The notes under the pieces are model-generated. The model worked only from the letters and a program-made list of their open reading frames with translations, made no database searches and had not been told where the DNA came from. Of a stretch of 64,000 bases of DNA, positions 1 to 64,000 are shown in pieces. The stretch comes from an uncultured Gammaproteobacteria bacterium (GTDB taxonomy: Bacteria; Patescibacteriota; Microgenomatia; UBA12405), in the NCBI GenBank assembly GCA_964408995.1, contig CAYPBP010000002.1, positions 32,491 through 96,490 of the forward strand. The letters are read 5' to 3'. How positions within the stretch are numbered: position 1 is the stretch's first letter; every line of letters begins with the position of its first letter. A program made the position numbers and the translations under genes.

Positions 1-863
1 TACTGAGTAACAGAAGGGCTGTTGTTGTACTCGACAACCTTGGCTCTAATACCAAAAGATTCAAGAGTTTCTTCAATGGTGTTAGCATTGTGCCTGACAT
101 CACCACGATCGGCTTTGGCTCCAGGGGTATCATCAAAAATAGAAATTGGTGGATATTCCCAAACTTTACTGTCTGATAATGATTGAAGAGGTGATGTTTG
201 AAGTGGTAATTGATTGTTAAGTGGTGACCTGATGACTGGTGGAATATTAACAACATTCGGATCATCTTTTATATTTTTTTCATCTTTATCTTCACGCTTA
301 AATGGAGATAGTTCTGACAAGAATAAGCCAGCTTTTTTAGAAGAGGTTTTTTCTTTGCTTTTATTACCAATAGTATATTTTTTAATAGCTTTAAAAACAG
401 TTACTAGAAACTTAACAATTTGACCAATATTGGTGTCGAAAAGAATAACAAAACCAGCAACACCAGAAAAAAAGAAAATGAAAAAACGAGGTATTTCTCC
501 GACTAAACTATCGATTTGTTCGGTGAAAAAAGCACCAATTGTCCCCTGTTTTAATAAACCTAAAAGAGAAATAAACATAATCAGAAAACCAAAGAAAACA
601 TTTAGTTCTTTTAGAGGAATTTTAATTTTGGCGAATAAAAAAGAAATTAGTAAGAGTAAAAATGGAACAAAAACAGAAATTAAACCAAAATATTCAGTTA
701 GTTTTTGGTTTAAGACAGTTGAAAGTTCGGTTGATTGAAGAAAAGAGAATAAAGAAATTATGGAAAGGATTAAAAAGAAGATAAAAAAGATAGTTTTTAT
801 AGTCTCTGGTTTTAACCTTAGAACTGGAAATAGATGTTTTTTCTTGCGACCTCGTTTAGCCAT
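1..863 (-). CDS. ftsK: DNA translocase FtsK/SpoIIIE, N-terminal membrane and linker part, continuing beyond the window start. The ORF is not in the supplied track because it runs off the edge
   Basis: Reverse-strand translation starts MAKRGRKKKHLFPVL, has several TM segments and ends in the window with ...WEYPPISIFDD...NTIEETLESFGIRAKVVEYNNSPSVTQY, typical of the FtsK region just before the ATPase domain. Start ATG is the complement of 861-863. Confidence 0.75.
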   Translation of the reverse strand, partial: MAKRGRKKKHLFPVLRLKPETIKTIFFIFFLILSIISLFSFLQSTELSTVLNQKLTEYFGLISVFVPFLLLLISFLFAKIKIPLKELNVFFGFLIMFISLLGLLKQGTIGAFFTEQIDSLVGEIPRFFIFFFSGVAGFVILFDTNIGQIVKFLVTVFKAIKKYTIGNKSKEKTSSKKAGLFLSELSPFKREDKDEKNIKDDPNVVNIPPVIRSPLNNQLPLQTSPLQSLSDSKVWEYPPISIFDDTPGAKADRGDVRHNANTIEETLESFGIRAKVVEYNNSPSVTQ

Positions 864-916
864 AATAATAGTATATAGTATTTGATATTAATTTGAAATT
901 TTAATTAAAAACTAAA

Positions 917-944
917 AGACACTCCGCCTGGCGGGGTGTCTTTG
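917..944 (-). terminator. Rho-independent terminator downstream of proS
   Basis: Inverted repeat agacactccgcctggcggggtgtctt, followed on the minus strand by a T-rich run. Confidence 0.6.
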
Positions 945-953
945 ATATTAAAA

Positions 954-2672
954 TTATTTTAATTTGGAAATTAATTTATCAACAGAAACAATTTCACTTG
1001 CTTCTTCGTTTCTATTTTTGAACTCAATTCCACCATTTTCAAGACTTCTTTTACTGATAACTAGCCTAATTGGAACACCAATTAAATCAGCATCAGCAAA
1101 TTTAGCTCCGGCAGTAATTTCAGCTCGATCGTCAAACAAAACATCAATATTTTTATCTAATAAATCCTTATAAATTTTTTCAGCTTGATTTTTTATATCA
1201 TCTTCAAAAAGATCAAGGCCAATTAAATGAACTTGATATGGAGCAATAGATTTTGGCCAGATAATACCTTTGTCATCATGGTAAGTTTCAACAACAGTAG
1301 CCATGGCTCGACCAATACCAATCCCATAAGAACCCATATAGATTTTCTTTAAAGAACCATCTTTGTCGACGAAATTACCATCTAAAGGTTCACTGTAGGT
1401 GTAGCCAATATTGAAAATATTACCAAACTCTACGGCTTTTATAAATCTTAGTTTTGTATTGTTGCATTTTAAACAAATGTCACCATCTTTTGCTTCAGCA
1501 ATATCACCTTCAAAGTCTGGTTGATAATCACGATCAATATTTACATTTAATAAATCAATATTGAGTTTGTTTGATCCACCATAGGCGTTTTTAATTGTTC
1601 TTAAAGAATCATCAGCAACAATAATTAAATTTATTTTTGGTGCTAAATTATTTTTGATGCCAACTGGAGAAATAAAACCTGGAACAGAATGAATTAAAGT
1701 AATGATTTCTTCGTCAGTTGCATGACGTAATTCATTAGATTGAGTAATGTTTTTAAGCTTGGTTTCATTGACCATAAAATCACCACGAATAATAGCTAAA
1801 ATATAACGACCATTTTCATCAACATACATAACATCCTTAATTTGTTGCCAAAGTGGTTTATTATGAAAAGTAACACCATCTTCCATTGTTGTACCGCGAA
1901 CAGCAGCAATTTCTTGAAGCTCATTTTCAACATCATCTAAATTCATTTTTTCTTTAACAAACTGAGCAGTTTCAATATTGGCTGCATAACCACAAGTATC
2001 ACAAACAGCAATTGTGTCTTCGCCGACATCAGTTTCAACCATAAATTCATGAGAAACAGAACCGCCAATAGCACCATTATCAGATTCAACAACAACTACT
2101 TTTAAACCTAAATTTTTAGCAATTTCTTCGTAAGCTTGCCAATATTTTTGGTAAGTTATTTTTAGATCTTCTTCGTTTTCATGAAAAGAATAGGCGTCTT
2201 TCATAACAAATTCGCGAGTTCGTAAAAGTCCACCAGTTGGACGAGCTTCGTCTCGGAATTTTTGAGAAAATTGATAAATATTAATTGGTAAATCTTTATA
2301 GCTAGGAGCGAATTGATTAACTAAATCCATCATGACTACTTCAGCAGTGGCACCAAGAGTAAATTCGGCTTCATTTCGATCTTTTAAGCGCATCATTGAT
2401 GAACCAAATTTTTTATCACGATTAGCTTTTTGCCAAATATCAATTGGATGAAGAGTTGGAACAATTAATTCTTGAGCTCCAGTTTTTTCCACTTCTTTTC
2501 GAATTACATCTTCTATTTTTTTAGAAATTTTGTAACCTAGAGGTAAAAGTGAATATCGACCAGCAGCTAATTGACGAATAAATCCACCTTGAAGTAATAA
2601 TTTATGGCTAACAGCAGTGGCCTGACTAATAACAGTTTTGCTTGTTTTTCCAAATAGTTGTGAATATCGCAT
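954..2672 (-). CDS. proS: Prolyl-tRNA synthetase, bacterial type with editing domain
   Basis: 572 aa. Class II aaRS motifs, the ProRS-like N-terminus MRYSQLFGKTSKT...RQLAAGRYSLLPLG, an inserted editing domain, and a C-terminal anticodon-binding region. Confidence 0.9.
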   Translation of the reverse strand: MRYSQLFGKTSKTVISQATAVSHKLLLQGGFIRQLAAGRYSLLPLGYKISKKIEDVIRKEVEKTGAQELIVPTLHPIDIWQKANRDKKFGSSMMRLKDRNEAEFTLGATAEVVMMDLVNQFAPSYKDLPINIYQFSQKFRDEARPTGGLLRTREFVMKDAYSFHENEEDLKITYQKYWQAYEEIAKNLGLKVVVVESDNGAIGGSVSHEFMVETDVGEDTIAVCDTCGYAANIETAQFVKEKMNLDDVENELQEIAAVRGTTMEDGVTFHNKPLWQQIKDVMYVDENGRYILAIIRGDFMVNETKLKNITQSNELRHATDEEIITLIHSVPGFISPVGIKNNLAPKINLIIVADDSLRTIKNAYGGSNKLNIDLLNVNIDRDYQPDFEGDIAEAKDGDICLKCNNTKLRFIKAVEFGNIFNIGYTYSEPLDGNFVDKDGSLKKIYMGSYGIGIGRAMATVVETYHDDKGIIWPKSIAPYQVHLIGLDLFEDDIKNQAEKIYKDLLDKNIDVLFDDRAEITAGAKFADADLIGVPIRLVISKRSLENGGIEFKNRNEEASEIVSVDKLISKLK

Positions 2673-2731
2673 GACTTATTATAACTTATAGCTTCAAAAA
2701 AGATTATTTAAAATTTAGTATAATATAAGCT

Positions 2732-2929
2732 ATGGAAGAAAGACAATGTACACGTTGTCCAGTTGATAAAGATAAACTTTGTTTTAAAAAACAGATTGAA
2801 GCTATTGCTAGCGCTGACATACCCGCATCAGTTAAAAATGAAAACATTGGTTTGCTTCGAGAAATATATAGACCAACAAATTGTAGTCATATAAATCATA
2901 ACCCTCCTTTTGACAAAAAAGGATTGTAA
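2732..2929 (+). CDS. Hypothetical small Cys-containing protein (CxxC ... C ... C)
   Basis: 65-aa ORF that ends exactly where repeat copy A begins. TATAAT-like hexamer 9 nt upstream. No recognisable domain. Confidence 0.25.
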   Translation: MEERQCTRCPVDKDKLCFKKQIEAIASADIPASVKNENIGLLREIYRPTNCSHINHNPPFDKKGL

Positions 2930-3640
2930 TTTATACCTCAATTACCAACGGTAAAACCATTGGTTGGCGGCCAGTTTAAATTTTTGATATTGCAGATATG
3001 TAATAAAAATTGCAATAATAGTATGTGCTTTATATTCAAAACCCTAAAAATTTTGCAGATAAATTTAAAACAAAATCATCTAGATTGAATAACTGGGATT
3101 ATTCTAAGCCAGGTTTTTATTTCATTACGATAAAAACATTAAACGATAATAATTTTTTTGGAAAAATTATTAATGAAAAAATTGAATTATCGGCTATTGG
3201 TAAAATTGCCAATCAATATTTAATTGATATTTCTAAACATTTTTCAAATGTAATATTGGATGAATATACTATTATGCCAAATCATTTGCATATTCTATTC
3301 CTTGTAGAGACGCCAGATCTGGCGTCTCTACAAAATAATCAAAAAATCACGTTGCTAAATTATAGCCACAATAACCATCCAGATTTTTATAATCGATTGA
3401 ATCAAAAATCAAAACAATTAATTCCAAAAATTATTCAACAATATAAATCATCAGTAAAACGAATTTGTAATCAGAACAATTTATTTTTTGGTTGGCAAAA
3501 TCGTTACTATGATCAGATTATTAAATCTAAACTAGAATTAAATAATATACGTCAATATATTAAAAATAATCCTGTTAATTGGAAAAAATAATTTATACCT
3601 CAATTACCAACGGTAAAACCATTGGTTGACGGCCGGTTTT
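2928..3640 (+). mobile_element. IS200/IS605-like (RAYT-type) Y1-transposase element bracketed by a 50-bp direct duplication
   Basis: Direct repeats at 2928-2977 and 3590-3640 (taatttatacctcaattaccaacggtaaaaccattggttgRcggccRgttt, 2 mismatches). Each contains the imperfect palindrome ccaacggt/accattgg and flanks a HUH-Y transposase gene. Confidence 0.65.
3025..3591 (+). CDS. IS200-like / REP-associated tyrosine transposase (COG1943-type Y1 HUH transposase)
   Basis: GTG start. N-terminal W-x6-G-YF-T-T box (NNWDYSKPGFYFITIKT), HUH motif IMPNHLHILFLV, and C-terminal catalytic-Tyr box WQNRYYDQIIKSK...YIKNNPVNW matching the RAYT/TnpA_REP signature. Confidence 0.8.
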   Translation: MLYIQNPKNFADKFKTKSSRLNNWDYSKPGFYFITIKTLNDNNFFGKIINEKIELSAIGKIANQYLIDISKHFSNVILDEYTIMPNHLHILFLVETPDLASLQNNQKITLLNYSHNNHPDFYNRLNQKSKQLIPKIIQQYKSSVKRICNQNNLFFGWQNRYYDQIIKSKLELNNIRQYIKNNPVNWKK

Positions 3641-5347
3641 CTTGTAAATAATTTCTTCAAGATATCCTTGGACTTCTTCCCGAATAAATTCCATATTGGC
3701 TGGAGAACTAGTGGCTTGATTGAATTTATTAGTAATTTCTATTTTTAAAAAGTCCATGAGTTCGGCATTTTCTTTCATAAAGACAAAACCACGACTAAGA
3801 ATAACTGGAGGAGTTGATAATTGACCAGACTCTTTATCTAATAGTAGAACAACTGAAAACATGCCATCTTCGGCCAACAATTTACGATCCCTTAGGACAG
3901 TAGTGCCAACATCCCCGACCCCAAAACCATCAATTAAAACTTTGCGGATGGAAATATGATAATTAGTATCAACTGTACCATTGCTATTAAAAGTAGCTGT
4001 ACCATCATAGTCGGGTAAAATAACTTGGTCTTCATTGTAACCTAATTTTTTAGCCATCAATTGGTAAGATTTTAGATGACGATAATTACCACCAATTGGT
4101 AGTAAATATTTTGGTTTTAAAAGATTAATTAAAAGAGCGTGTTCTTTTTCAAAACCATGACCAGATACATGAAGTTCTAGTTTTTCTCCGTAGACAACAT
4201 CTGCTCCCAATTTTGAAAGAACATCAATCATATTATAGATATTTGAGGTTGTACCAGGAATATAATCTGGGGATGAAAAAATGACTTTGTCTCCAGATTT
4301 AACTTTGATCCTATGTTTACCCATAATCATCTTGCTAAGAGCTGAATCTGGTTGACCAGCGAAACCAGCAACTAAAAATAATAGTTTATTATCAGCAAAA
4401 TTTTTAATTCTTTCGACTGGGACAATATCAGTATCATTTAAGGTTACATAACCTAAGTCCTTGGCAATAGTTATGGCTCTATCAACCGAAAAACCAACGA
4501 TAACTATTTTTCGACCAACACTTTTACCGTATTCAATGGCTTGAGTCCAACGAACTATGTTACTAGAAATTGAAGTTACAAAAACTCGACTTTTGGCAGA
4601 AACTATTTCATTTTTAAAATTTTGAGCAATAGAACTTTCTGATGGTGACCAACCTTCATGATCAGAACCTAAGCTGTCGGACATTAAAGCAATGACTTTG
4701 CCGGTTTGACCAACCCGAGCAATGTGTGAATAATCAGCTCCTTTGCCATCTAGAGGGAAAAGATCGAATTTAAAATCGGAACCATGATAAAAAATTCCCA
4801 TCGGAGTAGTGATGGCAAAATGAAAAGTATCAGGAATAGAATGAGTAACTCGAATAGGGTCTATGTTGAAAACACCTTTATTTATAGATGGAGTTAATTC
4901 ATCATAGACTTGAAGATTAGCCCGAATTTGAACTTCACTAAGTCTGGCTTCAATAAAAGCAGCTGCTAATTTAGGAGCAAAAACTGGAATATTATTACCA
5001 ATAATAGGAAGAATAAAACGGACAGCACCAATATGGTCTTCGTGACCATGAGTGATAAAGATACCTAAGATTCTATCTTTTTTGTCTTGAAGATAATGAG
5101 TGTCAGGAATTTGAAGATCAACACCAAAGGCATCTTCTTCTGGAAAACCAACTCCACAATCGACAATAATAATTTGGCTTTTAGAAAGATCCCCACTGGG
5201 AATATATTCATAGACGAACATGTTTTGAGTAACATCCCCAAAGCCACCAAGGGAACTGATTCGGACTGAATCATTACCAGAGCGATATTCTCGAACTTGA
5301 TTTGGAGCATTAATAATATTTTTATTTGTATTTGTATTTTTAAACAT
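3593..5347 (-). CDS. rnj: Ribonuclease J (metallo-beta-lactamase / beta-CASP RNase)
   Basis: 584 aa. HGHEDHIGA zinc-binding motif and beta-CASP layout. The C-terminus ...PMVLPLVIEV is encoded by repeat copy B. Confidence 0.85.
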   Translation of the reverse strand: MFKNTNTNKNIINAPNQVREYRSGNDSVRISSLGGFGDVTQNMFVYEYIPSGDLSKSQIIIVDCGVGFPEEDAFGVDLQIPDTHYLQDKKDRILGIFITHGHEDHIGAVRFILPIIGNNIPVFAPKLAAAFIEARLSEVQIRANLQVYDELTPSINKGVFNIDPIRVTHSIPDTFHFAITTPMGIFYHGSDFKFDLFPLDGKGADYSHIARVGQTGKVIALMSDSLGSDHEGWSPSESSIAQNFKNEIVSAKSRVFVTSISSNIVRWTQAIEYGKSVGRKIVIVGFSVDRAITIAKDLGYVTLNDTDIVPVERIKNFADNKLLFLVAGFAGQPDSALSKMIMGKHRIKVKSGDKVIFSSPDYIPGTTSNIYNMIDVLSKLGADVVYGEKLELHVSGHGFEKEHALLINLLKPKYLLPIGGNYRHLKSYQLMAKKLGYNEDQVILPDYDGTATFNSNGTVDTNYHISIRKVLIDGFGVGDVGTTVLRDRKLLAEDGMFSVVLLLDKESGQLSTPPVILSRGFVFMKENAELMDFLKIEITNKFNQATSSPANMEFIREEVQGYLEEIIYKKTGRQPMVLPLVIEV

Positions 5348-5413
5348 AATATAGACGGTTATAAATAATAATTATCCAAACTATAACCCACAAAGACGTT
5401 TGGCTTTTAATTC

Positions 5414-5992
5414 TTAATTAATTTTACCTAAATAATCTCCAATTTGAGTGAAGTCATTTTGAAGAGACTTAAGCATTTGACCATTTCGCAAACCAGCTGA
5501 AGGATGGTAGACAGGAATAATAATTAAAGGTATTCCCTGCCATTTTGTTTTTACAACTTTTCCATGAACTTGACTGATAAGCTGATCTTTGAAGAAATAA
5601 TTCATGGCAAAACGGCCAAGTGTAATAATTATTTCTGGTTTTATAATTTCAAGCTGTGCTTTTAAATAAGGCACACAGACTGTTATTTCATCAGGATTAG
5701 GATCACGATTTTCTGGAGGACGGTGTTTTAAAATGTTACAAATGAAAACGTCGGATCTATTCAGATTAATCGAGGCTAAAAGTTTATCTAGTAGTTTACC
5801 TGAATTACCGACAAAAGGCAAACCTTGTAAATCTTCCTTTGCCCCTGGAGCTTCACCAATGATTAAAATTTTGGCACTGGGATTACCAAAACCAGGAACT
5901 GGATTGATGGCAGTTTTGGATAAAGAACATTTTTGGCAATCTTTAATTAGAGAAGCGATATAGTCTAGTTTTTGTTGATTTGTTAATGACAT
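5414..5992 (-). CDS. Uracil-DNA glycosylase, family 4 (UdgA-type)
   Basis: [27 protein letters not shown] and HPSAG... motifs. Cys residues for a 4Fe-4S cluster near the N-terminus. Confidence 0.85.
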
Positions 5993-6032
5993 TATTTAAA
6001 TTTCTGAGATATACGTTTTATTTATTTATTTT

Positions 6033-6065
6033 GTATATACGCCCCGTACCACGGGGCGTATATAC
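6033..6065 (-). terminator. Intrinsic terminator downstream of the Lon-like gene (repeat family E)
   Basis: 13-bp stem tatatacgcccc(g) / (c)ggggcgtatata with loop taccac, followed on the minus strand by A/T-rich sequence. A near-identical stem recurs at 52424-52455. Confidence 0.6.
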
Positions 6066-6075
6066 TTTAAAATTT

Positions 6076-7137
6076 TTACCACTGAGGTAGATAAGTTTTT
6101 ATATTAGACTCATCGACAATTATTTGTTTTACTTTACCCTCTAGAATAATTTTAGCGGCTTTACGACACATACCTTCAATATTTCTTTGAAGAGTACGAA
6201 CACCAGCATCAAAACCAAGAGGTCTGACAACTTGGGGCCACATATTATCAGCTATTTTAATATCTTGTGATGTTAAACCTGTGCTTTGTAAAGCTTTTGG
6301 CAAAAGATAATCCCTAGCAATAACTATTTTTTCTTCGTCAGTATAGGAAGGCATTTGGATAACTTCAAGTCTGTCCATAACAGCGGTGGCAATTCTGGCG
6401 GTATTGTTACAGGTAGCACAAAAAATGGCTTGTGAAAGATCGACTGGATAGTCTATGTAATGATCAACAAAATGATTATTTTGTTCTGGATCTAGAAGCT
6501 CAACTAAAACACCCATGATGGTGTTTAAAGCGTCATCAGCTACTCTATCGATTTCATCTAATAAGATAACTGGGTTATTGGTTTTACAATTTACTAAACC
6601 TTTAATTATTTGACCTGGCTCAGAGTTGGGAAGAGTACGAGAATAACCACGAAGATAATTAGGATCACCAAGACCACCAAAAGGAATTCTGATTAGTTCC
6701 CTGCCTAAAACTTGAGCAATAGATTTAGCCATAGTGGTTTTACCGGTTCCCACTAAACCAACAAACAAAAGAACTGGAGCCCGAACTGCTTGATCTGGAT
6801 TTCGAACTCTTTGAAGAGCTAAAACAGAAACATATTCTAAAATTCTTTCTTTGATAGAATCTAGACCATAGTGTTCTTCGTTTAATTTTTCTTTGGCATA
6901 AGTAAGATCTAAAATATCTTTGCTTTGATTAGACCAAGGAATAGTAACAACCCAATCAATATATTTAGAAATGTTTTGATAGTTTTGCCAAAAAGTTTCT
7001 TCGTTTTGAGAATTAATTTCTAATTGAGAAAATAACTCTTGCAATTTTATACTTAAATTATCGGGTAATTTGACAGCAGAGACTTTAGTTACAAGTTTTT
7101 GAATCGCCTCTTTAGTAGTTAAAACATTCGTTTCCAT
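6076..7137 (-). CDS. Stand-alone LonA-type AAA+ ATPase module; the Lon N-terminal domain and the protease domain are both absent
   Basis: 353 aa that align collinearly with E. coli Lon residues ~230-590: YIDWVVTIPW, HYGLDSIKERILEY, Walker A GLVGTGKT, Walker B ILLDEIDRV, and sensor/alpha-subdomain ...GVRTLQRNIEGMCRKAAK. The ORF stops where the protease domain would begin, and a terminator follows 10 bp later. Confidence 0.8.
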   Translation of the reverse strand: METNVLTTKEAIQKLVTKVSAVKLPDNLSIKLQELFSQLEINSQNEETFWQNYQNISKYIDWVVTIPWSNQSKDILDLTYAKEKLNEEHYGLDSIKERILEYVSVLALQRVRNPDQAVRAPVLLFVGLVGTGKTTMAKSIAQVLGRELIRIPFGGLGDPNYLRGYSRTLPNSEPGQIIKGLVNCKTNNPVILLDEIDRVADDALNTIMGVLVELLDPEQNNHFVDHYIDYPVDLSQAIFCATCNNTARIATAVMDRLEVIQMPSYTDEEKIVIARDYLLPKALQSTGLTSQDIKIADNMWPQVVRPLGFDAGVRTLQRNIEGMCRKAAKIILEGKVKQIIVDESNIKTYLPQW

Positions 7138-7172
7138 ATTAAAAGTATATGCTATTTAAATCCCAATGTCAT

Positions 7173-7661
7173 TTACACAAAATACTCTTTGACTTCGGAA
7201 AAAGTTTTACCAGCAAGAAAGTTGTTAGCAGAAAAACTTTCATTAGTTACATCTTTTCCAAACCAGTCTGGTGCTTTAAAAGAATCCATTTCTTCTTTTG
7301 AAGAAAATTCTACTTCCACAAAAGCAACTCCAGTTAAATCTGCTTTAAAAATATCTAGTTCAGCCATTAAATTATTATCAAGAGGAATATTGTATCTAAT
7401 TTTTTCTAAAGATCTTTCAGTTAGGGGCCAAAGTTTATTAAATTCATGTTCGGTTAAATAAATATTTACTTCTTCAAAAGCAGAATAGTCACCTTCTTTT
7501 ATGGGTGTTTTTTTAGTTAATTCAAATTTGTCACCTTTTTTTCTTATTCTTAGAGGTGGTTGAGATGAAGAGATATAACCTTGTTTAATTTGACAAGATG
7601 AAAAGGCAGATAAATCATCAGGAATTTTTTTGACTAAAAAAGTTTTTTCGATTTCTAACAT
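7173..7661 (-). CDS. CYTH-domain protein (CyaB / triphosphate-tunnel metalloenzyme family)
   Basis: 162 aa. MLEIEKTFLV start, QGY, RIRKKGDKFELTKK, and the acidic VEVEF motif, as expected for the CYTH fold. Confidence 0.7.
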   Translation of the reverse strand: MLEIEKTFLVKKIPDDLSAFSSCQIKQGYISSSQPPLRIRKKGDKFELTKKTPIKEGDYSAFEEVNIYLTEHEFNKLWPLTERSLEKIRYNIPLDNNLMAELDIFKADLTGVAFVEVEFSSKEEMDSFKAPDWFGKDVTNESFSANNFLAGKTFSEVKEYFV

Positions 7662-7680
7662 TTACTTATTTTAGCAACAA

Positions 7681-7702
7681 AAACCCCGACTTGCGTCGGG
7701 GT
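7681..7702 (-). terminator. Intrinsic terminator downstream of pnp
   Basis: aaccccgacttgcgtcggggtt hairpin, followed on the minus strand by ttttgttgc. Confidence 0.65.
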
Positions 7703-7723
7703 TAAAATTTTAAAATTTTATTT

Positions 7724-9928
7724 TTATCTTCGTGGGGGCCTAAAACCGCCATTAGAACGAGGTGGAGTGAAATTTCTAAAACCACCAGTGCGATTGTCTT
7801 GTTGATTATCAAAACCTTCTTCACGAGGTTGACCTGGATGAGCAGCTTTGAATTCTGGAGAAGATAATTTTATTTGATGATTATCATTGAACCCAGCGAT
7901 TTTGACGTTTAATCTGTCACCAACTTTAATAATTGAAGATGGATCGGATAAGAAACCTCCAGTCATTTCAGAGACATGTAATAAAGCTTCTCGGCCTGGT
8001 AAGAATTCAACAAAAGCACCAAATTGTTCGACTCGGGTAACAATACCTTCATAATCTTCACCAATTTGAACTTCTTTAATCATGGATTCGATTTCATAAG
8101 CAGCTTTGTCGATATCTTCCTTGCTTTGGGCAGAAATTGAAGCTTGACCATCATCATCGATATCAATTTGAACTCCATATTTTTGCATTAGGGCTTTGAT
8201 GGTTTTACCACCACTACCAATAACTTCACCGATTTTATCTTCTGGAAGACTAACCATGACAATTTTTGGAGCAAATTCTGACAACTCAGTTCGAGGAGCG
8301 GCTAAAACTGATTCCATTTTTTCTAAAATTTGAAGTCGAGCTTTAGTGCTGGCAGCAAAAGTATCAGTAATCATTTTTAAAGTGATGCCTTCTCTTTTGA
8401 TGTCTAATTGAATAGCAGTAATACCATCTTTGGTTCCAGTGATTTTGAAATCCATGTCACCAAAATGATCTTCGATGCCAGCAATGTCGGTTAATAAAAC
8501 ATAATCTTCATCAGTTTTGGCAACTAAGCCAATAGAAATTCCGGCAACTTTATCTTTAATTGGAACACCAGCGTCCATTAGAGACATGGTGGAACCACAA
8601 GTAGAAGCCATTGAAGAAGAACCATTTTGAGATAAAACTTCAGAAGTTAAAACAATAGTATAAGGAAAATCTTGTTCAGATGGAATAACAGGAAGTAGAG
8701 CTTTTTCTGCAAGAGCACCATGACCAACTTCTCTTCGACCTGGGCGACCAACTCGACCGGTTTGACCAGTAGAAAAAGGAGCAGCAGAATAATAGTGAAT
8801 ATATCTTTTGGTGGTTTCGCCACTAGAATCTTCTAAATATTGTTTATCTGCTAAAGGAGCAAGAGTAGTAACAGTGATAGCTTGAGTTAGACCTCTTTGG
8901 AAGAAAGCAGAACCATGAACGCATGGAAGAACTCCAGCTTCAACACCTAATTCTCTGACTTGGTCCATTTTTCTTTTGTCGTAACGATTACCTTTTAGAG
9001 TGTTTTCGCGGACATATTTTTTGATAATAGAATCAACTGCAGCAATGACATGGTTTTTGGAAACTTCTTCTGATTTAATTTTAGTTTCATAAGTTTCTAA
9101 AACTTGATCAATAATTTTTTCTTGACCAATCATATGAGCTCCATCAACACCAGCTTCTAAAAAGGCTTCAACTTGGGTTTTAATACTAGTTTCAATCTCA
9201 CTAATTAAAGTGGCAGATGGACCGGCTGGCTCATATTTAATTTTGGCTTTGCCACAAACTTTTGACCAGTCAGCAATTTCAATATTAATTTGATCACCAG
9301 TATTTTTGGCTAATTCAATAGCTTTTAGAGCAATATCGTTTTTGACAATATTAGCATCAGCTTCAATCATGTTTACACCAGAAGGGCCGGTGCAAACTAA
9401 TAAATCTAAATTAGAAGTTTCTAATTCTTTTTGACTTGGATTTAGAACTAATTGATCGTTGATTAAAGCAACACGAACAGCCGAAACTGGACCATTGAAA
9501 GGAATATCAGAAATAGCTAGTGCGGCCGAAGCGGCAGTGAAAGCTGGAATAATGACATCATTGGTCTTGTCATTACTTAAAACAGTAACGATGATTTGAA
9601 CTTCATTTAAAAAGTCTGAAGGGAATAAAGGTCTTAGAGATCGGTCGATAATTCGGCCAAAAAGAATGGCTGTATCAGATGGACCACCATCTCGTTTCAT
9701 CCATTTACTACCTTTGACGATACCACCAGCGTAAAGCTTGTCAACAAATTCGATGGATAAAGGAAAATAATCCTTTGATTCATCAGTTTTACCCATAATA
9801 ACGGTGGCTAAAACAGTAGTGTTGCCGTATTGAGCCACGACAGAGGCATTGGTTTGAGGAGCGAGCTTACCAGTAGATAAACTAATTTTTTTATCGCCCA
9901 CTAAAATATCTTTTGTATATGTTTCCAT
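7724..9928 (-). CDS. pnp: Polynucleotide phosphorylase
   Basis: 734 aa. Two RNase PH domains, KH (GEVIGSGGKTIKAL) and S1 (GIVTRVEQFGAFVEF) domains, plus an R/G-rich C-terminal tail. Confidence 0.92.
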   Translation of the reverse strand: METYTKDILVGDKKISLSTGKLAPQTNASVVAQYGNTTVLATVIMGKTDESKDYFPLSIEFVDKLYAGGIVKGSKWMKRDGGPSDTAILFGRIIDRSLRPLFPSDFLNEVQIIVTVLSNDKTNDVIIPAFTAASAALAISDIPFNGPVSAVRVALINDQLVLNPSQKELETSNLDLLVCTGPSGVNMIEADANIVKNDIALKAIELAKNTGDQINIEIADWSKVCGKAKIKYEPAGPSATLISEIETSIKTQVEAFLEAGVDGAHMIGQEKIIDQVLETYETKIKSEEVSKNHVIAAVDSIIKKYVRENTLKGNRYDKRKMDQVRELGVEAGVLPCVHGSAFFQRGLTQAITVTTLAPLADKQYLEDSSGETTKRYIHYYSAAPFSTGQTGRVGRPGRREVGHGALAEKALLPVIPSEQDFPYTIVLTSEVLSQNGSSSMASTCGSTMSLMDAGVPIKDKVAGISIGLVAKTDEDYVLLTDIAGIEDHFGDMDFKITGTKDGITAIQLDIKREGITLKMITDTFAASTKARLQILEKMESVLAAPRTELSEFAPKIVMVSLPEDKIGEVIGSGGKTIKALMQKYGVQIDIDDDGQASISAQSKEDIDKAAYEIESMIKEVQIGEDYEGIVTRVEQFGAFVEFLPGREALLHVSEMTGGFLSDPSSIIKVGDRLNVKIAGFNDNHQIKLSSPEFKAAHPGQPREEGFDNQQDNRTGGFRNFTPPRSNGGFRPPRR

Positions 9929-9954
9929 GATTAATTATAACTATAAACTAGCAA

Positions 9955-10224
9955 TTATTTTTTAAGACCGAGAGATTTGATAATTTCGGTGTATCTTTCA
10001 GGACTATGTGCTGAAATATAACGAAGTAAACGTCGTCTTTTAGAGATTTTGCTTAAAATTCCGCGTTTAGCTGGAGAATCGTGTTTGTTTTCAGTCAAAT
10101 GAGATTGAAGTTTTTCGACTTCCTTGGTTAAGATTGCGATTTGGACTTCTGGAGAACCAGTGTCGCCCTTATCTTGAGCATACTTATCAATAATTACTTT
10201 CTTTTCTTCTTTGGTTAATGCCAT
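9955..10224 (-). CDS. rpsO: 30S ribosomal protein S15
   Basis: 89 aa, MALTKEEKKVIIDKY...GDTGSPEVQIAILT...RRLLRYI. Classic rpsO-pnp gene pair. Confidence 0.95.
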   Translation of the reverse strand: MALTKEEKKVIIDKYAQDKGDTGSPEVQIAILTKEVEKLQSHLTENKHDSPAKRGILSKISKRRRLLRYISAHSPERYTEIIKSLGLKK

Positions 10225-10310
10225 AGATTATTTGGCTATTATCGGTTAATGTTTAATGTTTTGGAATGGCTACCAAAAGACCGAATATAGTCAGAAACGA
10301 TTATAACACA

Positions 10311-11213
10311 TCAATTAAAATTTAAGCTATCTACTATTTTTGAATCATAACAACTATCACCAGTTGAGTTTTTGGCAAGATTACATGCTTGTCCAAGTTC
10401 AAATAAGACTAATTTTCCTTTTGTTTGGTTATATCTTAATTTAACCATAAAATTCATAGGACATTCGCTTTCACCTAACTCTTTTCCATCTCCCAATATG
10501 CTGACATCAAAAGCTTCAGTGGTGTCAATTTTAGTTTTTTTACCAAGTTTACAACCTGAACCATATTTTGATTTAATAAATTGTTCTAGTTCCTCATCGT
10601 TTTTAATATTAGCAGCATAAATCTTTAGAGAAGTAATATTACCGCTAGATACCTTATCTTCTTCTATTAATTCAAAGTTAGTTTTTAATTTTTCACATCT
10701 AGAAAAATTACTTATTCCTTCTGATGTTTTTTGTTCACCGGTTAAACTATAAAAATTATCCGCTGCTAAATAAATAGTTTCCTTATTTTCAAAAAAATTA
10801 ATAGAAACATTGCCACTATTTGGTCTATAAGAATCAGGTTCTTTTTTGCATTCTACAGATCCACTTGCAAATTTTGGAATAGTTAAAGAAAAACCAAACT
10901 TATTGTTGGTATATAAATTATTATTGGCATCTTTTTCAATTAAAGTAGATTCTGTGGAAGCGAGGGTTGGAATGATAGTCGGAATTGTTTCTTCATTATC
11001 AGTTGTTTCTTGAGTTAAATCTGTGGTTAATTCTGTCGTTTGTTTGTTGTTTAATTGGTTAATTTTATTATTCAAAAGAAAATAAAAACCAATAATTAAA
11101 GCTAAAATAACAATAATCGAAGCAACAAATAAATATTTAAAAATGTTTGATTTCTTAACAGGTTCTATTGATTGAATTGGTTGAATCTCTGGATTTTGAT
11201 TTATATTGTCCAT
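10311..11213 (-). CDS. Hypothetical membrane-anchored, Cys-rich extracytoplasmic protein
   Basis: 300 aa with an N-terminal TM helix (IFKYLFVASIIVILALIIGFYFLL) and 8 Cys in the extracellular part. No recognisable domain. Confidence 0.4.
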   Translation of the reverse strand: MDNINQNPEIQPIQSIEPVKKSNIFKYLFVASIIVILALIIGFYFLLNNKINQLNNKQTTELTTDLTQETTDNEETIPTIIPTLASTESTLIEKDANNNLYTNNKFGFSLTIPKFASGSVECKKEPDSYRPNSGNVSINFFENKETIYLAADNFYSLTGEQKTSEGISNFSRCEKLKTNFELIEEDKVSSGNITSLKIYAANIKNDEELEQFIKSKYGSGCKLGKKTKIDTTEAFDVSILGDGKELGESECPMNFMVKLRYNQTKGKLVLFELGQACNLAKNSTGDSCYDSKIVDSLNFN

Positions 11214-11280
11214 ATAGTTTATATATTAAATCTTTATTGATTAAATTCAATTGGATATTGAAAAAATATCAAAAAAAATC

Positions 11281-11346
11281 CCGCATTAACGGGACTAAAA
11301 CCCACTCCTCTCAGATTTCATCTGAGGGACCTCCCTTGACAAGGAG
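11281..11346. repeat. Structured GC-rich multi-hairpin element (repeat family D, copy 1); could serve as a 3'UTR or terminator
   Basis: Three consecutive hairpins: cccgcattaacggg, cctctcagatttcatctgaggg and cctcccttgacaaggagg. On the minus strand the last is followed by a U-run. A related copy lies at 57500-57548. Confidence 0.45.
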
Positions 11347-11359
11347 GCTTTAAATATTT

Positions 11360-11551
11360 TTATTGACCATTGTTAGATTCACGCATATTTTCGGTGTAAA
11401 CACAACCGTCACCATCGAGAACAATAACCTCTCCAGGTTCTAATTCTATTCTTTTTAAGATTTCATCCAAATTTACCCTTCCTTCTTTGTGTGGTGAATT
11501 AATATCCCCAATTTCTCCATTTGGTTTTATATCTTTTTCGATTAATGGCAT
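11360..11551 (-). CDS. Hypothetical small protein
   Basis: 63-aa ORF between the DHH-like gene and the hairpin element. No recognisable motif. Confidence 0.3.
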   Translation of the reverse strand: MPLIEKDIKPNGEIGDINSPHKEGRVNLDEILKRIELEPGEVIVLDGDGCVYTENMRESNNGQ

Positions 11552-11556
11552 TTTAT

Positions 11557-12420
11557 TTAAGCGGTTGGGATCGAATCAGTTGGTTGGAATGGTTGATTAG
11601 TTTGACTTGATTTTTGGACTGGTTGGGTTGGTGACTGAACTGGTTGAGTTTGTGTTTCGCTTTGAGGAGGTTGAGATTGGACTGGTTGAGTTTGATTTGG
11701 TTGAACTGGAGGAACAAATTCAGTTAATTGAGTAGCACGTAAACAAGTAGCACCAGCTTCAAAAGTTTCTGGAGAAACATTAATTGAGAAAGATTGAGTA
11801 GCAACACGAAGAGCAATTAAAAGATTTTTAGCTGCATCTGGAGTTAGCTCTAGACCAAGCATAGGTAATAAGAAAGATAAAATTTCAGAAAAAGGAGCAT
11901 CTTGATCAATAATATTGGCTTTAGCCCATGACTTATTACCAATAGTTGGAGAGATGTTAATCCAATTACCTTTGTTAACCATATTAGAATTGACACCTAA
12001 GCTGGATTCGTCACCGAACATGAAGTTAATATCTGAAGAACCACCAGATTGATTATTGATAATAATTTGATCGTTAGAAACATTGACAGAACCGTCTTTG
12101 GTTTGAACAACTAAATTTAATTTGCCATTGTCTTGGTTGTAGGTAACTTTTTCAATTTGATCTAAAGGATAGTCAAGGGTGACAACTAGGTCGTTTTGAC
12201 CATAAACATCAGTCAAAAGTTCTAATCCACTTAATTTAGTGTAATTAGCATCAGTTTTTTGAGGACAAAAAACTTTTGGAGTAATATTTGATTTTTTTAG
12301 GAGAAGAGCTAGTGCCAAGGCTGAACCGATGCTATCAACACTAAGTTGAGGCACAACGATAAGAGCTGATTTGGCAGCACTGATTAAATTCTTGATTTCA
12401 GTAACTTGATAGTTTTTCAT
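11557..12420 (-). CDS. DHH-family-like (NrnA-like) protein with a degenerate metal-binding motif and a P/Q-rich C-terminal tail
   Basis: The N-terminal ...ALIVVPQLSVDSIGSALALALLLKK resembles DHH motifs I-II (HxxPDGDAIGS) but lacks the His/Asp residues. The C-terminal TQPVQSQPPQ repeats are encoded by ggactggttgag DNA repeats. Confidence 0.35.
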   Translation of the reverse strand: MKNYQVTEIKNLISAAKSALIVVPQLSVDSIGSALALALLLKKSNITPKVFCPQKTDANYTKLSGLELLTDVYGQNDLVVTLDYPLDQIEKVTYNQDNGKLNLVVQTKDGSVNVSNDQIIINNQSGGSSDINFMFGDESSLGVNSNMVNKGNWINISPTIGNKSWAKANIIDQDAPFSEILSFLLPMLGLELTPDAAKNLLIALRVATQSFSINVSPETFEAGATCLRATQLTEFVPPVQPNQTQPVQSQPPQSETQTQPVQSPTQPVQKSSQTNQPFQPTDSIPTA

Positions 12421-12500
12421 AAGAAGACCTGCTAGCTTTTAATTCTTATAAGAACCTTACGGTTCTTTTAACGTTCAATGAATAGCTGCGCTATAGCTAT

Positions 12501-13934
12501 CTACTTCGTGTTATAGGCTATTATAACATCATTTATCTTAAAATCAATATAGGGCTTGAAAGTCATGCCACATTCAGTTCCAGACTTGATTTTTTCGATA
12601 ATATTTTTAGCTTGGTGGATACCTTCAACCTTGGTATCTTTGATGATTTTGTCATCACGTTTTAAGTGAATTAAATCCCCTTTACAGATTTCTCCTTTAG
12701 TACATTGAACGCCAGAAATACGAACTTTATCGATTTTGAATTCAGCTTTAATCAAACCTTCTCCAAGAACAGTTTCGTCAATGGTAGGTTCTAAAAGATG
12801 TAAAACTTGGTTTTGAATATCTTCAATAATTTCATAAATAATTCTGGATTCAAAAATTCTGACCTTAGTATTCTCGGCTATTTGAGCAATGTGCTTTGGG
12901 GTAGAAACATTGAAGGCAAAAATTTGAGCTTTGGAAGCTTCGGCCAAGAAAACATCATTGTCAGAAACAGCACCAATCCCAGAAGAAATTACAATTACAT
13001 CTTCATTAAAGCTATTTTCTAGAGCTTCTAAAGTACCCCTAACATCGGCTTTTAAGATTACTTTTAACTTAGGATTTTCTTCGGTAGATTCGAGTAAAAC
13101 TCGTTGTTCTTTACTTGGTTGTAAACATTCAGATTTAGTAGAAATAACGAGGCTGCTAACTGGTGGAACTTTTTCAAAGCCTAAAACTTCAACTGGAGTG
13201 CTAGGACCAGCTTCTTTTAGAGAAACACCATTACAATCTATCATGGCTTTAACTTTACAAAGAATGTCTTCACAGTAAACAATGTCACCAACACGGAGAG
13301 TACCGTTGTTGACGATTAAGGAAGCCACTGGACCTCTAGCTTTATCGAGACGAGATTCGATAATAACAGCTTCAAAACAACCAGCTGGATCAGCTTGTAA
13401 CTCAAGAATTTCAGCATTTAATAAAATCATTTCTAAAAGATCTTCAATACCTTGACCAGTTTTGGCAGAAACTGGAAGAACAGCTAATTGACCACCATAT
13501 TCTTCGGGAGTATAGCCTAATTCAACTAATTGACCTTTAACTTTATCAGGAGAAGCATTTTCTAAATCAATTTTGTTCATGGCCACAATGAAAGGAATAT
13601 CGGTTTTTTTGATATGTTCGATACATTCTTTGGTTTGAGGCATGATGCCTTCGACAGCAGAAACAACTAAAATTATCATGTCGGTGGCTTTGGCACCACA
13701 AGCACGCATGTTTATAAAAGCAGCATGGCCGGGAGTATCGATAAAAGTGATTAGTTTAGCTTCGCCGTTTTTTTCAGTAACTTTAGCTTGATAAGCACCA
13801 ATGTGTTGAGTAATACCACCGGCTTCTTTTTTCCAGACATTAGTAGAACGAATCTTGTCTAAAAGAGAGGTTTTACCATGATCAATATGACCCATGACGG
13901 CAACGATCGGTGGACGAGTTAATTTATTAGTCAT
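12501..13934 (-). CDS. infB: Translation initiation factor IF-2 (short form: G domain plus C-terminal domains)
   Basis: [17 protein letters not shown] and NKID G-motifs. I place the start at the ATG (complement of 13932-13934), preceded by GGGGAG 9 nt upstream. The track's longer version begins with GTG inside a hairpin. Confidence 0.88.
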
Positions 13935-13939
13935 ATTTT

Positions 13940-13972
13940 CAATCTCCCCTAGCCCCTCTTTCACAAGAGGGG
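13940..13972. repeat. Family A GC-rich palindromic element, copy A1, in the nusA-infB intercistronic region
   Basis: caatctcccctagcccctctttcacaagagggg. The same ~35-nt motif occurs at 49741, 57555 and 61263. Confidence 0.7.
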
Positions 13973-13982
13973 AAAATTTAAT

Positions 13983-14987
13983 CTATTTTTTAGTTGAAGC
14001 TGGTTTAGTATCAGAACCAAGTTTGATTTCTAGACCAACTAATTGACCTGCCAAACGAACGTTTTCTCCACCACCACCAATAGCTAGAGCTAATTGTGAT
14101 TCTGGAATAGTAACGTTGGCATAATTGTCTGTTATTTCAATAATTTTGACGTCTTGGGCTGGAGAAAGAGCTTGAGCAATAAATTGGCTCAAGTTTTGAG
14201 AAAAACCAACAACGTCAACTTTTTCTTCGCTTGGAAGTTCACCTAAAATGGCTTGAATTCGAGAACCTTTTTGACCAATACAAGAACCAACAGGATCAAT
14301 GCCTGGTTGACTTGAAGAAACAGCAATTTTAGTTCTTTCACCTGGAGTTCTGGCAATGCGCTCAATTATGACTGAACCATTAGCAACTTCTGGAACTTCA
14401 CGAGCAAACAACTCTTTGACAAAATTATTATCTCTTCTTGAGAGAATGATTTCACTACGACCATTGTCGTCATGAGTAATTTCTTTTAATAAGAAGAATT
14501 TTTTAGCACCTAAAGGTAATATTTCATTTCTAATTTGTTCGTCTTTTGGACAAATTCCTTCGGTCTTGCCAACTCCAACAACCATTTTATAAGAATCATT
14601 TTTTAAAACAACACAAGAAATTAGAGTGCCAAGCTTTTTTTCAAATTCGGCCACAACTGATTCTTTTTCAGCTTCGTGAATTTTTTGATCAATAACTTGT
14701 TTGGCAGTTTGAGCAGCAATACGACCAAAACCTGGAGGAGTAACATCAGTTTTATTATCACCATCAACTTTGAAAACTCTAAAAGAGCCAATTTCTGGAG
14801 ATAATTCAGCCACAAATTGATCTTCTTCTGGAACTATGATGCCGTGTTCTTTTTGATCACGTTTATAAGCAAAAATTAAACCAAGCTCGATAGAATCCAA
14901 AATAGATTGAACATCAATATTTCTTTCACCGGCAATTTGAGCTACGGCAGCTGCAAACTCTGTTTTAGGTAGTTTTTTTAAGTCCAT
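13983..14987 (-). CDS. nusA: Transcription termination/antitermination factor NusA
   Basis: 334 aa with N-terminal domain, S1 and KH domains (GIDPVGSCIGQKGSRIQ). AAGGAGAA SD upstream of the ATG. nusA-infB synteny. Confidence 0.9.
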   Translation of the reverse strand: MDLKKLPKTEFAAAVAQIAGERNIDVQSILDSIELGLIFAYKRDQKEHGIIVPEEDQFVAELSPEIGSFRVFKVDGDNKTDVTPPGFGRIAAQTAKQVIDQKIHEAEKESVVAEFEKKLGTLISCVVLKNDSYKMVVGVGKTEGICPKDEQIRNEILPLGAKKFFLLKEITHDDNGRSEIILSRRDNNFVKELFAREVPEVANGSVIIERIARTPGERTKIAVSSSQPGIDPVGSCIGQKGSRIQAILGELPSEEKVDVVGFSQNLSQFIAQALSPAQDVKIIEITDNYANVTIPESQLALAIGGGGENVRLAGQLVGLEIKLGSDTKPASTKK

Positions 14988-15017
14988 TTTGAATTCTCCT
15001 TGGCAATGATTTAAAAA

Positions 15018-15040
15018 AGGGGCTTTGTAGGCCCCTTAAA
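15018..15040 (-). terminator. Intrinsic terminator downstream of dnaJ, upstream of nusA
   Basis: aaggggctttgtaggcccctt hairpin. On the minus strand it reads ggggcctacaaagcccc followed by tttttt. Confidence 0.6.
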
Positions 15041-15085
15041 CAAAAACACTGCAAAAATTATTATGTCTAGATTATACCAGAAATT

Positions 15086-15943
15086 TTACAAATCGAGCTG
15101 TTTTAATAGATCTTTTTGACGACTGGAAAGACGAGTTGGAATTTCAACAAAAAGACGAATATAAAAATCACCTTGACCATAACCATTAACATCTTTAATC
15201 CCCTGACCCTTAAGGCGAACCAAAGTGTTTGGTTGAGTGCCTGGTTTGACTCTAACTTTAAGAGAATCTTTTAGAGTGGGAACTTCAATAGTATCACCGA
15301 AAATGGCTTGAGTAAGGCTAATATTGGCATTTATATAAACGTCATTACCATCACGTTTAAAAACTTTATCAGGTTGGACATCAATATAAAGAACAAAATC
15401 AGAAAAACGAATTTTTTGACCATCATCAACACCAGCTGGAATTTTAATAGTCTTCTTTTTACCTCCAATTAAAACTTCTTTTTGAACACCGTTGGCAGCT
15501 TCTAGAAAAGAAACACTAATTTTGTAGGTTTCTAATTGTCTGCCTCGGCTTTGTTGACCACCAAAAGATCCACCAAAGAATTGTTCAAAAATATCAAAAG
15601 GATTATTGAAACCTTCAAAATCAAAACTGGCACCACTAAAAGGATTACCACCAGAGGAACTAGTATAAGTGAAAGGGCCATTTTGGCTGGTATAAGTGTG
15701 ACCACCCATACCACCTGAGCCTTGATCAAAAGCAGCATGACCAAATTGGTCATAAGCAGACTTTTTTTGATCATTACTCAAAACTTCATAAGCTTCGTTG
15801 ATTTCTTTGAATTTTTCCTCGGCATCAGGAGATTTATTCTTATCTGGATGAAACTTTAAAGCCGACTTTCGATAAGCGCTTTTGATTTCATCCTTGCTGG
15901 CGTTTTTGGAAACACCTAAAGTTTCATAAAAATCTTTTTTCAT
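15086..15943 (-). CDS. dnaJ: DnaJ-class co-chaperone (J domain, G/F-rich region and C-terminal substrate-binding domains; no CxxCxGxG zinc finger, CbpA-like)
   Basis: [11 protein letters not shown]...HPDKN J domain, then a GGMGGH/FGG G/F region. No Cys-repeat. I place the start at the MKKDFY Met. Confidence 0.85.
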
Positions 15944-15954
15944 AAAAACCATTC

Positions 15955-15982
15955 ATTCACCCCCGCTGTTGCGGGGGTGAAT
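15955..15982 (-). terminator. Hairpin between dnaK and dnaJ (attenuator or terminator)
   Basis: tcacccccgctgttgcgggggtga, a perfect 10-bp stem, followed on the minus strand by a T-rich run. Confidence 0.55.
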
Positions 15983-15993
15983 AGTAATATTTT

Positions 15994-17907
15994 TTATTCT
16001 ACCACTTCCCCTTCTTCAACTTTTTTATCATCAGCTTTAACTTCTTCGGCTTCTTTTGGCTCGGCATCTTTTGATTCAGCTTCTGGTCCGCCAGTTGGAG
16101 GTTGTTGTTGCTCATAGATAGCAGCACCAACAGTTTGAAGAATTTGACCTAACTCTTCTGAAGCTTTGTCCATTTCATCTTTGGTAGCATCAGTTTTGGC
16201 TAAAATATCTTGAGAAGATTTGATTTGTTCTTCAATTTTGGCCTTATCTTCTGGTTTAACTTTATCGGCAAAATCTTTTAAAGTTTTTTCACCAGAGAAA
16301 ATGGTGCCATCTAATTTATTTCTAGATTCAGCTAAACCTTTTTTCTCTTCATCTTCTTGAGCATGAGCTTCGGCTTCTTTTTTCATTTGCTCAATCTCTT
16401 CCTCTTTGAGATTAGTAGCATTTTGAATAGTAATGCGTTGCTCTTTGCCAGTGCCTTTGTCTTTGGCAGAAACTGAAAGAATGCCGTTACTGTCGATATC
16501 GAAAGTAACTTCGATTTGAGGCATACCACGAGGTGCAGGTGGAATTCCGTCTAAAATAAATCTACCAAGAGATTTATTGTCAGTAGCCATTGGACGCTCA
16601 CCTTGAAGAACATTGATTTCAACTTGAGGTTGATTGTCAGCATAGGTAGTAAAGATTTGAGATTTTTTGGTAGGAACAGTAGTATTTCTCTCGATTAGAG
16701 GAGTTCTAACTCCACCGGCAGTTTCAATACCAAAAGTTAAAGGAGTGACGTCCAAAAGAACTACATCTTTAACTTCACCAGTTAAGACAGCTCCTTGAAC
16801 AGCAGCACCAATAGCCACAACTTCATCTGGATTAACAGTGTTGTTTAAATCTTTACCAAAGAAGTTTTTAATCACCTCTTGGACTTTTGGCATACGGGTC
16901 ATACCACCGACCATAATGACTTCTTTGATGTCCGACTTAGTAACTTTGGCATCTTTTAGAGCTTTTTCGACTGGAGCAATAGTTTTTTGAATTAAATCAT
17001 CAACTAATTTTTCCAATTCAGATCGAGTCATTTTCTTGGTCAAGTGAAGTGGGTTACCATCTTTTTGAGTGATGAATGGTAAATTGATTTCAGTTTCAGC
17101 AGCAGAGCTTAATTCGATTTTAGCTTTTTCGGCAGCTTCTCGGACACGTTGTAGAGCTTGAGGATCTTTACTTAAATCAACCCCATTTTGTTTTTGGAAA
17201 TCATCAGTAATCCAAGTAATAATTTTTTGATCAAAATCATCACCACCAAGGAAAGTATCACCGTTGGTAGCTTTAACCTCAAAAATACCATCGCCGATTT
17301 CAAGAATGGAAATATCAAAAGTACCTCCACCTAAATCATAAACAGCAACTAATTCGTTACCTTTTTTGTCCAAACCATAGGCTAGTGCAGCTGCAGTTGG
17401 TTCATTAACAATTCTTTGAACATTAAGACCAGCAATTTCACCGGCTTGCTTGGTAGCTTGTCTTTGAGAATCGTCAAAATAAGCAGGAACAGTGATGACA
17501 GCATCAGTGACTTTTTCACCTAAATATTTTTCAGCATCAGCTTTGGCTTTTTGCAAAATCATAGCTGAAATCTCTTGAGGAGTATAGACTTTTCCCTCGA
17601 CCTCAACAGAAGCAGTATTGTCTTTACCAGCAACTATTTTATAAGGAGCAACACTTTGAGTTTTTTTAACTTCTGGATCGTCCATACGTTGACCCATTAA
17701 ACGTTTGACACTATAGATAGTGTTTTTTGAATTAAGAACCATTTGGCGTTTGGCTAAATCGCCAACCAATTTTTTGACTGGTTCAACGATAGAAGGGATA
17801 GTATTTCGACCTTCTGAGGTAATGATGACTTTAGGGACACCGCCCTCCATAACAGCAACGCAGGAGTTAGTGGTTCCTAAATCGATTCCGATTATTTTGT
17901 TTGACAT
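15994..17907 (-). CDS. dnaK: Chaperone DnaK (Hsp70)
   Basis: 637 aa. [22 protein letters not shown] and the conserved substrate-binding domain. Confidence 0.97.
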
Positions 17908-17972
17908 AGTTGTTTAGTGCTTTAGATCGTTAGATCGTTAGAGCTTTAGTTAGTTAATAAATAAATAAATAA

Positions 17973-18464
17973 TTAATTAATAATGTTTTGGTCAGTTAAC
18001 ATACCAACCGAGACTTGGGCAGGTCGGATAACATGACCATTTAATTTATAACCTAATTTTTTGACATCAACGACAAAGTTTTCCTTGCCTTTGGTAGTTT
18101 CGATACATTCCATAGATTGAGGATCAAATTCCAAACCAACTGGATTAATTTCTTCCAATCCTTCTATTTTAAGGACTGAATTAAATTTATCAATGGCCAT
18201 TTTTAAACCATCATCGTTGAGATGTTTTTGAGCTAAATAAAAATCGTCTAGAACATCAACCATTTTACTTAGAATAGAAGTAGTAGCCAAAGTAATAAAC
18301 ATTTGACGTTGAGCTTCAATTCTTTTTTCTAAATTAGAATAATCAGCTAAAGATCGGGCTAATTTATCGGCCATAATAGCTGATTCTTGCTCTAATTCAG
18401 TTATTTTTTGAACTAAATTGATGTCTGAAGTGTCGGTATTTTTTACTTTTTTATCTTTTGTCAT
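17973..18464 (-). CDS. grpE: Nucleotide exchange factor GrpE
   Basis: 163 aa. Coiled-coil N-terminus and the C-terminal beta domain ...GYKLNGHVIRPAQVSV. Confidence 0.85.
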   Translation of the reverse strand: MTKDKKVKNTDTSDINLVQKITELEQESAIMADKLARSLADYSNLEKRIEAQRQMFITLATTSILSKMVDVLDDFYLAQKHLNDDGLKMAIDKFNSVLKIEGLEEINPVGLEFDPQSMECIETTKGKENFVVDVKKLGYKLNGHVIRPAQVSVGMLTDQNIIN

Positions 18465-18472
18465 AGATTTTA

Positions 18473-19210
18473 TTAACGACTAATAGTTGAAAGAAGTTCG
18501 GCGAAGTAATCGACGACTGGAACCACATATGGGTAGTGACATCGAGCTGGGCCGATAACTCCTAAGATTCCTCGATGAGGACCGGCTTCATAAGTTTGAT
18601 AAACAAAACCACATGGCTCGAGATGTTCGAGACCAAGATCTTCACCGATTAAAAGATGGACTATCTCAGGAGATTCTGGATTAAGATTACCAGCTTTGCT
18701 GACAATTTCAAACCAGAAAGTAGCATTATCGATTAAAGATAAAACTGTTTTGGTAACATCGATGTTAAAAAACTCTGGTTCTTCTAATAAATTTGAAGCA
18801 CCATAGTTATAAACAGAACCTTGATCGGTGGTGGCAATGGCCATGGAACGAGTTCGAGTAGCTAACTCTTTGGTAGTTTCGCGAAGTAAGCGATCGAATT
18901 CGTTTCGATATTCCCAAACCTTTTCTTTGGCTCCAATTTCATCGCTAACTGATAAATTTTTTGGGGTCATTAAATTACGGACGTAATATTTAAGACCCAT
19001 GGAAGTTGGAGTGCGACCAGAAGAAAGATGTCCTTTTTTTAAAAACCCCAGCTGGGTAAGAGCCATCATCTCATTTCTTATGGTAGCAGAAGAGATACCA
19101 AGGGAATATTTTTTTTCGAGGGTTTCAGAACCGACAGCATTGGCGGTTTCAATAAATTCCTCGGCGATACATTTAAGTATCTTTATTTGTCTTTGAGTTA
19201 AATCGGCCAT
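18473..19210 (-). CDS. hrcA: Heat-inducible transcription repressor HrcA (short form)
   Basis: N-terminal winged-helix region LTQRQIKILKCIAEEFIETANAVGSETL...SSATIRNEMMALTQLGFL. Order hrcA-grpE-dnaK-dnaJ. Confidence 0.8.
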   Translation of the reverse strand: MADLTQRQIKILKCIAEEFIETANAVGSETLEKKYSLGISSATIRNEMMALTQLGFLKKGHLSSGRTPTSMGLKYYVRNLMTPKNLSVSDEIGAKEKVWEYRNEFDRLLRETTKELATRTRSMAIATTDQGSVYNYGASNLLEEPEFFNIDVTKTVLSLIDNATFWFEIVSKAGNLNPESPEIVHLLIGEDLGLEHLEPCGFVYQTYEAGPHRGILGVIGPARCHYPYVVPVVDYFAELLSTISR

Positions 19211-19211
19211 A

Positions 19212-19248
19212 TTAGCAATATAATAGACCGACTGCTAAATTGTGTCAA
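19212..19248 (-). promoter_or_regulatory. Sigma70-type promoter of the hrcA operon, overlapped by a CIRCE-like inverted repeat (HrcA operator)
   Basis: On the minus strand: TTGACA (complement of 19243-19248), a 17-nt spacer, then TATTAT (complement of 19220-19225). The inverted repeat TTAGCAATA-N9-GACTGCTAA at 19212-19238 matches CIRCE TTAGCACTC-N9-GAGTGCTAA at 15 of 18 positions. The -10 lies about 9 nt from the ATG, implying a leaderless mRNA. Confidence 0.5.
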
Positions 19249-19375
19249 GAGGTAAATTTTTTGCAAGAGAAAGCCGGCGGTTGTTTTGTTTTTACACAAA
19301 ATACCTATCCGGCAAGTTCTCTACATATGTTGAATCTAAAATTCGGAGTGATAGCGGTTTTTGTTGATGGAACTT

Positions 19376-19666
19376 TTATTTCTTCAAAGTAAAAAATAGG
19401 AATACAGAAATAGCAGTCACTAGAAATAGATTAAGAATATTAAGAAGGCTGAAAAAAGCTAGAAGAATTAAGGATAGAATATAAAAAGAAATTAAAAGAT
19501 TTAATTTGTGATTTTTGGAAAAAACATAACAGGCAGAAATTAAACCACAAAAAATAATTAGAAAGAAAATTATTTTCGACCAAAGAGAAGTGGGAGCAAC
19601 AACATTAATAAAGATTAAAAAAATTCCCCAAAAAGTAAGAGAATAGTAGAAAAACTTTTTATTCAT
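19376..19666 (-). CDS. Hypothetical small membrane protein (3 predicted TM helices)
   Basis: 96-aa hydrophobic ORF overlapping the rmuC stop by 8 nt. Confidence 0.4.
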   Translation of the reverse strand: MNKKFFYYSLTFWGIFLIFINVVAPTSLWSKIIFFLIIFCGLISACYVFSKNHKLNLLISFYILSLILLAFFSLLNILNLFLVTAISVFLFFTLKK

Positions 19667-20744
19667 GGAGTTTTAAATTTGGATCAGTTTCTTCAGTTTT
19701 AATTTTGTTAACAATTTTGACTAATTGATTGGTACGAGTGGTGTCGACGGCAGTATATTTCTTTTGAAGAGATTCAATGCTGGTACCAATGTCTTTAAAG
19801 CCTTGATTATAATTATCGAATTCTTCGGCAAATTTTTTGATATAACCAATAATATTGGCAACATTTTTTTGATAACGGAAATTATCGTAAGCTTGATGAA
19901 CCATTCTTAGAATAGCAGTGAACGAAAAAGGTCCAGCCAAAATAACTTTTTTGCTCATGGCATCTTGTAAAAGATCTGGGAAACGGTCATAAATAAAACT
20001 GAAAATCATTTCATTTGGGATAAATAAAATGACAAAATCAACAGTATTTTTTTCGGGGTTAATATATTCACGACTAGTCACCTCTTTGATTTTGGTTTTA
20101 ATATCTTGCTCAAATAATTTTTTGAGTCTTTCCTTTTCTTCTTTATTATCAGCCTCACTCATTTTGACTAAATTTTGATAGGGGAATTTGGAATCAACAT
20201 TAATCATCATGCCATCTGGCATATAGACGGTAAAATCGGGGCGAGAAGAGTCACCACTGACTTGTTTGTTGTAACTAACACCACTGACAAAACCAGACAT
20301 TTTTAATAAGTCCTCGGCCACCTGCTCACCAAATTGACCTCGCATTTGATTGTTGCTCAAAACATTTTTGAGACCTTCGGTGGTAGTTTTTAATTGATTG
20401 GTTAGAGTTTTTTGTTCTTCTAATCGCTCTGATAAAGCAGAAAAAGAACCAGTGCGTTTGATTTCCACTTCTTCCATTTTTTTATTATTTTTTTCAATTT
20501 CAGTTAGGGCTCTTTTGACTAAATCCTCAATCGCCTGTTTTTTGTTGTTCAAATCGGTGCCGATTTTTTGATCGGCCAGAGTGATTAATTGTTGACTAGC
20601 GTTTTTTAAGGCTTCGGGAAAAACTTGATTTAAGCTGTTACTAATTTCTTTTGATAGCTGGTCTGAATCAGGTTTTTTTGATTTGAAAATTAAAAAAAGT
20701 AGAGTGGCAAGAATTAGAAGTAAAAGGATGTAAACAAAAGTCAT
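19659..20744 (-). CDS. rmuC: DNA recombination protein RmuC
   Basis: N-terminal TM helix, long coiled-coil, then the RmuC core ...RGQFGEQVAEDLL...RPDFTVYMPDG..INVDSKFP...PNEMIFSF. Confidence 0.75.
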   Translation of the reverse strand: MTFVYILLLLILATLLFLIFKSKKPDSDQLSKEISNSLNQVFPEALKNASQQLITLADQKIGTDLNNKKQAIEDLVKRALTEIEKNNKKMEEVEIKRTGSFSALSERLEEQKTLTNQLKTTTEGLKNVLSNNQMRGQFGEQVAEDLLKMSGFVSGVSYNKQVSGDSSRPDFTVYMPDGMMINVDSKFPYQNLVKMSEADNKEEKERLKKLFEQDIKTKIKEVTSREYINPEKNTVDFVILFIPNEMIFSFIYDRFPDLLQDAMSKKVILAGPFSFTAILRMVHQAYDNFRYQKNVANIIGYIKKFAEEFDNYNQGFKDIGTSIESLQKKYTAVDTTRTNQLVKIVNKIKTEETDPNLKLHE

Positions 20745-20867
20745 AAGTTATTGTACTATATTCACCCACTAGACATTTACTAGACATTGAATATATAATT
20801 ACTTTGTGAACGATAAGGTTCACTTGACTTTGTTCAGAATCCCGACGAGAGTTGGGATTTTTGATTT

Positions 20868-21470
20868 TTAAGACCTTTTTAGATTTAACCTGTATTCAAA
20901 ATCTTCAACAAACAAAATATCTTTTATTATTTTATTTGTTTTACAATCTATCAACTCTCTACCTACATGGTTTCTGGCACCAAAAACATAAATATCTTTT
21001 TTTAATTCTTTATTTATATATTCACAAACATAGGCCATATCTCCATCTCCAGAAAATACTATAGCAGTATCGTAATTATCTTTTTCTTTAATTAAATCAA
21101 CAGCCATTTCAATATCTAAATTACATTTTTTTATAAAACCAGTTTCATATTTATCGTCTGGAATATATTTCACTCTTTTTGAAATAATTTCAAAACCACT
21201 ATACCTGGCTTGTTTGATAATTTTTTCTGACCATGGAGTTAATTTTGTTGATTTATCTTTTTGGCCATAATCTTCACCATAATAAAAACGACGAAGATAC
21301 TTTTTTCCTTTGGACATATGCCCCACAAGTTGGCCTAATTTATTTATTCCTACTGGCCAATTTAAAGAATCTTGCCAACGATCGACATTAGCAAAATCAA
21401 TAATAATTATATTTCTATCTAAAGTTTTTGATAATAAATTTAAAAATTTTGTAATTTCAGTTTTATTCAT
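20868..21470 (-). CDS. NYN-domain (LabA-like) protein, a predicted RNase-fold protein
   Basis: IIIIDFANV, DIEMAVDLI and DTAIVFSGDGDMAYVCEYI match the NYN/LabA acidic motifs. Confidence 0.65.
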   Translation of the reverse strand: MNKTEITKFLNLLSKTLDRNIIIIDFANVDRWQDSLNWPVGINKLGQLVGHMSKGKKYLRRFYYGEDYGQKDKSTKLTPWSEKIIKQARYSGFEIISKRVKYIPDDKYETGFIKKCNLDIEMAVDLIKEKDNYDTAIVFSGDGDMAYVCEYINKELKKDIYVFGARNHVGRELIDCKTNKIIKDILFVEDFEYRLNLKRS

Positions 21471-21841
21471 TTATGTAATTAATTTTACACTAGTTCAGTT
21501 ATACGATTTCATCGTACAACTAACTTCCTTTTTCATAAAAAATAATACCGAATAAAACCCAAAGTGTAAATAGTTAGATTTACAGTGTTTCAATATTCCA
21601 TTTATTAGAATAGGTAATTGTTTTCTAAAAAAATATTACATTGAAACTTCTAATGATTCATTTCCTTCGATCTCACAATCTCTTTGACATTGGATATCAT
21701 TTTTACTACAACTACTGACACAAGATATCGATCGAGTTTTATTAAAAAATAAAAAATAAATTACAGTTATAATCACAAAAATCCAATATAATTTTATTGA
21801 CCAATGCATAATTTATAATATCACTAAAGAAATATATAATT

Positions 21842-22561
21842 TTAAGATTTTTTTGTTTTATTTTTAATTAGTTTTTTCCAATCTTTTTCTGATAATAGTT
21901 TTTGATTATCTTCATTAGCTTCTTTGTCTGGAACAAAAAAATCAATCATCGCGATACAACCTTTAATAGCGTTAATATAATTATTATCCGTTTTTATATT
22001 GAGTTTTTTAACACTTTCGTTTAATTCTTCTTCAAACTTAATTACTTCACTTGCTGCTTTTTTAATTTTAACTTTACTACAAGGAAGCAATGAAATCGGA
22101 TATTTCATAGTTGGATATTTTGTTAAAGCCTCAACTGATACTGTCTCAACAACCTTTCCGTATTCACTAAGAATTTCTTTGGCTTGGTCAATATTTAAAA
22201 CAGAACCATCATCAATATTGTTTCTTCTATTCTTATTACCTTCATAAAGACCATAAATTATTGGGCTACCCACTACAAAAAGCCAAAATAAAAAACTGTC
22301 TTGGTATTCTTTTGTTGAAGGTTGATAATCTTGGACAGTATCACAACTACCACGAAGCGGATCGTCATCACAATTTTCAGAGTGAGTTCCCAAACCACTG
22401 CTTATAATAAAAGCAACAATTACGATACCTAGTAAAGCACTACCGATAGACTTGAATATATTCTTTGATTTTTCTCCATAATCTCTAGCTAATTTATAAA
22501 AATTAAAAAGAAAAAAAGCTCCAACAATAAAACCAATTGCTTTAAATATTCCGTCTGTCAT
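21842..22561 (-). CDS. Hypothetical membrane protein
   Basis: 239 aa with three N-terminal TM helices and a Cys-containing loop (CDDDPLRGSCDTV). Confidence 0.4.
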   Translation of the reverse strand: MTDGIFKAIGFIVGAFFLFNFYKLARDYGEKSKNIFKSIGSALLGIVIVAFIISSGLGTHSENCDDDPLRGSCDTVQDYQPSTKEYQDSFLFWLFVVGSPIIYGLYEGNKNRRNNIDDGSVLNIDQAKEILSEYGKVVETVSVEALTKYPTMKYPISLLPCSKVKIKKAASEVIKFEEELNESVKKLNIKTDNNYINAIKGCIAMIDFFVPDKEANEDNQKLLSEKDWKKLIKNKTKKS

Positions 22562-22564
22562 AAG

Positions 22565-22996
22565 TTATTTTACCCCAGTGGAGCCGAAGCCCCCACGGTC
22601 GGCATTACCCATTGATTCGACTTCTTCAAATTCTAAGTTTTCGCATTTGATTAATAATAGTTGACAAAGACGAGTGGCCTTTTCAATGGTGACTGCTTTG
22701 TCGGTGAAATTGTAAGCGGCAAAATGATATTCATCATTGTCACCACAATAATCTAGGTCAAAAATACCAATTCCATTGACACCCATAATCCCCAACTTGT
22801 GAGTGGAACTTCTGGGGACTTGCATGATGAAATAACCATCAGGAATTTTGATGGCAACATTCATAGGGATATAAGCAATTTGTTTGGGCTCGATTATCAT
22901 GTCAACTCGAGAGCATAAATCAACGGCCACTGCACCAGCAGTTTTGTATGATGGAAGTGGAAGAGTTTTGTCAAAACGTTTGATTTGTAATTTCAT
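22565..22996 (-). CDS. dut: dUTP diphosphatase
   Basis: 143 aa. AGAVAVDL and the C-terminal RGGFGSTG motif. Confidence 0.9.
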   Translation of the reverse strand: MKLQIKRFDKTLPLPSYKTAGAVAVDLCSRVDMIIEPKQIAYIPMNVAIKIPDGYFIMQVPRSSTHKLGIMGVNGIGIFDLDYCGDNDEYHFAAYNFTDKAVTIEKATRLCQLLLIKCENLEFEEVESMGNADRGGFGSTGVK

Positions 22997-23000
22997 ATGG

Positions 23001-26000
23001 TTATTTTAAAAGAGAATGAAGATGGTCTTTGTCTTGGCAATCTTCACCAATTTGGTTAAATTCTAAATTAATAATTTTTTGATAAGTTTTTTGAATTAAA
23101 TCTTTTAAGTTGTCGATATCATTTTGGGAAAATTCAAAACTATTTTGAATAAATTTATTTCGAGTTTTACTTTTTTGAATGAAATGAATGGTTCCCTTAT
23201 TAATAACATATTTAAAAGTTAAATCGAGATCGGATAATATTTTATAAAAAACTAATTGCCTAAAATAATCCCCGTCTTTGGACAATTCCTTATATTTTCC
23301 ATCTGGATTTCCAGTTTTAAAATCAATGACTTCGGCCACTTGTTTGCCGTTAATTTTTTGATCACTAATTTTTATTTCATCAATTTTTCCAGTGATAGGA
23401 ATTTTGTCTAGATAAACATTATTGGGAGCAAAATCAAAATCAGTTAGAGTATTTTTATCAAATGTTGATTGATAATTATTATAATATTCAGTTAAAATTT
23501 CTTGGCCTTTTTGAAGTGATTCCGATTCATCTTCTTTGGATAATTTTTCTTTTTTAATAAATTCAGAAAAACGATTAAGGATCTCTTCGATAGTTACCAA
23601 ACGATTATCATCTCTTAAAGTGTCGAGGAGAAAAGAAAGTGAATCATGGACGGCCGAGCCAAGACTAGAATGTTTGTCCCGAACTCCTGGGATTCTTAAA
23701 ATGGTTTTGTGGTAAAAACAAAAAGGACAACGGAGATAAGAATTAAGATGAGTGACATTAAATTTATATTTATTTTTTAGATAATCGACTAAGTATTCTT
23801 CAAAGTCAGATTTGATATCAAGTTTAGTTAATGCTTTTGGAAAAATATTTTTGAGAGCCGATTCACTGTTGATACTGGAATCTGTAACTTCTTCGATAAT
23901 TTCTGGATCGATTTCGGAAATGAACATGGATGGAAGTTGATCACGACCACTTTCTGATTTGGTGGAATAGGAAATATAAATTTGTTTTTTGGCACGAGTT
24001 AGAGCCACATAAAAAAGTCGACGTTCATCCTCACAATCTCTTTCATTTTCTAAAAGAGTGGATTGGAGTTTTAGAATTCCTAGAGGAAGTTTTAATTTAT
24101 TTTGATTGGTAACATTCCCCCATTTTTTGTCAGTAACTTTATATAAAAAGACATGTTCAAATTCGAGACCTTTTGATTTATGGACTGTCATTAATTTAAT
24201 TGACTTGACTGATTCGCCACTTATTTCTGGAGCAGTTAAACTGAGTGTATTTTCTTTGATTAAATTTAGATAATTCAAAAAATCTTTTAGAGAATATTCT
24301 TTTTCTTGGGCCAATCTTTTTAACTCTGAATAAAAAGTGTTTAAGAAATTAATTAATTCCAAATTATTACTGGTTAAAACAAAATCTAAATATTTGAAAC
24401 GACGAATGACCTTATTAAAGAAACGATCAGTGCTTAAATTTTCTAACCATTTTTTGGCCAGAGTAATTCGTTTGACAAATTTTTTAATTCTTTTAACGCC
24501 AAGTTTTGATAAGTCAGTTTCGATTTTGGAGAAATTTGAAGATGTAAAAAGAAGTGAAACTAAATTGATTTTTTCCCTAAAGGCAAAGTGAGTCAATTTG
24601 AATAAATCAAAGGATGGAATTTTTAGATAATTAGAAGCCAGAATTTTATAGAGTAAATCACTTTTTTCGGAATTGACAATAAACTCTAATAAAAAGATTA
24701 ATTGAGAAATATATTTGTTGTCTAAAATATTTTTATCAATATTTAATTGATATTTAATATTTAAATTTTTGAAATGTTCAATGAGGTCAAAAATGTCATT
24801 GTTATTGCGATAAAGAACAGCGATTTCTTGAGGGTCAACTTTTTTGTCGAGTAATGATTTAATTTTGGTGGCAATAAAATAATTTTCTTCGTTGAGACTT
24901 GGAGATTTGAAAATGTTAATTGGAGTGGCATCAAAATCAACTTTGGATTCGAGACTTTTATCAATTTCATCGATAAAATTAGTGATACGATTTTTATTAT
25001 TTTTGATAACACTTTCAGATGAAGCCAAAATTAAACGATGAGATCGATAATTATTTTTTAGGACAACTAGAAGTGGTTTATATTTTTTGTAGAAGCTATA
25101 AACATTTTCAATTGAAGCCCCTTGGAAACGGAAAATTGATTGGTCATCGTCGCCGACAACAAAGAGATTTGGGATTTCATAATATGAGCCCAGAAGATCA
25201 ATGACTTCGTTTTGAGCCGAATTGGTGTCTTGATATTCATCAACTAAAATATATTGATATTTCTCTTGATATTGTAATAGAAGATCGGGGTTTTCTTTGA
25301 AAGCGGTTAGGACAAAAAGAATCATATCTTCAAAATCGTAGAGACCGGATTTTTTTAGTTCTTCTTGATATTGTGAATAAACTGAGTGAAGTTCGAGTTG
25401 TTTTAAAGAATCTTTGGCTAGAGATTCAAAGAAATTCTTAACTTCGTTTTTGAAATTTACAATTGGATTTTTGGCAGCACCGACAACAAAGCCGCCTTTT
25501 TCGTAAAGAACTTTTAATGAAAAGAGATGGTAATAGACTTCTGGGGATATTTTTTGACTGTTAGTTAAAATTTCTTCAAAGATTGGCAGAAGTTCGGCTT
25601 CTAGATTTTTACTAAATTTGAGAGCTAAAAGACGGGAAACTAAATCTTGATTTTTTTCTAAAAAATTTAGTTGATTGTTAACAAGAGTCAATAAAGCTTT
25701 TGGACTGACACCTTCTTTTTTTAGAGATTGAATTGATGAAATAATGTCGCGTTGATAAAAGAAAGAATCACCCCATGGTTTTAGAGTGGAACCATCTTTG
25801 AGAGAAGAGATAAGTTTTTGAATTAACTCGACCCTTTCGACTTCTTCAATATTTTTGACATTTTTGGCAAAGATAAAATATTGAGGGTTATTTTTTATAA
25901 CTTCATTACAAAAAGAATGAAAAGTATGAATGCGAACTTTGTAGGCTTCGGAGCCAATTATTTTGATTAAACGATCACGCATAGCAACGGTACCGGTGTC

Positions 26001-26198
26001 AGTGAAAGTTAAACAAAGAATATTTTGAGGAGGAGTTTGAGTTTGGACTAAAATGTTAGCAATACGTAAAGCGATGGTTTGAGTTTTGCCAGTACCAGCT
26101 CCAGCAATAACCATAACTGGACCTTCGATGGTGTCGACAGCCAGTTTTTGCTCGGGGTTTAATTTTTGATATTCTGATAAAAAAGATTTATTGTCCAC
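23001..26198 (-). CDS. UvrD/PcrA-family SF1 helicase fused to a C-terminal PD-(D/E)xK (RecB/AddB-type) nuclease domain (AddA-like helicase-nuclease)
   Basis: N-terminal AGAGTGKTQTIALRIANIL Walker A and the UvrD motifs. C-terminal GKIDEI...VIDFKTG...YFRQLVFY nuclease motifs (the D-[FY]-K-T-G signature). Confidence 0.75.
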   Translation of the reverse strand: MDNKSFLSEYQKLNPEQKLAVDTIEGPVMVIAGAGTGKTQTIALRIANILVQTQTPPQNILCLTFTDTGTVAMRDRLIKIIGSEAYKVRIHTFHSFCNEVIKNNPQYFIFAKNVKNIEEVERVELIQKLISSLKDGSTLKPWGDSFFYQRDIISSIQSLKKEGVSPKALLTLVNNQLNFLEKNQDLVSRLLALKFSKNLEAELLPIFEEILTNSQKISPEVYYHLFSLKVLYEKGGFVVGAAKNPIVNFKNEVKNFFESLAKDSLKQLELHSVYSQYQEELKKSGLYDFEDMILFVLTAFKENPDLLLQYQEKYQYILVDEYQDTNSAQNEVIDLLGSYYEIPNLFVVGDDDQSIFRFQGASIENVYSFYKKYKPLLVVLKNNYRSHRLILASSESVIKNNKNRITNFIDEIDKSLESKVDFDATPINIFKSPSLNEENYFIATKIKSLLDKKVDPQEIAVLYRNNNDIFDLIEHFKNLNIKYQLNIDKNILDNKYISQLIFLLEFIVNSEKSDLLYKILASNYLKIPSFDLFKLTHFAFREKINLVSLLFTSSNFSKIETDLSKLGVKRIKKFVKRITLAKKWLENLSTDRFFNKVIRRFKYLDFVLTSNNLELINFLNTFYSELKRLAQEKEYSLKDFLNYLNLIKENTLSLTAPEISGESVKSIKLMTVHKSKGLEFEHVFLYKVTDKKWGNVTNQNKLKLPLGILKLQSTLLENERDCEDERRLFYVALTRAKKQIYISYSTKSESGRDQLPSMFISEIDPEIIEEVTDSSINSESALKNIFPKALTKLDIKSDFEEYLVDYLKNKYKFNVTHLNSYLRCPFCFYHKTILRIPGVRDKHSSLGSAVHDSLSFLLDTLRDDNRLVTIEEILNRFSEFIKKEKLSKEDESESLQKGQEILTEYYNNYQSTFDKNTLTDFDFAPNNVYLDKIPITGKIDEIKISDQKINGKQVAEVIDFKTGNPDGKYKELSKDGDYFRQLVFYKILSDLDLTFKYVINKGTIHFIQKSKTRNKFIQNSFEFSQNDIDNLKDLIQKTYQKIINLEFNQIGEDCQDKDHLHSLLK

Positions 26199-26256
26199 TA
26201 AGCTATTCTATCAATTACTAATCGAAAGAAGATAAATCAGATGATATATTCAGTTA

Positions 26257-26877
26257 ATGAATAAAAAAATTATCTTATTTGATATTGATGAAACTTTAAT
26301 GGGACTAGATAAGATGGCAGTAATGTTTTATGAAAAGTTGGCAAAGCAACTTGAAGTAACAACCGAGGAAATTATTGAATTGAAAGAACAATACAAATTA
26401 ACACTAAATAAATCTGGTGATTATTTACATAGTAATTTAATATTATTTCTTAAAGAGATAACAGGTAAAAAGGAAAAAGAAATAGAAGATCCATTTGAAG
26501 ATAAAGAAAATTATAAAAAATCGTTACACCCTGAGGTAAAAGAAAATATAGAAAAAATAAGTAAAGATTTTAGAATAGGAGTCTACTCTGAGGGATTTTA
26601 TGAATACCAAAAAAAGAAAGTTTTTTGGTCTGGAATTGGAGATTTTTTTGATGAAGAACTTATTTTTATAACTCAAAATAAATCTGACCCTGAGTTTCTT
26701 AAAACATTACCAGAGGGAGCAATCATTATTGATGATAAAAAAGAAAAAATTCAAAAGTTAAAAGAAGCTGGAAGATTTAATTTTGTTTGGATTAATAGAA
26801 AAAATGATGAAGTTATGGATGATGTTAAAACAGTTAAAAACTTAAATGAATTTGCTGACTTACTTGGACAGCTCTAA
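26257..26877 (+). CDS. HAD-superfamily hydrolase (paralog 1)
   Basis: Motif I FDIDETL, motif II Ser (GVYSEG), motif III Lys, motif IV IIDDKKE. Confidence 0.65.
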   Translation: MNKKIILFDIDETLMGLDKMAVMFYEKLAKQLEVTTEEIIELKEQYKLTLNKSGDYLHSNLILFLKEITGKKEKEIEDPFEDKENYKKSLHPEVKENIEKISKDFRIGVYSEGFYEYQKKKVFWSGIGDFFDEELIFITQNKSDPEFLKTLPEGAIIIDDKKEKIQKLKEAGRFNFVWINRKNDEVMDDVKTVKNLNEFADLLGQL

Positions 26878-26894
26878 TTTGTTATAAATGGGTA

Positions 26895-27521
26895 ATGGAA
26901 AAACAAATTATTTTATTCGACTTAGATGATACTTTATTTAGTAAAACGGAATATCTTAAAAGATTGAATGATAATTTGGCCAGGGAATGTAATACTTCAA
27001 GTGAACAAATTGCTGATTTTGGAAATAAATATTTTGAAAGTTTAGGAAACTCTAACGATTTTCATATAAAGAAATATTTGGAATATTTAGATCAAAATTT
27101 TAATAAAGAAATTGATTTGGAAAATTTTACTACTGATAAGTTGAAAATTTATTCTGGATCTTTGTTTTCAGACACTATTCCTGTTTTAGAAAAATTGAAA
27201 GATAATTTTAGATTGGGTATTTATTCTCAAGGATTTGATGATTGTCAAAGAATTAAAATTAATGAATCTGGAATTGGAAATTATTTTGATGAAGAACTTA
27301 TTTTTATTGCTAGAAATAAATCAGATCCTAAGTTTATTGAAAGATTACCAGATGGATCAACAATAGTTGATGATAAAAAAGAAAAGTTTGAAGCATTAAA
27401 AGAAACTGAAAGATTTAATCTTGTTTGGATTAACAGAAAAGACGATGAGGTAATGGATGGAATAGAAACAATTAGAAACTTAGAAAAATTAGTTGATTTG
27501 GTTAAAGTGAGAGCGGTTTAG
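26895..27521 (+). CDS. HAD-superfamily hydrolase (paralog 2; tandem duplicate of 26257-26877)
   Basis: FDLDDTL ... IVDDKKEKFEALKETERFNLVWINRKDDEVMD, collinear with paralog 1 (shared GIG-YFDEELIFI and FVWINRK blocks). Confidence 0.65.
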   Translation: MEKQIILFDLDDTLFSKTEYLKRLNDNLARECNTSSEQIADFGNKYFESLGNSNDFHIKKYLEYLDQNFNKEIDLENFTTDKLKIYSGSLFSDTIPVLEKLKDNFRLGIYSQGFDDCQRIKINESGIGNYFDEELIFIARNKSDPKFIERLPDGSTIVDDKKEKFEALKETERFNLVWINRKDDEVMDGIETIRNLEKLVDLVKVRAV

Positions 27522-27537
27522 GTTAAATTTATTTAAA

Positions 27538-27756
27538 TTAATCTACTTTTTCAGTTAGAGAGTCAGCTCTTGAAGAAGTTATTACTTCTTGATTTGATAA
27601 GTTACCTTTTAGAATTACTTCTCCTTTTTCAGGATAGACCGGTGCTTGAATAACTGTAAATACTTCACGTGGATTACTATTTTTATCTAAAAAAACAGAT
27701 TTTACTCTAACTTTATTTCCAGCAATAATTCCTAATTCATATGGTGATGGTGTCAT
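27538..27756 (-). CDS. Hypothetical small protein
   Basis: 72-aa ORF just upstream of gatB. No motif recognised. Confidence 0.3.
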   Translation of the reverse strand: MTPSPYELGIIAGNKVRVKSVFLDKNSNPREVFTVIQAPVYPEKGEVILKGNLSNQEVITSSRADSLTEKVD

Positions 27757-27783
27757 AATTTTGTATTTTAATTAAAAATAAGT

Positions 27784-29235
27784 CTATTTTAAAAGTTTTT
27801 CTAAAATTTCTTTAGCTATGGATGGATTGGCAGAACCATTAGAGGCTTTCATAAGTTGACCAATTAAAAAGCCAATTGAAGCAGGATTCTTTTTGTAATC
27901 CTCCACCGCTTTTGGATTGTTAACAATCACCTCTTTTGCAATTTTTTCTATTTCAGAAGAATCAGAAACTTGGATTAAACCTTTAGATTTAGCAATTTCG
28001 ACTGGATTGACTCCGCTTTGGTAACTTTCAATGATTACTTGTTTGGCAACAGTTGAGGAAATTTCTGATTTGGAAACGGCAGTAAATAAATCAAAGAAAA
28101 ATTGAGAATTAATTTTTGATTCATCTAGATTTTCTCCATTTTCATTTAAGTAAGTTTTGATGGCACCTAAAAATAAATTAGCAGTAAATTTGGCGAACTC
28201 TGGTGAATTATTATCGCCTAAAGCTTTTTCATACATTTTTGAAAAAGTTAAATCTTCGGTAATTACTTGAGCATCATAATCACTTAAACCAAGAGTATTT
28301 TTATATCTTTCTAATTTTTGATCTGGAAGTTCTGGAAGAGAGGCTTTAATAGCAGCAATTTGGTCATCAGTAAAAGTAATTTGAGGAATATCTGGCTCGG
28401 GGAAATAACGATAATCAGAAGAACCTTCTTTTTCGCGTTGTAAAAAGGTTTGATTTTTATCAGCATCCCAACCTCTAGTAGTTTTATTAGTTTTTGATTT
28501 TACTTCACCTGTTTTTTGGAATTCTTCGAGTTGACGATTAAGCTCAAAATCGATAGCATTTTGAACACCAGTTAAAGAAGCCACATTTTTGATTTCGGCC
28601 AATGGTGTATAAACTTTTTTATTGTCATCAGTTTCTATTTCTAAATTAATAGTTGGCTCACAGCGCATACTACCCTCTTCAATGTCAGCATCGGAAATAC
28701 CGATATATCGGACGATTTGTTGGATTTTGAGTAAATAATCTTTAGCCATTTTTGCGGAGATAATATCTGGCTCAGAAACGATTTCCACCAAAGGAACACT
28801 GGAACGGTTGTAATCAATTAAAGTTAGATCTTGTCCATTTTCATTAATGTGAATAGACTTGCCAGTATCCTCTTCCATGTGAGCCCTGTTGATTCTAATT
28901 TTGTGACCATCAATTTCTATAAATCCGTTAACAACAAATGGTTTTTCTAATTGAGTAATCTGGTAACTTTTTGGTAAGTCTGGATAAAAATAATTTTTTC
29001 TTTCAAAAAAACTTGTTTGATTTGGAGTGCAGTTTAGGGCTAGACCAAGTTTGACACACCACTGGCACGCCACCATATTTGGTACAGGAAGAGCACCCGG
29101 AAGTCCAAGACAAGTTGGACAAGTGTGAGTATTAGGCTTTACATGGAAATGAGAAGCATCACAACTGCAAAACATTTTAGATTTAGTTTTTAATTCAATG
29201 TGGACTTCAAGACCGATGATGGGAGTTACTTTCAT
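27784..29235 (-). CDS. gatB: Asp/Glu-tRNA amidotransferase subunit B
   Basis: MKVTPIIGLEVHIEL...CPTCLGLPGALP and the C-terminal GatB/YqeY domain. Confidence 0.95.
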   Translation of the reverse strand: MKVTPIIGLEVHIELKTKSKMFCSCDASHFHVKPNTHTCPTCLGLPGALPVPNMVACQWCVKLGLALNCTPNQTSFFERKNYFYPDLPKSYQITQLEKPFVVNGFIEIDGHKIRINRAHMEEDTGKSIHINENGQDLTLIDYNRSSVPLVEIVSEPDIISAKMAKDYLLKIQQIVRYIGISDADIEEGSMRCEPTINLEIETDDNKKVYTPLAEIKNVASLTGVQNAIDFELNRQLEEFQKTGEVKSKTNKTTRGWDADKNQTFLQREKEGSSDYRYFPEPDIPQITFTDDQIAAIKASLPELPDQKLERYKNTLGLSDYDAQVITEDLTFSKMYEKALGDNNSPEFAKFTANLFLGAIKTYLNENGENLDESKINSQFFFDLFTAVSKSEISSTVAKQVIIESYQSGVNPVEIAKSKGLIQVSDSSEIEKIAKEVIVNNPKAVEDYKKNPASIGFLIGQLMKASNGSANPSIAKEILEKLLK

Positions 29236-30695
29236 AATTGTGGCCTTTTTAAATGGAAATCAGTAATTTTTTGATATTGGTGACCAATAGAAAGAATTTT
29301 TGATTCTTCAAAAAAGTTACCAATTAATTGGAAACCAACTGGAAGATTGTCTTTGGTAAAACCACAAGGAATAGCTAGCGATGGAACTCCGGCAACGTTA
29401 ATACAAACTGTGTAAACATCGGCTAAATACATTTCAAGTGGATTATCAGCTTTGGCACCAATTTCCCAAGCTGGAGTTGGAGAAACTGGAGCTAGAATAA
29501 CATCAACTTCGTTTAGAATATCCGTAAATTCTTTTTTGATTAGAGTTCTGACTTTGGCAGCTTTGGTGTAATAAGCATCATAATAACCAGAAGACAGAGC
29601 ATAAGTACCAATAATAATACGACGTTTAACTTCTGGCTCCATAAACTCACCTCTAGTGTTCATATAATAAGAAACGATATCAGTGTCGGGACCATTGCTT
29701 TGACCAAAACGAAGACCATCGTATCTAGCCATATTAGCTGAAATTTCTGAGGGAACCAAAATGTAATAAGCAGCGATACCTAGATCAGTACTAGGAAGAG
29801 AAACTTCTTTTAAGATAGCTCCTTTACTTTCAAACAATTTGGCTGCTTCCATAACTTTATTTTTGACTTCTTCATTTATAGCACCAGTGAAATATTCTTT
29901 TGGAAGGCCAATTTTTAAGCCAGATAAATTTACACTGTCTAATAGAGCCGAATAGTCAGGAATATCTTGATTTATGGAAGTGGCATCGTGGGGGTCATTG
30001 CCAGCAGTAATTTTGGTAACAGCGGCAATATTTTCGACTGATCTGGCAAAAACTCCGGGACAGTCAAAAGAAGAAGCCATAGCAGTAATACCGTAACGAG
30101 AATTAAGACCATAAGTTGGTTTTAGACCAGAAACTCCACATAGTGAGGATGGTTGACGAATGGATCCACCAGTGTCGGTGCCAAGAGCAAAATTACATAG
30201 ATCAGCAGCCATGGCAGCAGCTGAACCGCCAGAAGAACCACCTGGAACTAATTTTTGATTCCAAGGATTTTTAGTGGTGAAGAAACCTGAGTTTTCAGTG
30301 GAACAACCAAAAGCAAAAGGATCGGTGTTGGTTTTGCCAATAATTATGGCATCTTGATCAATTAGTTTTTGGTAAACAGTGGACGAATATTGAGGAATAT
30401 AATCTTTTAGAACTTGTGAACTAGAAGTGGTTTGAATTCCTTTGGTTAAATAGATGTCTTTAACAGCCATGACTGAACCGGCTAATTGACCTAGAGTTTC
30501 ATTCTTGGCAATTTTTTGATCAATACCTTCTGCTTGAGACAGGGCTTCTTTCTCGGTGATAGTAATAAAAGCTTTAATTTGGGGATCAATTTTTTTGATT
30601 CTATCTAAGAAAAATTGGACTATTTCTTGGGCAGTGATTTTTTTATCTAAAAGTAATTGTCTTAATTCTTTGATTGATAAAGTAGAAAAGTCCAT
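29232..30695 (-). CDS. gatA: Asp/Glu-tRNA amidotransferase subunit A (amidase)
   Basis: Amidase signature GGSSGGSAAAMAADLCNFALGTDTGGSIRQP. I place the start at MDFSTL, 1 nt after the gatC stop. The track's longer start overlaps gatC. Confidence 0.93.
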   Translation of the reverse strand: MDFSTLSIKELRQLLLDKKITAQEIVQFFLDRIKKIDPQIKAFITITEKEALSQAEGIDQKIAKNETLGQLAGSVMAVKDIYLTKGIQTTSSSQVLKDYIPQYSSTVYQKLIDQDAIIIGKTNTDPFAFGCSTENSGFFTTKNPWNQKLVPGGSSGGSAAAMAADLCNFALGTDTGGSIRQPSSLCGVSGLKPTYGLNSRYGITAMASSFDCPGVFARSVENIAAVTKITAGNDPHDATSINQDIPDYSALLDSVNLSGLKIGLPKEYFTGAINEEVKNKVMEAAKLFESKGAILKEVSLPSTDLGIAAYYILVPSEISANMARYDGLRFGQSNGPDTDIVSYYMNTRGEFMEPEVKRRIIIGTYALSSGYYDAYYTKAAKVRTLIKKEFTDILNEVDVILAPVSPTPAWEIGAKADNPLEMYLADVYTVCINVAGVPSLAIPCGFTKDNLPVGFQLIGNFFEESKILSIGHQYQKITDFHLKRPQL

Positions 30696-30696
30696 A

Positions 30697-30996
30697 TTAT
30701 TTTTTGATAGTGTTGGTAACGACAAAATAGCCATCTTTAGTTTGATTGGCAGTGGAAAGAGCTTCTGTTTGGGAAAGTGAATCTGTAACTATATCTTGAC
30801 GTAAAACATTTAATTGAAGATTGACTTGATAAGTTGGCTTGATATTGGTGGTATCAACTTTATTCAAAACATCAAAATATTCTAAAACAGATTCCAGTTG
30901 AGGTAAGAAAGTATTTTTTTCAGAATCAGTTAGTTTAATTCTGGCTAATTTGGCAATATGATCTAAATCGGATAAAGAAATCTTTGGGTCGGCCAT
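30697..30996 (-). CDS. gatC: Asp/Glu-tRNA amidotransferase subunit C
   Basis: 99 aa. DLDHIAKLARIKLTDSEK...LESVLEYFDVL. Confidence 0.85.
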   Translation of the reverse strand: MADPKISLSDLDHIAKLARIKLTDSEKNTFLPQLESVLEYFDVLNKVDTTNIKPTYQVNLQLNVLRQDIVTDSLSQTEALSTANQTKDGYFVVTNTIKK

Positions 30997-31009
30997 AGTC
31001 TATTTTACC

Positions 31010-32053
31010 TTATTTTCTTAAAATTTTGGCTTTGAGACGAAGGAGTTTCCAGCGAACTTTATCAACAGTGTTATAAACTTTATATAAAGCTGGGTTGATA
31101 ATTAAATCAAAAGTACCCACATATTCGACTAATTGACCACCATATCCTTGTTTAAATCGATGAAAACCATAACCATTTTCGTTTTCTTTGGCCCTTGGAC
31201 CAAGACAGCCCCACATATCAAAAGATTTGCATTTTAATTTTTGACCAAGACGAATTACTTCCCACATTAACAAAGTTGGAGCCATGGCTTGTCGATTAAC
31301 ATCAAGAGAAGCACCATAAGGATAAAAAATCTTGTCCCCTACTTTAAATATCATAAAAGCAGAAAGAACTTGGTTTTGGTAAGAAGCCAACATAATGTGA
31401 ATCATGCCAGTGTCTTTTAATTTTTTCCATAAATCTCGATGGTATTGTTGAGAATGAAGATAGAAACCTTGGCGCTTGGTGGTGTCAAAAAGTAATTTTA
31501 AATAAATTTCAAAACCTTTGTCGTCAGTTTGCTCACGAACTTCAACACCATAACGATTGGCAACTCGAATATTGTAACGAGTTTTGGGATGCATTGATTC
31601 TAAAATTTGAGTTTCTGATTGATTTAAATTGACTAATAAATTGTGAGAGTAAAAAGCAACTTTAGGTGATTTTTTGAGATGACTAAAATGAGGTTTTTGA
31701 TTAACTAAAGTTTCATTGCCAAGACTATCAAAATTTTTATAAACAAAATTTGGCTCAAATTTTACAAAAATAGCTTTTTCTTGTTTGGCAATTTTTTTTA
31801 TTTCTTCAATCATTTGATCATCTATCTCTGGGCCACGAAGAATGGTGCCGATGGACAATTTGGTTTTAGGAATTCTATGGAAACTAATAGAATATGCAGA
31901 AACCATTTTTTCTTTATCATCAAAAACACCAAATCGATAGACTTTGTGGCCTTGAGAAGTTTGAAAATCTCCCCAATCCCAAGTTTGAACTGGATGCTTT
32001 ATCAAAGAATCATATTTTTCTTTGTCTTTAATATCCAAGATTTTAGTAAGCAT
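31010..32053 (-). CDS. FemAB-family aminoacyl-tRNA-dependent peptidoglycan cross-bridge transferase
   Basis: 347 aa with the conserved KTRYNIRVANRYGVEV block and a GNAT-like duplicated fold. Confidence 0.7.
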   Translation of the reverse strand: MLTKILDIKDKEKYDSLIKHPVQTWDWGDFQTSQGHKVYRFGVFDDKEKMVSAYSISFHRIPKTKLSIGTILRGPEIDDQMIEEIKKIAKQEKAIFVKFEPNFVYKNFDSLGNETLVNQKPHFSHLKKSPKVAFYSHNLLVNLNQSETQILESMHPKTRYNIRVANRYGVEVREQTDDKGFEIYLKLLFDTTKRQGFYLHSQQYHRDLWKKLKDTGMIHIMLASYQNQVLSAFMIFKVGDKIFYPYGASLDVNRQAMAPTLLMWEVIRLGQKLKCKSFDMWGCLGPRAKENENGYGFHRFKQGYGGQLVEYVGTFDLIINPALYKVYNTVDKVRWKLLRLKAKILRK

Positions 32054-32129
32054 AATATAAGTTTATCAAAAAACCCTTTGGTACTTCGTACCACCTTTCC
32101 ATTGACAGGGCACTTTTATTAATAGATAA

Positions 32130-34001
32130 TTATTCCCATTCGGTGGTGCCGGGTGGTTTGGAAGTTAAATCGTAGGCTATTCTGGAAATATTAGGAGTAT
32201 TTTTTAGTATCTCATTAACTAACTCCTCTAAAACTTCTTCTGGAATATCTTTGCCAGGTAGAGCTGGAACACCAGTCATAAAATCGTTAGTAATAAATGT
32301 TCTAATGGCAATCGAACGATTACCATTAACACTAAAAGCAATTGGGAAAGAGACAATGGGAACTTGAGATAAAGTTCTGACTAAAGAATGTTTAAATAAA
32401 ATTTTATTGGCAATATCATCGGCTGTTTGAAGTTGTTTAATAGTTTCTACATCAAGGTATGTTTGAGTAATTTCTTTTATTGGGCCATCAACTTTAGGAC
32501 CAAAAATATAAGCAACTCGATTAATTTGATGAATTTTTTTGGGGATTTCTTGAGCCAAAGCAAATAATTTACCCCAATCTTTTTTACCACTGATAGCAGC
32601 TAGATAGCTATAAGTTCGACCATCTCCTTGAACACCAACTGTTTGAATTGGAAGAAGGGTGACAGATAAATCAGTGGAACAATATTGTTTTAAGGATTCA
32701 TTGATAGCATCAAAATCATCAGTTATAAAAGGTTTATCGGCACAAATTATTCTGACAGCTAAGCCAGGACCGGGAAATGGTTGTCGCCAAACAAGTTCAA
32801 TGGGGATACCTAAGCTGGCACCCAAGGCTCTAACTTCATCTTTATGATAATCTTTTAATGGTTCAATTACTCTGCCCTCGTCTCTTAATTTTCTGACTTC
32901 TGGAGTGTCATTATGGTGAGTCTTAATAGTGGCAGCATTACCGCTGACAACATGAGAAGCACTTTCAATTAAGTCAGGTCTCAAAGTCCCCTGGGCCAAA
33001 ATAACATCTTTGGGATCTAGTTTTAAATCTTGGATAGCTTTTTTTGAAACTCTCATAAAAGTATCGCCAATAATGGCTCTTTTTTCTTCTGAGTTAGTGA
33101 TTTTTTTAAGAGGTCCGACTATTCTTCCTTTAAATTCAGAGGTGCCATTATAGAAATCATTTGAGGCATCAACGACAACTATATTAACTCCAATATCTTT
33201 TAAGATTTTTTTGACATTAACACTTTCATCTTTTCTCATGAAACCATTATCGATATGGAGAGCATAAATATTTTTTGGATCAATTGCTTTGGCTAATAGA
33301 ACTGCACAAACAGTTGAGTCAACTCCACCACTAACTAACATTAAAACTTTTTTATTACCAACTGCATTTTGAATATAATCAATGGCCTGTTTTTGACGAT
33401 CCTCAACCGTGTAATCACCACTAAAACCAGCAATGGAATACAAGAAATTTTTGATAATTTTTTTACCATTTAAACTTAAATCGACTTCTGGATGAAATTG
33501 AACACCATAGAGTTTTTTGGAAGGATTTTCAATGGCAGCAATAATATTATTGTTAGAAAAAGCAATGGCTTTGAAACCTGGGGCTAAAGTATCTGGGGTG
33601 ACACTGTCACCATGGCTCATAAGAACTTGTTCTTTTTTGTCTAATCCAGAAAATAAAGAAGAATCTGGATTAACATCAATAGTGCAAGGACCATCTTCTC
33701 TGGTGGTACCTTTAATGACTTTGCCACCACTTGAGTAATTCATTAATTGCATGCCATAACAAACTCCTAAAACTGGAATATCAAGAGAAAAAATATTTGG
33801 ATCATATTTAGGAGCATTATCATCATCAACACTGTTGGAACTACCAGAAATAATAATGGCTTTATAGTTTTTTAAAACAGATGAAGGAGTATCTAGGGGT
33901 AAAATTATTGATTCTACTCCAAACTCACGAGATCGACGGTCGATTACTTTACCATATTGAGCACCAGCATCAAGAATAGCTAATTTTTCATTATTTGACA
34001 T
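32130..34001 (-). CDS. guaA: GMP synthase (glutamine-hydrolysing)
   Basis: GATase-1 GVCYGMQLM, PP-loop SGGVDSTVCA and the C-terminal ...YDLTSKPPGTTEWE. 623 aa, about 100 aa longer than usual. Confidence 0.9.
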   Translation of the reverse strand: MSNNEKLAILDAGAQYGKVIDRRSREFGVESIILPLDTPSSVLKNYKAIIISGSSNSVDDDNAPKYDPNIFSLDIPVLGVCYGMQLMNYSSGGKVIKGTTREDGPCTIDVNPDSSLFSGLDKKEQVLMSHGDSVTPDTLAPGFKAIAFSNNNIIAAIENPSKKLYGVQFHPEVDLSLNGKKIIKNFLYSIAGFSGDYTVEDRQKQAIDYIQNAVGNKKVLMLVSGGVDSTVCAVLLAKAIDPKNIYALHIDNGFMRKDESVNVKKILKDIGVNIVVVDASNDFYNGTSEFKGRIVGPLKKITNSEEKRAIIGDTFMRVSKKAIQDLKLDPKDVILAQGTLRPDLIESASHVVSGNAATIKTHHNDTPEVRKLRDEGRVIEPLKDYHKDEVRALGASLGIPIELVWRQPFPGPGLAVRIICADKPFITDDFDAINESLKQYCSTDLSVTLLPIQTVGVQGDGRTYSYLAAISGKKDWGKLFALAQEIPKKIHQINRVAYIFGPKVDGPIKEITQTYLDVETIKQLQTADDIANKILFKHSLVRTLSQVPIVSFPIAFSVNGNRSIAIRTFITNDFMTGVPALPGKDIPEEVLEELVNEILKNTPNISRIAYDLTSKPPGTTEWE

Positions 34002-34044
34002 AAATTGATAGGAAATTTTATCACAGATCTGAGGCTAATAATTT

Positions 34045-35982
34045 TTAATAAATATCTGGGTCGTAGATGATGTCATCATCATTTCTTGATTTTGGGTGAC
34101 GATAATCACGAATAATTTCGATACTTTCTTCAAACTCAACTAAATCACCTGGGATATCTGCTAAAAAGCGACTTGGTTCGTTTAAACTGCTTTTGCCAAA
34201 AAACAAACGACGAGAGGCATAAGAAATATAAAGATAATCCTTGGCCCTGGTAATGCCCACATAACAAAGACGACGCTCTTCTTCTATTTGAGCTTCATCA
34301 ATTAAACATCTTGAATGAGGCAAAATTCCTTCTTCAAATCCAACCATAAAAACGACTTCAAACTCTAGACCTTTGGCGCTGTGAAGAGTCATTAATTTAA
34401 CTCCATCTCTGTTTTCTTTTTTCTTATTTTTTTCTTGAAGAGAATATTCTTGCTGGACTAAAGTTATGTTTTCTAAAAAGGCAGTTAAACTTGGATAAGC
34501 AGTGGCGACAGATTTTAATTCTTTAATATTTTCAATTCTCTTTTGATCTTCTTCATCTTTGGTATCGAATTTATCAAGATAACCAGAATTGACAACTAAA
34601 GATTCTAGAATTTGAAGAGAAGTTAAATTTTTTAAATCAATATTTTTTATATGTTCTAAAAGAAGAGATTTTTTACGTTTACCTAAAGCTTTTTGGATCC
34701 TTTCTTCGGAGATATGATCGGATGGATTACTGGTAAAACGAAGCATGGATAAAATATCTTTGACTTCGGCTCGCTCGTAGAAACGAATGCCACCTAATAA
34801 AACATAAGGGATATTAAGTCGTAAAAAAGCTTCTTCCAAAACACGAGACTGAGCATTCATTCGATAAAGAACAGCCATATTCCTTAATGGAATTTTCATA
34901 TTATCATTGATGAATTTTATTTTTTGAGCAATAAAATCAGATTCAGCAACTTCGGATTCGGCTTCAAAAATTTTGATTTTATCTTGGGAAAACTTTTTGG
35001 TAAATAATTTTAAAATTGGATGAGAATTATTTTTGGAAATAACTGAATTGGCAGCATCGAGAATAATCTGAGTCGAACGATAATTTTCTTCGAGATTAAT
35101 AACTTTAGTATTTTTAAAATCAGCAGTAAAACTAATAAGATTACGATAATCGGCTCCACGCCAACCATAGATGGCTTGAGAAGCATCGCCGACAACTGTA
35201 ATTTGTTTATATTTTTGAGCTAAAAGCTTGGTTAAAAGATATTGGATTTGATTGGTGTCTTGATACTCATCAACCATAATGAATTTATAGATTTCTTGAT
35301 ACTTAGCTAAAACCTGTGGATGTTCTAAAAATAATTCAACTGTTTTAAATAAAAGATCATTAAAATCGAGAGCATGAAATTCAAATAATTTTTTTTGATA
35401 AAGAGAGTAAATTTTACTGGCATAATCTTGCCAAAAACCATGGCTTTGAGCAATCATATCTTTTGGAGTTTGAAAAGAATTTTTAGCGGCTTCGATGTAA
35501 TAGAGAACACTTGATGGTTTAAATTCTTTGGTAGTTAGTCCTAATTCGTGAAGAATATTTTTAATTAAATTTTCTTGATCATTAGAATCGTAAATAACAA
35601 AAGTTGGAGGAATGCCAATATTGTTACCATCAATTCTTAAAACTCGACAACAAAAAGAATGAAAAGTTCCCGCCGACAGCTTCGCAGTCTTGGCGGGCAG
35701 GCCCGCTTCGTATCCAGATTTGGCGGGCAAACCGACTTTATTTTTTTCTTTTGAAATTAATTGTTCCATTCTCTTTTTCATTTCATCAGCGGCTTTGTTG
35801 GTGAAAGTTAAAAGTAAAACTTCTGATGGTTTAGCAATTTTTTGTTGGATGAAATAAGCCACCCGATGAGTTAGAACACGAGTTTTACCTGAGCCAGCAC
35901 CAGCCAATAGAAGCAAGGGTGAACCAATATGAGTCACCGCTTCTTTTTGAGGTGGATTTAAACCGTCTAGAATATTAACCAT
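34045..35982 (-). CDS. uvrD: UvrD/PcrA-family DNA helicase
   Basis: LNPPQKEAVTHIGSPLLLLAGAGSGKTRVLTHRVAYF, TFTNKAADEM and the downstream SF1 motifs. Contains a GC-rich in-frame insert at 35668-35736. Confidence 0.88.
   Translation of the reverse strand: MVNILDGLNPPQKEAVTHIGSPLLLLAGAGSGKTRVLTHRVAYFIQQKIAKPSEVLLLTFTNKAADEMKKRMEQLISKEKNKVGLPAKSGYEAGLPAKTAKLSAGTFHSFCCRVLRIDGNNIGIPPTFVIYDSNDQENLIKNILHELGLTTKEFKPSSVLYYIEAAKNSFQTPKDMIAQSHGFWQDYASKIYSLYQKKLFEFHALDFNDLLFKTVELFLEHPQVLAKYQEIYKFIMVDEYQDTNQIQYLLTKLLAQKYKQITVVGDASQAIYGWRGADYRNLISFTADFKNTKVINLEENYRSTQIILDAANSVISKNNSHPILKLFTKKFSQDKIKIFEAESEVAESDFIAQKIKFINDNMKIPLRNMAVLYRMNAQSRVLEEAFLRLNIPYVLLGGIRFYERAEVKDILSMLRFTSNPSDHISEERIQKALGKRKKSLLLEHIKNIDLKNLTSLQILESLVVNSGYLDKFDTKDEEDQKRIENIKELKSVATAYPSLTAFLENITLVQQEYSLQEKNKKKENRDGVKLMTLHSAKGLEFEVVFMVGFEEGILPHSRCLIDEAQIEEERRLCYVGITRAKDYLYISYASRRLFFGKSSLNEPSRFLADIPGDLVEFEESIEIIRDYRHPKSRNDDDIIYDPDIY
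35668..35736. repeat. GC-rich palindromic/tandem element (family C) in-frame within uvrD
   Basis: ttcccgccgacagcttcgcagtcttggcgggcaggcccgcttcgtatccagatttggcgggcaaaccgac, which encodes VGLPAKSGYEAGLPAKTAKLSAG between helicase motifs Ia and Ib. GC far above the local background. Confidence 0.6.
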
Positions 35983-35994
35983 GAGTAGAATTAA

Positions 35995-38094
35995 CTATAG
36001 TTGGTAAAGCTTAGTTTTACCAGACTGAAAAATAACTTGAGCGCCTATTTTTTGAAAATTAGATTCATTTAAGTTGGGATATTTTTCATATTCTTTGGTG
36101 CCAACAAAAATATATTTAATATTATATTTTTGAATTAAACTTTTTAATATATCAATATCTTTACTTTCATAGATAGATTCAACATCGTTTTGACGCTGTT
36201 TTGGTTTGTCATAGCCACCACGCCAAAGCCATTCATGAACAATCCAACCTTGGACTGTTGGTAAACCAGTATTAACAGAAACTTGATTGAAAGTAGTGTA
36301 ACTATCACCAACTGCTTCAAGCATTACTGGTTGACCAGATATATTTTGATTAATCCAATTGATAACTTTAAAATTATCTGGATAATCATTTTTTAAATAA
36401 TTTAATCCCCATAAACCTTTGTAATCTTTTAGACTATAAAAAGATTTAATAGCAAAATAAGGATAGATTAAATGAATAGCAAAAATTAAAGTGAATAATA
36501 TTCCATATAAAGTTTTAAGCCATTTTGATTTTAATAATAATCTGGTTTTATAAAAAACATAACCAGAGACTAAAGAGTACATAATAAAGGCTTGGTAAGT
36601 TAATTTAAACATGGTATTAGCTCGACGATATTCATTAATATAAATATCTTTTAGATAAATTAACTCTGGAATAAAGACTAAAATAGTAGCAGTAATAATA
36701 ACAGCTAAGATAAATAAATCAGAATTAAATAAATTTCTAATTTCTAATTTCCAATTTTTAAAAAAGAATTTTTTAATAAATAAAAATATTAATGGTAAAC
36801 AAATTAACCAAAAACCACCATATAAAATAAACAATTGATAAAAAGGAGTATGACTATCAGCGATATTAATACCCTCGCCCATGGGAATAAAATTTAGGGA
36901 AAAAGGAATAGAAAAAATAAACCAACAAAGAATAGTTAAAAATCCATTGATAAGTGTTTTTTTAAGAGCAGTTTTATAATCATTTTTTAAATTTAAAAAT
37001 AAAGTAAAAATAGCAAAGAGAAGACCGTAAATGGCAAAGTCCCAAGCATTGGTCATATAAGCAATTGAAAGATTAAAACCAGAAATAATAACTAAAGAAA
37101 AATTAATTAATGAAAATCCAACAAAACTAGAAGCAATTAAAAAAGCCATAAAAAATAAAATGATAGGAATGTCATTCATATGACCATGAAGATCGGCAAC
37201 TATAAAACTATAAGCAGGGAATTCATGGATTGTTTTATCTTGAGTCTCGGGATCATAACCAATAAAACGAGTGGCATCTGGATACCAATAAGTATTGGCT
37301 GATTCTAAAATAGCTGATTTGGTTAAAACTAATTTTTCATTATTTTTAATATTTGTTTTGGCAATTTTATAAACAGAGTGAAGGTTGCCACCAAAAGTTA
37401 GAAGTAAGACCGAAATAAGACCAGCGATAATTATTTTTTGAAAGTTAATTTTTTTTAAAGACAAAAAAACTAAATTAGAAGCGATAGAAAAAGTGGAAGA
37501 AAAAGTTAGGGCACAAACAGTGGCAATTGAAAGATTGTAAGTAATAGCTGAACTGATATTACTTAATTTAGTAAGAACGGCAAAAATGAGATGACCAAAA
37601 TAGTAGTAATTAATAACTTCACCAGAAAACCACATATCTTGAGGTGGTAAAAATTTTGACCTTAAAGCAGAATTGACAAATCCCCAATCCATGAATTTTT
37701 CAAGACCTTCTATGTCTGGAGCAAATCCCCTGACCAAAGACCAAGTAAATAAAATTAATAAGAAAACTATTTCTTGAAAAATAAAAGTTTTGTAATTGGC
37801 TTTGATTGTTTTTAGAAAGTTTGAGAAACGATTTTTGGATTTAAGAAAAATAACATTGACTATTAAAATTGAAAATATTATTAAAATTAAAAAAATATTA
37901 GTAAATGGCAAAAGCTTAAAAACTCCACCGATGAAAACTAAATAAGTTAAAACAATAATAGAAATAACTTTTGAAAAGATGTAACCCTTATCCCAAAATT
38001 TATTAAAAAGATAAAAAGTGACAGGTAAGGAAATTAGACCTAGTCCAAAAATCAAAAAGTACCAAGAAAAAATAAAACTAAAATCGGCTAACAT
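35995..38094 (-). CDS. Polytopic GT-C-fold membrane glycosyltransferase-like protein (paralog 1, 699 aa)
   Basis: More than 12 TM helices, a Gly/Trp-rich first loop with acidic residues, and a soluble C-terminal domain. Confidence 0.5.
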   Translation of the reverse strand: MLADFSFIFSWYFLIFGLGLISLPVTFYLFNKFWDKGYIFSKVISIIVLTYLVFIGGVFKLLPFTNIFLILIIFSILIVNVIFLKSKNRFSNFLKTIKANYKTFIFQEIVFLLILFTWSLVRGFAPDIEGLEKFMDWGFVNSALRSKFLPPQDMWFSGEVINYYYFGHLIFAVLTKLSNISSAITYNLSIATVCALTFSSTFSIASNLVFLSLKKINFQKIIIAGLISVLLLTFGGNLHSVYKIAKTNIKNNEKLVLTKSAILESANTYWYPDATRFIGYDPETQDKTIHEFPAYSFIVADLHGHMNDIPIILFFMAFLIASSFVGFSLINFSLVIISGFNLSIAYMTNAWDFAIYGLLFAIFTLFLNLKNDYKTALKKTLINGFLTILCWFIFSIPFSLNFIPMGEGINIADSHTPFYQLFILYGGFWLICLPLIFLFIKKFFFKNWKLEIRNLFNSDLFILAVIITATILVFIPELIYLKDIYINEYRRANTMFKLTYQAFIMYSLVSGYVFYKTRLLLKSKWLKTLYGILFTLIFAIHLIYPYFAIKSFYSLKDYKGLWGLNYLKNDYPDNFKVINWINQNISGQPVMLEAVGDSYTTFNQVSVNTGLPTVQGWIVHEWLWRGGYDKPKQRQNDVESIYESKDIDILKSLIQKYNIKYIFVGTKEYEKYPNLNESNFQKIGAQVIFQSGKTKLYQL

Positions 38095-38096
38095 AA

Positions 38097-38672
38097 TTAT
38101 TTAATAAAAAATACAAAATTAAAAACAGTTCTGATTATTTCATTTAAAAAATCTGGGAAAAATAAATTTCTAGTTATGAACCAAATAATAATTCCAAACA
38201 AGATTCCACCAAGCATGTCTATTGGGTAATGAAAACCAGCTAAGACCCTAAAAGTGAGAAGTGGTATGACTATAATGAAAAATAAAGGTAATGAAATAAC
38301 TTGAGTAGAAATGATGAATAATAAAAAGAAAATTGTTTTTGTGGTGTGACCTGAAGGAAAAGAACCTGAGTAATACCAATTATTAACTAAACCAATTGGA
38401 GCAATTGAACGACGATTGAACATAGGACGAATCCAATATTTTTGTTTTTTCAAATATCTTTCGACTGTTTCAGCAATAACTGTGGCGATAAAAAGACGGC
38501 CAAAGAAATTAATATCAAAACTAATTAATTTATAAGAAATAAAGAAAAAGAATAACCAAATAGAGTAATTCAAAACAATCAAAGAAAACTCGCCTAATAA
38601 ATTGCGTTCAAAAATAGTTAAACAATCTTTTTTTGGTTGCCAAAAAATAAGCTTTTTTAGGTTTAAAGACAC
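38097..38672 (-). CDS. PAP2-family phosphatase (undecaprenyl/polyprenyl-diphosphate phosphatase-like)
   Basis: KxxxxxxRP (YWIRPMFNRR), SFPSGHT and RVLAGFHYPIDMLGG motifs. Confidence 0.75.
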   Translation of the reverse strand: MSLNLKKLIFWQPKKDCLTIFERNLLGEFSLIVLNYSIWLFFFFISYKLISFDINFFGRLFIATVIAETVERYLKKQKYWIRPMFNRRSIAPIGLVNNWYYSGSFPSGHTTKTIFFLLFIISTQVISLPLFFIIVIPLLTFRVLAGFHYPIDMLGGILFGIIIWFITRNLFFPDFLNEIIRTVFNFVFFIK

Positions 38673-38696
38673 ATAAACAGTTTACCATAAAGGTTA

Positions 38697-40496
38697 TTAT
38701 TTAAACTTTTTGAAAATAATTACTTTGGGATGATCGTAGACTGAAAAAGCCTCTTCAGCAATATCATCACGAAGATAAACTCCAGGATAAAGACAAGTAT
38801 TATCAACTTCAAACCATTTATTTTTAGTTTGAGAATAGGGAAAGTTGGTTGGCCCAATATAAATACAATTTTTTAAAAATGGAAGGGATAGGCCAGGATA
38901 AGAGTTAAATTCAATTTCTTTTTTGAAATCTGATTTGCCGTCAAAAAGATCTTGATAATATTTGGTAGCAATTGGATATCTGTTTGGAACAAGAGGAATA
39001 GAAGACCAGAGACGATTGGAAGTAAGAAAAATATAATCAGTCTTTTTTAAGGTTGAATTTATTTTTTGCCATTTTTCAGAAGTATCCGGATCATAAAGAT
39101 GAAGATTTTGGTTTTGGTAAGGATTAAAAGATAGAGGTAAAGCATCATCCCAATATTCATTGGCGATAGTTGAGGATGATGGAATATTTTTATAAATCCA
39201 ATTTGAGGCTTGAACGCGAGAGTGAGGTCGAGTGTAGATTGATATAAAGATAATGGCATAAGAAAAATGAAAGAACAAAATAAGATAAAGTATTTTTTTT
39301 GATAAATTATTTTGAAAGATTAAAGTGACAATTATGGTTATAAATGGATATATGACCAAGAAATATCTCATAGTAGCAGTGAACTGATTGCCTTGTTGTA
39401 TGAAAAGAAAAATAGTCCAAAAAATACAAAGGAAAATTGTAAAATTTTTAGAATTTAAAAATATTTTCTTAAAAACCCTCTTGTTGTCCCGCAGATGCGG
39501 GACAACTTTCTCCCTTAAAAAAGGAGACGTTATTTTTTGATATATATATTTTATAAAAAACAAAAGAAAAACAAAAGATAAAGGTAAACCTAGTCCCCAT
39601 AAAACAATATTTTTTAGCGGATATAAAATTGGAGTTTTACTGAGCCATTGAATTTCTGGGGGATAAAAAACATCTTTATTAATTAAAATTGATTTTAAAT
39701 ATACAAGACTTTTTATAAAGTCTGGATTAATCTTAATTAAAGAAATGAAACTATATGGCTGAAAAATACGAAAAACAATAAAAGAAATAAAAAGAGATAT
39801 AAATATTTTTAAAAAGATAAGAGTCTTCTTTTTAAAAATTTGATAAATAAAAAACAATAAAATAACAGGAGAAAAAAGAAATGCAGAAATTTTACAAGTT
39901 AAACTTAGACCAAAGGTAATAGAAGCAAAAATTAAAAAAATATTCTTATTAGTTTTTAGCCAATAAGAAAAACAAACAAATGATAGTAATATAAAAAAAG
40001 TAAGAAAAGTATCAACGGCAAAAAAATGTGAAAGTTGAATTGGCAAAACAGTAAAAGCATAAAGTAAACTTGGTAAAAATAAGAAAAACTTTTTGTTTTT
40101 GGAAATGAATAATTTTGCTAGAAAATATAAACTGAAAATATTGAGGGAATCAAAAACAGATGATAAAGCGCGACCTAATAAATGAATTTTGTCATAGCCT
40201 TCTATATTAAAAATATTACCCAATGTTTTAACTAAAAATAATGGGAAGGTGCCATAAACAAAAAAATTAAATTGTTGATAATTAAACGGATTTAAGGGTG
40301 AAGATTTGGTATCAAAATATTGAACAATGGAACTGGGAAATTCAATCGTAGAAATTATCATGGTTAAAAATCTTTCGTCTGGATGAAGATGCTGATTTTG
40401 ATCCCAATTTAGTCCAAAGAGACGAATTGATAGAGCTAAACAAAAGATAATAAAAACTATAAAAAGATGATGATTAAATATTTTTTTGACAAACAT
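38697..40496 (-). CDS. Polytopic GT-C-fold membrane glycosyltransferase-like protein (paralog 2, 599 aa)
   Basis: N-terminal loop GLNWDQNQHLHPDERFL (a DE motif after TM1), many TM helices, and a C-terminal domain homologous to that of paralog 3. Contains the in-frame GC-rich hairpin at 39483-39506. Confidence 0.55.
   Translation of the reverse strand: MFVKKIFNHHLFIVFIIFCLALSIRLFGLNWDQNQHLHPDERFLTMIISTIEFPSSIVQYFDTKSSPLNPFNYQQFNFFVYGTFPLFLVKTLGNIFNIEGYDKIHLLGRALSSVFDSLNIFSLYFLAKLFISKNKKFFLFLPSLLYAFTVLPIQLSHFFAVDTFLTFFILLSFVCFSYWLKTNKNIFLIFASITFGLSLTCKISAFLFSPVILLFFIYQIFKKKTLIFLKIFISLFISFIVFRIFQPYSFISLIKINPDFIKSLVYLKSILINKDVFYPPEIQWLSKTPILYPLKNIVLWGLGLPLSFVFLLFFIKYIYQKITSPFLREKVVPHLRDNKRVFKKIFLNSKNFTIFLCIFWTIFLFIQQGNQFTATMRYFLVIYPFITIIVTLIFQNNLSKKILYLILFFHFSYAIIFISIYTRPHSRVQASNWIYKNIPSSSTIANEYWDDALPLSFNPYQNQNLHLYDPDTSEKWQKINSTLKKTDYIFLTSNRLWSSIPLVPNRYPIATKYYQDLFDGKSDFKKEIEFNSYPGLSLPFLKNCIYIGPTNFPYSQTKNKWFEVDNTCLYPGVYLRDDIAEEAFSVYDHPKVIIFKKFK
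39483..39529. repeat. GC-rich palindrome (family B, copy 1) in-frame within the GT-C gene
   Basis: gttgtcccgcagatgcgggacaac, a 10-bp stem, then tttctcccttaaaaaaggagacg. Encodes ...REKVVPHLRDNK... Related to gtcccgcagcggcgggac at 51477-51494. Confidence 0.6.
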
Positions 40497-41103
40497 AAAA
40501 TACGTGAGGGTAAAAAAGACTAAAATATTTACCTTGTTTAATTATTTTAAAATTATTTTTTATTAATAGACTTTCTAATTGTAAATCAGATAGAAAATAA
40601 AGTGAAGAAAATTTGGTCATAATTAAATCGTGAATATAATTCCAATAGTATTTTAAAAGTGGTTTTGTGTTTATATCTTTGATAATTAAAAGTCCGTTTT
40701 TATTAAGCTTAAAAAAAGAATCTTTTAAAAAGATATTTTTTTGAGATGAATTAATGTGATGAAGTAAATCAATGGCAACAATAGCATCAAATTTTGATTG
40801 ATTATTGTCAATTAGATTTGAAGTTTCAAAAGAAATATTAGTTATGTTAGAAGAAACTTTTTTGGCCAAGGCAACCCTTACGGGGTTTAACTCTAGACCA
40901 ATAACTTTTCTTTTTTTGTTTTTGGCAAAAAATATTGAAGTAAATCCATATCCACAACCAACATCTAGAATATAACCTTTTTGAGGTAAAAGTTTATCTA
41001 TTTTTAAAACAGGCAAAATAATAAATCTAAGAAAAACATAAATTCTTGGCCAAAGAAATGGATATAAATTAATTATTGGAAAATATTTTTTGATAGTCAT
41101 CAT
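40474..41103 (-). CDS. Class I SAM-dependent methyltransferase
   Basis: Motif I ILDVGCGYGFTS. Confidence 0.75.
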   Translation of the reverse strand: MMTIKKYFPIINLYPFLWPRIYVFLRFIILPVLKIDKLLPQKGYILDVGCGYGFTSIFFAKNKKRKVIGLELNPVRVALAKKVSSNITNISFETSNLIDNNQSKFDAIVAIDLLHHINSSQKNIFLKDSFFKLNKNGLLIIKDINTKPLLKYYWNYIHDLIMTKFSSLYFLSDLQLESLLIKNNFKIIKQGKYFSLFYPHVFYVCQKNI

Positions 41104-42649
41104 AAGTGAGATTATTAATTTTTTTGTAAATTCTTATGGTCGGATTATCAAAAACAGACCAAGTTTCTTCAGCGTTTTCAGAGTTTAAAATAAAATCTTT
41201 TTGGTTATTAAATTTTTTAATTTCTTGAAATCCTAATTTACCTGAAAATAAATTTTGATAATATTTAAAAGATAAAGGATAGTTTTTGTTATTTTGATTT
41301 TTAAAAACTCGGCGAGAAGGAATAATGATGTAATCACTTTTAAATAAATCCATTAATAAATCATTTTGGTTTTGGTTATTGTAAAAATCAAAATGATTAA
41401 CATTAATTTTTGAATTGGAAATGGGAATATTAACTACATTGCCAGATTCTGAAAAAACATAAGAATTTAAAGGAATATTGGAATTAATCCAACTTGAAGC
41501 AACTACCCTGTTGTCTGGCTTAAAATATTTTGAAACAAAATAAATACCAGGACTAATCATTAGCATAACTAAAACAAAAGTTAGATAATTATTTTTAATT
41601 TTTTTTATAAAATAGAGACAAAAAAATGAACCAATAAAAAATAATGGTGACATAAAACGAGACCATTTAATAAAGAGTTGGCCACTGTAAAGAAAATAAA
41701 TTACTGAAGGAAATAAAATTATTAATAATTTATTTTTATTAGTTGATATTAATTTTTTAGTATTTAGTATGAAAATAATAAATCCAATAAAAGAAAACAA
41801 ATAAATGAATATGCCATTGGCATATGGAAAAATATTTTTAAACTGGAAAATATAAGGAATAGTATTTTCAAACTGACGAGTGTAAAAAACTTTTGACTGA
41901 CCAGTGGCAATTGAAGTTTCATAAATCATAGTTGATTTAAAGTTAGAAAAATCAATAAGATTAAATGGTGAAAAGAGAATTGATAATAATAAAAATAGAA
42001 ATGTAAAAATTATTGAACTTAAAATGAAATTAAGAAATTTTTTATTTTTTAATAAAACTAAAAATAAAGATAAATAGATTGGTAAGACAAAAAAGACAGC
42101 TGTTATTTTTGAAGCAAGACCGAGTGCACTAATTAAAATAGAAAAAAATAAATATATTTTTTTTTGATTTTTAAGATAATTTAGAGATAAATAAATGTTG
42201 ACTGAAAATACAAAAATCAAAATCGATTCGGTGGTACCAAAGTGAGCAGACTGAATAAGCCCTGGAGTAAAAATAAGGAGTAAGGCAAATAAATAAGCAA
42301 TTTTTTTTAAAGAAAAAATATTTTTAGCAATTAAATAAAAAAATAAAATTGATAGAGATGAAAAAAGAGCTGACCAAAAACGCATGGTCAAAACTATACT
42401 AGAAAAATCATGTTTAAAAGTGGTAAAAAAAGTTAAAAAAAGTGGAAACTGACCATAGGCAAAGAAATTGGGATGGAGATTTTCAAAACTCATCTGAGCC
42501 ACTGAGGTGGCCATATTATTTTCATCAGGATTAAAGAAAAAATCATTGCCCCAATTTAGAAAACAAAAACGAGTAAATATCGTAAGTATTAATAGAAAAA
42601 TTGGAATTAATAGTTTTTTATCTTTATTAAATTGCATAGACAATACCAA
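41069..42649 (-). CDS. Polytopic GT-C-fold membrane glycosyltransferase-like protein (paralog 3, 526 aa)
   Basis: GNDFFFNPDENN loop after TM1, many TM helices, and a C-terminal ...KYYQNLFSGKLGF...EETWSVFDNPTIRIYKK similar to paralog 2. Confidence 0.55.
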   Translation of the reverse strand: MVLSMQFNKDKKLLIPIFLLILTIFTRFCFLNWGNDFFFNPDENNMATSVAQMSFENLHPNFFAYGQFPLFLTFFTTFKHDFSSIVLTMRFWSALFSSLSILFFYLIAKNIFSLKKIAYLFALLLIFTPGLIQSAHFGTTESILIFVFSVNIYLSLNYLKNQKKIYLFFSILISALGLASKITAVFFVLPIYLSLFLVLLKNKKFLNFILSSIIFTFLFLLLSILFSPFNLIDFSNFKSTMIYETSIATGQSKVFYTRQFENTIPYIFQFKNIFPYANGIFIYLFSFIGFIIFILNTKKLISTNKNKLLIILFPSVIYFLYSGQLFIKWSRFMSPLFFIGSFFCLYFIKKIKNNYLTFVLVMLMISPGIYFVSKYFKPDNRVVASSWINSNIPLNSYVFSESGNVVNIPISNSKINVNHFDFYNNQNQNDLLMDLFKSDYIIIPSRRVFKNQNNKNYPLSFKYYQNLFSGKLGFQEIKKFNNQKDFILNSENAEETWSVFDNPTIRIYKKINNLTYDDYQKIFSNN

Positions 42650-43565
42650 TTATTATCAGCCCCCATGTTAGGACTGAAAGTAAAAGAGGTATATCAGTAG
42701 CAATTGCCCTTTCTGGTCTCTCACCTTCTTGCATCTCAAAAATAATTTGACCATAACGCATGATGCCAAAAATAACTGGTAGAAGAGTGATCATATACCA
42801 TTTTCTATTAAGAGCATTTGGGAAATTTTCTAAAATAAAATTGTGTAATACACCAGAACCAGCAAAACTAATTGATTCTTCGAAAAAAGTAAACATGGCA
42901 TAAGTAATTAAAGTACAAACAGCAAACATAGTGGTGTAAAAATTTAATAAATTTTTACCATAACCAATTAAAGAAGATCTCGTCTTAATGCCAGTATTTA
43001 TTAACTCACTACGTCTTTTTCCGCTAGCAATAAATAAAGATAGAAAAATGACAGTTAACATAATCCAAACTGGAAGATGATAACCAGTAACAATTTCTCC
43101 AGCATAAGCTCTTATTATAAAAAATAAGGCTATGCCAACAATGTCTATAATGGCTTTCTTTTTGAATAAAAATGAATAAGAATATTGAAGTAAAATAAAA
43201 ATTAAAGAAATAATAAAGAAAGCATAATTAGTAAAAACAGCAATTCCTAAACCAGAAAAAAGAAGACAAAAAGAAATAAAAATAGCTAAATGTTCTGGAA
43301 TCTCACCGCTGGCAATAGGTCTATATTTTTTAACAGGATGAAGTCGATCTTTATCTATATCGATAAGGTCGTTAATGATATACGAAGAAGAAGACAATAA
43401 ACAAAATGTTACAAAAGCGAGAAAGTTTTTGATAAATAACTCAATATTAAATAATTGACCATTTAAAATTAAGGCAGCAAAAATACTTAAATTCTTTATC
43501 CATTGAATTGGACGAAGTTCTTTGAAAATAGAAACTATAATCTTATGCTTTGGCATTGATAACAT
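42627..43565 (-). CDS. UbiA-family prenyltransferase (decaprenyl-phosphate phosphoribosyltransferase-like)
   Basis: NDLIDIDKDRLHPVKKYRPIASG (NDxxDxxxD) and a second Asp-rich motif. 8-9 TM helices. Confidence 0.75.
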   Translation of the reverse strand: MLSMPKHKIIVSIFKELRPIQWIKNLSIFAALILNGQLFNIELFIKNFLAFVTFCLLSSSSYIINDLIDIDKDRLHPVKKYRPIASGEIPEHLAIFISFCLLFSGLGIAVFTNYAFFIISLIFILLQYSYSFLFKKKAIIDIVGIALFFIIRAYAGEIVTGYHLPVWIMLTVIFLSLFIASGKRRSELINTGIKTRSSLIGYGKNLLNFYTTMFAVCTLITYAMFTFFEESISFAGSGVLHNFILENFPNALNRKWYMITLLPVIFGIMRYGQIIFEMQEGERPERAIATDIPLLLSVLTWGLIIIGIVYAI

Positions 43566-43602
43566 ATCATACCATTGAAAAGTCTTCTGCTTAAATTTAA
43601 TT

Positions 43603-44916
43603 TTATTTTTTCTTTAGAGTTAAGAATGAAAAAGAAACAAAAAGAAGAGATATTATGGATAATAAAATTGTTGGAACTAAGCTTCCAGTGACTGGAACTC
43701 CAGAACTAGTGCTTGGTAGAGTCGTAGTATTACGAGCAACTGCTGTAGGAATTGCGGTTGGAATTAGAGTTGGAACTACAGTTGGTTTAACTGTAGGAAT
43801 TGCGGTTGGAATTAGAGTTGGAGTTGGAGTAGTAGCTGATGGTGAAGCCGAATAAGATAATGGACTATCAGTGGCTAAAACAGTAAATTTTCTAGAAATA
43901 ATTTTTTCAATTCCATCTTGTATAACAGTAACTGTAATTGTGTGTTCACCTGGAGTTAAGTTTTTGGGTGGTGACCAATTCCAAGAACCATCGTCTTTTG
44001 TTTTAACTTCGCCAGTGTAAACAACTGGTGATTCAACTTTTATTTTAATTTTGGAATTGGCAGGACCAGTACCAAAAAAATCGGGCTTTTTGGTTGATAA
44101 AGATTCATTATCTTTTGGATTTAAAATATCTAGCTCTTTAGCTTTTGGCATTGGATCGATAACAGGTAAGGAACCAACATTAGATTCAGAATCAAAATTA
44201 ACAGAAGAAGCTGAAAATTCATTTTGACCTAAAATAATGTCTGGACTAGGATTATTTCTAGAGGTATTGGAACTGATTTGAGTTATATTTTTTTCTTTAT
44301 CTATAACAACAATTTCTTGAGGTGTATTTTCTTTTGGAGTGAATCTATCAGTTGTCTCTTCATTAAAACTATTAGCTAAAGAAATATTCCAATTACCTGA
44401 AGATGTTACTAGAGCAGATAAGGGTGAAGCACCTGGAATATTAATAAACACTATTACCTTACTAGCTGCTTTTAATTCTGGAGTAAAAACTCTTCCCCAA
44501 GCTAAATTAGAAGATGGGGCTAAAGAATTTGGTTTCTGGGCTGTTTTGAATTTGTACAAAGACTCATTGTATTTTTTACCATCACTAATGATTGTATATT
44601 TATATTCAGTTTCGTCTTCTAGGTTAGAGATATCAAAATAATGTATTTTTGTTTTTTCATTGTCATCATTAGTAACTCCATTTCTAATGTTTTGATTATT
44701 AATTGATAAATTAGACAAACATTCAGCTTCTGTTGTAAAAGAAATAGAAACTGAATTATTAGTTATATTTGTTATTTGAGTGTTTTTAGGGATACAGTCA
44801 CTACTAGCTTTGGAAACAACATTGGTGCCGTTATTGTTTAAAACAACACCGACATAAATTCCTCCTATTAAAATAATAAGACCTAAGATAGTAGGAATTC
44901 TTTTTTCTTTAAGCAT
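43603..44916 (-). CDS. Cell-surface protein with FN3/Ig-like domains, a P/T-rich stalk and a sortase-like C-terminal sorting signal
   Basis: N-terminal TM/signal, beta-rich repeats, (IPT/PTV) repeats, and a C-terminal ...LPSTSSGVPVTG + hydrophobic helix + KKK. Confidence 0.5.
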   Translation of the reverse strand: MLKEKRIPTILGLIILIGGIYVGVVLNNNGTNVVSKASSDCIPKNTQITNITNNSVSISFTTEAECLSNLSINNQNIRNGVTNDDNEKTKIHYFDISNLEDETEYKYTIISDGKKYNESLYKFKTAQKPNSLAPSSNLAWGRVFTPELKAASKVIVFINIPGASPLSALVTSSGNWNISLANSFNEETTDRFTPKENTPQEIVVIDKEKNITQISSNTSRNNPSPDIILGQNEFSASSVNFDSESNVGSLPVIDPMPKAKELDILNPKDNESLSTKKPDFFGTGPANSKIKIKVESPVVYTGEVKTKDDGSWNWSPPKNLTPGEHTITVTVIQDGIEKIISRKFTVLATDSPLSYSASPSATTPTPTLIPTAIPTVKPTVVPTLIPTAIPTAVARNTTTLPSTSSGVPVTGSLVPTILLSIISLLFVSFSFLTLKKK

Positions 44917-45369
44917 TTAAGGGTTTAAACCATATGATGTTTCATCATAATTTAATTCATCTGATGTTTCATCATAATTTAATTCATCTGATGTTTCATC
45001 ATAATTTAATTCATCTGATGTTTCATCATAATTTAATTCAATTAGTTCAACTGGGGTTGGTTCTGGAGTTGGTGTGGGTGTAGGAGTTGGTGTGGGTGTA
45101 GGAGTTGGATTGAAAACTGAAAAACTAAAATTTTCTTCTATATTTTTATTTCTTGATTCAATTTCGGACATTACAGATAAATCTAGATTCGGATTTATTT
45201 CTTTTAATAAAGAATTGTTTTCAACTTCTTTTTGAGGTTTTAGTAAGTTAAAATAACTTTTTTGGATTAAAAAAATAAAAACCGTCATCAAAGTAAGAAA
45301 AGAAATCAAAACAAAGTATAAAGAGAGTTTATTCTTTTTCATTATTGTCTGATAAAAAATATAAATCAT
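44917..45369 (-). CDS. Membrane-anchored repeat protein ((PT)n linker plus 4 repeats of ELNYDETSD)
   Basis: N-terminal TM, PTPTPTPTPTPTPEP, then four tandem nonapeptide repeats. Confidence 0.45.
   Translation of the reverse strand: MIYIFYQTIMKKNKLSLYFVLISFLTLMTVFIFLIQKSYFNLLKPQKEVENNSLLKEINPNLDLSVMSEIESRNKNIEENFSFSVFNPTPTPTPTPTPTPTPEPTPVELIELNYDETSDELNYDETSDELNYDETSDELNYDETSYGLNP
44932..45039. repeat. Tandem 27-bp coding repeat, 4 copies
   Basis: (c)atctgatgtttcatcataatttaattc, 4 copies, encoding ELNYDETSD on the minus strand. An adjacent 18-bp-period (PT) repeat lies at 45056-45112. Confidence 0.85.
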
Positions 45370-45964
45370 TAGAGAAATTTACTTTTATGTTCTTTGAATT
45401 AATTTGATTATCTTCTTTGGATGGCTGACTTAGTCTAATATTAGTAGTATTAATAACACGACGATTATTGAGTAATTTTTTGATCATGGCTATGACAGAA
45501 GAATATTCACCCTCACTATTAACATTAATCTGATAAGTTTTAACAGAATTATTTGTGGGGTCTTTGCCTTCATTCAAATTTAAGCTAATTTGCTTTATGT
45601 TTAAAGATGATTCTTTGGATATAGTACCTAGATTAGAGGCACTGTCGTAATATCTAGCTAAAGAAGGAATGGCATCTTCAATTAAGTAAGTTTTTTCTTG
45701 AATTTGAGAGTAAGATTCTTGGGCTTTAATAATATTTTCAACTTTTAAATCGACTTTTTTTATAAAAGATTCTTTTGACTTAATGTCTCCAATTAGAGAA
45801 GAAATTGTAGTGGTTGTTGGCATGATGGCAAAAAACAAGAATATAGCAACTAAACTAAAAGTACCACCAACTTCTAAATAATTCAGAAATTTTTCTTTTT
45901 CTGCTTGTTTCCTAATGTAATTATACATCGGCCGAAGCTGAAACCAAGTTTTATTATTTGTCAT
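45329..45964 (-). CDS. PilO-like type IV pilus assembly protein (tentative)
   Basis: Short cytoplasmic N-terminus, one TM helix, then a coiled-coil periplasmic domain. Sits next to the PilN-like gene. Confidence 0.35.
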   Translation of the reverse strand: MTNNKTWFQLRPMYNYIRKQAEKEKFLNYLEVGGTFSLVAIFLFFAIMPTTTTISSLIGDIKSKESFIKKVDLKVENIIKAQESYSQIQEKTYLIEDAIPSLARYYDSASNLGTISKESSLNIKQISLNLNEGKDPTNNSVKTYQINVNSEGEYSSVIAMIKKLLNNRRVINTTNIRLSQPSKEDNQINSKNIKVNFSNDLYFLSDNNEKE

Positions 45965-46539
45965 GTTTTACTGGCGGTTTGGGCCGATTTAAAAAGTAAA
46001 GTTAGAGAGATAGAATATTGATTTTCTTTCTCTTTTTTTTCAATTTTATTAATATTAACTTGATCAATACTAGGATTAACCATTAGGTTAGTGATAAAAG
46101 AAACTATACTTTCTTCTCTATAAGCGATAAGGGAAGTATTTATAGTGACTGTTTTTGATTTTTCATCTTTTGAAATTGATAACATCTCATAAAACAAATC
46201 TTCTGGAGTACTAGTCACTAAAGAATCTATTTGCTTATGGTATTCTGGTTGATTGTTGTAAGAATTTTTAATGTAGCTTAATTTTTGTTGTAATTTAACA
46301 AAATCTCCTTCAAAAGGAATAACGCTTTCTAAAATTGCTTGTTTTTGTCTAGATATTTCTGAAAGATCTGAATTTTTACGATCAAGCCAAAAACGAGAAA
46401 CAAAAGCTGAAATAACAATAAACTCAGTGATAATAATAGTTGCCCTACCTGCGGTAGTAATCCAATTGAAAAAGCGAACCCCAAACGAATTTGGATTCTC
46501 TGATTCAGGTAAAAGAGAAATTTCTTTCTTTATAGCCAT
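45961..46539 (-). CDS. PilN-like type IV pilus assembly protein (tentative)
   Basis: N-terminal ...EISLLPE (compare the PilN INLLP motif) followed by a TM helix and a periplasmic domain. Confidence 0.35.
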   Translation of the reverse strand: MAIKKEISLLPESENPNSFGVRFFNWITTAGRATIIITEFIVISAFVSRFWLDRKNSDLSEISRQKQAILESVIPFEGDFVKLQQKLSYIKNSYNNQPEYHKQIDSLVTSTPEDLFYEMLSISKDEKSKTVTINTSLIAYREESIVSFITNLMVNPSIDQVNINKIEKKEKENQYSISLTLLFKSAQTASKT

Positions 46540-46556
46540 ACATTCAGTATATACGA

Positions 46557-48170
46557 CTATTTATGGAAAATGAAATCTTTAAATCTTAAATAATATTTTT
46601 GATAGTCTTTTACTTCTTCTAACTTGAGAAAGTGAACAGAAAAGATATAAGTAGCTAAAGCAATTATAGAAGAAATTGCGGTAAGAGTTAAAACTGGAAT
46701 AACACGAGCTGTATCAAGGATAAAAAGATCTAAAAATTTTATAGACAACCAACCAACTATTCCCATTAGAACAGAAGAAATAACTATTTTGTAAAACTTT
46801 ATTAACATTAAAGGCCAATTGAAACCTTTAACAATCCTAACAAACATAATTAATAAACCTAAAAGCTGAACTACATTACCAATTGAAGCACTAATAGCTA
46901 GGCCGACAACTCCAAGATTAGTGAAATTAACAAAATAGAAACTGGTAGAAATGGTTATTACTAGAGAAACAGCTGAAACAAAAAATGGAACTTTAGTGTT
47001 GTGGAAAGCATAAAAAGCTCTAATTAGAATTTGAATTACAGCCTGACAAATTATGCCTGGAGTCAAAAAGGCTAAAATCTTAGCAGTTAAAAGAGTGGCC
47101 GACCAGGGAAATTGACGAGATCCATAAAGAATTCTAATGATAGAAACTCTTTCAATAAGAATTAAAACAGTAATAGGAATAGCAATAAATAAACTTTGAA
47201 TTATGATTTTACTAACAGTATTTCTAAACTTTTCTAATTCATTTTTAGCAATATTTTTGGAAAGTATTGGTAGAGATGCTTGACCAACTGTAGTGCCAAA
47301 GATACGGCTTGGCCAATACATAAATTGAAGAGCTAAATTTAAAAGGGAAATTGAGCCAGATGCTAGAGAGCTGGCAAAAAATAAAGTGACAGTATTTTCA
47401 ATTTCACCTAAACCAAGGGATAGAATTCTTGGTACCATAAGACGAAAAACTTCCCTAACTCCATTTAATTTTGTCCTGATAATAGGATAGTAAACAAAAC
47501 CTTGATGACGAACTACTGGAATTTGAATGGCTAAATGAAAGAAAGCACCAACAACAACACCAATGGCAACTCCATAAATACCAAACATAGGAGCTAGGGC
47601 AAAGATACTAATTATTATAAAAAAGTTATAAATAATAGGTGAGAGAGCAGGAACTATAAAGACTTGGTTAACCTGAAGAATGGCAGTAATGAAATTACTG
47701 AGTAAGAAAAAAATTTGGGCAATAAGTAGAATTCGACTAAGACTAGCCATTAAAACTAATTGATCCGGGAAAAAACCACCAGCAATTATTTTTGAGATGG
47801 GATTAATGAAAATAAAAGCAATTACAGCAATTACAAAAAAAGCAATTAAAAGAAGATTGATAACTGTAGAGGCAATTTCATCAGCAACTTTTTTGTTTTT
47901 ATGAAGATAACTTGAAAAAACAGGAATAAATGAAGCTGATAAAACTCCAGTAACTAATAATTTAAAAATTAGGTCTGGAAGACGAAAAGCAGCATTATAA
48001 ACATCAAGATCAGCTACACAACAAGAAAAGAAATGAGCGTATAAAAAACGATTTCTTAAAAGACCAAGAATTGAAGAAATACTAAAAGTAATAGCTAAAA
48101 CTAATGAAGCCGACAAAATAGTACTCTGTTTTCTTTGAGTTATTAATCTGATTCTTTCTTTTAATGTCAT
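46557..48170 (-). CDS. murJ: Lipid II flippase MurJ/MviN
   Basis: 537 aa, 14 TM, MOP-superfamily N-terminal pattern ...ILGLLRNRFLYAHF. Confidence 0.8.
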   Translation of the reverse strand: MTLKERIRLITQRKQSTILSASLVLAITFSISSILGLLRNRFLYAHFFSCCVADLDVYNAAFRLPDLIFKLLVTGVLSASFIPVFSSYLHKNKKVADEIASTVINLLLIAFFVIAVIAFIFINPISKIIAGGFFPDQLVLMASLSRILLIAQIFFLLSNFITAILQVNQVFIVPALSPIIYNFFIIISIFALAPMFGIYGVAIGVVVGAFFHLAIQIPVVRHQGFVYYPIIRTKLNGVREVFRLMVPRILSLGLGEIENTVTLFFASSLASGSISLLNLALQFMYWPSRIFGTTVGQASLPILSKNIAKNELEKFRNTVSKIIIQSLFIAIPITVLILIERVSIIRILYGSRQFPWSATLLTAKILAFLTPGIICQAVIQILIRAFYAFHNTKVPFFVSAVSLVITISTSFYFVNFTNLGVVGLAISASIGNVVQLLGLLIMFVRIVKGFNWPLMLIKFYKIVISSVLMGIVGWLSIKFLDLFILDTARVIPVLTLTAISSIIALATYIFSVHFLKLEEVKDYQKYYLRFKDFIFHK

Positions 48171-48208
48171 GCAATGAATTATAACTAATTATTTAACAGA
48201 TTATATAG

Positions 48209-48237
48209 TTGTAAATATGTGACTAATAAGATAAAAT
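48209..48237 (+). promoter_or_regulatory. Candidate sigma70 promoter of rpsT
   Basis: TTGTAA (48209-48214), a 17-nt spacer, then TAAAAT (48232-48237). The ATG at 48245 is only 7 nt downstream, suggesting a leaderless transcript. Confidence 0.35.
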
Positions 48238-48244
48238 ATTCCTC

Positions 48245-48559
48245 ATGCCAATAAGCTCATCTGCAAAAAAATCATTAAGAAAAGCCTTAAAAAATAATAA
48301 GGAAAATGTTTCTTTTAAAAACAAACTAAGAACTATTGTTAAAAAGTTTTTAGCTAAGCCAACAGCTGAAGGACTAAAAGAAGTTTATTCTGTATTAGAT
48401 AAGGCTGTTAAAAAGAATCTTTTTCATAAAAATAAAACTGCTAGACTTAAAGCTAACTATTCTAAGAAAGTTGGAGTTGAGGTCAAAGTGGTTAAAAAAG
48501 CTCCAGCTAAGAAAAAAGTGGTTAAAAAAGCTGCTAAAAAATCAAACAAAAAAATGTAA
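48245..48559 (+). CDS. rpsT: 30S ribosomal protein S20 with a K/A-rich C-terminal extension
   Basis: MPISSSAKKSLRKALKNNKEN...LFHKNKTARLKANYSKK. Confidence 0.85.
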   Translation: MPISSSAKKSLRKALKNNKENVSFKNKLRTIVKKFLAKPTAEGLKEVYSVLDKAVKKNLFHKNKTARLKANYSKKVGVEVKVVKKAPAKKKVVKKAAKKSNKKM

Positions 48560-48645
48560 AAGCCACTAGTTTGGATAATTCCAAATAATGTGGCAAAATA
48601 AGGGTATCGAAAGATACTCTTTTTTGTTTCTTAGGAACTAAAAAT

Positions 48646-50079
48646 ATGAACTCAAAAAAATTTTTTATAACTACCCCAATTTATTACATTAACGATATTC
48701 CTCATATAGGACATACCTGTAGTACTGTGGCGGCGGATATTGTGGCCCGATTTCACAGAGCAAAAAATGAAGAAGTATTTTTTCTAACTGGCACTGATGA
48801 ACATGGACAAAAAGTAGCTGAACCAGCAATCAAAGCAAATCTAAATCCAAAAGAATATTGTGACAGTATTGCTCCCCGATTTGAAGAAGCTTGGAAGGCT
48901 TTAAATATTAGTCATGATTTTTTTATTAGAACAACCGATTCTAGACATGAAAAAATAGTCAATGAATTTTTACAAAAAATTTATGACAAGGGTGATGTTT
49001 ATAAAGCAAAATATGAAGGCTGGTATTGTGTCGGCTGTGAAAAGTTTTTAACTGAAGTGGAATTAGTTGACAAACATTGTTCTCTTCATCCACCAGAGAA
49101 AACTGTTTTTAAAAGTGAAGAAAATTGGTTTTTTAAATTAAGCAAATATATTCCTCAAATTATTAAATTAATTGAGGATGATAAAACTAATTATATTTTC
49201 CCTGAAGGAAAAAGATTAGAAATATTATCAAAACTTAAAAAAGAAGAAATTAGAGATATTTCAATTTCCAGAGAAAACGTGGAATGGGGCATTCCTACAC
49301 CTTGGGATTCTAAACAAACTGTCTATGTGTGGTTTGACGCTTTAATTAATTATTACAGTGCAACTCAATTTGTTGAAGGTAAAAAAGATTTTTGGCCAGC
49401 AAGTGTTCACTTATTAGCTAAAGATATTTTGTGGTTTCATACAGTTATTTGGCAAGCCATGCTTTTATCAGCTGACTTACCATTACCTATAAAAACTTTT
49501 ACTCATAGTTTTTATTTAATTGATGGTAATAAAATGTCAAAATCTTTGGGAAATGTAATTAGCCCAGGTCAATTAGTAGAAACTTTTGGAGTTGATGGAT
49601 CTAGGTATTTAATTGCCAGATCTTTTCCTGGAGAAAATGATAGTGATGTAGGAATTGAAAGATTTAAGGAAAAATATAATGCTGATTTAGCAAATAATTT
49701 AGGGAATTTAATTTCTAGAGTAGCAAAGTTAGCTGAAGGCCAATCTCAATCTTCCCCCGACCCCTTCTTTGACAAGACGGGGAGTTTTAATGAAGAATTT
49801 GAAAACTTAATTGAGAAATTTGATTTTAATCAGGCGATTGCTTTAGTTTTTGATAAATGGATTGATAGTTCAAATTTAAAATTGAATCAAACTACACCAT
49901 GGAAATTAGAAAAAGATAATACTGATAGAATTACAGTCTTAAATGAATGTATCAAAAACATTTTGAAAGCTGCTTTCCATTTGCAAATTTTTATGCCAGA
50001 AGTGGCCCAAAAAATTGAAAATTGTTTCAAAGATGAAGTTAAACCACTTGAGGAATCTTTATTTCCAAGAATAAAATAA
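48646..50079 (+). CDS. metG: Methionyl-tRNA synthetase (short form, no C-terminal tRNA-binding appendix)
   Basis: HIGH (PHIGHTCS) and KMSKS (KMSKSLGN). Contains the in-frame family A element at 49741-49783. Confidence 0.95.
   Translation: MNSKKFFITTPIYYINDIPHIGHTCSTVAADIVARFHRAKNEEVFFLTGTDEHGQKVAEPAIKANLNPKEYCDSIAPRFEEAWKALNISHDFFIRTTDSRHEKIVNEFLQKIYDKGDVYKAKYEGWYCVGCEKFLTEVELVDKHCSLHPPEKTVFKSEENWFFKLSKYIPQIIKLIEDDKTNYIFPEGKRLEILSKLKKEEIRDISISRENVEWGIPTPWDSKQTVYVWFDALINYYSATQFVEGKKDFWPASVHLLAKDILWFHTVIWQAMLLSADLPLPIKTFTHSFYLIDGNKMSKSLGNVISPGQLVETFGVDGSRYLIARSFPGENDSDVGIERFKEKYNADLANNLGNLISRVAKLAEGQSQSSPDPFFDKTGSFNEEFENLIEKFDFNQAIALVFDKWIDSSNLKLNQTTPWKLEKDNTDRITVLNECIKNILKAAFHLQIFMPEVAQKIENCFKDEVKPLEESLFPRIK
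49741..49783. repeat. Family A GC-rich palindromic element, copy A4, in-frame in metG
   Basis: caatctcaatcttcccccgaccccttctttgacaagacgggga, which encodes QSQSSPDPFFDKTG in the anticodon-binding domain. Confidence 0.65.
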
Positions 50080-50080
50080 G

Positions 50081-50800
50081 ATGATTGACACTCATGCTCA
50101 TCTAGATATATTGTGCGACACTGATAAGGAAATAGATAAAATTATTTTGGCTGGAGCCAGAATTGAAGATTCAAAAAATAACCTAATTTTAGGCAAAAAA
50201 TATCCAGATAAACTTTTAATTACGGTCGGAATTCATCCTCAAGAAATTAATGATTCCCCTGCTGAACTTAAGAGGATAGTGGATAAAAACTATAAAGACA
50301 TTGTGGCAATTGGCGAGTGTGGTTTAGATTTTTCAACTGATACTGATAAGAAAAAACAAGAAAAGATTTTTAGAGATCAAATAGAATTGGCTAAAAAATA
50401 TAAACTACCATTAATAATTCATGCTAGAAAAGCAGTTAATGAAGTGATTGAAATTTTAAAAGAGTATAAAGATTTGTCTGGAGTGTTTCATTGTTATACC
50501 GGAGGAAATAAAAGAATTAAAAGAATAATTGATCTTGGAGAAAATTGGTATTTTGGAATTGATGGAAATGTGACTTACGAAAAAGGATTAGTAGATGTGG
50601 TTAAAAATATACCAAAAGATAGACTTATACTAGAAACAGACTCCCCTTATTTAACTCCAGTACCTTTTAGGGGTGAAATTAACAGTCCAAAGAATATGCT
50701 TTATATTTATAAAAAAGTGGCCGAAATTTGGAATAAAAGTTTTGAAGAAACAGAAAAGATTATCGATGAAAACGCAAAAAAATTATTTAAGATCGTCTAA
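50081..50800 (+). CDS. tatD: TatD-family metal-dependent DNase/hydrolase
   Basis: MIDTHAHLD, GECGLDF. A conserved metG-tatD gene pair. Confidence 0.9.
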   Translation: MIDTHAHLDILCDTDKEIDKIILAGARIEDSKNNLILGKKYPDKLLITVGIHPQEINDSPAELKRIVDKNYKDIVAIGECGLDFSTDTDKKKQEKIFRDQIELAKKYKLPLIIHARKAVNEVIEILKEYKDLSGVFHCYTGGNKRIKRIIDLGENWYFGIDGNVTYEKGLVDVVKNIPKDRLILETDSPYLTPVPFRGEINSPKNMLYIYKKVAEIWNKSFEETEKIIDENAKKLFKIV

Positions 50801-50995
50801 ACCATTACCATCAAGTAATAGAAGTATAAAACCTAGTCCAACAGAAGTTAGATAACTTAATAACTCATTTCCAGGGAAAACAAAAAGATCCATAAGCCCC
50901 CAAACACCTCGCCAAATGATGATTATAGCAAGTAAGTTGATTATTATACGTAAATTTTTTCGAGTTGATAAAAATTTTCTAAGCTTTTTAAGCAT
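50783..50995 (-). CDS. Hypothetical small membrane protein
   Basis: 70 aa with two hydrophobic segments. Weak support. Confidence 0.25.
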   Translation of the reverse strand: MLKKLRKFLSTRKNLRIIINLLAIIIIWRGVWGLMDLFVFPGNELLSYLTSVGLGFILLLLDGNGLDDLK

Positions 50996-50999
50996 ATTA

Positions 51000-51236
51000 T
51001 TAAAATTCTGAAATGATGTTTTCTAATTCTTTTAGAGATGGGTATTTATCCATAAAAGCAACTTCACCATCGATTAGAAGAATGGTATTGCCTTGCAAAC
51101 CCATAGTTATAACTTTGGACATGTCTTTTATATATTCTGGATCATAATCTATTTGAAGACGTCTGCAGACTTCTTCTATATTAGAAAATAACTGTTTACC
51201 TTTTGGAGTGCCTCTATCAAATAATTGAATACGCAT
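51000..51236 (-). CDS. Small thioredoxin-fold protein lacking the CxxC active site
   Basis: 78 aa, collinear with the redox-active-disulfide-protein-2 family (MKIxVLGxGCAKCK...), but the CxxC position reads TPKG. Confidence 0.45.
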   Translation of the reverse strand: MRIQLFDRGTPKGKQLFSNIEEVCRRLQIDYDPEYIKDMSKVITMGLQGNTILLIDGEVAFMDKYPSLKELENIISEF

Positions 51237-51237
51237 A

Positions 51238-51429
51238 TTATTTTTCTGGTTTAATTACTAAATTTTTTGGAGCAGGTAATGATTCATCAACAACTAAATC
51301 TTGTGGAACCCAAGCTGAATCGTTAAGATCTTCTGGTTTTAAATCTTGTGGAACCCAAGCTCCATCACTTAATTCTTCTGCTAGAATTCCTTGGTCTGGA
51401 ATGGATTTAAAAAATCTTTTTTCAACCAT
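51238..51429 (-). CDS. Hypothetical small acidic protein with an internal AWVPQDL duplication
   Basis: The 63-aa ORF has a 19-bp DNA repeat, atcttgtggaacccaagct, occurring twice. Confidence 0.3.
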   Translation of the reverse strand: MVEKRFFKSIPDQGILAEELSDGAWVPQDLKPEDLNDSAWVPQDLVVDESLPAPKNLVIKPEK

Positions 51430-51472
51430 AAGTTATTATAACAAATCCACCCCTACCCCTCCTTTGATCCTC

Positions 51473-51509
51473 CTTCGTCCCGCAGCGGCGGGACTACGGA
51501 CGGACGAAG
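51473..51509. repeat. GC-rich palindromic element (family B, copy 2) downstream of folD
   Basis: cttcgtcccgcagcggcgggactacggacggacgaag. Alternative nested stems, preceded by a C-rich tract. Confidence 0.55.
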
Positions 51510-51525
51510 CAATAGGGGGTAATTT

Positions 51526-52371
51526 TTATTCTTTATTTTGTTTTTTAAAAATTTCAACAGTATTAAATAAAAGTGAAGCAATAGTCATGGGACCAACACC
51601 ACCTGGAACTGGGGTTATAAAACTGGCAATTTGGGAAACTTCATCAAAATCAACATCACCAATTAATTTACCAGTTTTTGGATCTGGACTTAGACCAATA
51701 TCAACAACAATGGCACCATCTTTGACAAAATCTTTGGTAATTAATTTTGATTTTCCAACTGAAGTGACTAAAATATCAGCTTTTTTACAAATATCTTGAA
51801 GATTTTGAGTGTGACTATGACAAATAGTTACAGTACTATTTTTACCTAATAATAAGGCAGAAAGTGGTAATCCAATAAAATGACTTCGACCAACTATTAC
51901 CGCGTTTTTTCCGCTAAAATCAACATTATATTCTTCTAATAATTTAATGACACCAAAGGGAGTAGCAGAAGCAATAGCTTGGGGTTTTTTTTGAAAAAGT
52001 AGACCTAAATTAAGAGCCGTTAAACCATCGGCATCTTTTTTGGGATCGATATTATCTAAAACTTCTGCGGTATCAATCTGTGGTGGAAATGGTAATTGAG
52101 TCATAAAAGCAGTAACCTTATCATCATTGTTTAGTTTTTTAACTAGAGCAATAACCTCGGCAGTAGTTGAAGATTGAGGTAAATGATGAATTTCACCATC
52201 AATACCAATTTCAGCAGCTTTTTTTTGTTTCATCTGATCGTATTGAAGACTGGCTGGATCATCCCCGACTAAAATTATATCTAGTTTAGCTTTTTTTGAA
52301 TATTTTTCTAATTCAATTTTTAAATTATTGGAAATTTTTTGAGCTGTGGCTTTGCCATCTAGGATTGTCAT
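51526..52371 (-). CDS. folD: Bifunctional methylenetetrahydrofolate dehydrogenase/cyclohydrolase
   Basis: MTILDGKATAQKI..., GRSHFIGLPLSALLL, PGGVGPMT. Confidence 0.9.
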   Translation of the reverse strand: MTILDGKATAQKISNNLKIELEKYSKKAKLDIILVGDDPASLQYDQMKQKKAAEIGIDGEIHHLPQSSTTAEVIALVKKLNNDDKVTAFMTQLPFPPQIDTAEVLDNIDPKKDADGLTALNLGLLFQKKPQAIASATPFGVIKLLEEYNVDFSGKNAVIVGRSHFIGLPLSALLLGKNSTVTICHSHTQNLQDICKKADILVTSVGKSKLITKDFVKDGAIVVDIGLSPDPKTGKLIGDVDFDEVSQIASFITPVPGGVGPMTIASLLFNTVEIFKKQNKE

Positions 52372-52423
52372 AATTTAGTTTATCAAGTTTTAAAGTTATA
52401 AAGTTTTTAAAGTTAATTAATTA

Positions 52424-52455
52424 TTTATTTAATTATATACGCCCCTCGGTGCGGG
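52424..52455 (-). terminator. Intrinsic terminator downstream of map (repeat family E, copy 2)
   Basis: tatatacgcccctcggtgcggggcgtatata, the same 12-bp stem as at 6033-6065. Confidence 0.6.
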
Positions 52456-52467
52456 GCGTATATATGT

Positions 52468-53223
52468 TTATTTAGTTAAAATTTCAGAACCAGTTTTAGT
52501 AATTAAAACTGTATGTTCAAATTGGGCTGATAATGAGCCATCCATAGTTCTAATTGTCCAACCATCATTTTTATCAATAGTGATTTGAGAATTTAAAGAA
52601 GCGTTAATCATTGGCTCGATGGTAAAAATCATGCCTTCTTTTAAAACTGTTTTTTCTTGTTCAGTGTCAAAATGAAAAACAAAAGGATCTTCATGAAAAT
52701 CAATACCAACTCCATGACCACCAAGCTCGCGGACAATACTATAACCTTTCTTTTTGACAATTGGCTCGATAACTTTACCAACACAATCATTTAATAATTT
52801 GCCTGGTTTTAGAGATTTGATTGAATCATCTAAACATTTTTTAGTGGTTTCAATTAAATCTTTAGCCTCTTTACTGATTTTCCCAACTGGAAAAGTGGCG
52901 GAAACATCGCCGTAATAACCATTTAGAATAGTGGTGACATCAATATTAACAATATCCCCTTCTTTTAGAATATCTGTTTTACAGGGAATGCCATGACAAA
53001 CAACATTATTAATTGAAGTACAAATACTTTTAGGGAAACCACTGTAATTTAGTGGAGCTGGAATGGCTTTGGCGTTGATAATAAATTGATGAGCTAATTT
53101 ATTGATTTCTTCAGTTGAAATACCTGGTTTTACAAACTGGGAAAGATATTTAAGAGTAGTGGCGGCCAATTTAGACGACTTTCTGATACCTTCAATTTGA
53201 TTTTTGTCTTTAATAATAATCAC
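52468..53223 (-). CDS. map: Methionine aminopeptidase type I
   Basis: 251 aa with the pita-bread metal ligands (D..D..H..E..E pattern) and the typical MetAP-I N-terminus. Confidence 0.93.
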   Translation of the reverse strand: MIIIKDKNQIEGIRKSSKLAATTLKYLSQFVKPGISTEEINKLAHQFIINAKAIPAPLNYSGFPKSICTSINNVVCHGIPCKTDILKEGDIVNIDVTTILNGYYGDVSATFPVGKISKEAKDLIETTKKCLDDSIKSLKPGKLLNDCVGKVIEPIVKKKGYSIVRELGGHGVGIDFHEDPFVFHFDTEQEKTVLKEGMIFTIEPMINASLNSQITIDKNDGWTIRTMDGSLSAQFEHTVLITKTGSEILTK

Positions 53224-53229
53224 AAGTTA

Positions 53230-53874
53230 TTATATAACGGTTTTCTTAAATTCTATATAAGAATAGGCAAAAACAAAAACAGTAACCAAAAGAACTGGAA
53301 TTAAGATAAAAAATATTGCATATTGAGGAAAAGGTAGACTTAAAAGACTTAAAAGAGCAACTAATTTAAATAATTTGCCACCAATTTGATGAGTTTTGTC
53401 CCAAACTGTAACATTTGACATAGTCCAAGGGGTACGAATACCAACAAACCAATTTTGTTTGGCATGTAACATTAGAACTCCAGCATAATAAAAAAGAAGA
53501 GCAAAAGCGGGTGAAAGAATTTGAATCATATTAAAGCGAAAACCTAAATTCCAAATAATAGTAATTAAATAAATGTAAAAGAAAAAAGAAAAAATTAAAT
53601 TAATAAAATTTTGAAAATAATTTTTGAATTGATCAAAGTTTTTTTTGTAAGGATCGATTTTGGGTAAACTAATAAAAAGAAAAAATAAAGATACTGATAA
53701 AACTGGCATAAAAAAGAGACCAAAAGCTTTTGAAGAGTAACCATCAGCTTGCCCACTAACACCCCAATGAGTGGCAATTTGTGATGGCATAATTGGGTAA
53801 AAATAAAAAGCAACAACAAAAGAAAGTAAAATTAAAACAACAGGAAATATAATAGAAAGTTTTTTTGTTTTCAT
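53230..53874 (-). CDS. SdpI/YhfL-family membrane protein (DUF1648-like N-terminus)
   Basis: HWGVSGQADGYSSK and GIRTPWTMSNVTVWDKTH motifs, 5-6 TM helices. Confidence 0.55.
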   Translation of the reverse strand: MKTKKLSIIFPVVLILLSFVVAFYFYPIMPSQIATHWGVSGQADGYSSKAFGLFFMPVLSVSLFFLFISLPKIDPYKKNFDQFKNYFQNFINLIFSFFFYIYLITIIWNLGFRFNMIQILSPAFALLFYYAGVLMLHAKQNWFVGIRTPWTMSNVTVWDKTHQIGGKLFKLVALLSLLSLPFPQYAIFFILIPVLLVTVFVFAYSYIEFKKTVI

Positions 53875-53901
53875 AAATTCATTATATGCTAAAATTCAGC
53901 C

Positions 53902-54654
53902 ATGGAAAACACTTCATGGCAAAAAGTAAGTAAATGGTACAACAAAACGGTTGGTACGGACGGTCATTATTACCATCAAGCCATAATATTACCAAACTTA
54001 AAAAGACTTTTGAAACTTGATAAAAATAGCTCTCTTCTTGATTTAGCTTGTGGACAGGGAATATTAGAAAGATATCTAGATAAAGAAATTGATTATATTG
54101 GAATTGATTTGGCTAGTAATTTGATTGCTGAGGCTAATAAGAAAAAAATAAATATTAATCATAAGTTTTTAGTGGCTGATGTGAGTAAAGAATTACCAAT
54201 TAATAAAAATGATTTTGATGCTGGTGCAATAATTTTGGCCTTACAAAATATAAAAAAACCATTTGGAGTGATTAGAAACTTTTCTAAACATTTAAAAAAA
54301 GATGGTCAATTGATAATTGTTTTAAACCATCCAATTTTTAGAATCCCCCGTCATAGCAGTTGGGGTGAGGATATGACTAACAATAAAATTCAATATCGAA
54401 GGGTTGATGATTATATGACACCTTTGGAAATTCCAATTGTGACAAATCCTGGGAAAAAAGAAAGTGAAAATACTTGGTCTTATCACTATCCCCTGTCAGC
54501 TTATAGTGAAATGCTTTTTGATAATGGATTTTTTATTGAGAAAATTGAAGAGTGGGTCTCTGATAAAAAAAGTACTGGGTCTAATGCTAGGGTGGAAGAC
54601 AGGGCTAGAAAAGAGTTCCCTTTGTTTATGGCAATTGTGGCTAGAAAAAATTAA
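53902..54654 (+). CDS. Class I SAM-dependent methyltransferase
   Basis: Motif I LLDLACGQG. Rossmann layout. Confidence 0.75.
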   Translation: MENTSWQKVSKWYNKTVGTDGHYYHQAIILPNLKRLLKLDKNSSLLDLACGQGILERYLDKEIDYIGIDLASNLIAEANKKKININHKFLVADVSKELPINKNDFDAGAIILALQNIKKPFGVIRNFSKHLKKDGQLIIVLNHPIFRIPRHSSWGEDMTNNKIQYRRVDDYMTPLEIPIVTNPGKKESENTWSYHYPLSAYSEMLFDNGFFIEKIEEWVSDKKSTGSNARVEDRARKEFPLFMAIVARKN

Positions 54655-55112
54655 TTTTCTTTGATAAAAATTTGGCAGTGCCAAATTTCGGGAATTGATT
54701 TATTTTGAGGATGATTTACAAACCAAATATAATCTAGATTAGGAAACTGTTTTTTAATTTCTGATTCGATTGTCTCAAATGAAGGCTCTCCTAGCTTACT
54801 CCATAAACAATAATGTTTTACATTTGGAAGATGTTGAATTAATTTACTATAAGGAAATCTATTGGGAGTAATTTTGATTTCTTGATTTCCAATTTCATCA
54901 ATAATCCTTTGGATGTATTGCTGACGAGGAAAACTTTTTCGAAAGTTATCATAAGCTTGATTATCTTCTTTAAAACGAGTTATATTATTTCTAAATATCC
55001 CAATTTTATCTTTTAGGGCAACCAACTCTGGCCAATTTTTTGGGAATTTTGAATCTGAAAACCTAGTTATCATATTTAACCAACAATTAATTGTTTGCCA
55101 AAAGCAATACAA
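54651..55112 (-). CDS. Hypothetical protein
   Basis: 153 aa (or shorter from the internal Met MITRF). No motif recognised. Confidence 0.3.
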   Translation of the reverse strand: MYCFWQTINCWLNMITRFSDSKFPKNWPELVALKDKIGIFRNNITRFKEDNQAYDNFRKSFPRQQYIQRIIDEIGNQEIKITPNRFPYSKLIQHLPNVKHYCLWSKLGEPSFETIESEIKKQFPNLDYIWFVNHPQNKSIPEIWHCQIFIKEN

Positions 55113-55699
55113 GTTTGACGAGTTTCAACTAAAGAAAAACCCTTAAACTCAAGAGCTTCTTGAAAACTCTTTGTAACTTCGGCGATATCTTTGACATCAA
55201 TTGATCTAACAAAAGTTTCAGGATTAATAGTTTTTAAAAGTTCGACGGCATTGATTGGTTGGTTAAGATTTCCAAGTGGTGTTGATTTCGTTTGTGAACC
55301 TTTTGGAGTGGTGGGGCTGGTTTGACCAGTGGTTAAACTGTAAAGAAAATTATTAGAGACAAAAACAGTAATATCGATATTGGCCCGAGCAGCAGTAATT
55401 AAATGATTTAGACCTTCACCATAAATACCACCATCTCCACCAATAGCACAAACAGTAAGATTGGGGTTGGCTATTTTTTCGCCCATAGCCATGGCAATAC
55501 AACGACCATGAAGAGTATGAACTCCGTAGGTTTTTAAAAAATCAGCCATATTACCAGCACAACCAATGTCATAGTTCATGACAAGATCAGATGTTTTGAT
55601 TTTAAGGTTATTGAAAGCAGTTTGAAGAGCAGCAAAAACTAAATAATTATGACAACCAGGACACCAAGTTGGAGCTATTTGGGATTTATAATTAATCAT
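55076..55699 (-). CDS. 2-oxoacid:ferredoxin oxidoreductase, beta (TPP-binding) subunit
   Basis: CPGCH, GDGG and TPP-binding fold motifs. Confidence 0.85.
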   Translation of the reverse strand: MINYKSQIAPTWCPGCHNYLVFAALQTAFNNLKIKTSDLVMNYDIGCAGNMADFLKTYGVHTLHGRCIAMAMGEKIANPNLTVCAIGGDGGIYGEGLNHLITAARANIDITVFVSNNFLYSLTTGQTSPTTPKGSQTKSTPLGNLNQPINAVELLKTINPETFVRSIDVKDIAEVTKSFQEALEFKGFSLVETRQTCIAFGKQLIVG

Positions 55700-57426
55700 A
55701 GTGTTAAACCCTCTGCCCTTCGGGCATCTCCCTTAACAGGGCGACTTTTTAATAATTTAATAATTTCTTCTGGAAAGAATGGACGACCATTGTTTTTGTT
55801 AATAATTTTGCTTGGACTAAATTCAAATTGAGACTTTAAAAGAGTGACTAATTGATTAGTTTCATTATTTTCGATGACAATAATTTTTTCAAAAGCATCA
55901 ATTATTTTTTTAATATCTGGATTGATTGGCCAAAGAGTTTTTATTTGTAAGAAAGCGAAGTCTTCTTTATTTTTTATTAATTTCAAAGCTTCTAAAATGG
56001 CACCTTTTGGAGAACCCCAACTAATAATTAATTTAGTGGCTTTTGAAGATCCAAATAAATTTGGCTTTGGACAAATTTTTAAAGCAGTTTTTAATTTTAA
56101 TAATCTTTTTTGAGACATTTTTTCGGAAAGAGAGGCATCTTCCGTTGAAAAACCAACTTCATCATGTTCGTAACTATTGGCTAAAAATTCACCATTTGGA
56201 GTACCTGGAAGAGTAAGAGGAGAAATACCGTCTTTGGTAAAGGCATATCGTTTGAAACTGTTTTCTTCAACTTCATTTAAGATTTTACCTTTGTCTATTT
56301 TTACTTCCATACTTGGAAAATATTTGGTACTAGCACTTGATTCGGCAACTAGTTTGTCACTTAAAACAATGACTGGTGTTTGAAGAATAGCCGCTAAATC
56401 TAAAGATTTGTGACCTAATTCAAAAGATTCATTAATATCACCTGGGGCGACAACAACTTTTGGGAATTCACCATGACCAGAATAAATGGCATGAAATAAA
56501 TCTCCTTGACTAGTCCAAGTGGGTAAGCCAGTGGCTGGACCTGGACGAGATACTAAATAATAGACCATACCGATTTCAGAAATGCCACAAAAACTAACAG
56601 CTTCGTTCATAAGGGCAAATCCACCACCTGAAGTGCCCGTAGCAGCTCTAGCACCAGCAAAAGCGGCACCAGCAGCCATGTTGGCAGAAGCAATCTCGTC
56701 TTCTGGATGATTTACGTTTAATTTAAATTCTGTTTGTTTACTAGCTAGGAAATGAAGAGCACCAGTGGCTGGAGTCATAGGATAGGCTGAATAAAAATTG
56801 CCACCACCTTTGATAAATCCCCAACCATAAGCTTCGTTACCATCATAAAAACCTTTTTTGGTTTTTTTAGTTGGTTTTTTTATTTTGATTTGATATTTAG
56901 AAAAATTTTCTTTGGCATAATTATAAGCAAGAGTAAAAGCAGCTAAATTTACATCAGCATGTTTTCCATAAGATTGAGAGATGTGATTTTTAGCTAAATC
57001 AATATCTAAATCATAAAGATAAGCAGCAACACCTAGACAAAGAGTATTCATAACCAAGGGATTGCCGGCTTGAGTAGCCATATCTTTTAGAGGTAGATTT
57101 AAGAAATTAGCTTTGCTTTTAACTTCGGTAAAGTCTTCATCAGAAAAAACTAAAGTCTTTTTAGTAAATTCGTCTTGATGTTGTTGCCAATGGTTTGGAT
57201 AAACTGAAAAGAATAAATCAACATTAAAGTGAGTTGAAAAAACTTCTTGATCAGAGAAAGTAATTTGATAGGTATTATGACCACCTCTAACCAAAGATGG
57301 ATATTCACTGTAATCAGATAGATGGAAACCATGATCAATTAAGAGTTTTGAAAAAATTTGACCAGCAGACTTGATTCCGGAACCAGCCGGACCAGAGATT
57401 TTGATGGTGGAAAAATTTAAGCTCAT
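55696..57426 (-). CDS. 2-oxoacid:ferredoxin oxidoreductase, fused gamma-alpha subunit
   Basis: N-terminal gamma-domain (GPAGSGIKSAGQIF) followed by the alpha-subunit core (YPMTPATG). A 4-bp overlap with the beta gene. Confidence 0.85.
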   Translation of the reverse strand: MSLNFSTIKISGPAGSGIKSAGQIFSKLLIDHGFHLSDYSEYPSLVRGGHNTYQITFSDQEVFSTHFNVDLFFSVYPNHWQQHQDEFTKKTLVFSDEDFTEVKSKANFLNLPLKDMATQAGNPLVMNTLCLGVAAYLYDLDIDLAKNHISQSYGKHADVNLAAFTLAYNYAKENFSKYQIKIKKPTKKTKKGFYDGNEAYGWGFIKGGGNFYSAYPMTPATGALHFLASKQTEFKLNVNHPEDEIASANMAAGAAFAGARAATGTSGGGFALMNEAVSFCGISEIGMVYYLVSRPGPATGLPTWTSQGDLFHAIYSGHGEFPKVVVAPGDINESFELGHKSLDLAAILQTPVIVLSDKLVAESSASTKYFPSMEVKIDKGKILNEVEENSFKRYAFTKDGISPLTLPGTPNGEFLANSYEHDEVGFSTEDASLSEKMSQKRLLKLKTALKICPKPNLFGSSKATKLIISWGSPKGAILEALKLIKNKEDFAFLQIKTLWPINPDIKKIIDAFEKIIVIENNETNQLVTLLKSQFEFSPSKIINKNNGRPFFPEEIIKLLKSRPVKGDARRAEGLTL

Positions 57427-57499
57427 CTGACTATTTTACTACATATTTGTTGAATTTTATAAAAAATGATTAAAACTCCCTTTGCCCTTAATAAAAACC

Positions 57500-57548
57500 C
57501 ACCTTCCCTGAAGGGCCCCTTCCTCCCTTGAAAAGGGAGGTCTATAAA
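57500..57548. repeat. Family D multi-hairpin element (copy 2) in the korA / DEAD-helicase divergent intergenic region
   Basis: aaaacccaccttccctgaagggccccttcctcccttgaaaagggagg, similar to 11300-11346. Confidence 0.5.
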
Positions 57549-57554
57549 GTTTTT

Positions 57555-57589
57555 CAATCTCCCCCTGCCCCCTCTTTCACAAGAGGGGG
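57555..57589. repeat. Family A element, copy A2 (intergenic, directly after the family D copy)
   Basis: caatctccccctgccccctctttcacaagaggggg. Confidence 0.7.
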
Positions 57590-57714
57590 TGAAAATAAAT
57601 TTTATATTTGCAATTGATGGTGATTATGATAGACTACAAGCTGATTTAGGCAAATTGGTGCATTTATACTTTGTGGGCACCGCAAGTTTTTAGGTTACGG
57701 CCGAAAAACAGTGT

Positions 57715-58956
57715 TTGGGTCAACAAAATATTATGTATCAAAATAAATTCACCAATAGGTTTGGTGGAAAAACTCAACAACGACCAAATAGTGGTCGAAC
57801 AAGATTTGGAAGACGAAATAGTGGAAGAAGAGGTCGAAGCTTTGAAAGTAAGATTGATAATTCAATGTTTATTAAAAAGGCTTGTCCTGTTTTAAAAATT
57901 GAAGAAACAATTGTAAAAAATACTTTTGAAGATTTTGGATTTGATAAAGTTTTACTGAAAAATATCCAAGATAAGGGTTATATAAAACCAACTCCAATTC
58001 AAGATGAAATTATCCCTTATGTTTTAGACAATAGAGATGTTTTGGGAATAGCTAACACTGGAACTGGAAAGACAGCTGCTTTTGCCCTGCCTTTGATTGA
58101 TCAAATTTTATTAAATCCTAATAAAAGAATTTTAATCTTAACTCCAACTAGAGAATTAGCCCAACAAATTAAACAAGAAATCAGATCTTTTACTTTTGAT
58201 CTTAGAATTTATATTGCCCTAGCCATTGGCGGAGCTTATATTAGAGAACAAATTTTAGATATTAAACGAGATCCACATATTATTGTGGGGACTCCTGGAC
58301 GTATTAAAGATTTGGCTAAAAGAAAGGTGGTTAATTTTTCAAAATTAACAACTATTGTTTTGGATGAAGTTGATCGAATGTTGGACATGGGATTTGTGGA
58401 AGATATTAAAGAAATCGTTTCTCAAATTCCTAAACCACATCAAACTTTGTTTTTCTCGGCAACAGTTGATAGAAAAATAGAACCTTTGATTAATTCATTT
58501 TTAATTGACCCAGCAAAAGTCTCGGTTAAAACTCAAGAAAGTTCTAAAAATGTAGAACAAGATGTGGTTTACTCTAGACGAGAAGATAAAGAAAAAACTT
58601 TAATTAGTTTATTAAAAACAGAAGGTTTTAAAAAAGTATTAATTTTTGGAGGAACTAAATTGGTGGTTGAAAGATTATCGAATAGTTTAAAGCGAGAAGG
58701 TTTTAAATGTGGTTCACTTCATGGAGATAAAGCTCAATACCAAAGACAAACAACTTTAAGAATGTTTAAAGAAAACCAACTTGATATTTTAGTGGCAACT
58801 GATGTGGCCGCTAGAGGTTTGGATGTAGCTGACATTACTCACGTAATTAATTTTGATAAACCAAATAATTACGAAGATTATGTTCACCGAATTGGTAGAA
58901 CTGGTCGAGGAGATAAAACTGGGGTCGCTTTGACTTTTATTGAAAATAGATATTAA
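57715..58956 (+). CDS. DEAD-box ATP-dependent RNA helicase with an R/G-rich N-terminal extension
   Basis: Q-motif, GTGKT, DEVD, SAT and HRIGRTGR motifs. Long 5' UTR with several hairpins. Confidence 0.9.
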   Translation: MGQQNIMYQNKFTNRFGGKTQQRPNSGRTRFGRRNSGRRGRSFESKIDNSMFIKKACPVLKIEETIVKNTFEDFGFDKVLLKNIQDKGYIKPTPIQDEIIPYVLDNRDVLGIANTGTGKTAAFALPLIDQILLNPNKRILILTPTRELAQQIKQEIRSFTFDLRIYIALAIGGAYIREQILDIKRDPHIIVGTPGRIKDLAKRKVVNFSKLTTIVLDEVDRMLDMGFVEDIKEIVSQIPKPHQTLFFSATVDRKIEPLINSFLIDPAKVSVKTQESSKNVEQDVVYSRREDKEKTLISLLKTEGFKKVLIFGGTKLVVERLSNSLKREGFKCGSLHGDKAQYQRQTTLRMFKENQLDILVATDVAARGLDVADITHVINFDKPNNYEDYVHRIGRTGRGDKTGVALTFIENRY

Positions 58957-59684
58957 ATTTTTTTAATATATTTTTTACCAGTCAATGCTTTTGATAAGGC
59001 TTCGCGGTAAGCAATCTTTGGAAGAGTATCTTTATTAGCTTCCAAATACTCTAAGACTTCTTTTTTGTGAAATTTAACTAAAGATCGAAGTAACCAAGAA
59101 ACCGCTTTGGTAATTAAAATTTCTTTTTCTAATTTTAATTTTTCAATATTAGTAAAAGCTAATTTTGATAATTTAAAATCGTCTGATTGGCTAAGAGATT
59201 TGGTTAATAAAACTAAGGAAGCTCGACGCTTATTAATATTTTTATCAACTACAAATTTATTAATAATTTTTTTCCACTCTGACCAATTAGATAATAAGAT
59301 ATCACTGGTAAAATTTGATTGACACAGGACATCATTTTCAGCCCAACCACAGGTATAGTTTAACCAAGTGTCTAAATGTTGTGGATCAAATTTGTATTTT
59401 AATTTGAGATATTGATTAACTAGATTGGCAGCTATAGCAATTTCAGTGTAAGTGGTGCCAAACTTATAAAGTGAATTGATTAAATCAATTAATTGATCTT
59501 GATTTAAATTATTTTCTTTGACTAAATTTTTGGCCAAATCTTTTATCTCAATTGTTGAAAAATCATGATAAATTTTATTAGTCCCTAAATATCTTTTGAC
59601 CCAATCTTTCTCTGCCTCACTTGATTTTGACTTATGAGCAGCAAGAATTTTAAGAAGATTTAAATGAATTGGATTGGTAACCAT
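58953..59684 (-). CDS. DNA alkylation repair enzyme-like HEAT-repeat protein (AlkD/AlkC family, tentative)
   Basis: All-alpha 243-aa protein with W/R-rich helices (WLLRSL, CGWAENDVLC). Confidence 0.45.
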   Translation of the reverse strand: MVTNPIHLNLLKILAAHKSKSSEAEKDWVKRYLGTNKIYHDFSTIEIKDLAKNLVKENNLNQDQLIDLINSLYKFGTTYTEIAIAANLVNQYLKLKYKFDPQHLDTWLNYTCGWAENDVLCQSNFTSDILLSNWSEWKKIINKFVVDKNINKRRASLVLLTKSLSQSDDFKLSKLAFTNIEKLKLEKEILITKAVSWLLRSLVKFHKKEVLEYLEANKDTLPKIAYREALSKALTGKKYIKKI

Positions 59685-59691
59685 TATTAAA

Positions 59692-60432
59692 TTACTTTAA
59701 TAAAGACGCCGCTTCTTGATCCAAAACTACAACTACATCTGGATGATTTTGAAGTATTGAAGCAGGAACATCTTGGGTAACTGGACCTTGGAGAGCCTTG
59801 GCCACAATTTCAGCTTTTCTGGACTTGTTGGCCAAAAAGAAAAGAGTTCTACCTTCAAAAATATCAGCCATGCCCATAGTGAAAGCGTAATGATTTTCAA
59901 CAATTTCTGGATAGTCAACTTTATTAGCTTCGATAGTGCTAGGAATAAGATCGACTTGGCCCATACGACCATCAAAATTACTATAAAGTGGTGGCTCATT
60001 GAAGCCTAAATGACCATCCATACCAATGCCTAACATGACAATATCAGCACCACCAGTGCTTTTAAGTTTGCCCATATAAGCAGCTAAATCTGGATTAGCA
60101 CCATTAACATAATTGATATTAGTTTCTGGAATTGGAACTTTGGAAAATAAATTTTTGTTTAGAAAATAAGCAAAAGAAGCTGGATGATCAGTTTTTAAGC
60201 CCTTATATTCATCTAGATGAAAAGCTCTAACTCGAGACCAATCAATTCCCTGTTCTTTTGATAAGCAATCTAAGAATTCAATCATAGTTGAGCCGGTAGC
60301 CAAAACTATGTTGACAGTTTTGGATAAATCTTTTTGAAGCTCGATAATTTTTTGAGCTACAAGAGAAGCTGATTTTGAAGCAAAATCATCAGAATTAGTT
60401 ATATTGATGTTCATAATAAGCAAGATTAACAC
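59692..60432 (-). CDS. nagB: Glucosamine-6-phosphate deaminase
   Basis: LATGSTM, FHLDEY and GIGMDGHLGFNEP motifs. Confidence 0.85.
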   Translation of the reverse strand: MLILLIMNINITNSDDFASKSASLVAQKIIELQKDLSKTVNIVLATGSTMIEFLDCLSKEQGIDWSRVRAFHLDEYKGLKTDHPASFAYFLNKNLFSKVPIPETNINYVNGANPDLAAYMGKLKSTGGADIVMLGIGMDGHLGFNEPPLYSNFDGRMGQVDLIPSTIEANKVDYPEIVENHYAFTMGMADIFEGRTLFFLANKSRKAEIVAKALQGPVTQDVPASILQNHPDVVVVLDQEAASLLK

Positions 60433-60599
60433 AACAAATAAATAAATGAAATCTTTTTAATAATTAATGGTTAATAATAAAGTTGGAATAAGACAAAAAT
60501 AAATTTTTCTTTTATTGGTATCAACAAAAAATCCAATCCAAAGATCATACCAAGCAAAAGAAAACTTAAAACGATTATTTTTAAAAAAAATTATTTCTT

Positions 60600-61802
60600 T
60601 CATTTTTTCTTCTCTTTTAAATATTTTTTATCTTTTAGTTTTTCAGGCAAAAGGCTTTCTTTTGTGTACATTTCATAGTCTTTGCCATAATCTAATTCTT
60701 TCATTAACTTAGTTTCGGCGTTGCGGAGATTAAGCGGTATTGGTAGATTACCAAACTGCTGAACATCGGCAAGAGCGGCTAAATAAGCATCATAAGCAGA
60801 ACGATCTTTAGGACTTTTGGCTAGATAAACAACTCCATGAGCTAGGTTTTCTCGACACTCTGGATAGCCAATTGTTTCAACAGCTCTGAAAACTTCATTG
60901 GCCATCATTAAAGCTGAAGAATTGGCAATACCAATATCTTCACTGGCAAAAATAACCATACGACGGGCAATAAATTTTGGGTCTTCGCCAGCATCAATCA
61001 TTCTGGCTAAATAATAAAGAGCAGCATCTGGATTACTGGCTCGCATAGATTTTATAAAAGCAGAAATGGTATTGAAGTGATCCTCCCCTTTTTTATCGAA
61101 ACGTAAAAAACTATTTTGAAGAGTTGATTTTAAGTTTTCTTTAGAAAGATCGTTATATAAAGTGAAAGCATTATCAATCATGGTTAGAGCCTGACGAGCA
61201 TCACCATTGGCCATTTGAATTAGCCATTCTTTGGCATCTTTTTTGATAGTTAATTTTTTATTCAATCTCCCTAAATCCCTCTTTGACAAGAGGGACTTAT
61301 TAATGACATCAATTGCTCTAGTGATTATTTTGTCAATATCTTCATCTGACAATTCTTTGAGGGTGAAAACTCGACAACGAGATAAGAGTGGAGAAATAAC
61401 TTCAAAACTGGGATTTTCGGTGGTGGCACCGATTAAAGTTAGAAGACCGGATTCTACATAGGGTAGCAAAAAATCTTGTTGAGCTTTATTAAAACGATGA
61501 ATTTCGTCTAAAAAAAGAATTACTCTTTGAATAGGTCTGGCTTGAGCAATAATTTTTTTAATATCGTCTTTGCTAGCAGAAACAGCTGATAATTCAAAAA
61601 TCTGGGCATCTGTTTCTTTGGCAATAATTTTGGCTAAAGTGGTTTTACCAACCCCTGGAGGACCCCAAAAAATCATAGAAAAGAATTGTTTGGATTCGAT
61701 TAATTTCCTTAAAGGTTTTCCCTCCCCAACTAAATGAGATTGACCAATAAATTCATCAAGGTTTTTAGGACGTAGAAGAGAGGCTAGCGGTTGAGTAAGC
61801 AT
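60600..61802 (-). CDS. rarA: Replication-associated recombination protein A (MgsA/RarA AAA+ ATPase)
   Basis: LRPKNLDEFIGQ, Walker A GPPGVGKTT, and the MgsA C-terminal helical domain. I place the start at MLTQPL. Contains the in-frame family A element. Confidence 0.9.
   Translation of the reverse strand: MLTQPLASLLRPKNLDEFIGQSHLVGEGKPLRKLIESKQFFSMIFWGPPGVGKTTLAKIIAKETDAQIFELSAVSASKDDIKKIIAQARPIQRVILFLDEIHRFNKAQQDFLLPYVESGLLTLIGATTENPSFEVISPLLSRCRVFTLKELSDEDIDKIITRAIDVINKSLLSKRDLGRLNKKLTIKKDAKEWLIQMANGDARQALTMIDNAFTLYNDLSKENLKSTLQNSFLRFDKKGEDHFNTISAFIKSMRASNPDAALYYLARMIDAGEDPKFIARRMVIFASEDIGIANSSALMMANEVFRAVETIGYPECRENLAHGVVYLAKSPKDRSAYDAYLAALADVQQFGNLPIPLNLRNAETKLMKELDYGKDYEMYTKESLLPEKLKDKKYLKEKKK
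61263..61295. repeat. Family A element, copy A3, in-frame in rarA
   Basis: caatctccctaaatccctctttgacaagaggga, which encodes (reverse strand) ...KSLLSKRDLGRL... in the linker between the AAA+ and C-terminal domains. Confidence 0.65.
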
Positions 61803-61866
61803 GTTTTGGGTTTTATTTGGGTAATAACCCATTTTAACATACTAAAAATAATTTTTAGTTATTATC

Positions 61867-62787
61867 TTAATTACTAGTAAGTTTATTTTGTTTTATTCTT
61901 CTGATATATAAGATAACTAAAATTATTGGGATTATTATTGGTATATACACAACCGCCCAAATAATTAGAGAAGCAATTCCCCTAAACATTCCAACCAGAG
62001 ATCTAACTGCTTCTTTGAAAACTACTGTTGGTCGCCATTCATTGGTTGGAGCATAAGGAAGAGATAACTCATCGGTTGATAAATAAATTGTAATTTTGCT
62101 TAACTTAGCTGATTGTTCATAATATTTTTGTTGACCTTTTAAATTGTCAATTTGTGATTGTAAATTTATCAACTCTTGTTGAACATTCATCAGATCATTT
62201 ACTTTTTCTGCTTTTTGGAGAATATCTTCATATTTTGTTTTTGTTTTATTTAAAACCTCGATACGAGCATCTATATCCATATATTGATCAGTAACATCAT
62301 TACCACTAACTGATTCAGAAACAACTTTTACAGCCATATTTTTAAAAGCATTCATGGCTTCTTTTCTTTTATCTTCTGGTATACGAACTGAAATACTACC
62401 ATTAGCAGCACCCTCAGGTTTTGTTAAATTTAAATTTATTAAAAAACCTCCAAAACTTTTGGTTGTTTCTTCTATCTCATTTATTGTTTTACTAACATCT
62501 TTTACTTGAAGTGATAGACCTGTATCCTGGATAACTAATCTATCTGTACTTTCTGATGGAGCAATATTATTTCTTAAAGAACTAAGGCCTGATTTAGCGG
62601 AACCAAAACTGACTGTATTAGCTGTAGGTGCATAAGCCATATCAGTCATTACAGAACTATTTTTGGTGTTATTTATTGATAGATTCTTTGCAAAGAAAGT
62701 ATTTTTTAGCCAAAGAGTAACTATAACTAATAGAATAATTACAGCCCAATTTTTTTTAAGAAAGTTAATCATAAAATAGTCTAACAT
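61867..62787 (-). CDS. DUF4349-like membrane-anchored protein
   Basis: N- and C-terminal TM helices, a central coiled coil, and the pattern ...ISVRIPEDK...DVTDQYMDIDARI. Confidence 0.45.
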   Translation of the reverse strand: MLDYFMINFLKKNWAVIILLVIVTLWLKNTFFAKNLSINNTKNSSVMTDMAYAPTANTVSFGSAKSGLSSLRNNIAPSESTDRLVIQDTGLSLQVKDVSKTINEIEETTKSFGGFLINLNLTKPEGAANGSISVRIPEDKRKEAMNAFKNMAVKVVSESVSGNDVTDQYMDIDARIEVLNKTKTKYEDILQKAEKVNDLMNVQQELINLQSQIDNLKGQQKYYEQSAKLSKITIYLSTDELSLPYAPTNEWRPTVVFKEAVRSLVGMFRGIASLIIWAVVYIPIIIPIILVILYIRRIKQNKLTSN

Positions 62788-62797
62788 AACTAATAAA

Positions 62798-63469
62798 CTA
62801 GAGATATTTGATAGTCAAATCAGAGATTATAGTGTTGGAATCTAGGGATAAAATAAAATCTATAGCCTTAACAACTTGATGAGGCTCCATGGCTTTTGAT
62901 AAATCACAGTTAGTACCATCGGTAAATTTAGTTTTCATAACCCCTGGATGAATATCAACAACTTTAATACCAAAAGAGGCTAACTCTGGTTGAACAGATT
63001 CGGAAAAACCTTTTAATCCCCACTTTGATGCATGGTAAACCGAATTAAAAGCTTTTGGACGAAGTCCGGCAGTTGAATTAATATTAATAATAGTACCTGA
63101 TTTTTGTTTCTTTAAAAAAGGAACCAGAGCTTGAGTGGTAAAAACTGGACCAATAGTATTAATTTCAAAAACTTTTTTAATTATTTCTGGATTGTTTAAT
63201 TCGATTTCGCCATCAATATAAAGACCAGCACTATTTATAAAGCAATTAATTTGACGATATTTTTTGATAATTTTTTTGATAACACTAGAGACTGATGAAT
63301 AATTGGAAACATCGCAAAGATAATAATTACATTCAAGCCTTTGGGAAACTTTTTTCATAACTTCTTCATCTATGTCTAGAATAACAACTTGATAGTGATT
63401 GGAAAAATAAGCAGCTAGCTCTCGACCAAGACCATTGGCACCACCAGTAATACAAATAACTTGTTTCAT
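62798..63469 (-). CDS. Short-chain dehydrogenase/reductase (SDR)
   Basis: TGGANGLGRELA (TGxxxGxG), catalytic YHASK. Confidence 0.85.
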   Translation of the reverse strand: MKQVICITGGANGLGRELAAYFSNHYQVVILDIDEEVMKKVSQRLECNYYLCDVSNYSSVSSVIKKIIKKYRQINCFINSAGLYIDGEIELNNPEIIKKVFEINTIGPVFTTQALVPFLKKQKSGTIININSTAGLRPKAFNSVYHASKWGLKGFSESVQPELASFGIKVVDIHPGVMKTKFTDGTNCDLSKAMEPHQVVKAIDFILSLDSNTIISDLTIKYL

Positions 63470-63519
63470 TATTTAAGTTTACAATAAAAATTAATAAAAT
63501 AGTTTGGTTTATAATTAAA

Positions 63520-64000
63520 CTTAGATGAAAATACTATTTATTTTGATAACAACTTTAGCATTAAGATTAATTGGAATTAATCAATCATTATGGTTAGATG
63601 AAGCAATTTCGGCTAATGTGGCTAAGATGCCAATGTTAGAAATTGTTAAAAATTTTTCTATAAATGATTTTCATCCCCCACTTTATTATCTATTTTTAAA
63701 TTTTTGGACAAAAATTTTTGGAAGTAATGTGGTTCTTTTAAGATTAAGTTCGGTTTTATTTTCTTTAATTACAATTTATTTTGTTTATTTAATTGGTGTT
63801 CAAATTAAAAACAAGAAAATAGGAATATTAGCAGCTTTATTTTTGGCAATTAATCCTTTGTTCGTTTATTTTTCACAAGAACTAAGAATGTATGCCATGG
63901 CGACAATGTGGTTGACCATTGGATTTTATTTTTTTGTAAAGATCAAAGAGAAAAAAAATAAAATATCTGATTTGATTATTTTTAATTTAATGATGGCTTT
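63520..64000 (+). CDS. GT-C family 39 (ArnT/PMT-like) glycosyltransferase, 5' part continuing beyond the window
   Basis: LALRLIGINQSLWLDEAISA...HPPLYY...SQELRMYA, the typical GT39/PMT_2 N-terminal signature. Confidence 0.7.

Follow-up and report, generated by a model that had tools for sequence, protein, structure and literature searches.

The locus belongs to a genome of the Shapirobacteria and carries a RAYT gene just behind rnj, within a 64-kb stretch of DNA called the window here. On the minus strand, rnj (3593–5347) encodes RNase J (584 aa), and its downstream neighbour proS (954–2672) encodes a prolyl-tRNA synthetase of 572 aa, which defines the syntenic site. The RNase_J_C domain of the rnj product is matched up to the last residue, so that rnj is intact. 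Between the two genes lies a small CxxC ORF on the plus strand (2732–2929), 65 aa in length and matching no family. A repeat search of the window identified a direct repeat of 51 nt at 2927–2977 (copy A) and 3589–3639 (copy B), with a spacing of 662 and 49/51 identical positions (96%). With 3 mismatches allowed, the 64 kb contain no further copies of this 51-mer (chance expectation 0.00). The repeat copies enclose a 611-bp cassette, which is comprised of a 47-nt leader (2978–3024, plus strand) and a Y1 HUH ORF of 188 aa (3025–3591, plus strand) with a GTG start.

Copy B is the genuine 3' end of rnj, containing 4 nt of flank, the stop codon (3593–3595), and 44 nt of coding sequence, or 14 2/3 codons, for the peptide (K)TGRQPMVLPLVIEV. 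Copy A is a non-translated duplicate of this end; on the minus strand it reads TGRQPMVLPLVIEV followed by the stop, with an in-frame TAA ahead, and its first three bases, the TAA at 2927–2929, form the stop codon of the small ORF. Copy B in turn supplies the stop codon of the RAYT gene (3589–3591). An earlier note on this DNA had reported direct repeats flanking a transposase, and the repeat search bears this out; its coordinates were off by one, its length of 50 nt falls one short, and the content it assigned to copy B, ten codons with a 3' flank of about 20 nt, does not agree with the one given here. Additionally, L085, an independent JGI contig, shows the same two-copy architecture, and therefore the arrangement is not an assembly artefact.

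Identity of the RAYT gene and its cognate REP

Judged by its sequence, the ORF is a RAYT/TnpA-REP gene of subclass 2.4 (Bertels group 4), an assignment drawn from motifs, the palindrome within the ORF, Pfam and a family profile. The HMM search suggested as a check in the earlier note returned Pfam Y1_Tnp (PF01797) at 24.1 bits, a marginal pass of the gathering cut-off of 23, in which no single stretch passes alone and the best one spans residues 118–182. Residues H87 and H89 of the HUH motif (MPNHLH; H87-L88-H89 at 3283–3291) and Y178 of the YIKNNP motif (3556–3573) are invariant across an alignment of 27 homologues, and Y178 is, from its place within YIKNNP, a catalytic-type Tyr. The family profile matches E. 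coli TnpA-REP (PDB 4ER8, 4ER8_A) with E = 3.3e-5 in the Y-motif region only. These three lines of evidence uphold the call of a RAYT/IS200-type Y1 enzyme in the earlier note. The equivalog model NF047646 (REP_Tyr_transpos, NCBIfam) scores 43.3 bits (E = 3.2e-11), below its 80-bit cut-off; the protein is related to this family, not a member of it. The signature of subclass 2.4, taken from Table 1 of PMC6006769, consists of NH[IFV]H, WQ and YIxNNP, and we counted the NHLH of the window, with Leu in the hydrophobic position, together with W157-Q158 (3493–3498) and YIKNNP, as agreeing with it.

Relative to family members elsewhere, the protein lacks ~8 aa at its C-terminus. The gene (tnp) is under purifying selection, as demonstrated by dN/dS values of 0.14–0.49. 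Its close homologues come from Shapirobacteria; Cyanobacteria, Bacteroidota and Chloroflexota contribute distant homologues. When a genome collection was scanned with the family alignment, the matches listed were distant members from other phyla (30–43% identity), which served the REP analysis but not that of the rnj site. The earlier note had called the gene the only transposase in the window; checked by tblastn for further RAYT copies, the 64-kb window gave none, and the gene is thus single-copy in the available sequence. The core of the cassette leader, ATTGCAGATATGTAATAAAAATTGCAATAATAGTAT, is conserved in every rnj-site copy and in L088, and the leader may act as a promoter; a consensus promoter scan did not call it, and promoter-like matches stayed at background level. 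For annotation, the gene should be labelled as TnpA-REP/RAYT (subclass 2.4), not as an IS200 insertion sequence, and rnj as intact.

Inside the ORF, a perfect 16+16 palindrome, TTGTAGAGACGCCAGA/TCTGGCGTCTCTACAA, is located at 3302–3333 and encodes VETPDLASLQ. It reads GTAGAGACGCC..GGCGTCTCTAC, that is GTAG...CTAC, and folds with an MFE of -15.7 kcal/mol (z -9.7). Of the family loci, 56/105 carry a perfect palindrome directly behind the HUH motif; the same palindrome DNA is read in differing frames from gene to gene, and where flanking REPs exist in distant members (e.g. L073), they are identical to the in-gene palindrome. This pattern marks the GTAG...CTAC double-foot palindrome as the cognate REP of this RAYT. 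A GTAG double-foot REP inside the ORF has already been described for subclass 2.4 (PMC6006769), and we therefore dropped the palindrome as a new feature. No GTAG hairpin lies outside the ORF in 2600–3900, leaving the gene without flanking cognate REPs or REPINs, and a search of the 64-kb window gave just the one GAGACG..CGTCTC hairpin. Two related hairpins, GTATATACGCCCC..GGGGCGTATATAC, are located within the 64-kb window at 6033–6065 and 52434–52464, and L085 has an intergenic hairpin, TATAGAGACGCCCC..GGGGCGTCTCTATA.

Both copies of the 51-nt repeat contain an imperfect palindrome of 19 nt, CCAACGGTAAAACCATTGG, which is found nowhere else in the 64 kb. As plus-strand ssDNA it folds with -4.7 and -5.5 kcal/mol (z -0.3 and -0.6), not better than shuffled sequences, and on the minus strand with -7.5 kcal/mol (z -2.05); a terminator scan predicted none in or near the repeat. 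The hairpin is equally found in relatives without the transposase, and it exists because the conserved peptide QPMVLPLV dictates its codons. The earlier note had thus seen a palindrome that is there but weak. From it, the note had drawn as one option that the hairpin at the rnj end is a REP-like recognition sequence; on this view the two copies would be flanking REPs. In its favour, RAYT genes are typically flanked by their own REPs, and ~25/105 family loci have flanking repeats, mostly palindromes (the 14 inspected are GTAG-type hairpins). However, the REP of this family is GTAG-footed and GC-rich with a stem of 10–28 bp, and it resides within this same ORF, whereas the rnj hairpin has no GTAG foot; moreover, what is repeated, in direct orientation, is 51 nt of coding sequence and not a hairpin unit, and most lineages have lost copy A. 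On the folding statistics and the conservation, we rejected the hairpin as a recognition site. The weak hairpin is not a REP, and this option, already largely refuted, retains next to no credence.

Comparison of the rnj site in related genomes

Related Shapirobacteria contigs hold the cassette at the same rnj site, with a copy A that is intact, decayed, truncated or absent. It matches copy B at 49/51 positions in the window and ~47/50 in L085, and is degenerate, truncated or absent in 5/7 lineages retaining the RAYT gene. Specifically, copy A of L087 is degenerate (peptide ISRQSAVLLLVIEV), only 23 nt are left in L004, and none was found in L001-3, L086 and L118, though the cassette is kept. 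Copy A is dispensable. All rnj-site copies have the same truncated C-terminus, NW[KQ]x followed by a stop codon taken from host sequence, which we counted in favour of a junction that arose once.

Empty sites, arranged either as rnj-proS or as rnj-small ORF-proS, are found in close relatives. In L106 and L109-L111, rnj is followed by 34–35 nt and then the next gene, without duplication; in L107 and L108, rnj and the CxxC ORF converge with adjacent or overlapping stop codons, without transposase or duplication. These sites identify the 51-nt repeat as a target duplication. The other option of the earlier note, an unusual insertion or recombination event, is borne out by them, and the comparison it proposed with rnj loci lacking the element found no duplication at any of L106-L111. 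Judged by eye and unscored, the small ORF of the window resembles the ORFs of L107 and L108 that abut the rnj stop, and this likeness marks the original target junction.

No duplicated 3' end of a neighbouring gene accompanies the family members elsewhere (MgsA operon, MscL/QueA, TsaD). Flank-versus-flank BLAST of the fetched family loci made no such duplication evident except in the window, L085 and the remnant of L004, with longer direct matches in L011, L040, L055, L097 and L100 that were not compared with the neighbouring genes. Other loci with flank matches mostly carry REP-type palindromes; in L113 and L114 the gene lies within a direct repeat of 10 nt that falls short of significance (E = 0.15).

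Copies A and B carry common lineage-specific substitutions, both within the window (GTA TAA ATTA) and within L085 (CTA CCA..ATC GAG ACA), so that one old duplication accounts for the pattern only together with gene conversion. The two lineages show five A/B differences, each of them synonymous in the rnj frame; polarised against outgroups, at least one of the two in the window (the CGT codon) lies in copy B, and the others are not polarisable. One reading of the co-variation is selection on a copy A kept for its own function, for example antisense pairing with the 3' end of the rnj mRNA, or a role for the small CxxC ORF as its native 3' UTR or 3'-end signal. The synonymy of the five differences agrees with it, as does the ancestral layout, in which the transcript of the small ORF must run into the rnj end, a context that copy A preserves. 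However, L118 retains the CxxC ORF without copy A, no terminator is predicted, synonymy is expected anyway for a difference that arose in copy B, and five sites are too few for a test. We regard such a function as very improbable.

In matched site classes with similar GC3, the cassette has diverged at synonymous sites about half as much as the adjacent rnj; by the Nei-Gojobori estimate, its value is also well below those of proS and the Lon-like gene. Between the window and L085, identity falls from 96–98% to 80–85% exactly at the tnp/rnj junction. Such a step suits a cassette that is younger than its flanking sequence, and it is not what simple vertical inheritance would predict. The contrast between cassette and flanks amounts to only ~2-fold at matched sites, the individual tests being marginal. 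The distance from copy A to the leader core varies among lineages, at ~5–26 nt.

These data bear on the view that the cassette is an active site-specific mobile unit, still moving between Shapirobacteria lineages. It would insert repeatedly into the last 47 nt of rnj, each time with a host-derived 51-bp duplication from a staggered cut that preserves the gene, and precise excision between the repeats would restore the empty site. In two diverged lineages both repeat copies are host-specific, and the A-B divergence (2/51 and ~3/50) is far below the divergence of these hosts (rnj dS ~1); the halved synonymous divergence and the sharp step at the junction point the same way. On the rnj tree, members with and without the cassette are intermingled: L004 with the cassette and L108 without it show 96% aa identity, and the window with it and L106 without it 94%, while L107 and L108 resemble clean empty or excised sites. 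On the other hand, no known Y1 HUH mechanism yields a target duplication, and the cassette ends have no terminal inverted repeats, subterminal hairpins or GTAG REP. The right end falls within an ORF that is truncated and finishes on a stop codon of the host, which looks like a one-off breakpoint; a second insertion site was not found; the trees of cassette and host are roughly congruent, with two clades each; copy A decays or disappears while the gene stays, as for a fixed resident; and the divergence contrast is modest, as given above. Continued site-specific movement is thus unlikely, yet if it were true, the cassette would represent a previously undescribed mode of integration for a Y1 HUH gene.

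An integrative element could also leave such a footprint. In this model, a 662-bp circle of cassette and one rnj end as attP would enter by a Campbell-type homologous or site-specific crossover, leaving attL and attR and rebuilding rnj. Such elements are classically recognised by direct repeats that rebuild a housekeeping gene at its 3' end, repeat unit and insert are compact at 662 bp, and Y1 enzymes make single-stranded circles (IS608, ISDra2; PMC6006769). However, the model expects one repeat copy, or the cassette-proximal halves, to be similar across genomes as tnp is, whereas the variable 29 nt are host-like in every cross-genome comparison, with ~8–11 differences in 51, and the adjacent 3' half of tnp differs by just 2–4%. 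Besides, the unit encodes RAYT alone and no integrase, and several lineages hold the cassette without a second repeat copy. Since neither repeat copy is element-like, both following the host lineage, the Campbell-type or att model was rejected unless gene conversion is added, and we consider an integrative element improbable.

Discussion

Together, the locus is probably best explained by a single illegitimate-type insertion that duplicated 51 bp of its target, with later gene conversion and cassette exchange. The ancestral site would have carried rnj and the small ORF in convergent orientation, followed by proS in the direction of rnj. The 611-bp cassette, consisting of the leader and a C-terminally truncated RAYT gene, would have entered 47 nt upstream of the stop codon of rnj, in antisense orientation, and the insertion would have duplicated 51 bp, from the small-ORF stop codon up to and including the final 14 2/3 codons of rnj. 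Because of this duplication, rnj, the small ORF and the RAYT gene all end on intact sequence. The insertion at the rnj site would have been a single event of illegitimate or repair-type recombination, distinct from the canonical 'peel and paste' transposition of Y1 enzymes. Thereafter, gene conversion between the direct repeats would keep A and B alike in the lineages of the window and L085, the same repeats would permit precise deletion to sites like those of L107 and L108, and recombination would have exchanged the cassette among Shapirobacteria lineages. Gene conversion and cassette exchange are the likeliest causes of the A/B co-variation and of the low divergence of the cassette. We counted against the single insertion the length of the 51-bp duplication, which has no demonstrated mechanism; to our knowledge, all known transposon target duplications are far shorter. 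The variants shared by A and B, the low cassette divergence, the identity step at the junction and the variable spacer were counted against it as well.

The 51-nt duplication is a host-derived insertion scar, not part of the recognition apparatus of the enzyme, and scar and RAYT gene together are real and mostly ordinary. RAYTs are textbook domesticated transposases whose own gene no longer moves. The locus represents a clean, datable case of a RAYT gene reaching a new chromosomal site in a bacterium of the candidate phyla radiation, with a scar far longer than any classical target duplication and with empty sites in close relatives. If the scar and the low cassette divergence stem from recurrent site-specific insertion, RAYT genes, or host machinery that acts on them, would possess an unrecognised means of relocation that leaves an essential gene unharmed. 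If one illegitimate event followed by gene conversion accounts for it, the locus is a well-documented example of short direct repeats that evolve in concert and then decay.

DDE-type transposons have terminal inverted repeats and a target duplication of 2–14 bp, whereas the cassette has no such inverted repeats at its ends (2978 and 3588) and its duplication spans 51 bp. With IS200/IS605 elements (IS608, ISDra2) the element shares the Y1 HUH/Tyr core and the small single-ORF unit. However, those elements are multicopy, carry distinct subterminal hairpins at the left and right ends, and make no target duplication when they insert 3' to a tetra- or pentanucleotide, while the window has one copy and a cassette whose only flanking hairpin is weak and host-derived. 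Integrative elements that target the 3' ends of tRNA or protein genes bring a replacement 3' end with them (att duplication). The locus resembles them in its direct repeats on both sides of the insert and in the essential gene made whole by the downstream copy; unlike them, the unit is only 662 bp in length and has no integrase, and neither repeat copy is an element-borne att site. REPtrons and TIRtrons (Di Nocera et al. [quoted passage not shown] With TnpA-REP/RAYT subclass 2.4 (Quentin et al. 2018, PMC6006769), which equals RAYT Group 4 (Bertels et al. 2017, PMC5581495), the gene shares the NHLH/WQ/YIKNNP motifs, the length of ~190 aa, one copy in the available sequence, purifying selection and a scattered taxonomic distribution. 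It differs from this subclass in that it is bracketed by a 51-bp direct duplication of a host gene end instead of REPs or REPINs, in its truncated C-terminus with a host-supplied stop codon, and in its host, a CPR bacterium.

Structure of the rnj locus

The transposase gene lies between the prolyl-tRNA synthetase gene proS (954–2672, − strand), whose start marks the left end of the region described, and the RNase J gene rnj (3593–5347, − strand). From left to right, the interval contains a 65-aa CxxC ORF (2732–2929, + strand), repeat copy A (2927–2977), an AT-rich 47-nt leader (2978–3024), a 188-aa RAYT ORF with a GTG start (3025–3591, + strand), and repeat copy B (3589–3639), with the rnj body to its right. 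A repeat search of the window confirmed, with small corrections, the direct repeat described around the transposase in the earlier note: the two copies are 51 nt long, 96% identical (49 of 51 positions), and 662 nt apart. No further copy with three or fewer mismatches was found in the 64 kb, against a chance expectation of none. The repeat begins with TAA, and this triplet terminates the small ORF in copy A and the transposase ORF in copy B. The RNase_J_C Pfam domain is matched up to the last rnj residue, which identifies copy B as the authentic gene end. The coding part of copy B spans 44 nt ((K)TGRQPMVLPLVIEV) and is followed by the stop codon (3593–3595) and only 4 nt past the stop, in place of the ten codons and roughly 20 nt of flank first described. 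The − strand of copy A specifies an identical 14-residue peptide and stop, but an in-frame TAA lies ahead, so that it is untranslatable as part of a larger ORF.

The RAYT ORF matches Pfam Y1_Tnp, as the earlier note had expected, though marginally (24.1 bits versus a cut-off of 23), and scores 43 bits against the NCBIfam REP_Tyr_transpos equivalog, under its cut-off of 80. A 27-homologue profile matches the solved structure of E. coli TnpA-REP (4ER8, E = 3.3e-5). In the family alignment, residues H87, H89, W157, and Y178 show little or no variation, and the motif set is NHLH / WQ / YIKNNP. The dN/dS of rnj-site orthologues is 0.14–0.49, indicating that the gene is being maintained and is not decaying. 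An IS200/IS605 insertion sequence and an integrase-type island or DDE transposon were rejected on membership tests as identities of the element.

Filled and empty rnj sites in relatives

According to the names on its homologues, the window comes from a Candidatus Shapirobacteria lineage. Close RAYT homologues occupy exactly the same rnj site in six other lineages, and the rnj-side junction is common to all these copies. The opposite end varies among the loci fetched from other contigs: copy A is about 47/50 identical to copy B in L085, degenerate in L087 (peptide ISRQSAVLLLVIEV), reduced to 23 nt in L004, and absent from L001–3, L086, and L118. A function of its own for copy A is weakly motivated, and L118, which keeps the CxxC ORF without copy A, speaks against it. 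A Campbell-type or att model is likewise disfavoured, as neither repeat copy nor the cassette-adjacent halves are element-like across genomes.

Empty sites were reached through rnj homologues. In L106 and L109–111, rnj is followed by 34–35 nt and then the next gene; the rnj of L106 shares 94% amino-acid identity with that of the window. In L107 and L108, rnj and the CxxC ORF converge with adjacent or overlapping stops, and neither a transposase nor the duplication is present, which answers the comparison with element-free rnj loci proposed earlier. Based on this structure, the copy A/small ORF boundary in the window recreates the original boundary between rnj and the small ORF; the 611-bp cassette (leader plus RAYT ORF) is thus the insert, and the 51 nt are the duplicated target.

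Further observations concern the same loci. L001, L002, and L003 are three independent metagenome contigs carrying the cassette, each ending 120–210 nt into rnj, as could result from heterogeneous strains or from a break in the assembly at the junction. The last ~30 nt of the L106 rnj (3076–3112, ...IET*) are closer to the L085 repeat copies than to the window's, in contrast to the rnj body, which resembles that of the window most. Recombination may be unusually frequent at the rnj 3' end itself, or L106 may have lost a cassette that it once carried. The gene downstream of rnj differs among close relatives (window 954–2672; L001–L004, L106–L109), being a ProRS of 566–572 aa (editing domain on record for L107) or one of 412–415 aa without the editing domain. 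The downstream ORF of L106 begins MSKKFVKTKSEDLSEWYNDLVLKSE... and looks like a putative archaeal-type ProRS. A conserved promoter-like sequence, AGCTATAA(G)TTATAATAAGTCATG, precedes all these genes.

Divergence of the repeat copies and the cassette

Lineage-specific substitutions are common to copies A and B within a genome. Specifically, both window copies end in ...ATT GAG GTA TAA ATTA and both L085 copies read ...CTA CCA.TA GT. ATC GAG ACA TAA, with 8–11 of 51 positions differing between window and L085. Paralogues being closer than orthologues, either gene conversion between the repeats has made the copies evolve in concert or each lineage acquired its duplication independently.

The cassette is also less diverged than its surroundings. 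Between window and L004, Nei-Gojobori dS is 0.37±0.07 for the transposase gene (tnp), 0.96±0.09 for rnj, 0.89 for a Lon-like gene, and 1.05 for proS, all with similar GC3 (16–21%). At class-matched sites the contrast between tnp and rnj is ~2-fold (four-fold sites, 0.12–0.31 versus 0.18–0.58); tnp is lower in 13/15 pairs at four-fold sites and 15/15 at other synonymous sites, the pairs being non-independent and the per-pair p-values ranging from 0.003 to 1. Window and L085 share 90–98% identity along the cassette and 80–85% in rnj right from the junction, while the left flank (small ORF) can hardly be aligned. Trees of the cassette and of rnj are nonetheless broadly congruent, with two clades each. 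Just upstream of the HUH motif, window 3218–3307 shows only 75–80% identity to L085 (ANQYLIDISKHFSNVILDEYTIMPNHLH versus ANQYSIDLPKHFSDIFLDVFVVMPNHMH), reflecting either mosaicism through recombination or rapid change in what may be a segment for DNA recognition.

A simple old scar fails to account for the concerted copies and the low cassette divergence. The main rival to a single old event is a cassette that has remained mobile, each site-specific insertion producing a staggered 51-bp duplication of the target. This would explain together why the repeats are host-specific, why the A/B divergence is young, why the cassette has diverged so little, and why its presence is patchy. We regard this reading as unlikely; it would need a mechanism that is not known for Y1 enzymes. 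If true, it would raise the weight of the finding.

Family contexts and the cognate REP

Elsewhere in Shapirobacteria, the RAYT gene lies in an operon-like MgsA/RarA – RAYT – dCMP deaminase / GIY-YIG / MGMT cluster, between MscL and QueA genes, or next to TsaD. RAYTs in these contexts have full-length C-termini and no duplicated neighbour end around them, while the rnj-site proteins end ~8 residues earlier than elsewhere in the family and use a host-supplied stop codon. It is the rnj-site subclade, not the family at large, that shows the duplication.

The MgsA/RarA cluster is the commonest RAYT context found here in Shapirobacteria-like contigs. In L112–L114 and L121–L122, MgsA/RarA, RAYT, dCMP deaminase, and MGMT-like / GIY-YIG / DNA alkylation repair genes are co-directional and tightly packed, several abutting or overlapping neighbours by a few bases; the placement of a RAYT among DNA-repair genes of one operon may point to a role for the host. 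In L113/L114, a 10-nt direct repeat, TGAAAGAGAA, lies before the RAYT start (3485–3494) and after its stop (4070–4079), without significance alone (E = 0.15).

A perfect 32-nt palindrome with a 5' GTAG and a 3' CTAC, that is, a "double-foot" REP, lies inside the RAYT ORF directly after the HUH strand (3302–3333) and folds as single-stranded DNA at −15.7 kcal/mol (z = −9.7). Among 105 family loci from the matches listed, spanning many phyla, 56 carry a perfect GTAG...CTAC palindrome in frame 3–30 codons past the HUH motif. The reading frame of one DNA palindrome varies between RAYT genes, so conservation acts at the nucleotide level, and flanking REPs, where present, are identical in sequence to the intragenic palindrome. 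In contrast, the palindrome in the 51-nt repeat folds weakly (+ strand MFE −4.7 and −5.5 kcal/mol, z −0.3 and −0.6), lacks a GTAG foot, arises incidentally from the codons that specify the conserved peptide QPMVLPLV, and is equally found in rnj of genomes without the transposase. The earlier note had offered two readings, namely an unusual insertion or recombination event and a REP system using the rnj hairpin; the empty sites and duplicated target bear out the former, and these properties leave the latter unsupported.

Several longer homologues (P0002, P0005, P0007, P0010, P0020, P0022, P0033) carry the in-ORF REP twice in direct orientation, bracketing an in-frame Asn-rich, AT-rich insert of ~35–50 codons; in L004 the copies lie at 4282–4308 and 4393–4419, with 84 nt between. 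This intragenic pair is a second case of an insert bracketed by direct repeats, within the RAYT gene itself. Two intergenic hairpins, the only such ones in the 64 kb (6033–6065 and 52434–52464), have a common stem, (G)TATATACGCCCC...GGGGCGTATATA(C), which, apart from two G-to-T changes, resembles the GTAGAGACGCC stem of the RAYT. These hairpins could form a small REP-like family or represent one type of terminator used twice. In L085, an intergenic REP (TATAGAGACGCCCCGATGGGGCGTCTCTATA, 84–113) between the proS promoter region and the small ORF falls in a ~70-nt stretch without counterpart at the corresponding position of the window, suggesting that REPs have been active in the L085 lineage.

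Discussion

Our data are probably best explained by one ancestral illegitimate or repair-type insertion, which we favour over bona fide transposition because the breakpoint lies inside the ORF and there is neither terminal structure nor any other insertion site. A truncated copy of the RAYT gene, together with its leader, would have inserted once, duplicating 51 bp of target and leaving all neighbouring genes intact. The scar would then have decayed or been deleted in most lineages, with gene conversion between the 51-nt repeats keeping it little changed in two. Recombination between these repeats could also have removed the cassette precisely, and some recombinational cassette exchange among lineages would have lowered cassette divergence.

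As judged from its motifs and in-ORF double-foot REP, the window ORF is a RAYT/TnpA-REP of subclass 2.4 (Quentin et al. 2018, PMC6006769), equivalent to RAYT Group 4 (Bertels et al. 2017, PMC5581495); length and taxonomic spread also fit. The in-ORF palindrome has already been described for this subclass and hence is no novelty (PMC6006769). The window gene differs from the family in lacking flanking REPs, which are a feature of that family. Together, the gene itself falls in a known subclass, while the insertion scar at rnj is unusual and well documented.

Follow-up and report, generated by a model that had tools for sequence, protein, structure and literature searches.

A Lon-derived AAA+ ATPase without N domain or protease domain, maintained in a branch of the Candidate Phyla Radiation

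The window analyzed here, by which we mean the whole stretch of 64,000 nucleotides, carries on its minus strand the gene order hrcA-grpE-dnaK-dnaJ, nusA-infB, a DHH-like ORF, rpsO-pnp, a CYTH-like ORF, a lon-like AAA+ ATPase gene, udg and rnj, beyond which lie an IS200-like ORF on the opposite strand and then proS. The hrcA-grpE-dnaK-dnaJ genes of the window are putative assignments from ORF sizes and from the annotation of a second locus, L003, and in both loci the ATPase gene lies 8 kb downstream of them. The gene order of the window is also found in other Shapirobacteria and in Woesebacteria. The ATPase gene, the elements of its product and its immediate flanks are laid out as follows.

7144..7172, minus strand: promoter-like sequence ATGACA-17-TATACT, recognized by consensus alone, with 10/12 matches; the -10 element ends 6 nt before the ATG
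6076..7137, minus strand: lon-like AAA+ ATPase gene, complete, an ATG-to-TAA ORF of 353 aa with its stop codon at 6076-6078
6946..7116, minus strand: N-terminal three-helix bundle, residues 8-64 (LonA alignment from residue 12; AF2 helices H8-20, H26-44 and H46-64)
6352..6906, minus strand: AAA+ alpha/beta (large) subdomain, residues 78-262 (PF00004, AF2 secondary structure, Foldseek TMq 0.74-0.76)
6736..6759, minus strand: Walker A, G127-LVGTGK133T134, with the family form GL.G.GKT against GPPG.GKT in LonA
6613..6651, minus strand: remodelled pore loop 1, R163-GYSRTLPNSEPG175, where the LonA Tyr-Ile pair is Leu169-Pro170
6547..6570, minus strand: Walker B, V190-ILLDEID197 (D194, E195), from the LonA alignment
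6511..6546, minus strand: remodelled pore loop 2, residues 198-209, RVADDALNTIMG, with Ala at the MtaLonA Trp431 / E. coli Met431 position
6406..6408, minus strand: sensor-1 Asn244 (E. coli N473), invariant in 98/98 family sequences
6370..6372, minus strand: arginine finger Arg256 (E. coli R484), invariant in 98/98
6103..6342, minus strand: alpha-helical lid (small AAA+ subdomain), residues 266-345, including Pfam Lon_lid 285-337 and sensor-2 Arg314
6196-6198, minus strand: sensor-2 Arg314, invariant in 98/98
6079..6102, minus strand: C-terminal tail ending YLPQW-COOH, aligned to the LonA lid-to-protease linker (E. coli DYLGVQ)
6033-6065, minus strand: strong stem-loop with a 15-bp stem, starting 10 nt past the stop (dG -26.4 kcal/mol, z -6.4)
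5414-5992: udg, downstream of the ATPase gene

The product is 100% identical to database protein P0001. Above threshold, Pfam recognizes only two domains in the 353-aa protein, AAA (PF00004; residues 123-261, 62.5 bits against a gathering score of 21.2) and Lon_lid (PF22667; residues 285-337, 42.6 bits against a gathering score of 27), and does not find Lon_C. The NCBIfam model TIGR00763 'lon' is matched only over profile positions 251-571 of 795, at 328 bits and below its 608-bit cut-off, the PRK10787 equivalog score of 248 bits does not reach its cut-off of 891, and the NCBIfam comparison returned no curated family model that names the protease-less Lon ATPase. The closest solved structures are all LonA enzymes (B. 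subtilis 3m6a at E 9e-77, MtaLonA, Y. pestis, E. coli 6u5z and LONP1); in the alignment with 6u5z, query residues 14-350 pair with residues 253-579, and the LonA match overall is confined to E. coli Lon residues ~253-582, which comprise the three-helix bundle, the AAA+ alpha/beta domain and the lid. Residues 8-64 correspond to the subdomain of LonA termed NTD-3H (PMC9569914), at about residues 253-310 of the E. coli enzyme. When the 64-kb window was searched by tblastn, the AAA part of E. coli Lon alone gave a match, at 6088-7101 with 37% identity, and the E. coli Lon N domain (1-250), its P domain (586-784) and ClpP gave none. These results bear out what a sequence-only reading of the locus had proposed, namely a Lon ATPase module lacking both the N domain and the protease domain, as well as the continuity of its LonA alignment through the lid; the boundaries, on the other hand, need correction at both ends, as the alignment begins not at YIDWVV but at about residue 12, taking in the whole three-helix bundle, and the ORF ends about 3-10 rather than some 15 residues ahead of the P domain, with the last residue, W353, aligning at about E. 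coli residue 582. In the AF2 model (pLDDT 77.9, pTM 0.69), three helices at the N terminus are joined by a Rossmann-type alpha/beta domain and a helical lid, and every one of the best 50 PDB matches obtained with this model in Foldseek is a LonA AAA module (TMq 0.76 at most), so that the structure prediction suggested in the same reading also returns a LonA-type module, at a TMq of about 0.75.

This architecture is not a peculiarity of one contig. More than 120 protein clusters from Ca. Shapirobacteria and Woesebacteria lie at 73-100% identity to the product and are nearly all exactly 353 aa long; the named ones read 'AAA family ATPase', and the JGI label 'ATP-dependent Lon protease' is wrong. 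Relatives at 39-58% identity, from an exhaustive HMMER search over 1.8 billion representative proteins, share the identical truncated architecture and always end at the lid, and their N-terminal extensions are variable, low-complexity and P/Q-rich, and are not LonN. We also scanned one genome per GTDB species with a family DNA pattern (G..G.GKT, 38 aa, EPG, 12 aa, NP....DE) that matched the window and three orthologous loci, and not E. coli lon, and obtained at least 120 loci, of which about 105 belong to the protease-less Lon family. The listed loci are titled Ca. Shapiro-, Woese-, Levy-, Roizman-, Ames- and Daviesbacteria, WWE3, Dojkabacteria/WS6 and 'Patescibacteria group', names that are MAG record titles and partly unreliable. 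ORF length among the ~105 family loci listed is 340-470 aa, and all complete ORFs stop 224-234 residues past Walker A. The same pattern caught four genuine LonA genes as well (L023, L078, L105, L112), whose domains tblastn detected easily; run with four P and four N domains over the 4-10 kb flanks of the ~105 listed family loci, it found no trace of either. A protein search with the P domain of L112, a LonA from the Candidate Phyla Radiation, gave as its best 120 matches generic Lon fragments with uninformative names.

Two of the three LonA regions are missing and the ORF stops at the lid-P linker, as might be expected of a pseudogene or decaying lonA remnant left by truncation, and the sequence-only reading had accordingly kept a gene remnant beside a functional derivative as its two options, naming a frameshifted protease domain downstream in close relatives as the sign of the former. 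No such domain is present in the ~105 related loci listed, nor is there P-domain debris downstream of the gene in the window. The comparison of dN/dS that had been proposed gives 0.081-0.083 for the two nearest orthologs, which are 92-93% identical in aa sequence (dS 0.46-0.54), in the range of the neighboring, essential PNPase and RNase J genes (pnp 0.098, rnj 0.067; rpsO 0.044). Because length and end point are fixed, dN/dS is low and domain debris is absent, we reject the remnant, which we consider vanishingly improbable given also that upwards of 200 orthologs, spread over several candidate phyla, share a constant length and that the catalytic residues are invariant; the functional derivative is the option that these data support. 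The gene is intact and under strong purifying selection.

Mean column entropy is lowest in the AAA+ core, the most conserved region (1.20 bits; the first 55 residues average 2.66), over the 98 complete family sequences among the matches listed by the DNA pattern. Asn244, Arg256 and Arg314 lie outside the search pattern, and their invariance in this set is therefore independent of it, whereas that of K133, T134, E173, P174, G175, D194 and E195 is partly imposed by the pattern; the Walker A Lys/Thr and the Walker B Asp-Glu are, however, also present in pattern-independent representatives. The residues for ATP binding and hydrolysis are thus conserved, and the earlier view that the Walker A, Walker B and sensor residues are intact holds for G127-T134, D194/E195, N244 and R314, to which R256 can be added. 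We infer that the protein binds and hydrolyzes ATP, probably as a ring.

The pore loops have taken a different course. Pore loop 1, which in LonA reads RGHRRT-Y-I-G-(A/S)-(M/L)-PG, has the family form RG.S(R/K)..-P-(D/E)-(A/S)-E-PG, in which the equivalent of Ile399 is mostly Pro and those of Gly400 and Met402 are Asp/Glu and Glu, adding two acidic residues. The column equivalent to Tyr398 is among the most variable positions in the 98 listed sequences (F20 S16 H15 Y9 L8 and others; 3.26 bits), with about 30% of these family members holding Phe or Tyr; residue 169 is Leu here and L/R/N/H/Y in close Shapirobacteria. In pore loop 2 the RGDP segment of LonA, including the position of MtaLonA Trp431, is replaced. 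The change from the pore-loop-1 Tyr (E. coli Y398) to Leu169 had been overlooked in the sequence-only reading. In MtaLonA, Tyr397 and Trp431 touch the substrate and are needed to degrade the model substrate Ig2 (PMC8503904). Threading may still be possible in lineages with Phe or Tyr at the pore-loop-1 position.

Shared derived motifs set the family apart from LonA, with GL.G.GKT in place of GPPG.GKT and RPLG(F/Y)D.G(I/V)R in place of Y(T/V)REAGVR. In a neighbor-joining tree all family members but an intermediate, P0235, group together in one clade, which 64 of 100 bootstraps recover either with or without that sequence, and distances are 1.11 between groups against 0.73 and 0.70 within groups. 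Together, the derived motifs and the tree point to a single origin, and the family appears mostly monophyletic, within the branch of the Candidate Phyla Radiation that comprises Microgenomates, WWE3 and Dojkabacteria. It is a sizeable, phylogenetically coherent and uncharacterized family of Lon-derived ATPases, and a literature search, not exhaustive, for protease-less Lon or for Lon in the Candidate Phyla Radiation found no description of it.

Turning to genomic context, we surveyed the neighbors of 99 family loci among the matches listed. The usual arrangement is rpsO-pnp-X-(udg)-rnj, where X is the ATPase gene: of the 66 listed loci that extend 1.5 kb or more upstream, 32 have PNPase on the same strand at -1/-2, and of the 57 that extend 2.5 kb or more downstream, 35 have RNase J at +1 to +3, with median intergenic gaps of 47 and 31 bp. 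This arrangement spans the Shapiro, Woese, Levy, Ames, Davies and WWE3 subgroups. Genes of the Roizman-type subgroup adjoin groES-groEL in divergent orientation (9 listed loci), while Dojka-type genes come after a SufS-like gene and Woese-type genes after a PfkB-type kinase, these neighbors being named by eye. Recurrent neighbor clusters, likewise read by eye, resemble Ctc/L25, Jag, YidC, FtsA, LOG, Nudix, PfkB-type kinase, SufS, dCTP deaminase and ThyX, and none resembles a peptidase. PADLOC matches were weak and partial (DolB 2e-12 over 75-257; IetA 4e-7 over 54-149), and an anti-phage role was rejected because the context is one of housekeeping genes.

At the level of expression signals, a terminator-like site after pnp (7703-7682) and the promoter-like site suggest that the ATPase gene may form a transcription unit by itself, with an mRNA that may be leaderless. 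Downstream, the hairpin 10 nt past the stop and the udg gene following it are where the sequence-only reading had placed a terminator and udg, but a terminator scan did not call the hairpin, because there is no U-tract on the gene's strand, its tail there being A-rich rather than U-rich; a terminator or an RNA-stability element is possible. A search for CIRCE, the HrcA operator, gave a single CIRCE-like site, which lies upstream of hrcA; the ATPase gene has none, leaving heat-shock control of this gene without a supporting site, and the groES-adjacent loci have no full CIRCE and only a conserved TTGTCAAG...TCTGCTAA motif.

Among characterized systems, the nearest is LonA (endopeptidase La, MEROPS S16.001; E. 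coli Lon, B. subtilis LonA, MtaLonA and LONP1), with 37-44% identity over the three-helix bundle, the AAA+ alpha/beta domain and the lid. The protein has in common with LonA, besides this A-type AAA+ module and its fold (AF2 TMq ~0.75), the Walker A and B motifs, sensor-1, arginine finger, sensor-2 and the LDPEQN..F.DHY pre-sensor-1 hairpin; unlike LonA, it is without the PUA-like N domain, the NTD-5H/coiled coil and the Ser-Lys protease domain, has Leu-Pro for the pore-loop-1 Tyr-Ile, a replaced pore-loop-2 RGDP and a P-loop lead-in of GL.G rather than GPPG, and falls short of the equivalog score. All Lon enzymes are by definition built from an A domain with a P domain behind it (PMC9569914), and the 353-aa ATPase, having no P domain, is thus not a Lon protease. 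LonC of Meiothermus taiwanensis (MEROPS S16.007) is likewise a Lon derivative that has given up one enzymatic activity, although the loss is the opposite one, as in LonC it is the protease that remains, beside an inactive ATPase (PMC9569914), whereas the protease-less family keeps the ATPase residues. An isolated E. coli Lon AAA+ module, 6n2i, has nearly the same boundaries (its residues 13-339 against residues 14-350 here), but both it and the B. subtilis AAA-P construct 3m6a are laboratory truncations, while the gene studied here occurs in nature, is under selection and encodes remodelled pore loops. With ClpB/Hsp104 and p97 D1 the protein would share a mode, ATP-driven protein remodelling without attached proteolysis; homology to them is limited to the AAA+ fold, the present protein is a single ring module with no M-domain, and DnaK coupling is not known for it. 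The D1 ring of p97 is an AAA+ ring that is functional without an aromatic pore loop.

On this sequence-based footing we favor, with moderate confidence, a model where the protein would be a stand-alone Lon-derived AAA+ ATPase that serves protein quality control as an ATP-dependent, non-proteolytic chaperone or remodeller. A LonA-descended ATPase would have lost the substrate-recognizing N domain together with the Ser-Lys protease domain and retained its NTD three-helix bundle, nucleotide-binding alpha/beta domain and lid, and what remains, probably assembled as an ATP-hydrolyzing ring even without the P-domain ring, would remodel proteins without proteolysis, in a mode comparable to the protease-independent, chaperone-like activity reported for Lon. 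The model builds on Lon descent, on the anti-aggregation activity of LONP1 and on the groESL/dnaK neighborhood in part of the family, and, as the pore loops are acidic and without a conserved aromatic-aliphatic grip, a chaperone or remodeller appears most likely and a processive unfoldase feeding a protease less likely; the label 'unfoldase', also offered by the sequence-only reading, is doubtful for a related reason, since the threading aromatics of LonA pore loops are not conserved, with Leu here and high entropy across the family. For the chaperone-like, anti-aggregation action of LONP1, ATPase activity was reported to be critical and protease activity not (PMC8368198), whereas a 2026 preprint assigns chaperone-like activity of LonP1 to the N domain, independently of the ATPase (10.64898/2026.05.06.723147). 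The latter counts against a chaperone, as the N domain credited there is missing from the 353-aa protein, and so does the finding that the commonest neighbors in the listed family loci are RNA-decay genes and not chaperones.

Split AAA+/peptidase systems are common, and the protein could instead be the ATPase half of a two-component protease, its ring unfolding substrates for, or passing them to, a peptidase whose gene lies at another genomic site (a Lon P domain on its own, ClpP or an HslV-like enzyme, for example), with docking through a C-terminal [FY][LIVM]P.[WY]-COOH tail in the manner of the HbYX or IGF motifs of other AAA+ proteases. The tail lends this some weight, P351, Q352 and W353 being invariant in 40 Shapirobacteria-type sequences, the ending conserved in the Shapiro, Woese, Levy and Ames subgroups and a terminal aromatic residue recurring in several subgroups, as does the pore-loop-1 Phe/Tyr kept by roughly 30% of members. 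The same tail nevertheless aligns to the ordinary LonA lid-P linker (DYLG...), so that its conservation may be structural, other subgroups end in YYLPQ or LPDQGPLS, and the pore-loop aromatic is not conserved family-wide. No peptidase recurs as a neighbor in the 99 listed loci, and no Lon P domain or ClpP occurs in the 64-kb window or in the ~105 listed 4-10 kb flanks; on balance we regard a split protease as unlikely. The gene neighborhood prompts another candidate, an accessory ATPase of RNA decay that would be co-expressed with PNPase and RNase J and would remodel or regulate ribonucleases or RNP substrates, as the association with pnp upstream and rnj downstream, at short median gaps, holds in six subgroups. 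However, Gram-positive-type bacteria have nusA-infB-rpsO-pnp and rnj-ftsK as long-standing housekeeping blocks, and the RNase linkage may therefore be inherited synteny reflecting descent rather than functional coupling; udg, Nudix and other unrelated genes are interleaved, the terminator-like site after pnp and the gene's own promoter-like site speak against co-expression, the Roizman-, Dojka- and Woese-type subgroups have other neighbors, and an acidic pore would be ill-suited to RNA binding, which together make such a role quite unlikely. Very unlikely, in our estimate, is a variant in which the protein would be a non-threading AAA+ 'degradosome' factor, co-transcribed in pnp-X-rnj and using the acidic pore to remodel PNPase/RNase J complexes or basic protein-RNA substrates, for which we know of no precedent.

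Lon is by definition a fused ATPase-protease, and the role of its ATPase in its own right is disputed (PMC8368198 versus 10.64898/2026.05.06.723147). The family described here amounts to a natural experiment on this point, in which a branch of the Candidate Phyla Radiation keeps a selected Lon motor without protease or N domain and with altered pore loops. Its characterization would show what a lone Lon AAA+ ring can do, would correct the database label that now assigns such proteins to the ATP-dependent Lon proteases, and would broaden the little that is known of protein quality control in ultra-small bacteria.

The upstream side of the Lon-ATPase gene (6076-7137, minus strand), which encodes the LonA-type AAA+ module lacking both N and protease domains, is occupied at a distance of 35 bp by a CYTH-domain ORF whose presence here is confined to close Shapirobacteria relatives (locus L126). 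Features in this part of the window include:

7173-7661, minus strand: CYTH-domain ORF, 162 aa (Pfam CYTH, 26 bits; EIEK motif near the N-terminus)
7144-7172, minus strand: promoter-like site with a -10-like TATACT, ending 6 nt 5' of the ATG at 7137
3025-3591, plus strand: IS200/Y1-transposase-like ORF (weak Pfam Y1_Tnp match), between rnj and proS

No Shine-Dalgarno sequence precedes the ATG at 7137, and the Lon-ATPase transcript may be leaderless. In L002 and L086 the corresponding location also has an ORF of 190-191 aa that resembles the transposase-like one.

Family genes adjoining groES (L007, L027, L041, L046, L074, L079, L091 and L111) share a conserved motif, TTGTCAAG.GG...(N)...TCTGCTAA(C), located a few nucleotides 5' of their ATG; it falls short of a full CIRCE, and may constitute a promoter or operator. 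One of these loci, L079, of Roizman type, belongs to a MAG (assembly CAZBWW01) that carries a second family member on a separate contig, L037, which is pnp-linked and has a WWE3-type C-terminus; the pair represents either true paralogs or a chimeric bin. Numerous TPA 'binchicken' MAG loci (L006, L008, L012, L013 and many others) are titled 'uncultured Gammaproteobacteria / Pseudomonadales / Saccharibacteria bacterium'; they are of the typical Microgenomates type, with rpsO-pnp-LonAAA-rnj gene order and a GC content of 0.33-0.47, and the organism names in their titles look unreliable.

The DNA pattern specific to the family, scanned across one genome per GTDB species, also caught a different AAA family from Rhodocyclaceae and Burkholderiales (L009, L011, L042, L050, L068, L073, L093 and L115; 330-540 aa, 'LLVGPAGIGKTE ... 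AGSEAFWSNSEPG', GC 0.57-0.66). Its members likewise end soon after the ATPase module, and their kinship to the Lon-ATPase family is only distant; the N-terminal part is long and unrelated, and contains a Cys-rich motif. The proteins P0122, P0124, P0125, P0127, P0128 and P0137 are Lon proteases of 960-1230 aa, apparently membrane-anchored through a hydrophobic N-terminal segment. In an unusual 'stacked' architecture, their single protease domain is preceded by LonA-type AAA+ modules arranged in tandem, two or three per protein.

Elsewhere in the window, a CIRCE-like element stands immediately 5' of the first gene of hrcA-grpE-dnaK-dnaJ:

18473-19210, minus strand: putative hrcA ORF
19212-19238: CIRCE-like inverted repeat TTAGCAATATAATAGACCGACTGCTAA, with 3 mismatches to the consensus

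In this CPR genome the repeat probably serves as the HrcA operator.

Follow-up and report, generated by a model that had tools for sequence, protein, structure and literature searches.

Intrastrand-triplex repeats have been on record since the 1990s, yet to our knowledge neither a function nor a mode of spread is established for them, and triplex formation in vivo is unproven. Repeats of the class II purine-motif type go by the names BoxC, PIT (potential intrastrand triplex) elements and TM motifs; Holder et al. (2015, NAR 43:10126, PMC4666352) cite Bergler 1992 and Hoyne, Maher et al. 2000 for them. The E. coli pattern CCCTCTCCC-loop-GGGAGAGGG-TTA-GGGTGAGGG, which matches a median of 17 places in E. 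coli genomes, corresponds to their BoxC/PIT/TM_ECO, of which a single strand gives a stable triplex in vitro. For this E. coli relative, duplex DNA gave no triplex signal and in-vivo DMS footprinting showed no protection (PMC4666352). The TM_ECO consensus is CCCTCNCCC N3-6 GGGNGAGGG N3 GGGNGAGGG; the element is associated with genomic variability and is always intergenic in E. coli K-12, with 13 copies on the plus and 10 on the minus strand (PMC4666352). In earlier searches, as stated in PMC4666352, loop length was capped (ITxF, 1-6 nt; Hoyne et al., 0-10 nt), and a form that holds a hairpin in the loop therefore could not be detected.

The window analyzed here, a 64-kb stretch of DNA from a CPR bacterium (Shapirobacteria), carries elements of two families, A and D. 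We assign them, at a probability of about 0.72, to dispersed short G/C-rich DNA repeats of the class II purine-motif intrastrand triplex type, with an extra hairpin in loop 2 of family D. Family A represents the usual sub-type with short loops, and in family D the sequence of the loop-2 hairpin is free while its pairing is kept. Directly supported are the three-arm grammar and its covariation, over-representation, gain and loss, the position at a rearrangement junction, in-frame tolerance and occurrence across phyla.

Like BoxC/PIT/TM, the elements follow on one strand the order pyrimidine (Y) arm, short loop, purine (R) arm, loop and G-rich mirror arm, with G/C-rich arms of 7-9 nt and single covarying A/T positions. 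They are likewise multi-copy and over-represented, vary in presence between close relatives, occur in variable regions and have no link to gene function. Loop 1 measures 3-5 nt and loop 2 of family A 2-3 nt, within the published limits, and the E. coli GGGAGAGGG-TTA-GGGTGAGGG closely parallels a CPR GGGAGGGG-TTA-GGGGTGGG. In family D, however, loop 2 (c1, 23 nt; c2, 18 nt; c3, 27 nt; c4, 12 nt) exceeds both the 1-6 and the 0-10 nt limit, and because this loop of 12-27 nt contains a hairpin we regard family D as a variant rather than a standard member of the class. The window differs from TM_ECO in further respects: arms such as CCTCCCTT/AAGGGAGG/GGTGGGTT and CCCCTCTT/AAGAGGGG/GGGGAGAT do not match the consensus, several copies lie in frame inside genes (c3, M, A3) or in the korA 3' end (c4) instead of always being intergenic, all copies of the genome are on one strand, and the host is a CPR bacterium.

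Two intergenic segments had originally been predicted to share an ordered set of modules, and this was borne out. AAAACCCAC has exactly two exact matches in the window (11297-11305 and 57494-57502), as has CCTCCCTTGA (starting at 11330 and 57522), compared to chance expectations, estimated from base composition, of ~0.4 and ~0.03 exact matches, respectively. Both modules co-occur in the same order in the two copies, with CCTCCCTTGA 24-19 nt after AAAACCCAC; the hairpin between the two modules differs. On the minus strand, c1 and c2 have a common layout, in which a short loop joins pyrimidine arm CCTCCCTT to purine arm AAGGGAGG and a hairpin, free in sequence, separates the latter from third arm GGTGGGTT.

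The hairpin-in-loop triplex-type repeat c1 (11299-11347, minus strand) was delimited by sequence layout, motif search and arm comparison. From 5' to 3' it consists of the Y arm CCTCCTT (11347-11341), loop 1 GTCA (11340-11337), the R arm AGGGAGG (11336-11330), the loop-2 hairpin CCCTCAGAT-GAA-ATCTGAGAGG (11329-11307) and the third, reverse-Hoogsteen (RH) arm AGTGGGTT (11306-11299). The copy is slightly degenerate, with one G-T wobble or bulge among the 7 stem positions and 7/8 triads, one third-arm position being imperfect; its single-strand DNA fold (z = -2.35) has two hairpins, the 3' tail being left free. In c2 (57496-57540, minus strand), defined by layout, motif search and fold, the Y arm CCTCCCTT (57540-57533), loop 1 TTC and the R arm AAGGGAGG (57529-57522) are followed by an 18-nt loop 2 with the small hairpin CCTTC-AGG-GAAGG (57521-57504) and by the RH arm GGTGGGTT (57503-57496), giving 8/8 stem pairs and 8/8 perfect triads. 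As predicted, the second segment is followed by a family A copy, the short-loop element A2 (57557-57589, minus strand; CCCCCTCTT-GTGA-AAGAGGGGG-CA-GGGGGAGAT), which follows c2 after 16 nt. The resemblance noted between the terminal hairpin of the first segment and family A reflects a genuine relatedness through the common three-arm design, but the sequence quoted for it was inexact, the c1 hairpin being cctcccttgacaaggagg, with one G fewer. Similarly, the interval first assigned to the element, 11281-11346, does contain the repeat but also takes in part of a separate hairpin.

This hairpin, AGTCCCGTTAATGCGGGATT followed by a T run, lies directly 3' of c1 (11271-11296, minus strand) and resembles an intrinsic terminator (8 pairs, loop of 4, T8; the terminator scan flags 11296-11277). 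It is not part of the repeat and probably is the terminator of the upstream minus-strand genes; the terminator-like signal beside c1 comes from this hairpin. Copy c1 itself is probably a slightly decayed copy without a function of its own. It sits in a variable region between an orphan 63-aa ORF, which lies upstream, and the ordinary terminator, which follows directly. The 63-aa gene was found only in identical-strain contigs, and a search for homologues beyond these returned none. The c1 spacers of these contigs are 100% identical and hence uninformative, and since relatives (InfB-based loci) show no synteny downstream of the DHH gene, c1 has no orthologous site there.

We searched the window for a Y arm, loop, R arm, loop and mirror arm, requiring 7-nt arms with at least 4 G. 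Nine loci were recovered, 7 of them on the minus strand, compared to a mean of 0.3 and a maximum of 2 loci in 100 dinucleotide shuffles; stricter settings gave 7 loci versus 0.07 in shuffles. The elements thus are multi-copy and over-represented relative to scrambled sequence, as expected of the class. All eight G-rich purine/pyrimidine hairpins of the window are followed by their mirror arm within 45 nt on the minus strand, and c1, c2, c3, c4, A1, A2, A3 and the additional copy M all keep the minus-strand order pyrimidine arm, purine arm, reverse-Hoogsteen arm. Their Watson-Crick Y/R stems fall within the 6-15 nt and at most one mismatch of class II, and the mirror arm places G opposite G and A or T opposite A. 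The three arms (Y/R/third) covary between copies, being CCTCCCTT / AAGGGAGG / GGTGGGTT in c2, TCTCC.. / AAGGGAGA / AGAGGGTT in c3 and c4, CCCCTCTT / AAGAGGGG / GGGGAGAT in A1, CCCCCTCTT / AAGAGGGGG / GGGGGAGAT in A2 and TCCCTCTT / AAGAGGGA / AGGGAGAT in A3. A purine arm matches its own third arm at 1.00 in seven of eight elements and at 0.86 in c1, whereas the match across different arm types ranges from 0.29 to 0.86. Computed single-strand DNA folds, which consider Watson-Crick pairs only, contain two hairpins, with no pairing of the third arm. As the third module mirrors the purine arm instead of complementing it, it has no rationale in Watson-Crick (RNA secondary-structure) pairing.

The G runs of the purine and third arms might instead form an intramolecular G-quadruplex with the hairpin in a long loop. 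Four G3 tracts are indeed present in c2, in GGGAGGGGTTAGGGGTGGG, the commonest short form in CPR bacteria, and in GGGAGGG-hairpin-GGGTGGG forms. However, c1, c3, c4 and all family A copies contain only two or three such tracts and M falls short as well, so that with most copies lacking four G tracts the quadruplex is rejected as a general explanation. It also has no need for the C-rich arm, which is nevertheless conserved and covarying, and sets no requirement for the A/T positions, which follow the mirror rule. Overall, we regard it as highly improbable.

Family D comprises further copies in the window. On the minus strand, c3 (39474-39527) reads TCTCCTT-TTTTA-AGGGAGA-(hairpin GTCCCGC-ATCT-GCGGGAC)-AGAGGGTT and folds, as single-strand DNA, with z = -5.77; it lies in frame within the gene of a GT39/PMT_2 membrane glycosyltransferase, where it codes for an 18-aa insert. 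Copy c4 (55707-55744, minus strand), TCGCCCT-GTTA-AGGGAGA-(hairpin TGCCC-GAA-GGGCA)-AGAGGGTT with one stem mismatch, forms the 3' tail of the korA ORF (..SRPVKGDARRAEGLTL). The partial or atypical copy c5 (51443-51519, minus strand) was recognized by reading the sequence and missed by the motif finder: its purine arm AAAGGAGGGG and mirror arm GGGGTGGATTT, joined by the loop TA, are clearly recognizable, and its poor pyrimidine arm is set apart by a long GTCCCGC..GCGGGAC hairpin. Besides A2, family A includes A1 (13942-13972, minus strand; CCCCTCTT-GTGA-AAGAGGGG-CTA-GGGGAGAT) in the nusA-infB spacer and A3 (61265-61295, minus strand; TCCCTCTT-GTCA-AAGAGGGA-TTT-AGGGAGAT), in frame within the RarA/MgsA gene, where RarA has 8 extra residues relative to E. 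coli RarA (PDB 3PVS). The short-loop copy M (49749-49782, minus strand; CCCCGTCTT-GTCA-AAGAAGGGG-TCG-GGGGAAGAT) is antisense and in frame within a plus-strand gene for a MetRS-like tRNA synthetase (48646-50079) and codes for SPDPFFDKTGS.

The nine window elements (c1-c5, A1-A3 and M) are all on the minus strand, and all 10 copies of the genome are on one strand when a copy beyond the window (L214) is included, which came from contigs recovered with the window-edge proteins, a retrieval that returned only short contigs. The GC skew of the window is ambiguous as to leading or lagging strand. Partial resemblances to KOPS (GGGNAGGG) or Chi-like polar motifs, of the ATTGAAA end of family A to CRISPR repeat ends, and to anti-Shine-Dalgarno pairing with the 16S 3' end were unsupported and dropped.

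Comparison with relatives revealed gain and loss at several sites. At the korA/korB junction, c4 is a ~40-nt insertion relative to locus L007, whose KorA is 92% identical, and the KorA tail coded by c4 is patchy among homologues. A1 is absent from the nusA-infB junction in L131-L133 (InfB 84-86% identical), and the 18-aa insert of c3 is present in homologues of 79% or more identity and absent in those of 53-70%. The SPDPFFDKTGS segment of M occurs in the window and in L006, with a shorter unrelated segment in its place in L005 and L008. At the junction of the DEAD helicase gene and korA, a synteny breakpoint, the Nramp and GT2 genes that lie there in relatives are missing from the window, and c2 and A2 fill the space. 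Empty sites show clean boundaries and no obvious target duplication.

Such polymorphism with clean boundaries would also be expected of a REP/MITE-type mobile element whose hairpins are recognized by a transposase (RAYT or another HUH enzyme) and whose mirror arm is incidental, an explanation compatible with a triplex-type repeat. The mosaic combination with other hairpin modules fits as well, and the 10 copies on one strand recall the strand bias of ssDNA transposons that use the lagging-strand template. Against this, neither a transposase or other mobilizing enzyme nor a target-site signature was found in the 64-kb window, a conserved GTAG-type 5' tetranucleotide is missing, hairpin 2 differs wholly between copies of one genome, unlike in copy-and-paste families, and BoxC is without association to mobile elements (Holder et al., PMC4666352). 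We therefore see very little probability in a transposase-driven origin.

REP/BIME sequences of Enterobacteria are likewise short G/C-rich hairpin repeats with mosaic modules in intergenic or intercistronic positions, some copies of which may affect mRNA or translation of adjoining genes. They are, however, imperfect palindromes of ~35 nt with a GTAG-type 5' tetranucleotide and a RAYT transposase, whereas the window elements carry no GTAG-type motif at their ends, show no RAYT link within the 64-kb window, occur inside ORFs and have homopurine/homopyrimidine arms with a mirror third arm, which REPs lack. Rickettsia palindromic elements are short palindromic repeats that lie in frame in genes of a small AT-rich genome and add a peptide, but they are 100-150 nt long and Rickettsia-specific, show no sequence relationship and lack a triplex-type mirror arm. 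Integron attC sites offer an analogy only: they also fold as single strands, with conserved outer segments and a central part of free sequence and kept pairing. The window elements have no R''/L''-L'/R' core (GTTRRRY does not fit), no cassettes and no integrase, and their outer parts obey a mirror rule instead of an inverted-repeat rule. Literature searches with the raw repeat sequences, on REP-type repeats in CPR bacteria and on Box C with BIME and RSA found nothing relevant.

In three copies, GGAGGG, AGAGGG or GGGGAG stands 7-9 nt ahead of a start codon. Judged by position, Shine-Dalgarno sequences may be provided by the third arms of c4 (9 nt ahead of the korB ATG), of A1 (ahead of the infB ATG at 13934) and of the L214 copy (ahead of mscL). 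In relatives with an empty korA/korB site, no recognizable Shine-Dalgarno sequence was found at korB. The elements might thus be portable ribosome-binding modules, spread or retained in an AT-rich genome for a strong, exposed Shine-Dalgarno third arm behind hairpins. The spacing at these three genes, the empty korB sites and a c4 third arm that is invariant in 5 genomes would agree with this, but a start codon follows only 3 of the 10 copies (c1, c2 and A2 precede none, and genes enclose c3, M and A3), the GGTGGG and GGGGAGAT tails are suboptimal as Shine-Dalgarno sequences, and the pyrimidine arm and the mirror rule are left unexplained. As a general account, the module is improbable.

Copy c4 is conserved among orthologues. 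In their alignment, 98% of cells are paired versus at most 56% in slid controls, with 2 pairs changed on both sides, and relative to L008 39/40 nt are identical, compared to 77-85% in the flanks. In L005, the first hairpin of c4 keeps its pairing but loses the match to the third arm, so that selection there may act on the hairpins and the Shine-Dalgarno sequence and not on a triplex. A compensatory change, G..C to C..G, is also present in hairpin 2 of c3 in L212. The conservation of c4 over 65-81% KorA identity together with its compensatory changes points to a local function, possibly one exerted by the RNA. In DNA palindromes, of note, template-switch correction can also give rise to compensatory changes without selection.

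The question of an RNA role extends to the elements in general. They might be 3'UTR or intercistronic stabilizers like REP sequences, terminators or regulatory leaders, their G-rich tail being a single-stranded ribosome or protein site. Eight of the nine window copies are in sense orientation relative to local genes, c1 lies in a 3'UTR adjoining a terminator, the conserved c4 hairpins stand between korA and korB, and the purine tails precede three start codons. M, however, is antisense to its host gene, and in other genomes copies occur in both orientations, relative to flanking genes as well as within ORFs. The mirror symmetry of the third arm is not explained by RNA pairing, and according to Holder et al. 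(PMC4666352) RNA does not form triplexes of the purine motif. Rfam gave nothing at gathering score over the whole window and, at E <= 10, only far-sub-threshold noise at both loci. Earlier work, as cited in PMC4666352, reports E. coli PIT elements to be without promoter or terminator activity. We consider a general RNA-level role unlikely. What stands of the original prediction is thus a modular multi-hairpin repeat related to family A; its general explanation as a small structured RNA, 3'UTR element or terminator found no support. That the element is not a tRNA was confirmed, the ARAGORN scan of the window finding neither tRNA nor tmRNA.

Intrinsic (Rho-independent) terminators share with the elements a G/C-rich hairpin in an AT-rich genome and T residues after the element. 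In c1-c4, however, the T run comes after the third arm and is separated from the closest hairpin by 8-10 nt or more, and in c1-c3 it does not directly follow a hairpin, which also argues against the RNA-level account. The terminator scan flagged only the neighboring hairpin at c1 and, at c2, only a weak 5-pair site with TGGGTTTTTA, and the terminator reading of the repeat was rejected.

Further copies, which the idea of a repeat called for, were present in the window genome and in many other genomes. We scanned 185,579 species genomes with a pattern describing the hairpin alone, the third arm left out, and obtained at least 119 loci. In a non-circular test on 135 usable hairpin matches, GG[AT]GGG[AT][AT] was present on the correct 3' side in 98 and on the wrong side in 5. 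Loop 2 measured at least 10 nt in 75 copies, of which 58 fold with z < -1.5 (mean z -2.9). The hairpin-in-loop form occurs in Alphaproteobacteria, Ruminococcaceae and other CPR bacteria, part of the cross-phylum similarity being imposed by the search pattern itself, and the sequences of the loop-2 hairpin differ among these groups. This widespread hairpin-in-second-loop architecture, a variant of the BoxC/PIT class, is new here.

The triplex-type repeat suggests how the arms could stay matched. In single-stranded DNA, the Y and R arms would pair as a hairpin, and the third arm, of G/T(A) composition, would then occupy the major groove, antiparallel to the purine arm, forming G*G-C, A*A-T and T*A-T triads. 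Such a fold may form transiently when DNA becomes single-stranded during replication, repair or transcription, which would keep the three arms matched and make the elements prone to insertion and deletion. Some copies may have been put to secondary use, the third arm as a Shine-Dalgarno sequence and the intercistronic hairpins at korA/korB.

A more far-reaching proposal would be a cross-phylum class of DNA elements defined by structure, with the three-strand fold maintained in place by selection and triplexes that form and matter in cells. The three-way covariation of the arms and compensatory changes despite amino-acid changes in essential genes may be taken as signs of a selected fold, and we hold the proposal to be doubtful. 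If true, the elements could be a recognition structure for machinery acting on single-stranded DNA in replication or mobilization, which would place all copies on one strand.

For a lineage far from E. coli, the locus provides further evolutionary evidence of matching being maintained across all three arms. In reduced CPR genomes, the elements mark sites of insertion, deletion and rearrangement, are tolerated in frame in essential genes and can provide neighboring genes with ribosome-binding sites. In the annotation of CPR genomes, these repeats should be recognized as a source of false ORF extensions and small ORFs; in the window, the GTG-extended infB start, the KorA tail and a 44-aa ORF (57423-57557) are spurious extensions or small ORFs arising from the elements.

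The window is AT-rich (~31% GC), carries almost all of its genes on the minus strand and comes from a genome of the Candidatus Shapirobacteria/Woesebacteria type (Microgenomates, CPR). The original prediction had described two segments with an ordered set of modules in common, and both are present. AAAACCCAC occurs exactly twice in the 64 kb, at 11297 and 57494, and CCTCCCTTGA likewise exactly twice, at 11330 and 57522, with a short hairpin of unrelated sequence between them at both sites. Base composition gives estimated chance expectations of ~0.4 occurrences for AAAACCCAC and ~0.03 for CCTCCCTTGA, so their joint arrangement is not due to chance and the repeat is real. In line with the statement that it is not a tRNA, no tRNA was detected; Rfam families were absent as well.

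The layout becomes intelligible when the element is read on the minus strand. In c2 (57540 to 57496), CCTCCCTT is followed by a TTC loop, AAGGGAGG, 18 nt that include a small hairpin, and GGTGGGTT. On the same strand, c1 (11347 to 11299) consists of CCTCCTT, the loop GTCA, AGGGAGG, the hairpin CCCTCAGAT-GAA-ATCTGAGAGG and AGTGGGTT, while c3 (39527 to 39474) reads TCTCCTT..AGGGAGA-[GTCCCGC-ATCT-GCGGGAC]-AGAGGGTT and c4 (55744 to 55707) reads TCGCCCT..AGGGAGA-[TGCCC-GAA-GGGCA]-AGAGGGTT. Thus, the AAAACCCAC noted first is the complement of the last segment. This third arm is complementary to nothing and mirrors the purine arm: a G faces each G, and an A or a T faces each A. These four copies, with a hairpin in loop 2, form family D. 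Family A follows the same design with a loop 2 of only 2-3 nt, and the earlier suggestion of modular related repeats was right. Its copies are A1 (CCCCTCTT-GTGA-AAGAGGGG-CTA-GGGGAGAT), A2 (arms CCCCCTCTT/AAGAGGGGG/GGGGGAGAT) and A3 (arms TCCCTCTT/AAGAGGGA/AGGGAGAT); the number of G/C residues and the terminal A/T covary across all three arms. In single-stranded DNA folds of the element, two hairpins lie side by side and the third arm stays unpaired. The loop hairpin GTCCCGC-NNNN-GCGGGAC is shared by c3 (39486-39503), the partial or atypical copy c5 (51470-51490) and the copy of a relative at L005:371-391, and may be an independent module that combines with triplex arms.

A motif finder was written for the purpose, with 7-nt arms containing at least 4 G, 3-9 nt allowed for loop 1, 1-45 nt for loop 2 and up to one mismatch per pairing. 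It returned nine loci in the window, seven of them on the minus strand and including a new short-loop copy, M (49749-49782); the two plus-strand matches were weak and lay on the complement of the same hairpins. By comparison, 100 dinucleotide shuffles averaged 0.3 loci and never exceeded 2, and with at most one mismatch overall 7 loci were observed versus 0.07 in shuffles. In the window, each of the eight G-rich purine/pyrimidine hairpins is followed 3', on the minus strand, by its mirror arm at a distance of no more than 45 nt. When arms were compared all against all, the best match of each purine arm was its own third arm, scoring 1.00 in seven of eight elements and 0.86 in c1; scores between arm types ranged from 0.29 to 0.86. 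Elements occur at ~0.11-0.14 per kb in the window and at ~0.02 per kb in loci of other CPR genomes totalling 628 kb. That these G-rich strands form G-quadruplexes is highly improbable, as four G tracts are wanting in most copies.

Species-representative genomes were scanned with the hairpin alone (CCTCC-N0-1-TTKTCAAGGGAGG), yielding at least 119 loci. Among the matches listed, what separates the hairpin from a following GGGTGGGTT(T) or GGAGGGTT is either a few bases (GTTAGG, GTAGG, GAAGG) or another hairpin, whose sequence is arbitrary. This continuation was found in many lineages, among them Shapirobacteria, Parcubacteria, Peribacteria, Gastranaerophilales, Saprospiraceae and AT-rich MAGs labelled Gammaproteobacteria, and in the opposite orientation in Alphaproteobacteria and Ruminococcaceae/Oscillospiraceae. 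Among the listed matches, 135 were usable; the mirror arm lies on the correct side in 98 of them and on the wrong one in 5. This test is not circular, because the third arm was left out of the search pattern. Loop 2 measures at least 10 nt in 75 of the listed copies, and 58 of these 75 form hairpins at z < -1.5 (mean -2.9), the hairpin sequences varying from lineage to lineage and from copy to copy. The locus L109 carries a near-copy of c2. In several of the AT-rich MAGs labelled Gammaproteobacteria (L016, L042, L066, L072, L075 and L077), many copies are nearly identical to the CPR form; either these bins are mis-assigned or the element is common to very distant lineages.

Copies in other genomes lie in either orientation to the flanking genes, and inside ORFs both orientations occur as well, which argues against a uniform transcript-level role. 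The small structured RNA or terminator originally proposed is therefore unsupported as a general explanation, and an RNA element acting as stabiliser, terminator or leader is unlikely. Within the window, the G-rich strand is on the minus strand in 9/9 copies, even in M, which is antisense to the gene that hosts it; the same holds for a tenth copy ~6.8 kb past the window end (L214:74-120). The two-sided binomial probability of this one-strand placement is ~0.002. Replication polarity is one possible cause, the GC skew of the window being ambiguous.

Judged from sequence, the arms are arranged as in a class II purine-motif intrastrand triplex: a hairpin would form between pyrimidine and purine arm, and the third arm could attach to the latter in antiparallel orientation, making G*G-C, A*A-T and T*A-T triads. 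A 36-nt query of the form CCCTCTCCC-TGT-GGGAGAGGG-TTA-GGGTGAGGG was found in 5,409 of 5,426 complete E. coli genomes, with a median of 17 sites per genome. This E. coli repeat is BoxC, also described as PIT elements (Hoyne, Maher et al. 2000) and as TM_ECO (Holder et al. 2015, PMC4666352). For BoxC, a triplex was seen neither in duplex DNA nor by in-vivo footprinting, earlier work saw no promoter or terminator activity, and the repeat was linked neither to mobile elements nor to gene function; TM loci vary markedly more than control spacers among E. coli strains, and no purine-motif triplexes form in RNA (PMC4666352). By design, the family D element belongs to this obscure and functionally unsolved class. 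It differs in the hairpin carried by loop 2, in its arm sequences, in having copies in frame inside genes and in its CPR host. Published searches limited loops to 1-6 nt (ITxF) or 0-10 nt (Hoyne) (PMC4666352) and would thus have missed the hairpin-in-loop architecture, of which we found no description in the searchable literature.

Copy c4 lies between korA and korB. This junction reads ttaaaaTAAaattATG in L007, the closest relative (KorA 92% identical); compared with it, the window carries ~40 inserted nt, AGTCGCCCTGTTAAGGGAGATGCCCGAAGGGCAGAGGGTT, which add the tail SRPVKGDARRAEGLTL to the korA ORF and place AGAGGG 9 nt upstream of the korB start. Among 120 KorA homologues the tail is patchy, being present in P0002, P0003 (81%), P0026 (75%), P0032/34/36 (65-66%) and P0084/91/94 (62-63%) and missing from most others. 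The DNA of c4 (55707-55744) is nearly invariant in L008 (4526-4565), L215 (~1810-1850) and L216 (~9420-9465), with 39/40 nt identical in L008, where the flanks are 77-85% identical; in L005 the element decays at about the flank rate. Changes in its second hairpin keep the pairing (TGCCC/GGGCA to TGTCC/GGACA to TGTTC/GGATA), and 98% of cells in the alignment are paired versus at most 56% in slid controls. Compensatory changes in DNA palindromes can also stem from template-switch correction instead of selection. The element, with such changes, is kept where KorA is only 65-81% identical, but is missing in the closer relatives L006 and L007, which points to repeated loss or to repeated acquisition at the same site. 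The element-free junction of L006 (11685-11712) contains a 14-nt tandem duplication (gacattagaaatta x2). c4 is conserved as an intercistronic unit and appears co-opted; its conservation may reflect RNA or translation roles.

The third arm supplies a Shine-Dalgarno sequence at korB (AGAGGG-9 nt-ATG, 55699-55715), infB (GGGGAG-9 nt-ATG, 13934-13950) and mscL (GGAGGG-7 nt-ATG, L214:112-129), and korB in relatives lacking the element has no recognisable one. Some copies thus appear to have been co-opted; that the element is in general a portable ribosome-binding module is improbable.

Other copies also come and go. c3 inserts 18 aa (TSPFLREKVVPHLRDNKRV) into a GT39 glycosyltransferase and is found only in relatives at least 79% identical; in L212 its loop hairpin has CTCCCGC/GCGGGAG in place of GTCCCGC/GCGGGAC, although the switch alters two amino acids. 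M lies antisense within a MetRS-like gene, and the encoded SPDPFFDKTGS is common to L006 but not L005 or L008. A3 lengthens RarA by ~8 residues relative to E. coli RarA. The nusA-infB junction lacks A1 in relatives with InfB 84-86% identical. A mechanically listed, GTG-started infB ORF (12501-13964) reads through A1 (MKEGLGEIEN..), which over-extends it (13934-13964); the ATG at 13934 is the most probable start of infB.

In relatives, the DEAD helicase gene and korA are separated by Nramp and, in some of them, additionally by GT2 and a further gene; all of these are missing from the entire window. The synteny breakpoint (57427-57600) consists almost wholly of c2 and A2, and a 44-aa ORF across c2 (57423-57557) is probably spurious. 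The ~115-nt helicase leader (57600-57714, plus strand) is highly conserved in relatives (L005:1655-1790, L006:6725-6850), holds a terminator-like hairpin (TTTGTGGGCACCGCAAG+TTTTT, 57670-57686) and may be a regulatory 5'UTR or attenuator. c1 lies in a variable region where relatives have other genes. It is slightly degenerate, probably has no function of its own and is directly followed by an ordinary terminator (11271-11296) formed by a TCCCG..CGGGA hairpin related to the GTCCCGC module. The 63-aa ORF upstream (11360-11551, minus strand) has no homologue in 5.8 billion proteins except identical-strain copies; it is an orphan gene or else no gene at all.

The three-arm grammar covaries, is over-represented, recurs across phyla, is inserted and deleted, and is tolerated in frame inside genes. 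We infer that the arms are kept matched because the single strand folds into a hairpin plus third strand, with the extra loop-2 hairpin as a structured connector. Such a fold would form transiently in single-stranded DNA and be linked to the origin of the elements, to their persistence or to instability of the DNA around them. In the cell, a triplex is a prediction rather than an established structure, for BoxC as much as for the window elements. A REP/MITE-type element recognised by a transposase, with an incidental mirror arm, would be compatible with this triplex-based reading, though the odds of it are very small. The data provide unusually clean evolutionary support for the three-arm constraint, without a new mechanism.

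The window also holds unrelated repeats. A second palindrome family, TATATACGCCCC-loop-GGGGCGTATATA, occupies two intergenic sites (6034-6064 and 52434-52464) and looks like a terminator. A 51-nt direct repeat (96% identical; 2927-2977 and 3589-3639) lies on both sides of ORF 3025-3591. Minus-strand ORFs contain tandem 27-nt repeats and 12-nt-periodic GGAGTTGG-type repeats (44924-45058; 43743-43834), which encode repetitive protein segments.

Follow-up and report, generated by a model that had tools for sequence, protein, structure and literature searches.

The RPEs are repeats of approximately 100-150 bp that are found only in Rickettsia and are unrelated in sequence to the repeat described here, and to our knowledge neither three-block mirror symmetry nor strand polarity has been described for them. 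A closer counterpart is found in E. coli, in which the BoxC repeat was described anew, first under the name "potential intrastrand triplex" (PIT) element and then under that of TMECO (PMC4666352). TMECO is a unit of 37 nt with the form 5'-CCCTCNCCC-N3-6-GGGNGAGGG-N3-GGGNGAGGG-3', in which the second loop is TTA or CCG, and the triplex that it forms was found by CD and NMR to be stable, with a Tm of 70-82 C (PMC4666352). It is reported to be "always intergenic", to show "no bias" of strand, to have no transposase, and to be tied to local genome variability (PMC4666352). BoxC, PIT and TMECO share one layout, a purine-motif architecture of "class II" (Hoyne and Maher 2000; Holder et al. 2015, PMC4666352).

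The repeat considered here belongs to the Patescibacteria (CPR), and a literature search found no earlier description of it in that group. It is represented by four copies in the window, by which is meant the whole 64-kb stretch of DNA that was analysed.

Four copies of the repeat in the window

A sequence-only reading of the window had reported four copies of the repeat, all on the + strand, and a check of their coordinates bore this out: when as many as three mismatches are allowed, the core CCCTCTTTSACAAGAGGG matches four times in the 64 kb, against 0.04 matches expected. The GC content of the window is 31.4%. The four copies are single, are separated by at least 3.7 kb, and share one orientation. 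As written, each consists of a pyrimidine tail, a short loop (TAA, TAG, TGA or AAA across the family), a pyrimidine arm, a loop of the form T(G/C)AC, and a purine arm. The stem had originally been described as 6 bp long with a ttCACAag loop, which requires correction, as it in fact comprises 8-9 bp and is closed by a 4-nt loop, which reads TCAC in copies 1 and 3 but TGAC in the other two. The DNA hairpin energies predicted for the copies (ViennaRNA) range from -5.9 to -10.2 kcal/mol, and the loop between tail and stem measures 2-3 nt in all four.

Copy 1 (13940..13972, +) occupies most of the 48-nt spacer between nusA and infB, both of which are on the - strand; here and below, the genes next to the copies were named by Pfam. 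Its tail ATCTCCCC (13942-13949) is followed by the loop TAG (13950-13952), the pyrimidine arm CCCCTCTT (13953-13960), the loop TCAC (13961-13964) and the purine arm AAGAGGGG (13965-13972). The reverse complement of the copy reads hairpin-CTA-GGGGAGATTGAAAAT-ATG, so that GGGGAG is indeed present on the minus strand 9 nt before the infB ATG at 13934, where it had been proposed to act as a Shine-Dalgarno sequence. While the sequence and the spacing of this proposal hold, its role is opportunistic at best, because the nusA-infB junction of locus L079 is an element-free, AT-rich spacer of 21 nt with no Shine-Dalgarno sequence, and because the orientation of the repeat ignores transcription. Copy 3 (57555..57589, +) is likewise intergenic and lies between divergent genes, a pyruvate:ferredoxin oxidoreductase-type gene (55696-57426, -) and a DEAD-box helicase gene (from ~57736, +). 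It is made up of the tail ATCTCCCCC (57557-57565), the loop TG, the pyrimidine arm CCCCCTCTT (57568-57576), the loop TCAC and the purine arm AAGAGGGGG (57581-57589).

The two remaining copies are intragenic and in frame, which had been missed in the sequence-only reading. Copy 2 (49741..49783, +) lies within metG (48646-50079, +), where it encodes QSQSSPDPFFDKTGS in the linker between the catalytic domain of MetRS, which ends at approximately residue 359, and the anticodon-binding domain, which starts at approximately residue 377. Its tail ATCTTCCCC (49749-49757), loop CGA, pyrimidine arm CCCCTTCTT (49761-49769), loop TGAC and purine arm AAGACGGGG (49774-49782) include one T.C mismatch in the stem, and the copy also carries a 6-nt tandem duplication of CAATCT (49741-49752). 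Copy 4 (61263..61295, +) is antisense within rarA/mgsA (60600-61832, -), where it encodes the peptide KSLLSKRDLGRLN, situated between the AAA and lid domains of RarA. It consists of the tail ATCTCCCT (61265-61272), the loop AAA, the pyrimidine arm TCCCTCTT (61276-61283), the loop TGAC and the purine arm AAGAGGGA (61288-61295), and its outer pair is T-A rather than C-G, with a C to T change in the tail to match.

No tRNA or tmRNA was found in the 64-kb window, nor any Rfam family at the gathering threshold, and a search around copy 3 in E-value mode gave chance-level matches only. An intrinsic terminator was ruled out, as the hairpin is followed on the top strand by AAAATT, AGTTTT, TGAAAA or CTTATT and on the bottom strand by CTAGGGGAG-type sequence. 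A promoter reading of TTGACA at the loop was also ruled out, the distance to any TATAAT-like hexamer being inconsistent by inspection.

Mirror symmetry between tail and stem

The tail, originally given as "CAATCTCCCC" within the motif, is more than a conserved flanking sequence, as it mirrors the stem and covaries with it. In all subfamilies compared, the tail mirrors the pyrimidine arm, the tail TCTCCCC being found with the arm CCCCTCT, TCTCCCT with TCCCTCT, TCTTCCCC with CCCCTTCT, ACCCTTTCCC with CCCTTTCCCT, ACCCCTCT with TCTCCCCT, and ATCCACCCCT with TCCCCTCCTT. G-C pairs of the stem correspond to C in the tail, and A-T pairs correspond to T or, in some cases, to A. In copy 4 and its subtype, the replacement of the outer C-G pair by T-A goes together with the replacement of C by T in the tail.

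The mirror relationship was assessed on hairpins that had been picked by Watson-Crick pairing, a pyrimidine arm and a T(G/C)AC loop only. A C/non-C code was used instead of a nucleotide-level comparison, which was diluted by chance hairpins and compound copies. The mirror identity between tail and arm was 0.883, as compared to 0.763 ± 0.016 in permuted data (29 distinct arms), and none of 5000 permutations reached the observed value; aligning the tail to the arm as a direct repeat gave only 0.71. Within family A, tail and stem have C-runs of equal length in 73 of the 90 unique copies (Spearman 0.79). As the copies share descent, the covariation statistics count independent events more than once, and the independent coupled changes number perhaps 10-15 rather than 90. 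Furthermore, a finder for the three-block arrangement returned exactly the four copies from the window, with 8-9 triplets, no more than one Watson-Crick mismatch and no Hoogsteen-code mismatches in each, and none from shuffled sequences.

Since the tail is the mirror of the pyrimidine arm, a single strand could fold back twice into an intramolecular triple helix. On the written strand, the code relating tail to stem is that of a pyrimidine-motif triplex, with C+.G-C and T.A-T triplets. Runs of four to six C+.G-C triplets are unfavourable at neutral pH, and the fold of the top strand may therefore be weak. The complementary strand, 5'-CCCCTCTT-GTCA-AAGAGGGG-TTA-GGGGAGA-3', has the potential to form a purine-motif triplex with G.G-C, A.A-T and T.A-T triplets, an arrangement with which the interchange of A and T would be compatible, and it is the purine-motif fold that is stable at neutral pH. 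From its sequence and by analogy with the E. coli elements, we infer that the repeat is able to form a triplex. ViennaRNA, which folds the DNA by Watson-Crick pairs alone and has no model for triplexes, gave five folds, in four of which the tail is unpaired.

Compound relatives

When the three-block finder was allowed a long first loop, four further members were recovered from the window, as compared to 0.05 in shuffled sequences. In these compound relatives, the first loop extends to 12-27 nt. The member at 11300..11347 (+) has the tail ACCCACT, a 23-nt loop with a small hairpin of its own, the pyrimidine arm CCTCCCT, the loop TGAC and the purine arm AAGGAGG. That at 39474..39527 (+) has the tail AACCCTCT and, within a first loop of 27 nt, the nested hairpin TTGTCCCGC-AGAT-GCGGGACAA, followed by the pyrimidine arm TCTCCCTT and the purine arm AAAGGAGA. 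In the member at 55708..55744 (+), the tail ACCCTCT precedes a nested GCCC-TTCG-GGC hairpin, the pyrimidine arm TCTCCCT, the loop TAAC and the purine arm AGGGCGA; read on the - strand, this member forms the final ~13 residues of the oxidoreductase gene, and the orthologue at locus L120 is shorter by 13 residues. The fourth, at 57496..57541 (+), adjoins copy 3 and has the tail AACCCACCT, a small nested hairpin, the pyrimidine arm TCCTCCCTT, the loop GAA and the purine arm AAGGGAGGT, and its subtype also occurs in loci L127, L128 and L131. All eight members in the window, four simple and four compound, are thus on the + strand.

Recurrence and host range

By the homologues of its MetRS and RarA proteins, the window belongs to Candidatus Shapirobacteria (Microgenomates group, Patescibacteria/CPR); a look-up of the exact sequences found neither protein on record. 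A scan with the 18-nt hairpin, in one genome per species, gave at least 115 loci, and in ~79 of 115 among the matches listed, the tail (C/A)AATCTCCC is found 1-8 nt upstream of the hairpin. Recurrence beyond the four original copies, the lack of which had been named beforehand as refuting the first reading, is therefore seen in many Patescibacteria genomes. Among the matches listed, the tail-bearing loci are from Shapiro-, Peri-, Parcu-, Uhr- or Gracilibacteria or from "Patescibacteria", with others from low-GC MAGs titled "Gammaproteobacteria", which share protein segments of 50-84% identity with Shapirobacteria loci. The 36 tail-less hairpins among the matches listed are all in unrelated taxa and look like chance matches. 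The sequence of the repeat is nearly identical across several CPR phyla, and its density ranges from one per 16 kb to one per 40 kb. Viral contigs in IMG/VR contained no match to the repeat.

Insertion sites and coding copies

Approximately 31 of 82 copies (~38%) are located inside long ORFs, 14 of them in the sense and 17 in the antisense orientation. In addition to metG and rarA, in-frame insertions are found in tatD (locus L156) and many other ORFs, in both orientations. The coding copies use several frames and yield peptides such as ISPNPSLTRGE, NLPKSLFDKRD, QSPPTPSLTRGG, SLLSKRDLGRL, PLVKEGLGEI and PSCQRGVRGDL. As the copies within genes occupy several reading frames and both orientations, the repeat is not a protein motif, a reading that was ruled out by the presence of at least six different peptides from one DNA sequence. 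The repeat is found between genes as well as within unrelated ones, in either orientation and in several frames, which likewise upholds the initial view that the copies are not parts of one protein or RNA family.

Orthologous sites are found both filled and empty, which shows that the unit was inserted into pre-existing DNA, in spacers and gene linkers alike. In rarA, the orthologue at locus L202, which is 93% identical in protein and 90% in nucleotide sequence, lacks exactly 45 nt at the site of copy 4. The site is empty in most Shapirobacteria orthologues, with a conserved ..KVLKTKI.., and in other lineages the same spot holds members of different subfamilies or different frames. In metG, SSP[DNGS]PFFDKTG is present in roughly a third of the 120 closest homologues; others hold different members (NLPKSLFDKRD, KPFPNPSLDRAG, QSTPTPSFDKEG) or a nested form (PFFD-PPLRRAG-KTG), and many are empty. 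The filled metG allele has 33 nt in place of 21 nt, which is no clean addition and is not accounted for by a simple insertion model. As for spacers, that between folD and map is 3-18 nt long in many relatives and holds family members in loci L136, L139, L144 and L152. Coding copies sit where the frame stays open and where the protein presumably tolerates 11-15 extra residues.

The unit measures ~33-40 nt, and conservation has dropped to background by 3 nt before AATCT and by 2 nt past the stem. No target-site duplication was seen in the position profile or in pairs of filled and empty sites. The AT-rich flanks of the rarA site permit a possible AATA/TTAT repeat, which was judged untrustworthy. 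Within some subfamilies, a stem mismatch is fixed at several loci, and orthologous sites are occupied by different subfamily members. Strict concerted evolution was rejected, as it is clean in one genome pair only (L139 and L144), several genomes having mixed subfamilies.

Conservation within metG

Comparison of five metG orthologues with 70-91% protein identity shows that only two of the 36 sites in the element vary, both of them in the first loop. At third codon positions, variation was observed at one of 12 sites in the element versus 18 of 22 in the flanks (p = 5e-5); in this comparison, the left flank of the window sequence is shifted by the 6-nt duplication, and the other four sequences vary there too. 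The element is thus nearly invariant next to saturated synonymous sites. In a genome of 31% GC, a GC-rich 36-mer is therefore kept constant, whether through selection acting at the nucleic-acid level or through copy correction of some kind. Furthermore, the loops are kept across subfamilies, as TGAC on the one hand and TAA, AAA, CAA or TGA on the other. This conservation of TGAC and TAA goes beyond the needs of a triplex and would point to a sequence-specific partner.

Strand polarity

GC skew was measured over 4 kb on either side of the copies, with the element itself left out. The skew is positive in the orientation of the element for 62 of 75 copies (p = 8e-9), with a mean of +0.14. Within genes, it amounts to +0.24 for those co-oriented with the element and +0.08 for those in the opposite orientation (49 of 62 positive). 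Since the sign is the same in genes of both orientations, the polarity tracks the G-rich or C-rich strand and not transcription. The coding DNA beside the copies is itself 43% co-oriented and 57% opposite.

The same polarity extends to all triplex-type motifs at all loci, which are split 128 to 35 by orientation (p = 1e-13). Loci centred on metG, taken blind to the element and amounting to 1.0 Mb, have 23 of 25 motifs on the metG strand, although these are partly orthologous and so not independent. In the 949-kb contig JBAYUY010000001.1, all 12 of the copies sampled, between 128 and 949 kb, are on one strand. The region of copy 1 has near-zero skew, and the skew profile of the window is ambiguous to the left of ~23 kb. 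A polarity confined to one strand over most of the chromosome fits with the complete genome of a Microgenomates bacterium, in which cumulative GC skew is monotonic and replication possibly unidirectional (PMC7143001).

Origin and possible mechanism of the repeat

Taken as a whole, the repeat is probably a dispersed, non-autonomous family of the Patescibacteria whose unit is a three-part, BoxC-like potential triplex, with a polarity tied to strand asymmetry. Its active form would be single-stranded DNA at the replication fork. The polarity could then arise in either of two ways: only one orientation might be inserted, as is the case for single-strand transposons, or only one might be tolerated. 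Under the latter option, a polymerase that met the very stable purine-motif fold on the exposed template would come to a halt, which would lead to loss of the copy. PIT elements are known to block DNA polymerase in vitro. As a rule, the G-rich strand is the leading strand. In one related Microgenomates genome, however, it is the C-rich strand that carries the rRNA genes and most other genes (PMC7143001), so that the argument from a tolerated orientation could run either way. The GGGGAG of the reverse-complemented tail would be a by-product that occasionally serves as a ribosome-binding site, as at infB.

The hairpin might instead be REP/REPIN-like or derived from IS200/IS605. In that case, a Y1 (HUH) transposase working in trans on the lagging-strand template would mobilise it in single-stranded form, the tail would be a cleavage or guide site, and the mirror symmetry would be incidental. 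Such an origin would agree with a hairpin that has a conserved 5' flank, with the lack of a target-site duplication and the return of conservation to background within ~3 nt of the unit, and with filled and empty alleles that are apparently precise. A stem mismatch fixed at several loci within a subfamily would reflect copying from a master copy, and the strong orientation bias relative to strand asymmetry has a known parallel in IS200/IS605. Yet this origin is unlikely, as tail and stem covary in mirror register over the full length of the stem, which is not predicted by a 4-nt guide or cleavage site, and many of the copies are intragenic and single rather than in inverted doublets. GTAG is absent 5' of the hairpin, the flank there consisting of (C/A)AATCTCCC and then a 1-8-nt spacer. 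A phmmer search of 1.85 Mb of loci with approximate IS200 and IS608 TnpA queries revealed no ORF for a Y1 transposase or RAYT, or of the IS200/IS605 type, which is weak evidence, as the search covered loci rather than whole genomes. In addition, a related Microgenomates genome has been reported to be without mobile-element genes (PMC7143001).

An RNA-level module, in which an intercistronic stabilising hairpin and a strong Shine-Dalgarno sequence (hairpin-N3-GGGGAGAUUGAAAA-AUG) tune translation or mRNA decay, is very unlikely to explain the family. Approximately 15-20 of 82 copies do have GGGGAG 2-25 nt before the start codon of a long ORF, several take up the whole spacer between co-directional genes, and at infB the spacing is 9 nt. 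However, orientation is independent of transcription: the 43:57 division of the neighbouring coding DNA is comparable to the 46:54 split between G-rich and C-rich strand genes in Ch65, a Microgenomates genome, and the coding copies include both sense and antisense members in similar numbers (14 and 17). Moreover, GGGGAG is ~20 nt from the ATG at folD, the nusA-infB junction of L079 does without both element and Shine-Dalgarno sequence, no Rfam family matches, and purine-motif triplexes do not form in RNA (PMC4666352). Selection could also act on a polar chromosomal DNA signal that is read by a conserved host protein, such as a Chi-, KOPS- or Ter-like site or a site of priming or pausing, in genomes whose composition is asymmetric in a one-strand manner, in which case insertion would only be the way in which new sites arise. 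This would account for near-invariance in metG orthologues despite saturated synonymous sites, for loops conserved to a greater extent than structure alone needs, for sequences nearly identical across several CPR phyla, for a polarity that follows a single strand genome-wide, and for the presence of different subfamily members in the same linkers and spacers of different lineages. Most orthologous sites in relatives are empty, however, so no individual site is required, and the density varies from one per 16 kb to one per 40 kb. Known polar signals are furthermore duplex or single-strand words of 5-23 nt and not three-block folds, and a signal of this kind is regarded as highly improbable.

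A bolder version would combine the potential triplex with such a signal: a polar, triplex-forming single-strand DNA signal, selected on one template strand and seeded even in essential genes, whose invariant loops are read by a host factor, in Patescibacteria with a one-strand G/C asymmetry and possibly unidirectional replication. This is considered quite unlikely; if true, the natural three-way covariation would constitute evolutionary evidence of a DNA triple helix that is functional in vivo.

The repeat is an unannotated feature of CPR genomes, where it lengthens proteins, MetRS and RarA among them, by 11-15 residues. The resulting variation in length might be taken for genuine divergence between proteins, and the repeat can supply ribosome-binding sites. 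In metagenome-assembled genomes, it also offers a means of marking the replication strand and of tracing lineages.

Comparison with known repeat classes

The repeat had at first been likened to a miniature REP or RPE. That it is a dispersed repeat has held up, but the features of a REP have not, as it is not restricted to extragenic DNA and has no GTAG; nor did the 1.85 Mb of loci searched show a RAYT, which is weak evidence. With the RPEs, it shares the in-frame habit and not the length. In common with REP/REPIN sequences, it has a GC-rich hairpin of ~35 nt with a conserved flank on the 5' side, falls into lineage-specific subfamilies, persists for long in genomes and often lies between co-directional genes. 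Unlike them, it is often intragenic, its copies are single rather than inverted doublets, and its flank is the mirror of the stem. Like the RPEs, it is a palindromic repeat of an AT-rich reduced genome that is found in frame in essential genes, where it adds a short peptide at tolerated surface or linker positions, as well as in intergenic DNA; its unit, unlike theirs, is only ~33-40 nt. A MITE was ruled out, as the unit is asymmetric, with a tail at one end only, and no target-site duplication was seen.

The likeness to BoxC/PIT/TMECO goes further. Both are dispersed, highly conserved, GC-rich units of ~35-37 nt for which no transposase has been found, and on the complementary strand of the CPR repeat the order is the same, a pyrimidine stem, a 3-6-nt loop, a purine stem, a 3-nt loop and a purine third strand. 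The second loop is often TTA, and the surrounding regions are variable between relatives. Set against the class II intrastrand triplex, the CPR repeat has the three-block symmetry and the short loops, but not the intergenic location and the lack of strand bias. Its blocks are CCCCTCTT, AAGAGGGG and GGGGAGA, as opposed to CCCTCNCCC, GGGNGAGGG and GGGNGAGGG in TMECO, and the TMECO consensus pattern has no match in the 64-kb window. It differs further in its AT-rich host, in the ~38% of copies that are in frame inside genes, in a strand bias of 62:13, and in forming a family of many subfamilies whose tail and stem covary, with compound forms that have a hairpin nested in the first loop. We therefore file it, on sequence and by analogy, as a repeat that would work like a BoxC/PIT element but lies outside the TMECO sequence family.

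BoxC/PIT/TMECO triplex repeats have been known for decades. To these, the CPR family adds subfamilies in which the third strand and the stem change together, a form of comparative evidence that triplex potential has been preserved. It also adds survival in essential genes, nucleotide conservation well above that of neighbouring synonymous sites, and a near-complete strand polarity in genomes with an unusual one-strand compositional asymmetry. By its sequence, the family is a BoxC-like potential triplex repeat that extends across the CPR and unites RPE-like insertion within genes with a strong strand polarity.

Compound relatives and copies within proteins

Several sequences in the window are compound relatives of the element, following its logic of tail, Y (pyrimidine) arm and R (purine) arm. 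In those at 11300-11347, 39474-39527, 55708-55744 and 57496-57541, the first loop contains a small GC hairpin of its own. The relative at 51443-51520 carries a larger insertion, apparently within the hairpin loop. All of these relatives lie on the plus strand, matching the four simple copies. At 55696-55745, the end of a minus-strand gene, a compound element encodes the final ~13 residues (..PVKGDARRAEGLTL) of a pyruvate:ferredoxin oxidoreductase-type protein, and the orthologue at L120, a locus from another genome, is shorter by 13 residues.

The element also contributes to protein linkers. In the metG copy, a 6-nt tandem duplication (CAATCT CAATCT, 49741-49752) adds an extra Gln-Ser that is missing from the 91%-identical metG allele of the compared locus L117. 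Among homologues of MetRS and RarA (the metG and rarA products), the element found at a shared interdomain position of each protein varies by lineage in subfamily member, in reading frame and in the presence of nested versions, as in PFFD-PPLRRAG-KTG and ASQSWWAGKTG. Either these interdomain positions are hot spots for insertion, or the element is tolerated nowhere else. A further coding copy occurs in tatD at L156 (~6933), near the TatD N-terminus.

Second palindrome family and genomic context

A second repeat family consists of long perfect palindromes, TATATACGCCCC-N7-GGGGCGTATATA, which are intergenic and followed by T-rich sequence. Its members are found in the window at 6033-6065 and 52433-52466, and in the folD-map spacer of two compared loci, L118 and L119; they may serve as terminators in both directions. 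GC hairpins that likewise resemble terminators are located at 912-947, 7678-7701 and 15952-15985.

The cumulative GC skew of the window reaches its minimum near 22-23 kb, to the left of which nearly all genes are on the minus strand. Among them is infB (12501-13934, minus strand), whose product is a short IF-2, 477 residues in length, in which the G domain stands directly at the start, without a long N-terminal region. No tRNA, tmRNA or Rfam family was found anywhere in the 64 kb (1-64000).

Record titles of element-bearing MAGs

Within L019-L115, ~27 element-bearing loci derive from MAGs titled 'uncultured Gammaproteobacteria'. Their GC content is 29-38%, with two outliers (0.43 and 0.54), and in ~17 of them protein segments are 46-84% identical to Shapirobacteria/Patescibacteria or metG-centred loci. 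The 'Gammaproteobacteria' titles of these records are probably wrong.

Resemblance to CRISPR repeats

No arrays were seen, and the following comparison is offered as a lead only. When reverse-complemented, as at 13936-13949, the element reads as a hairpin followed by ..GAGATTGAAA, a layout similar to that of type I-C CRISPR repeats, in which a hairpin is combined with a TGGATTGAAAC handle.
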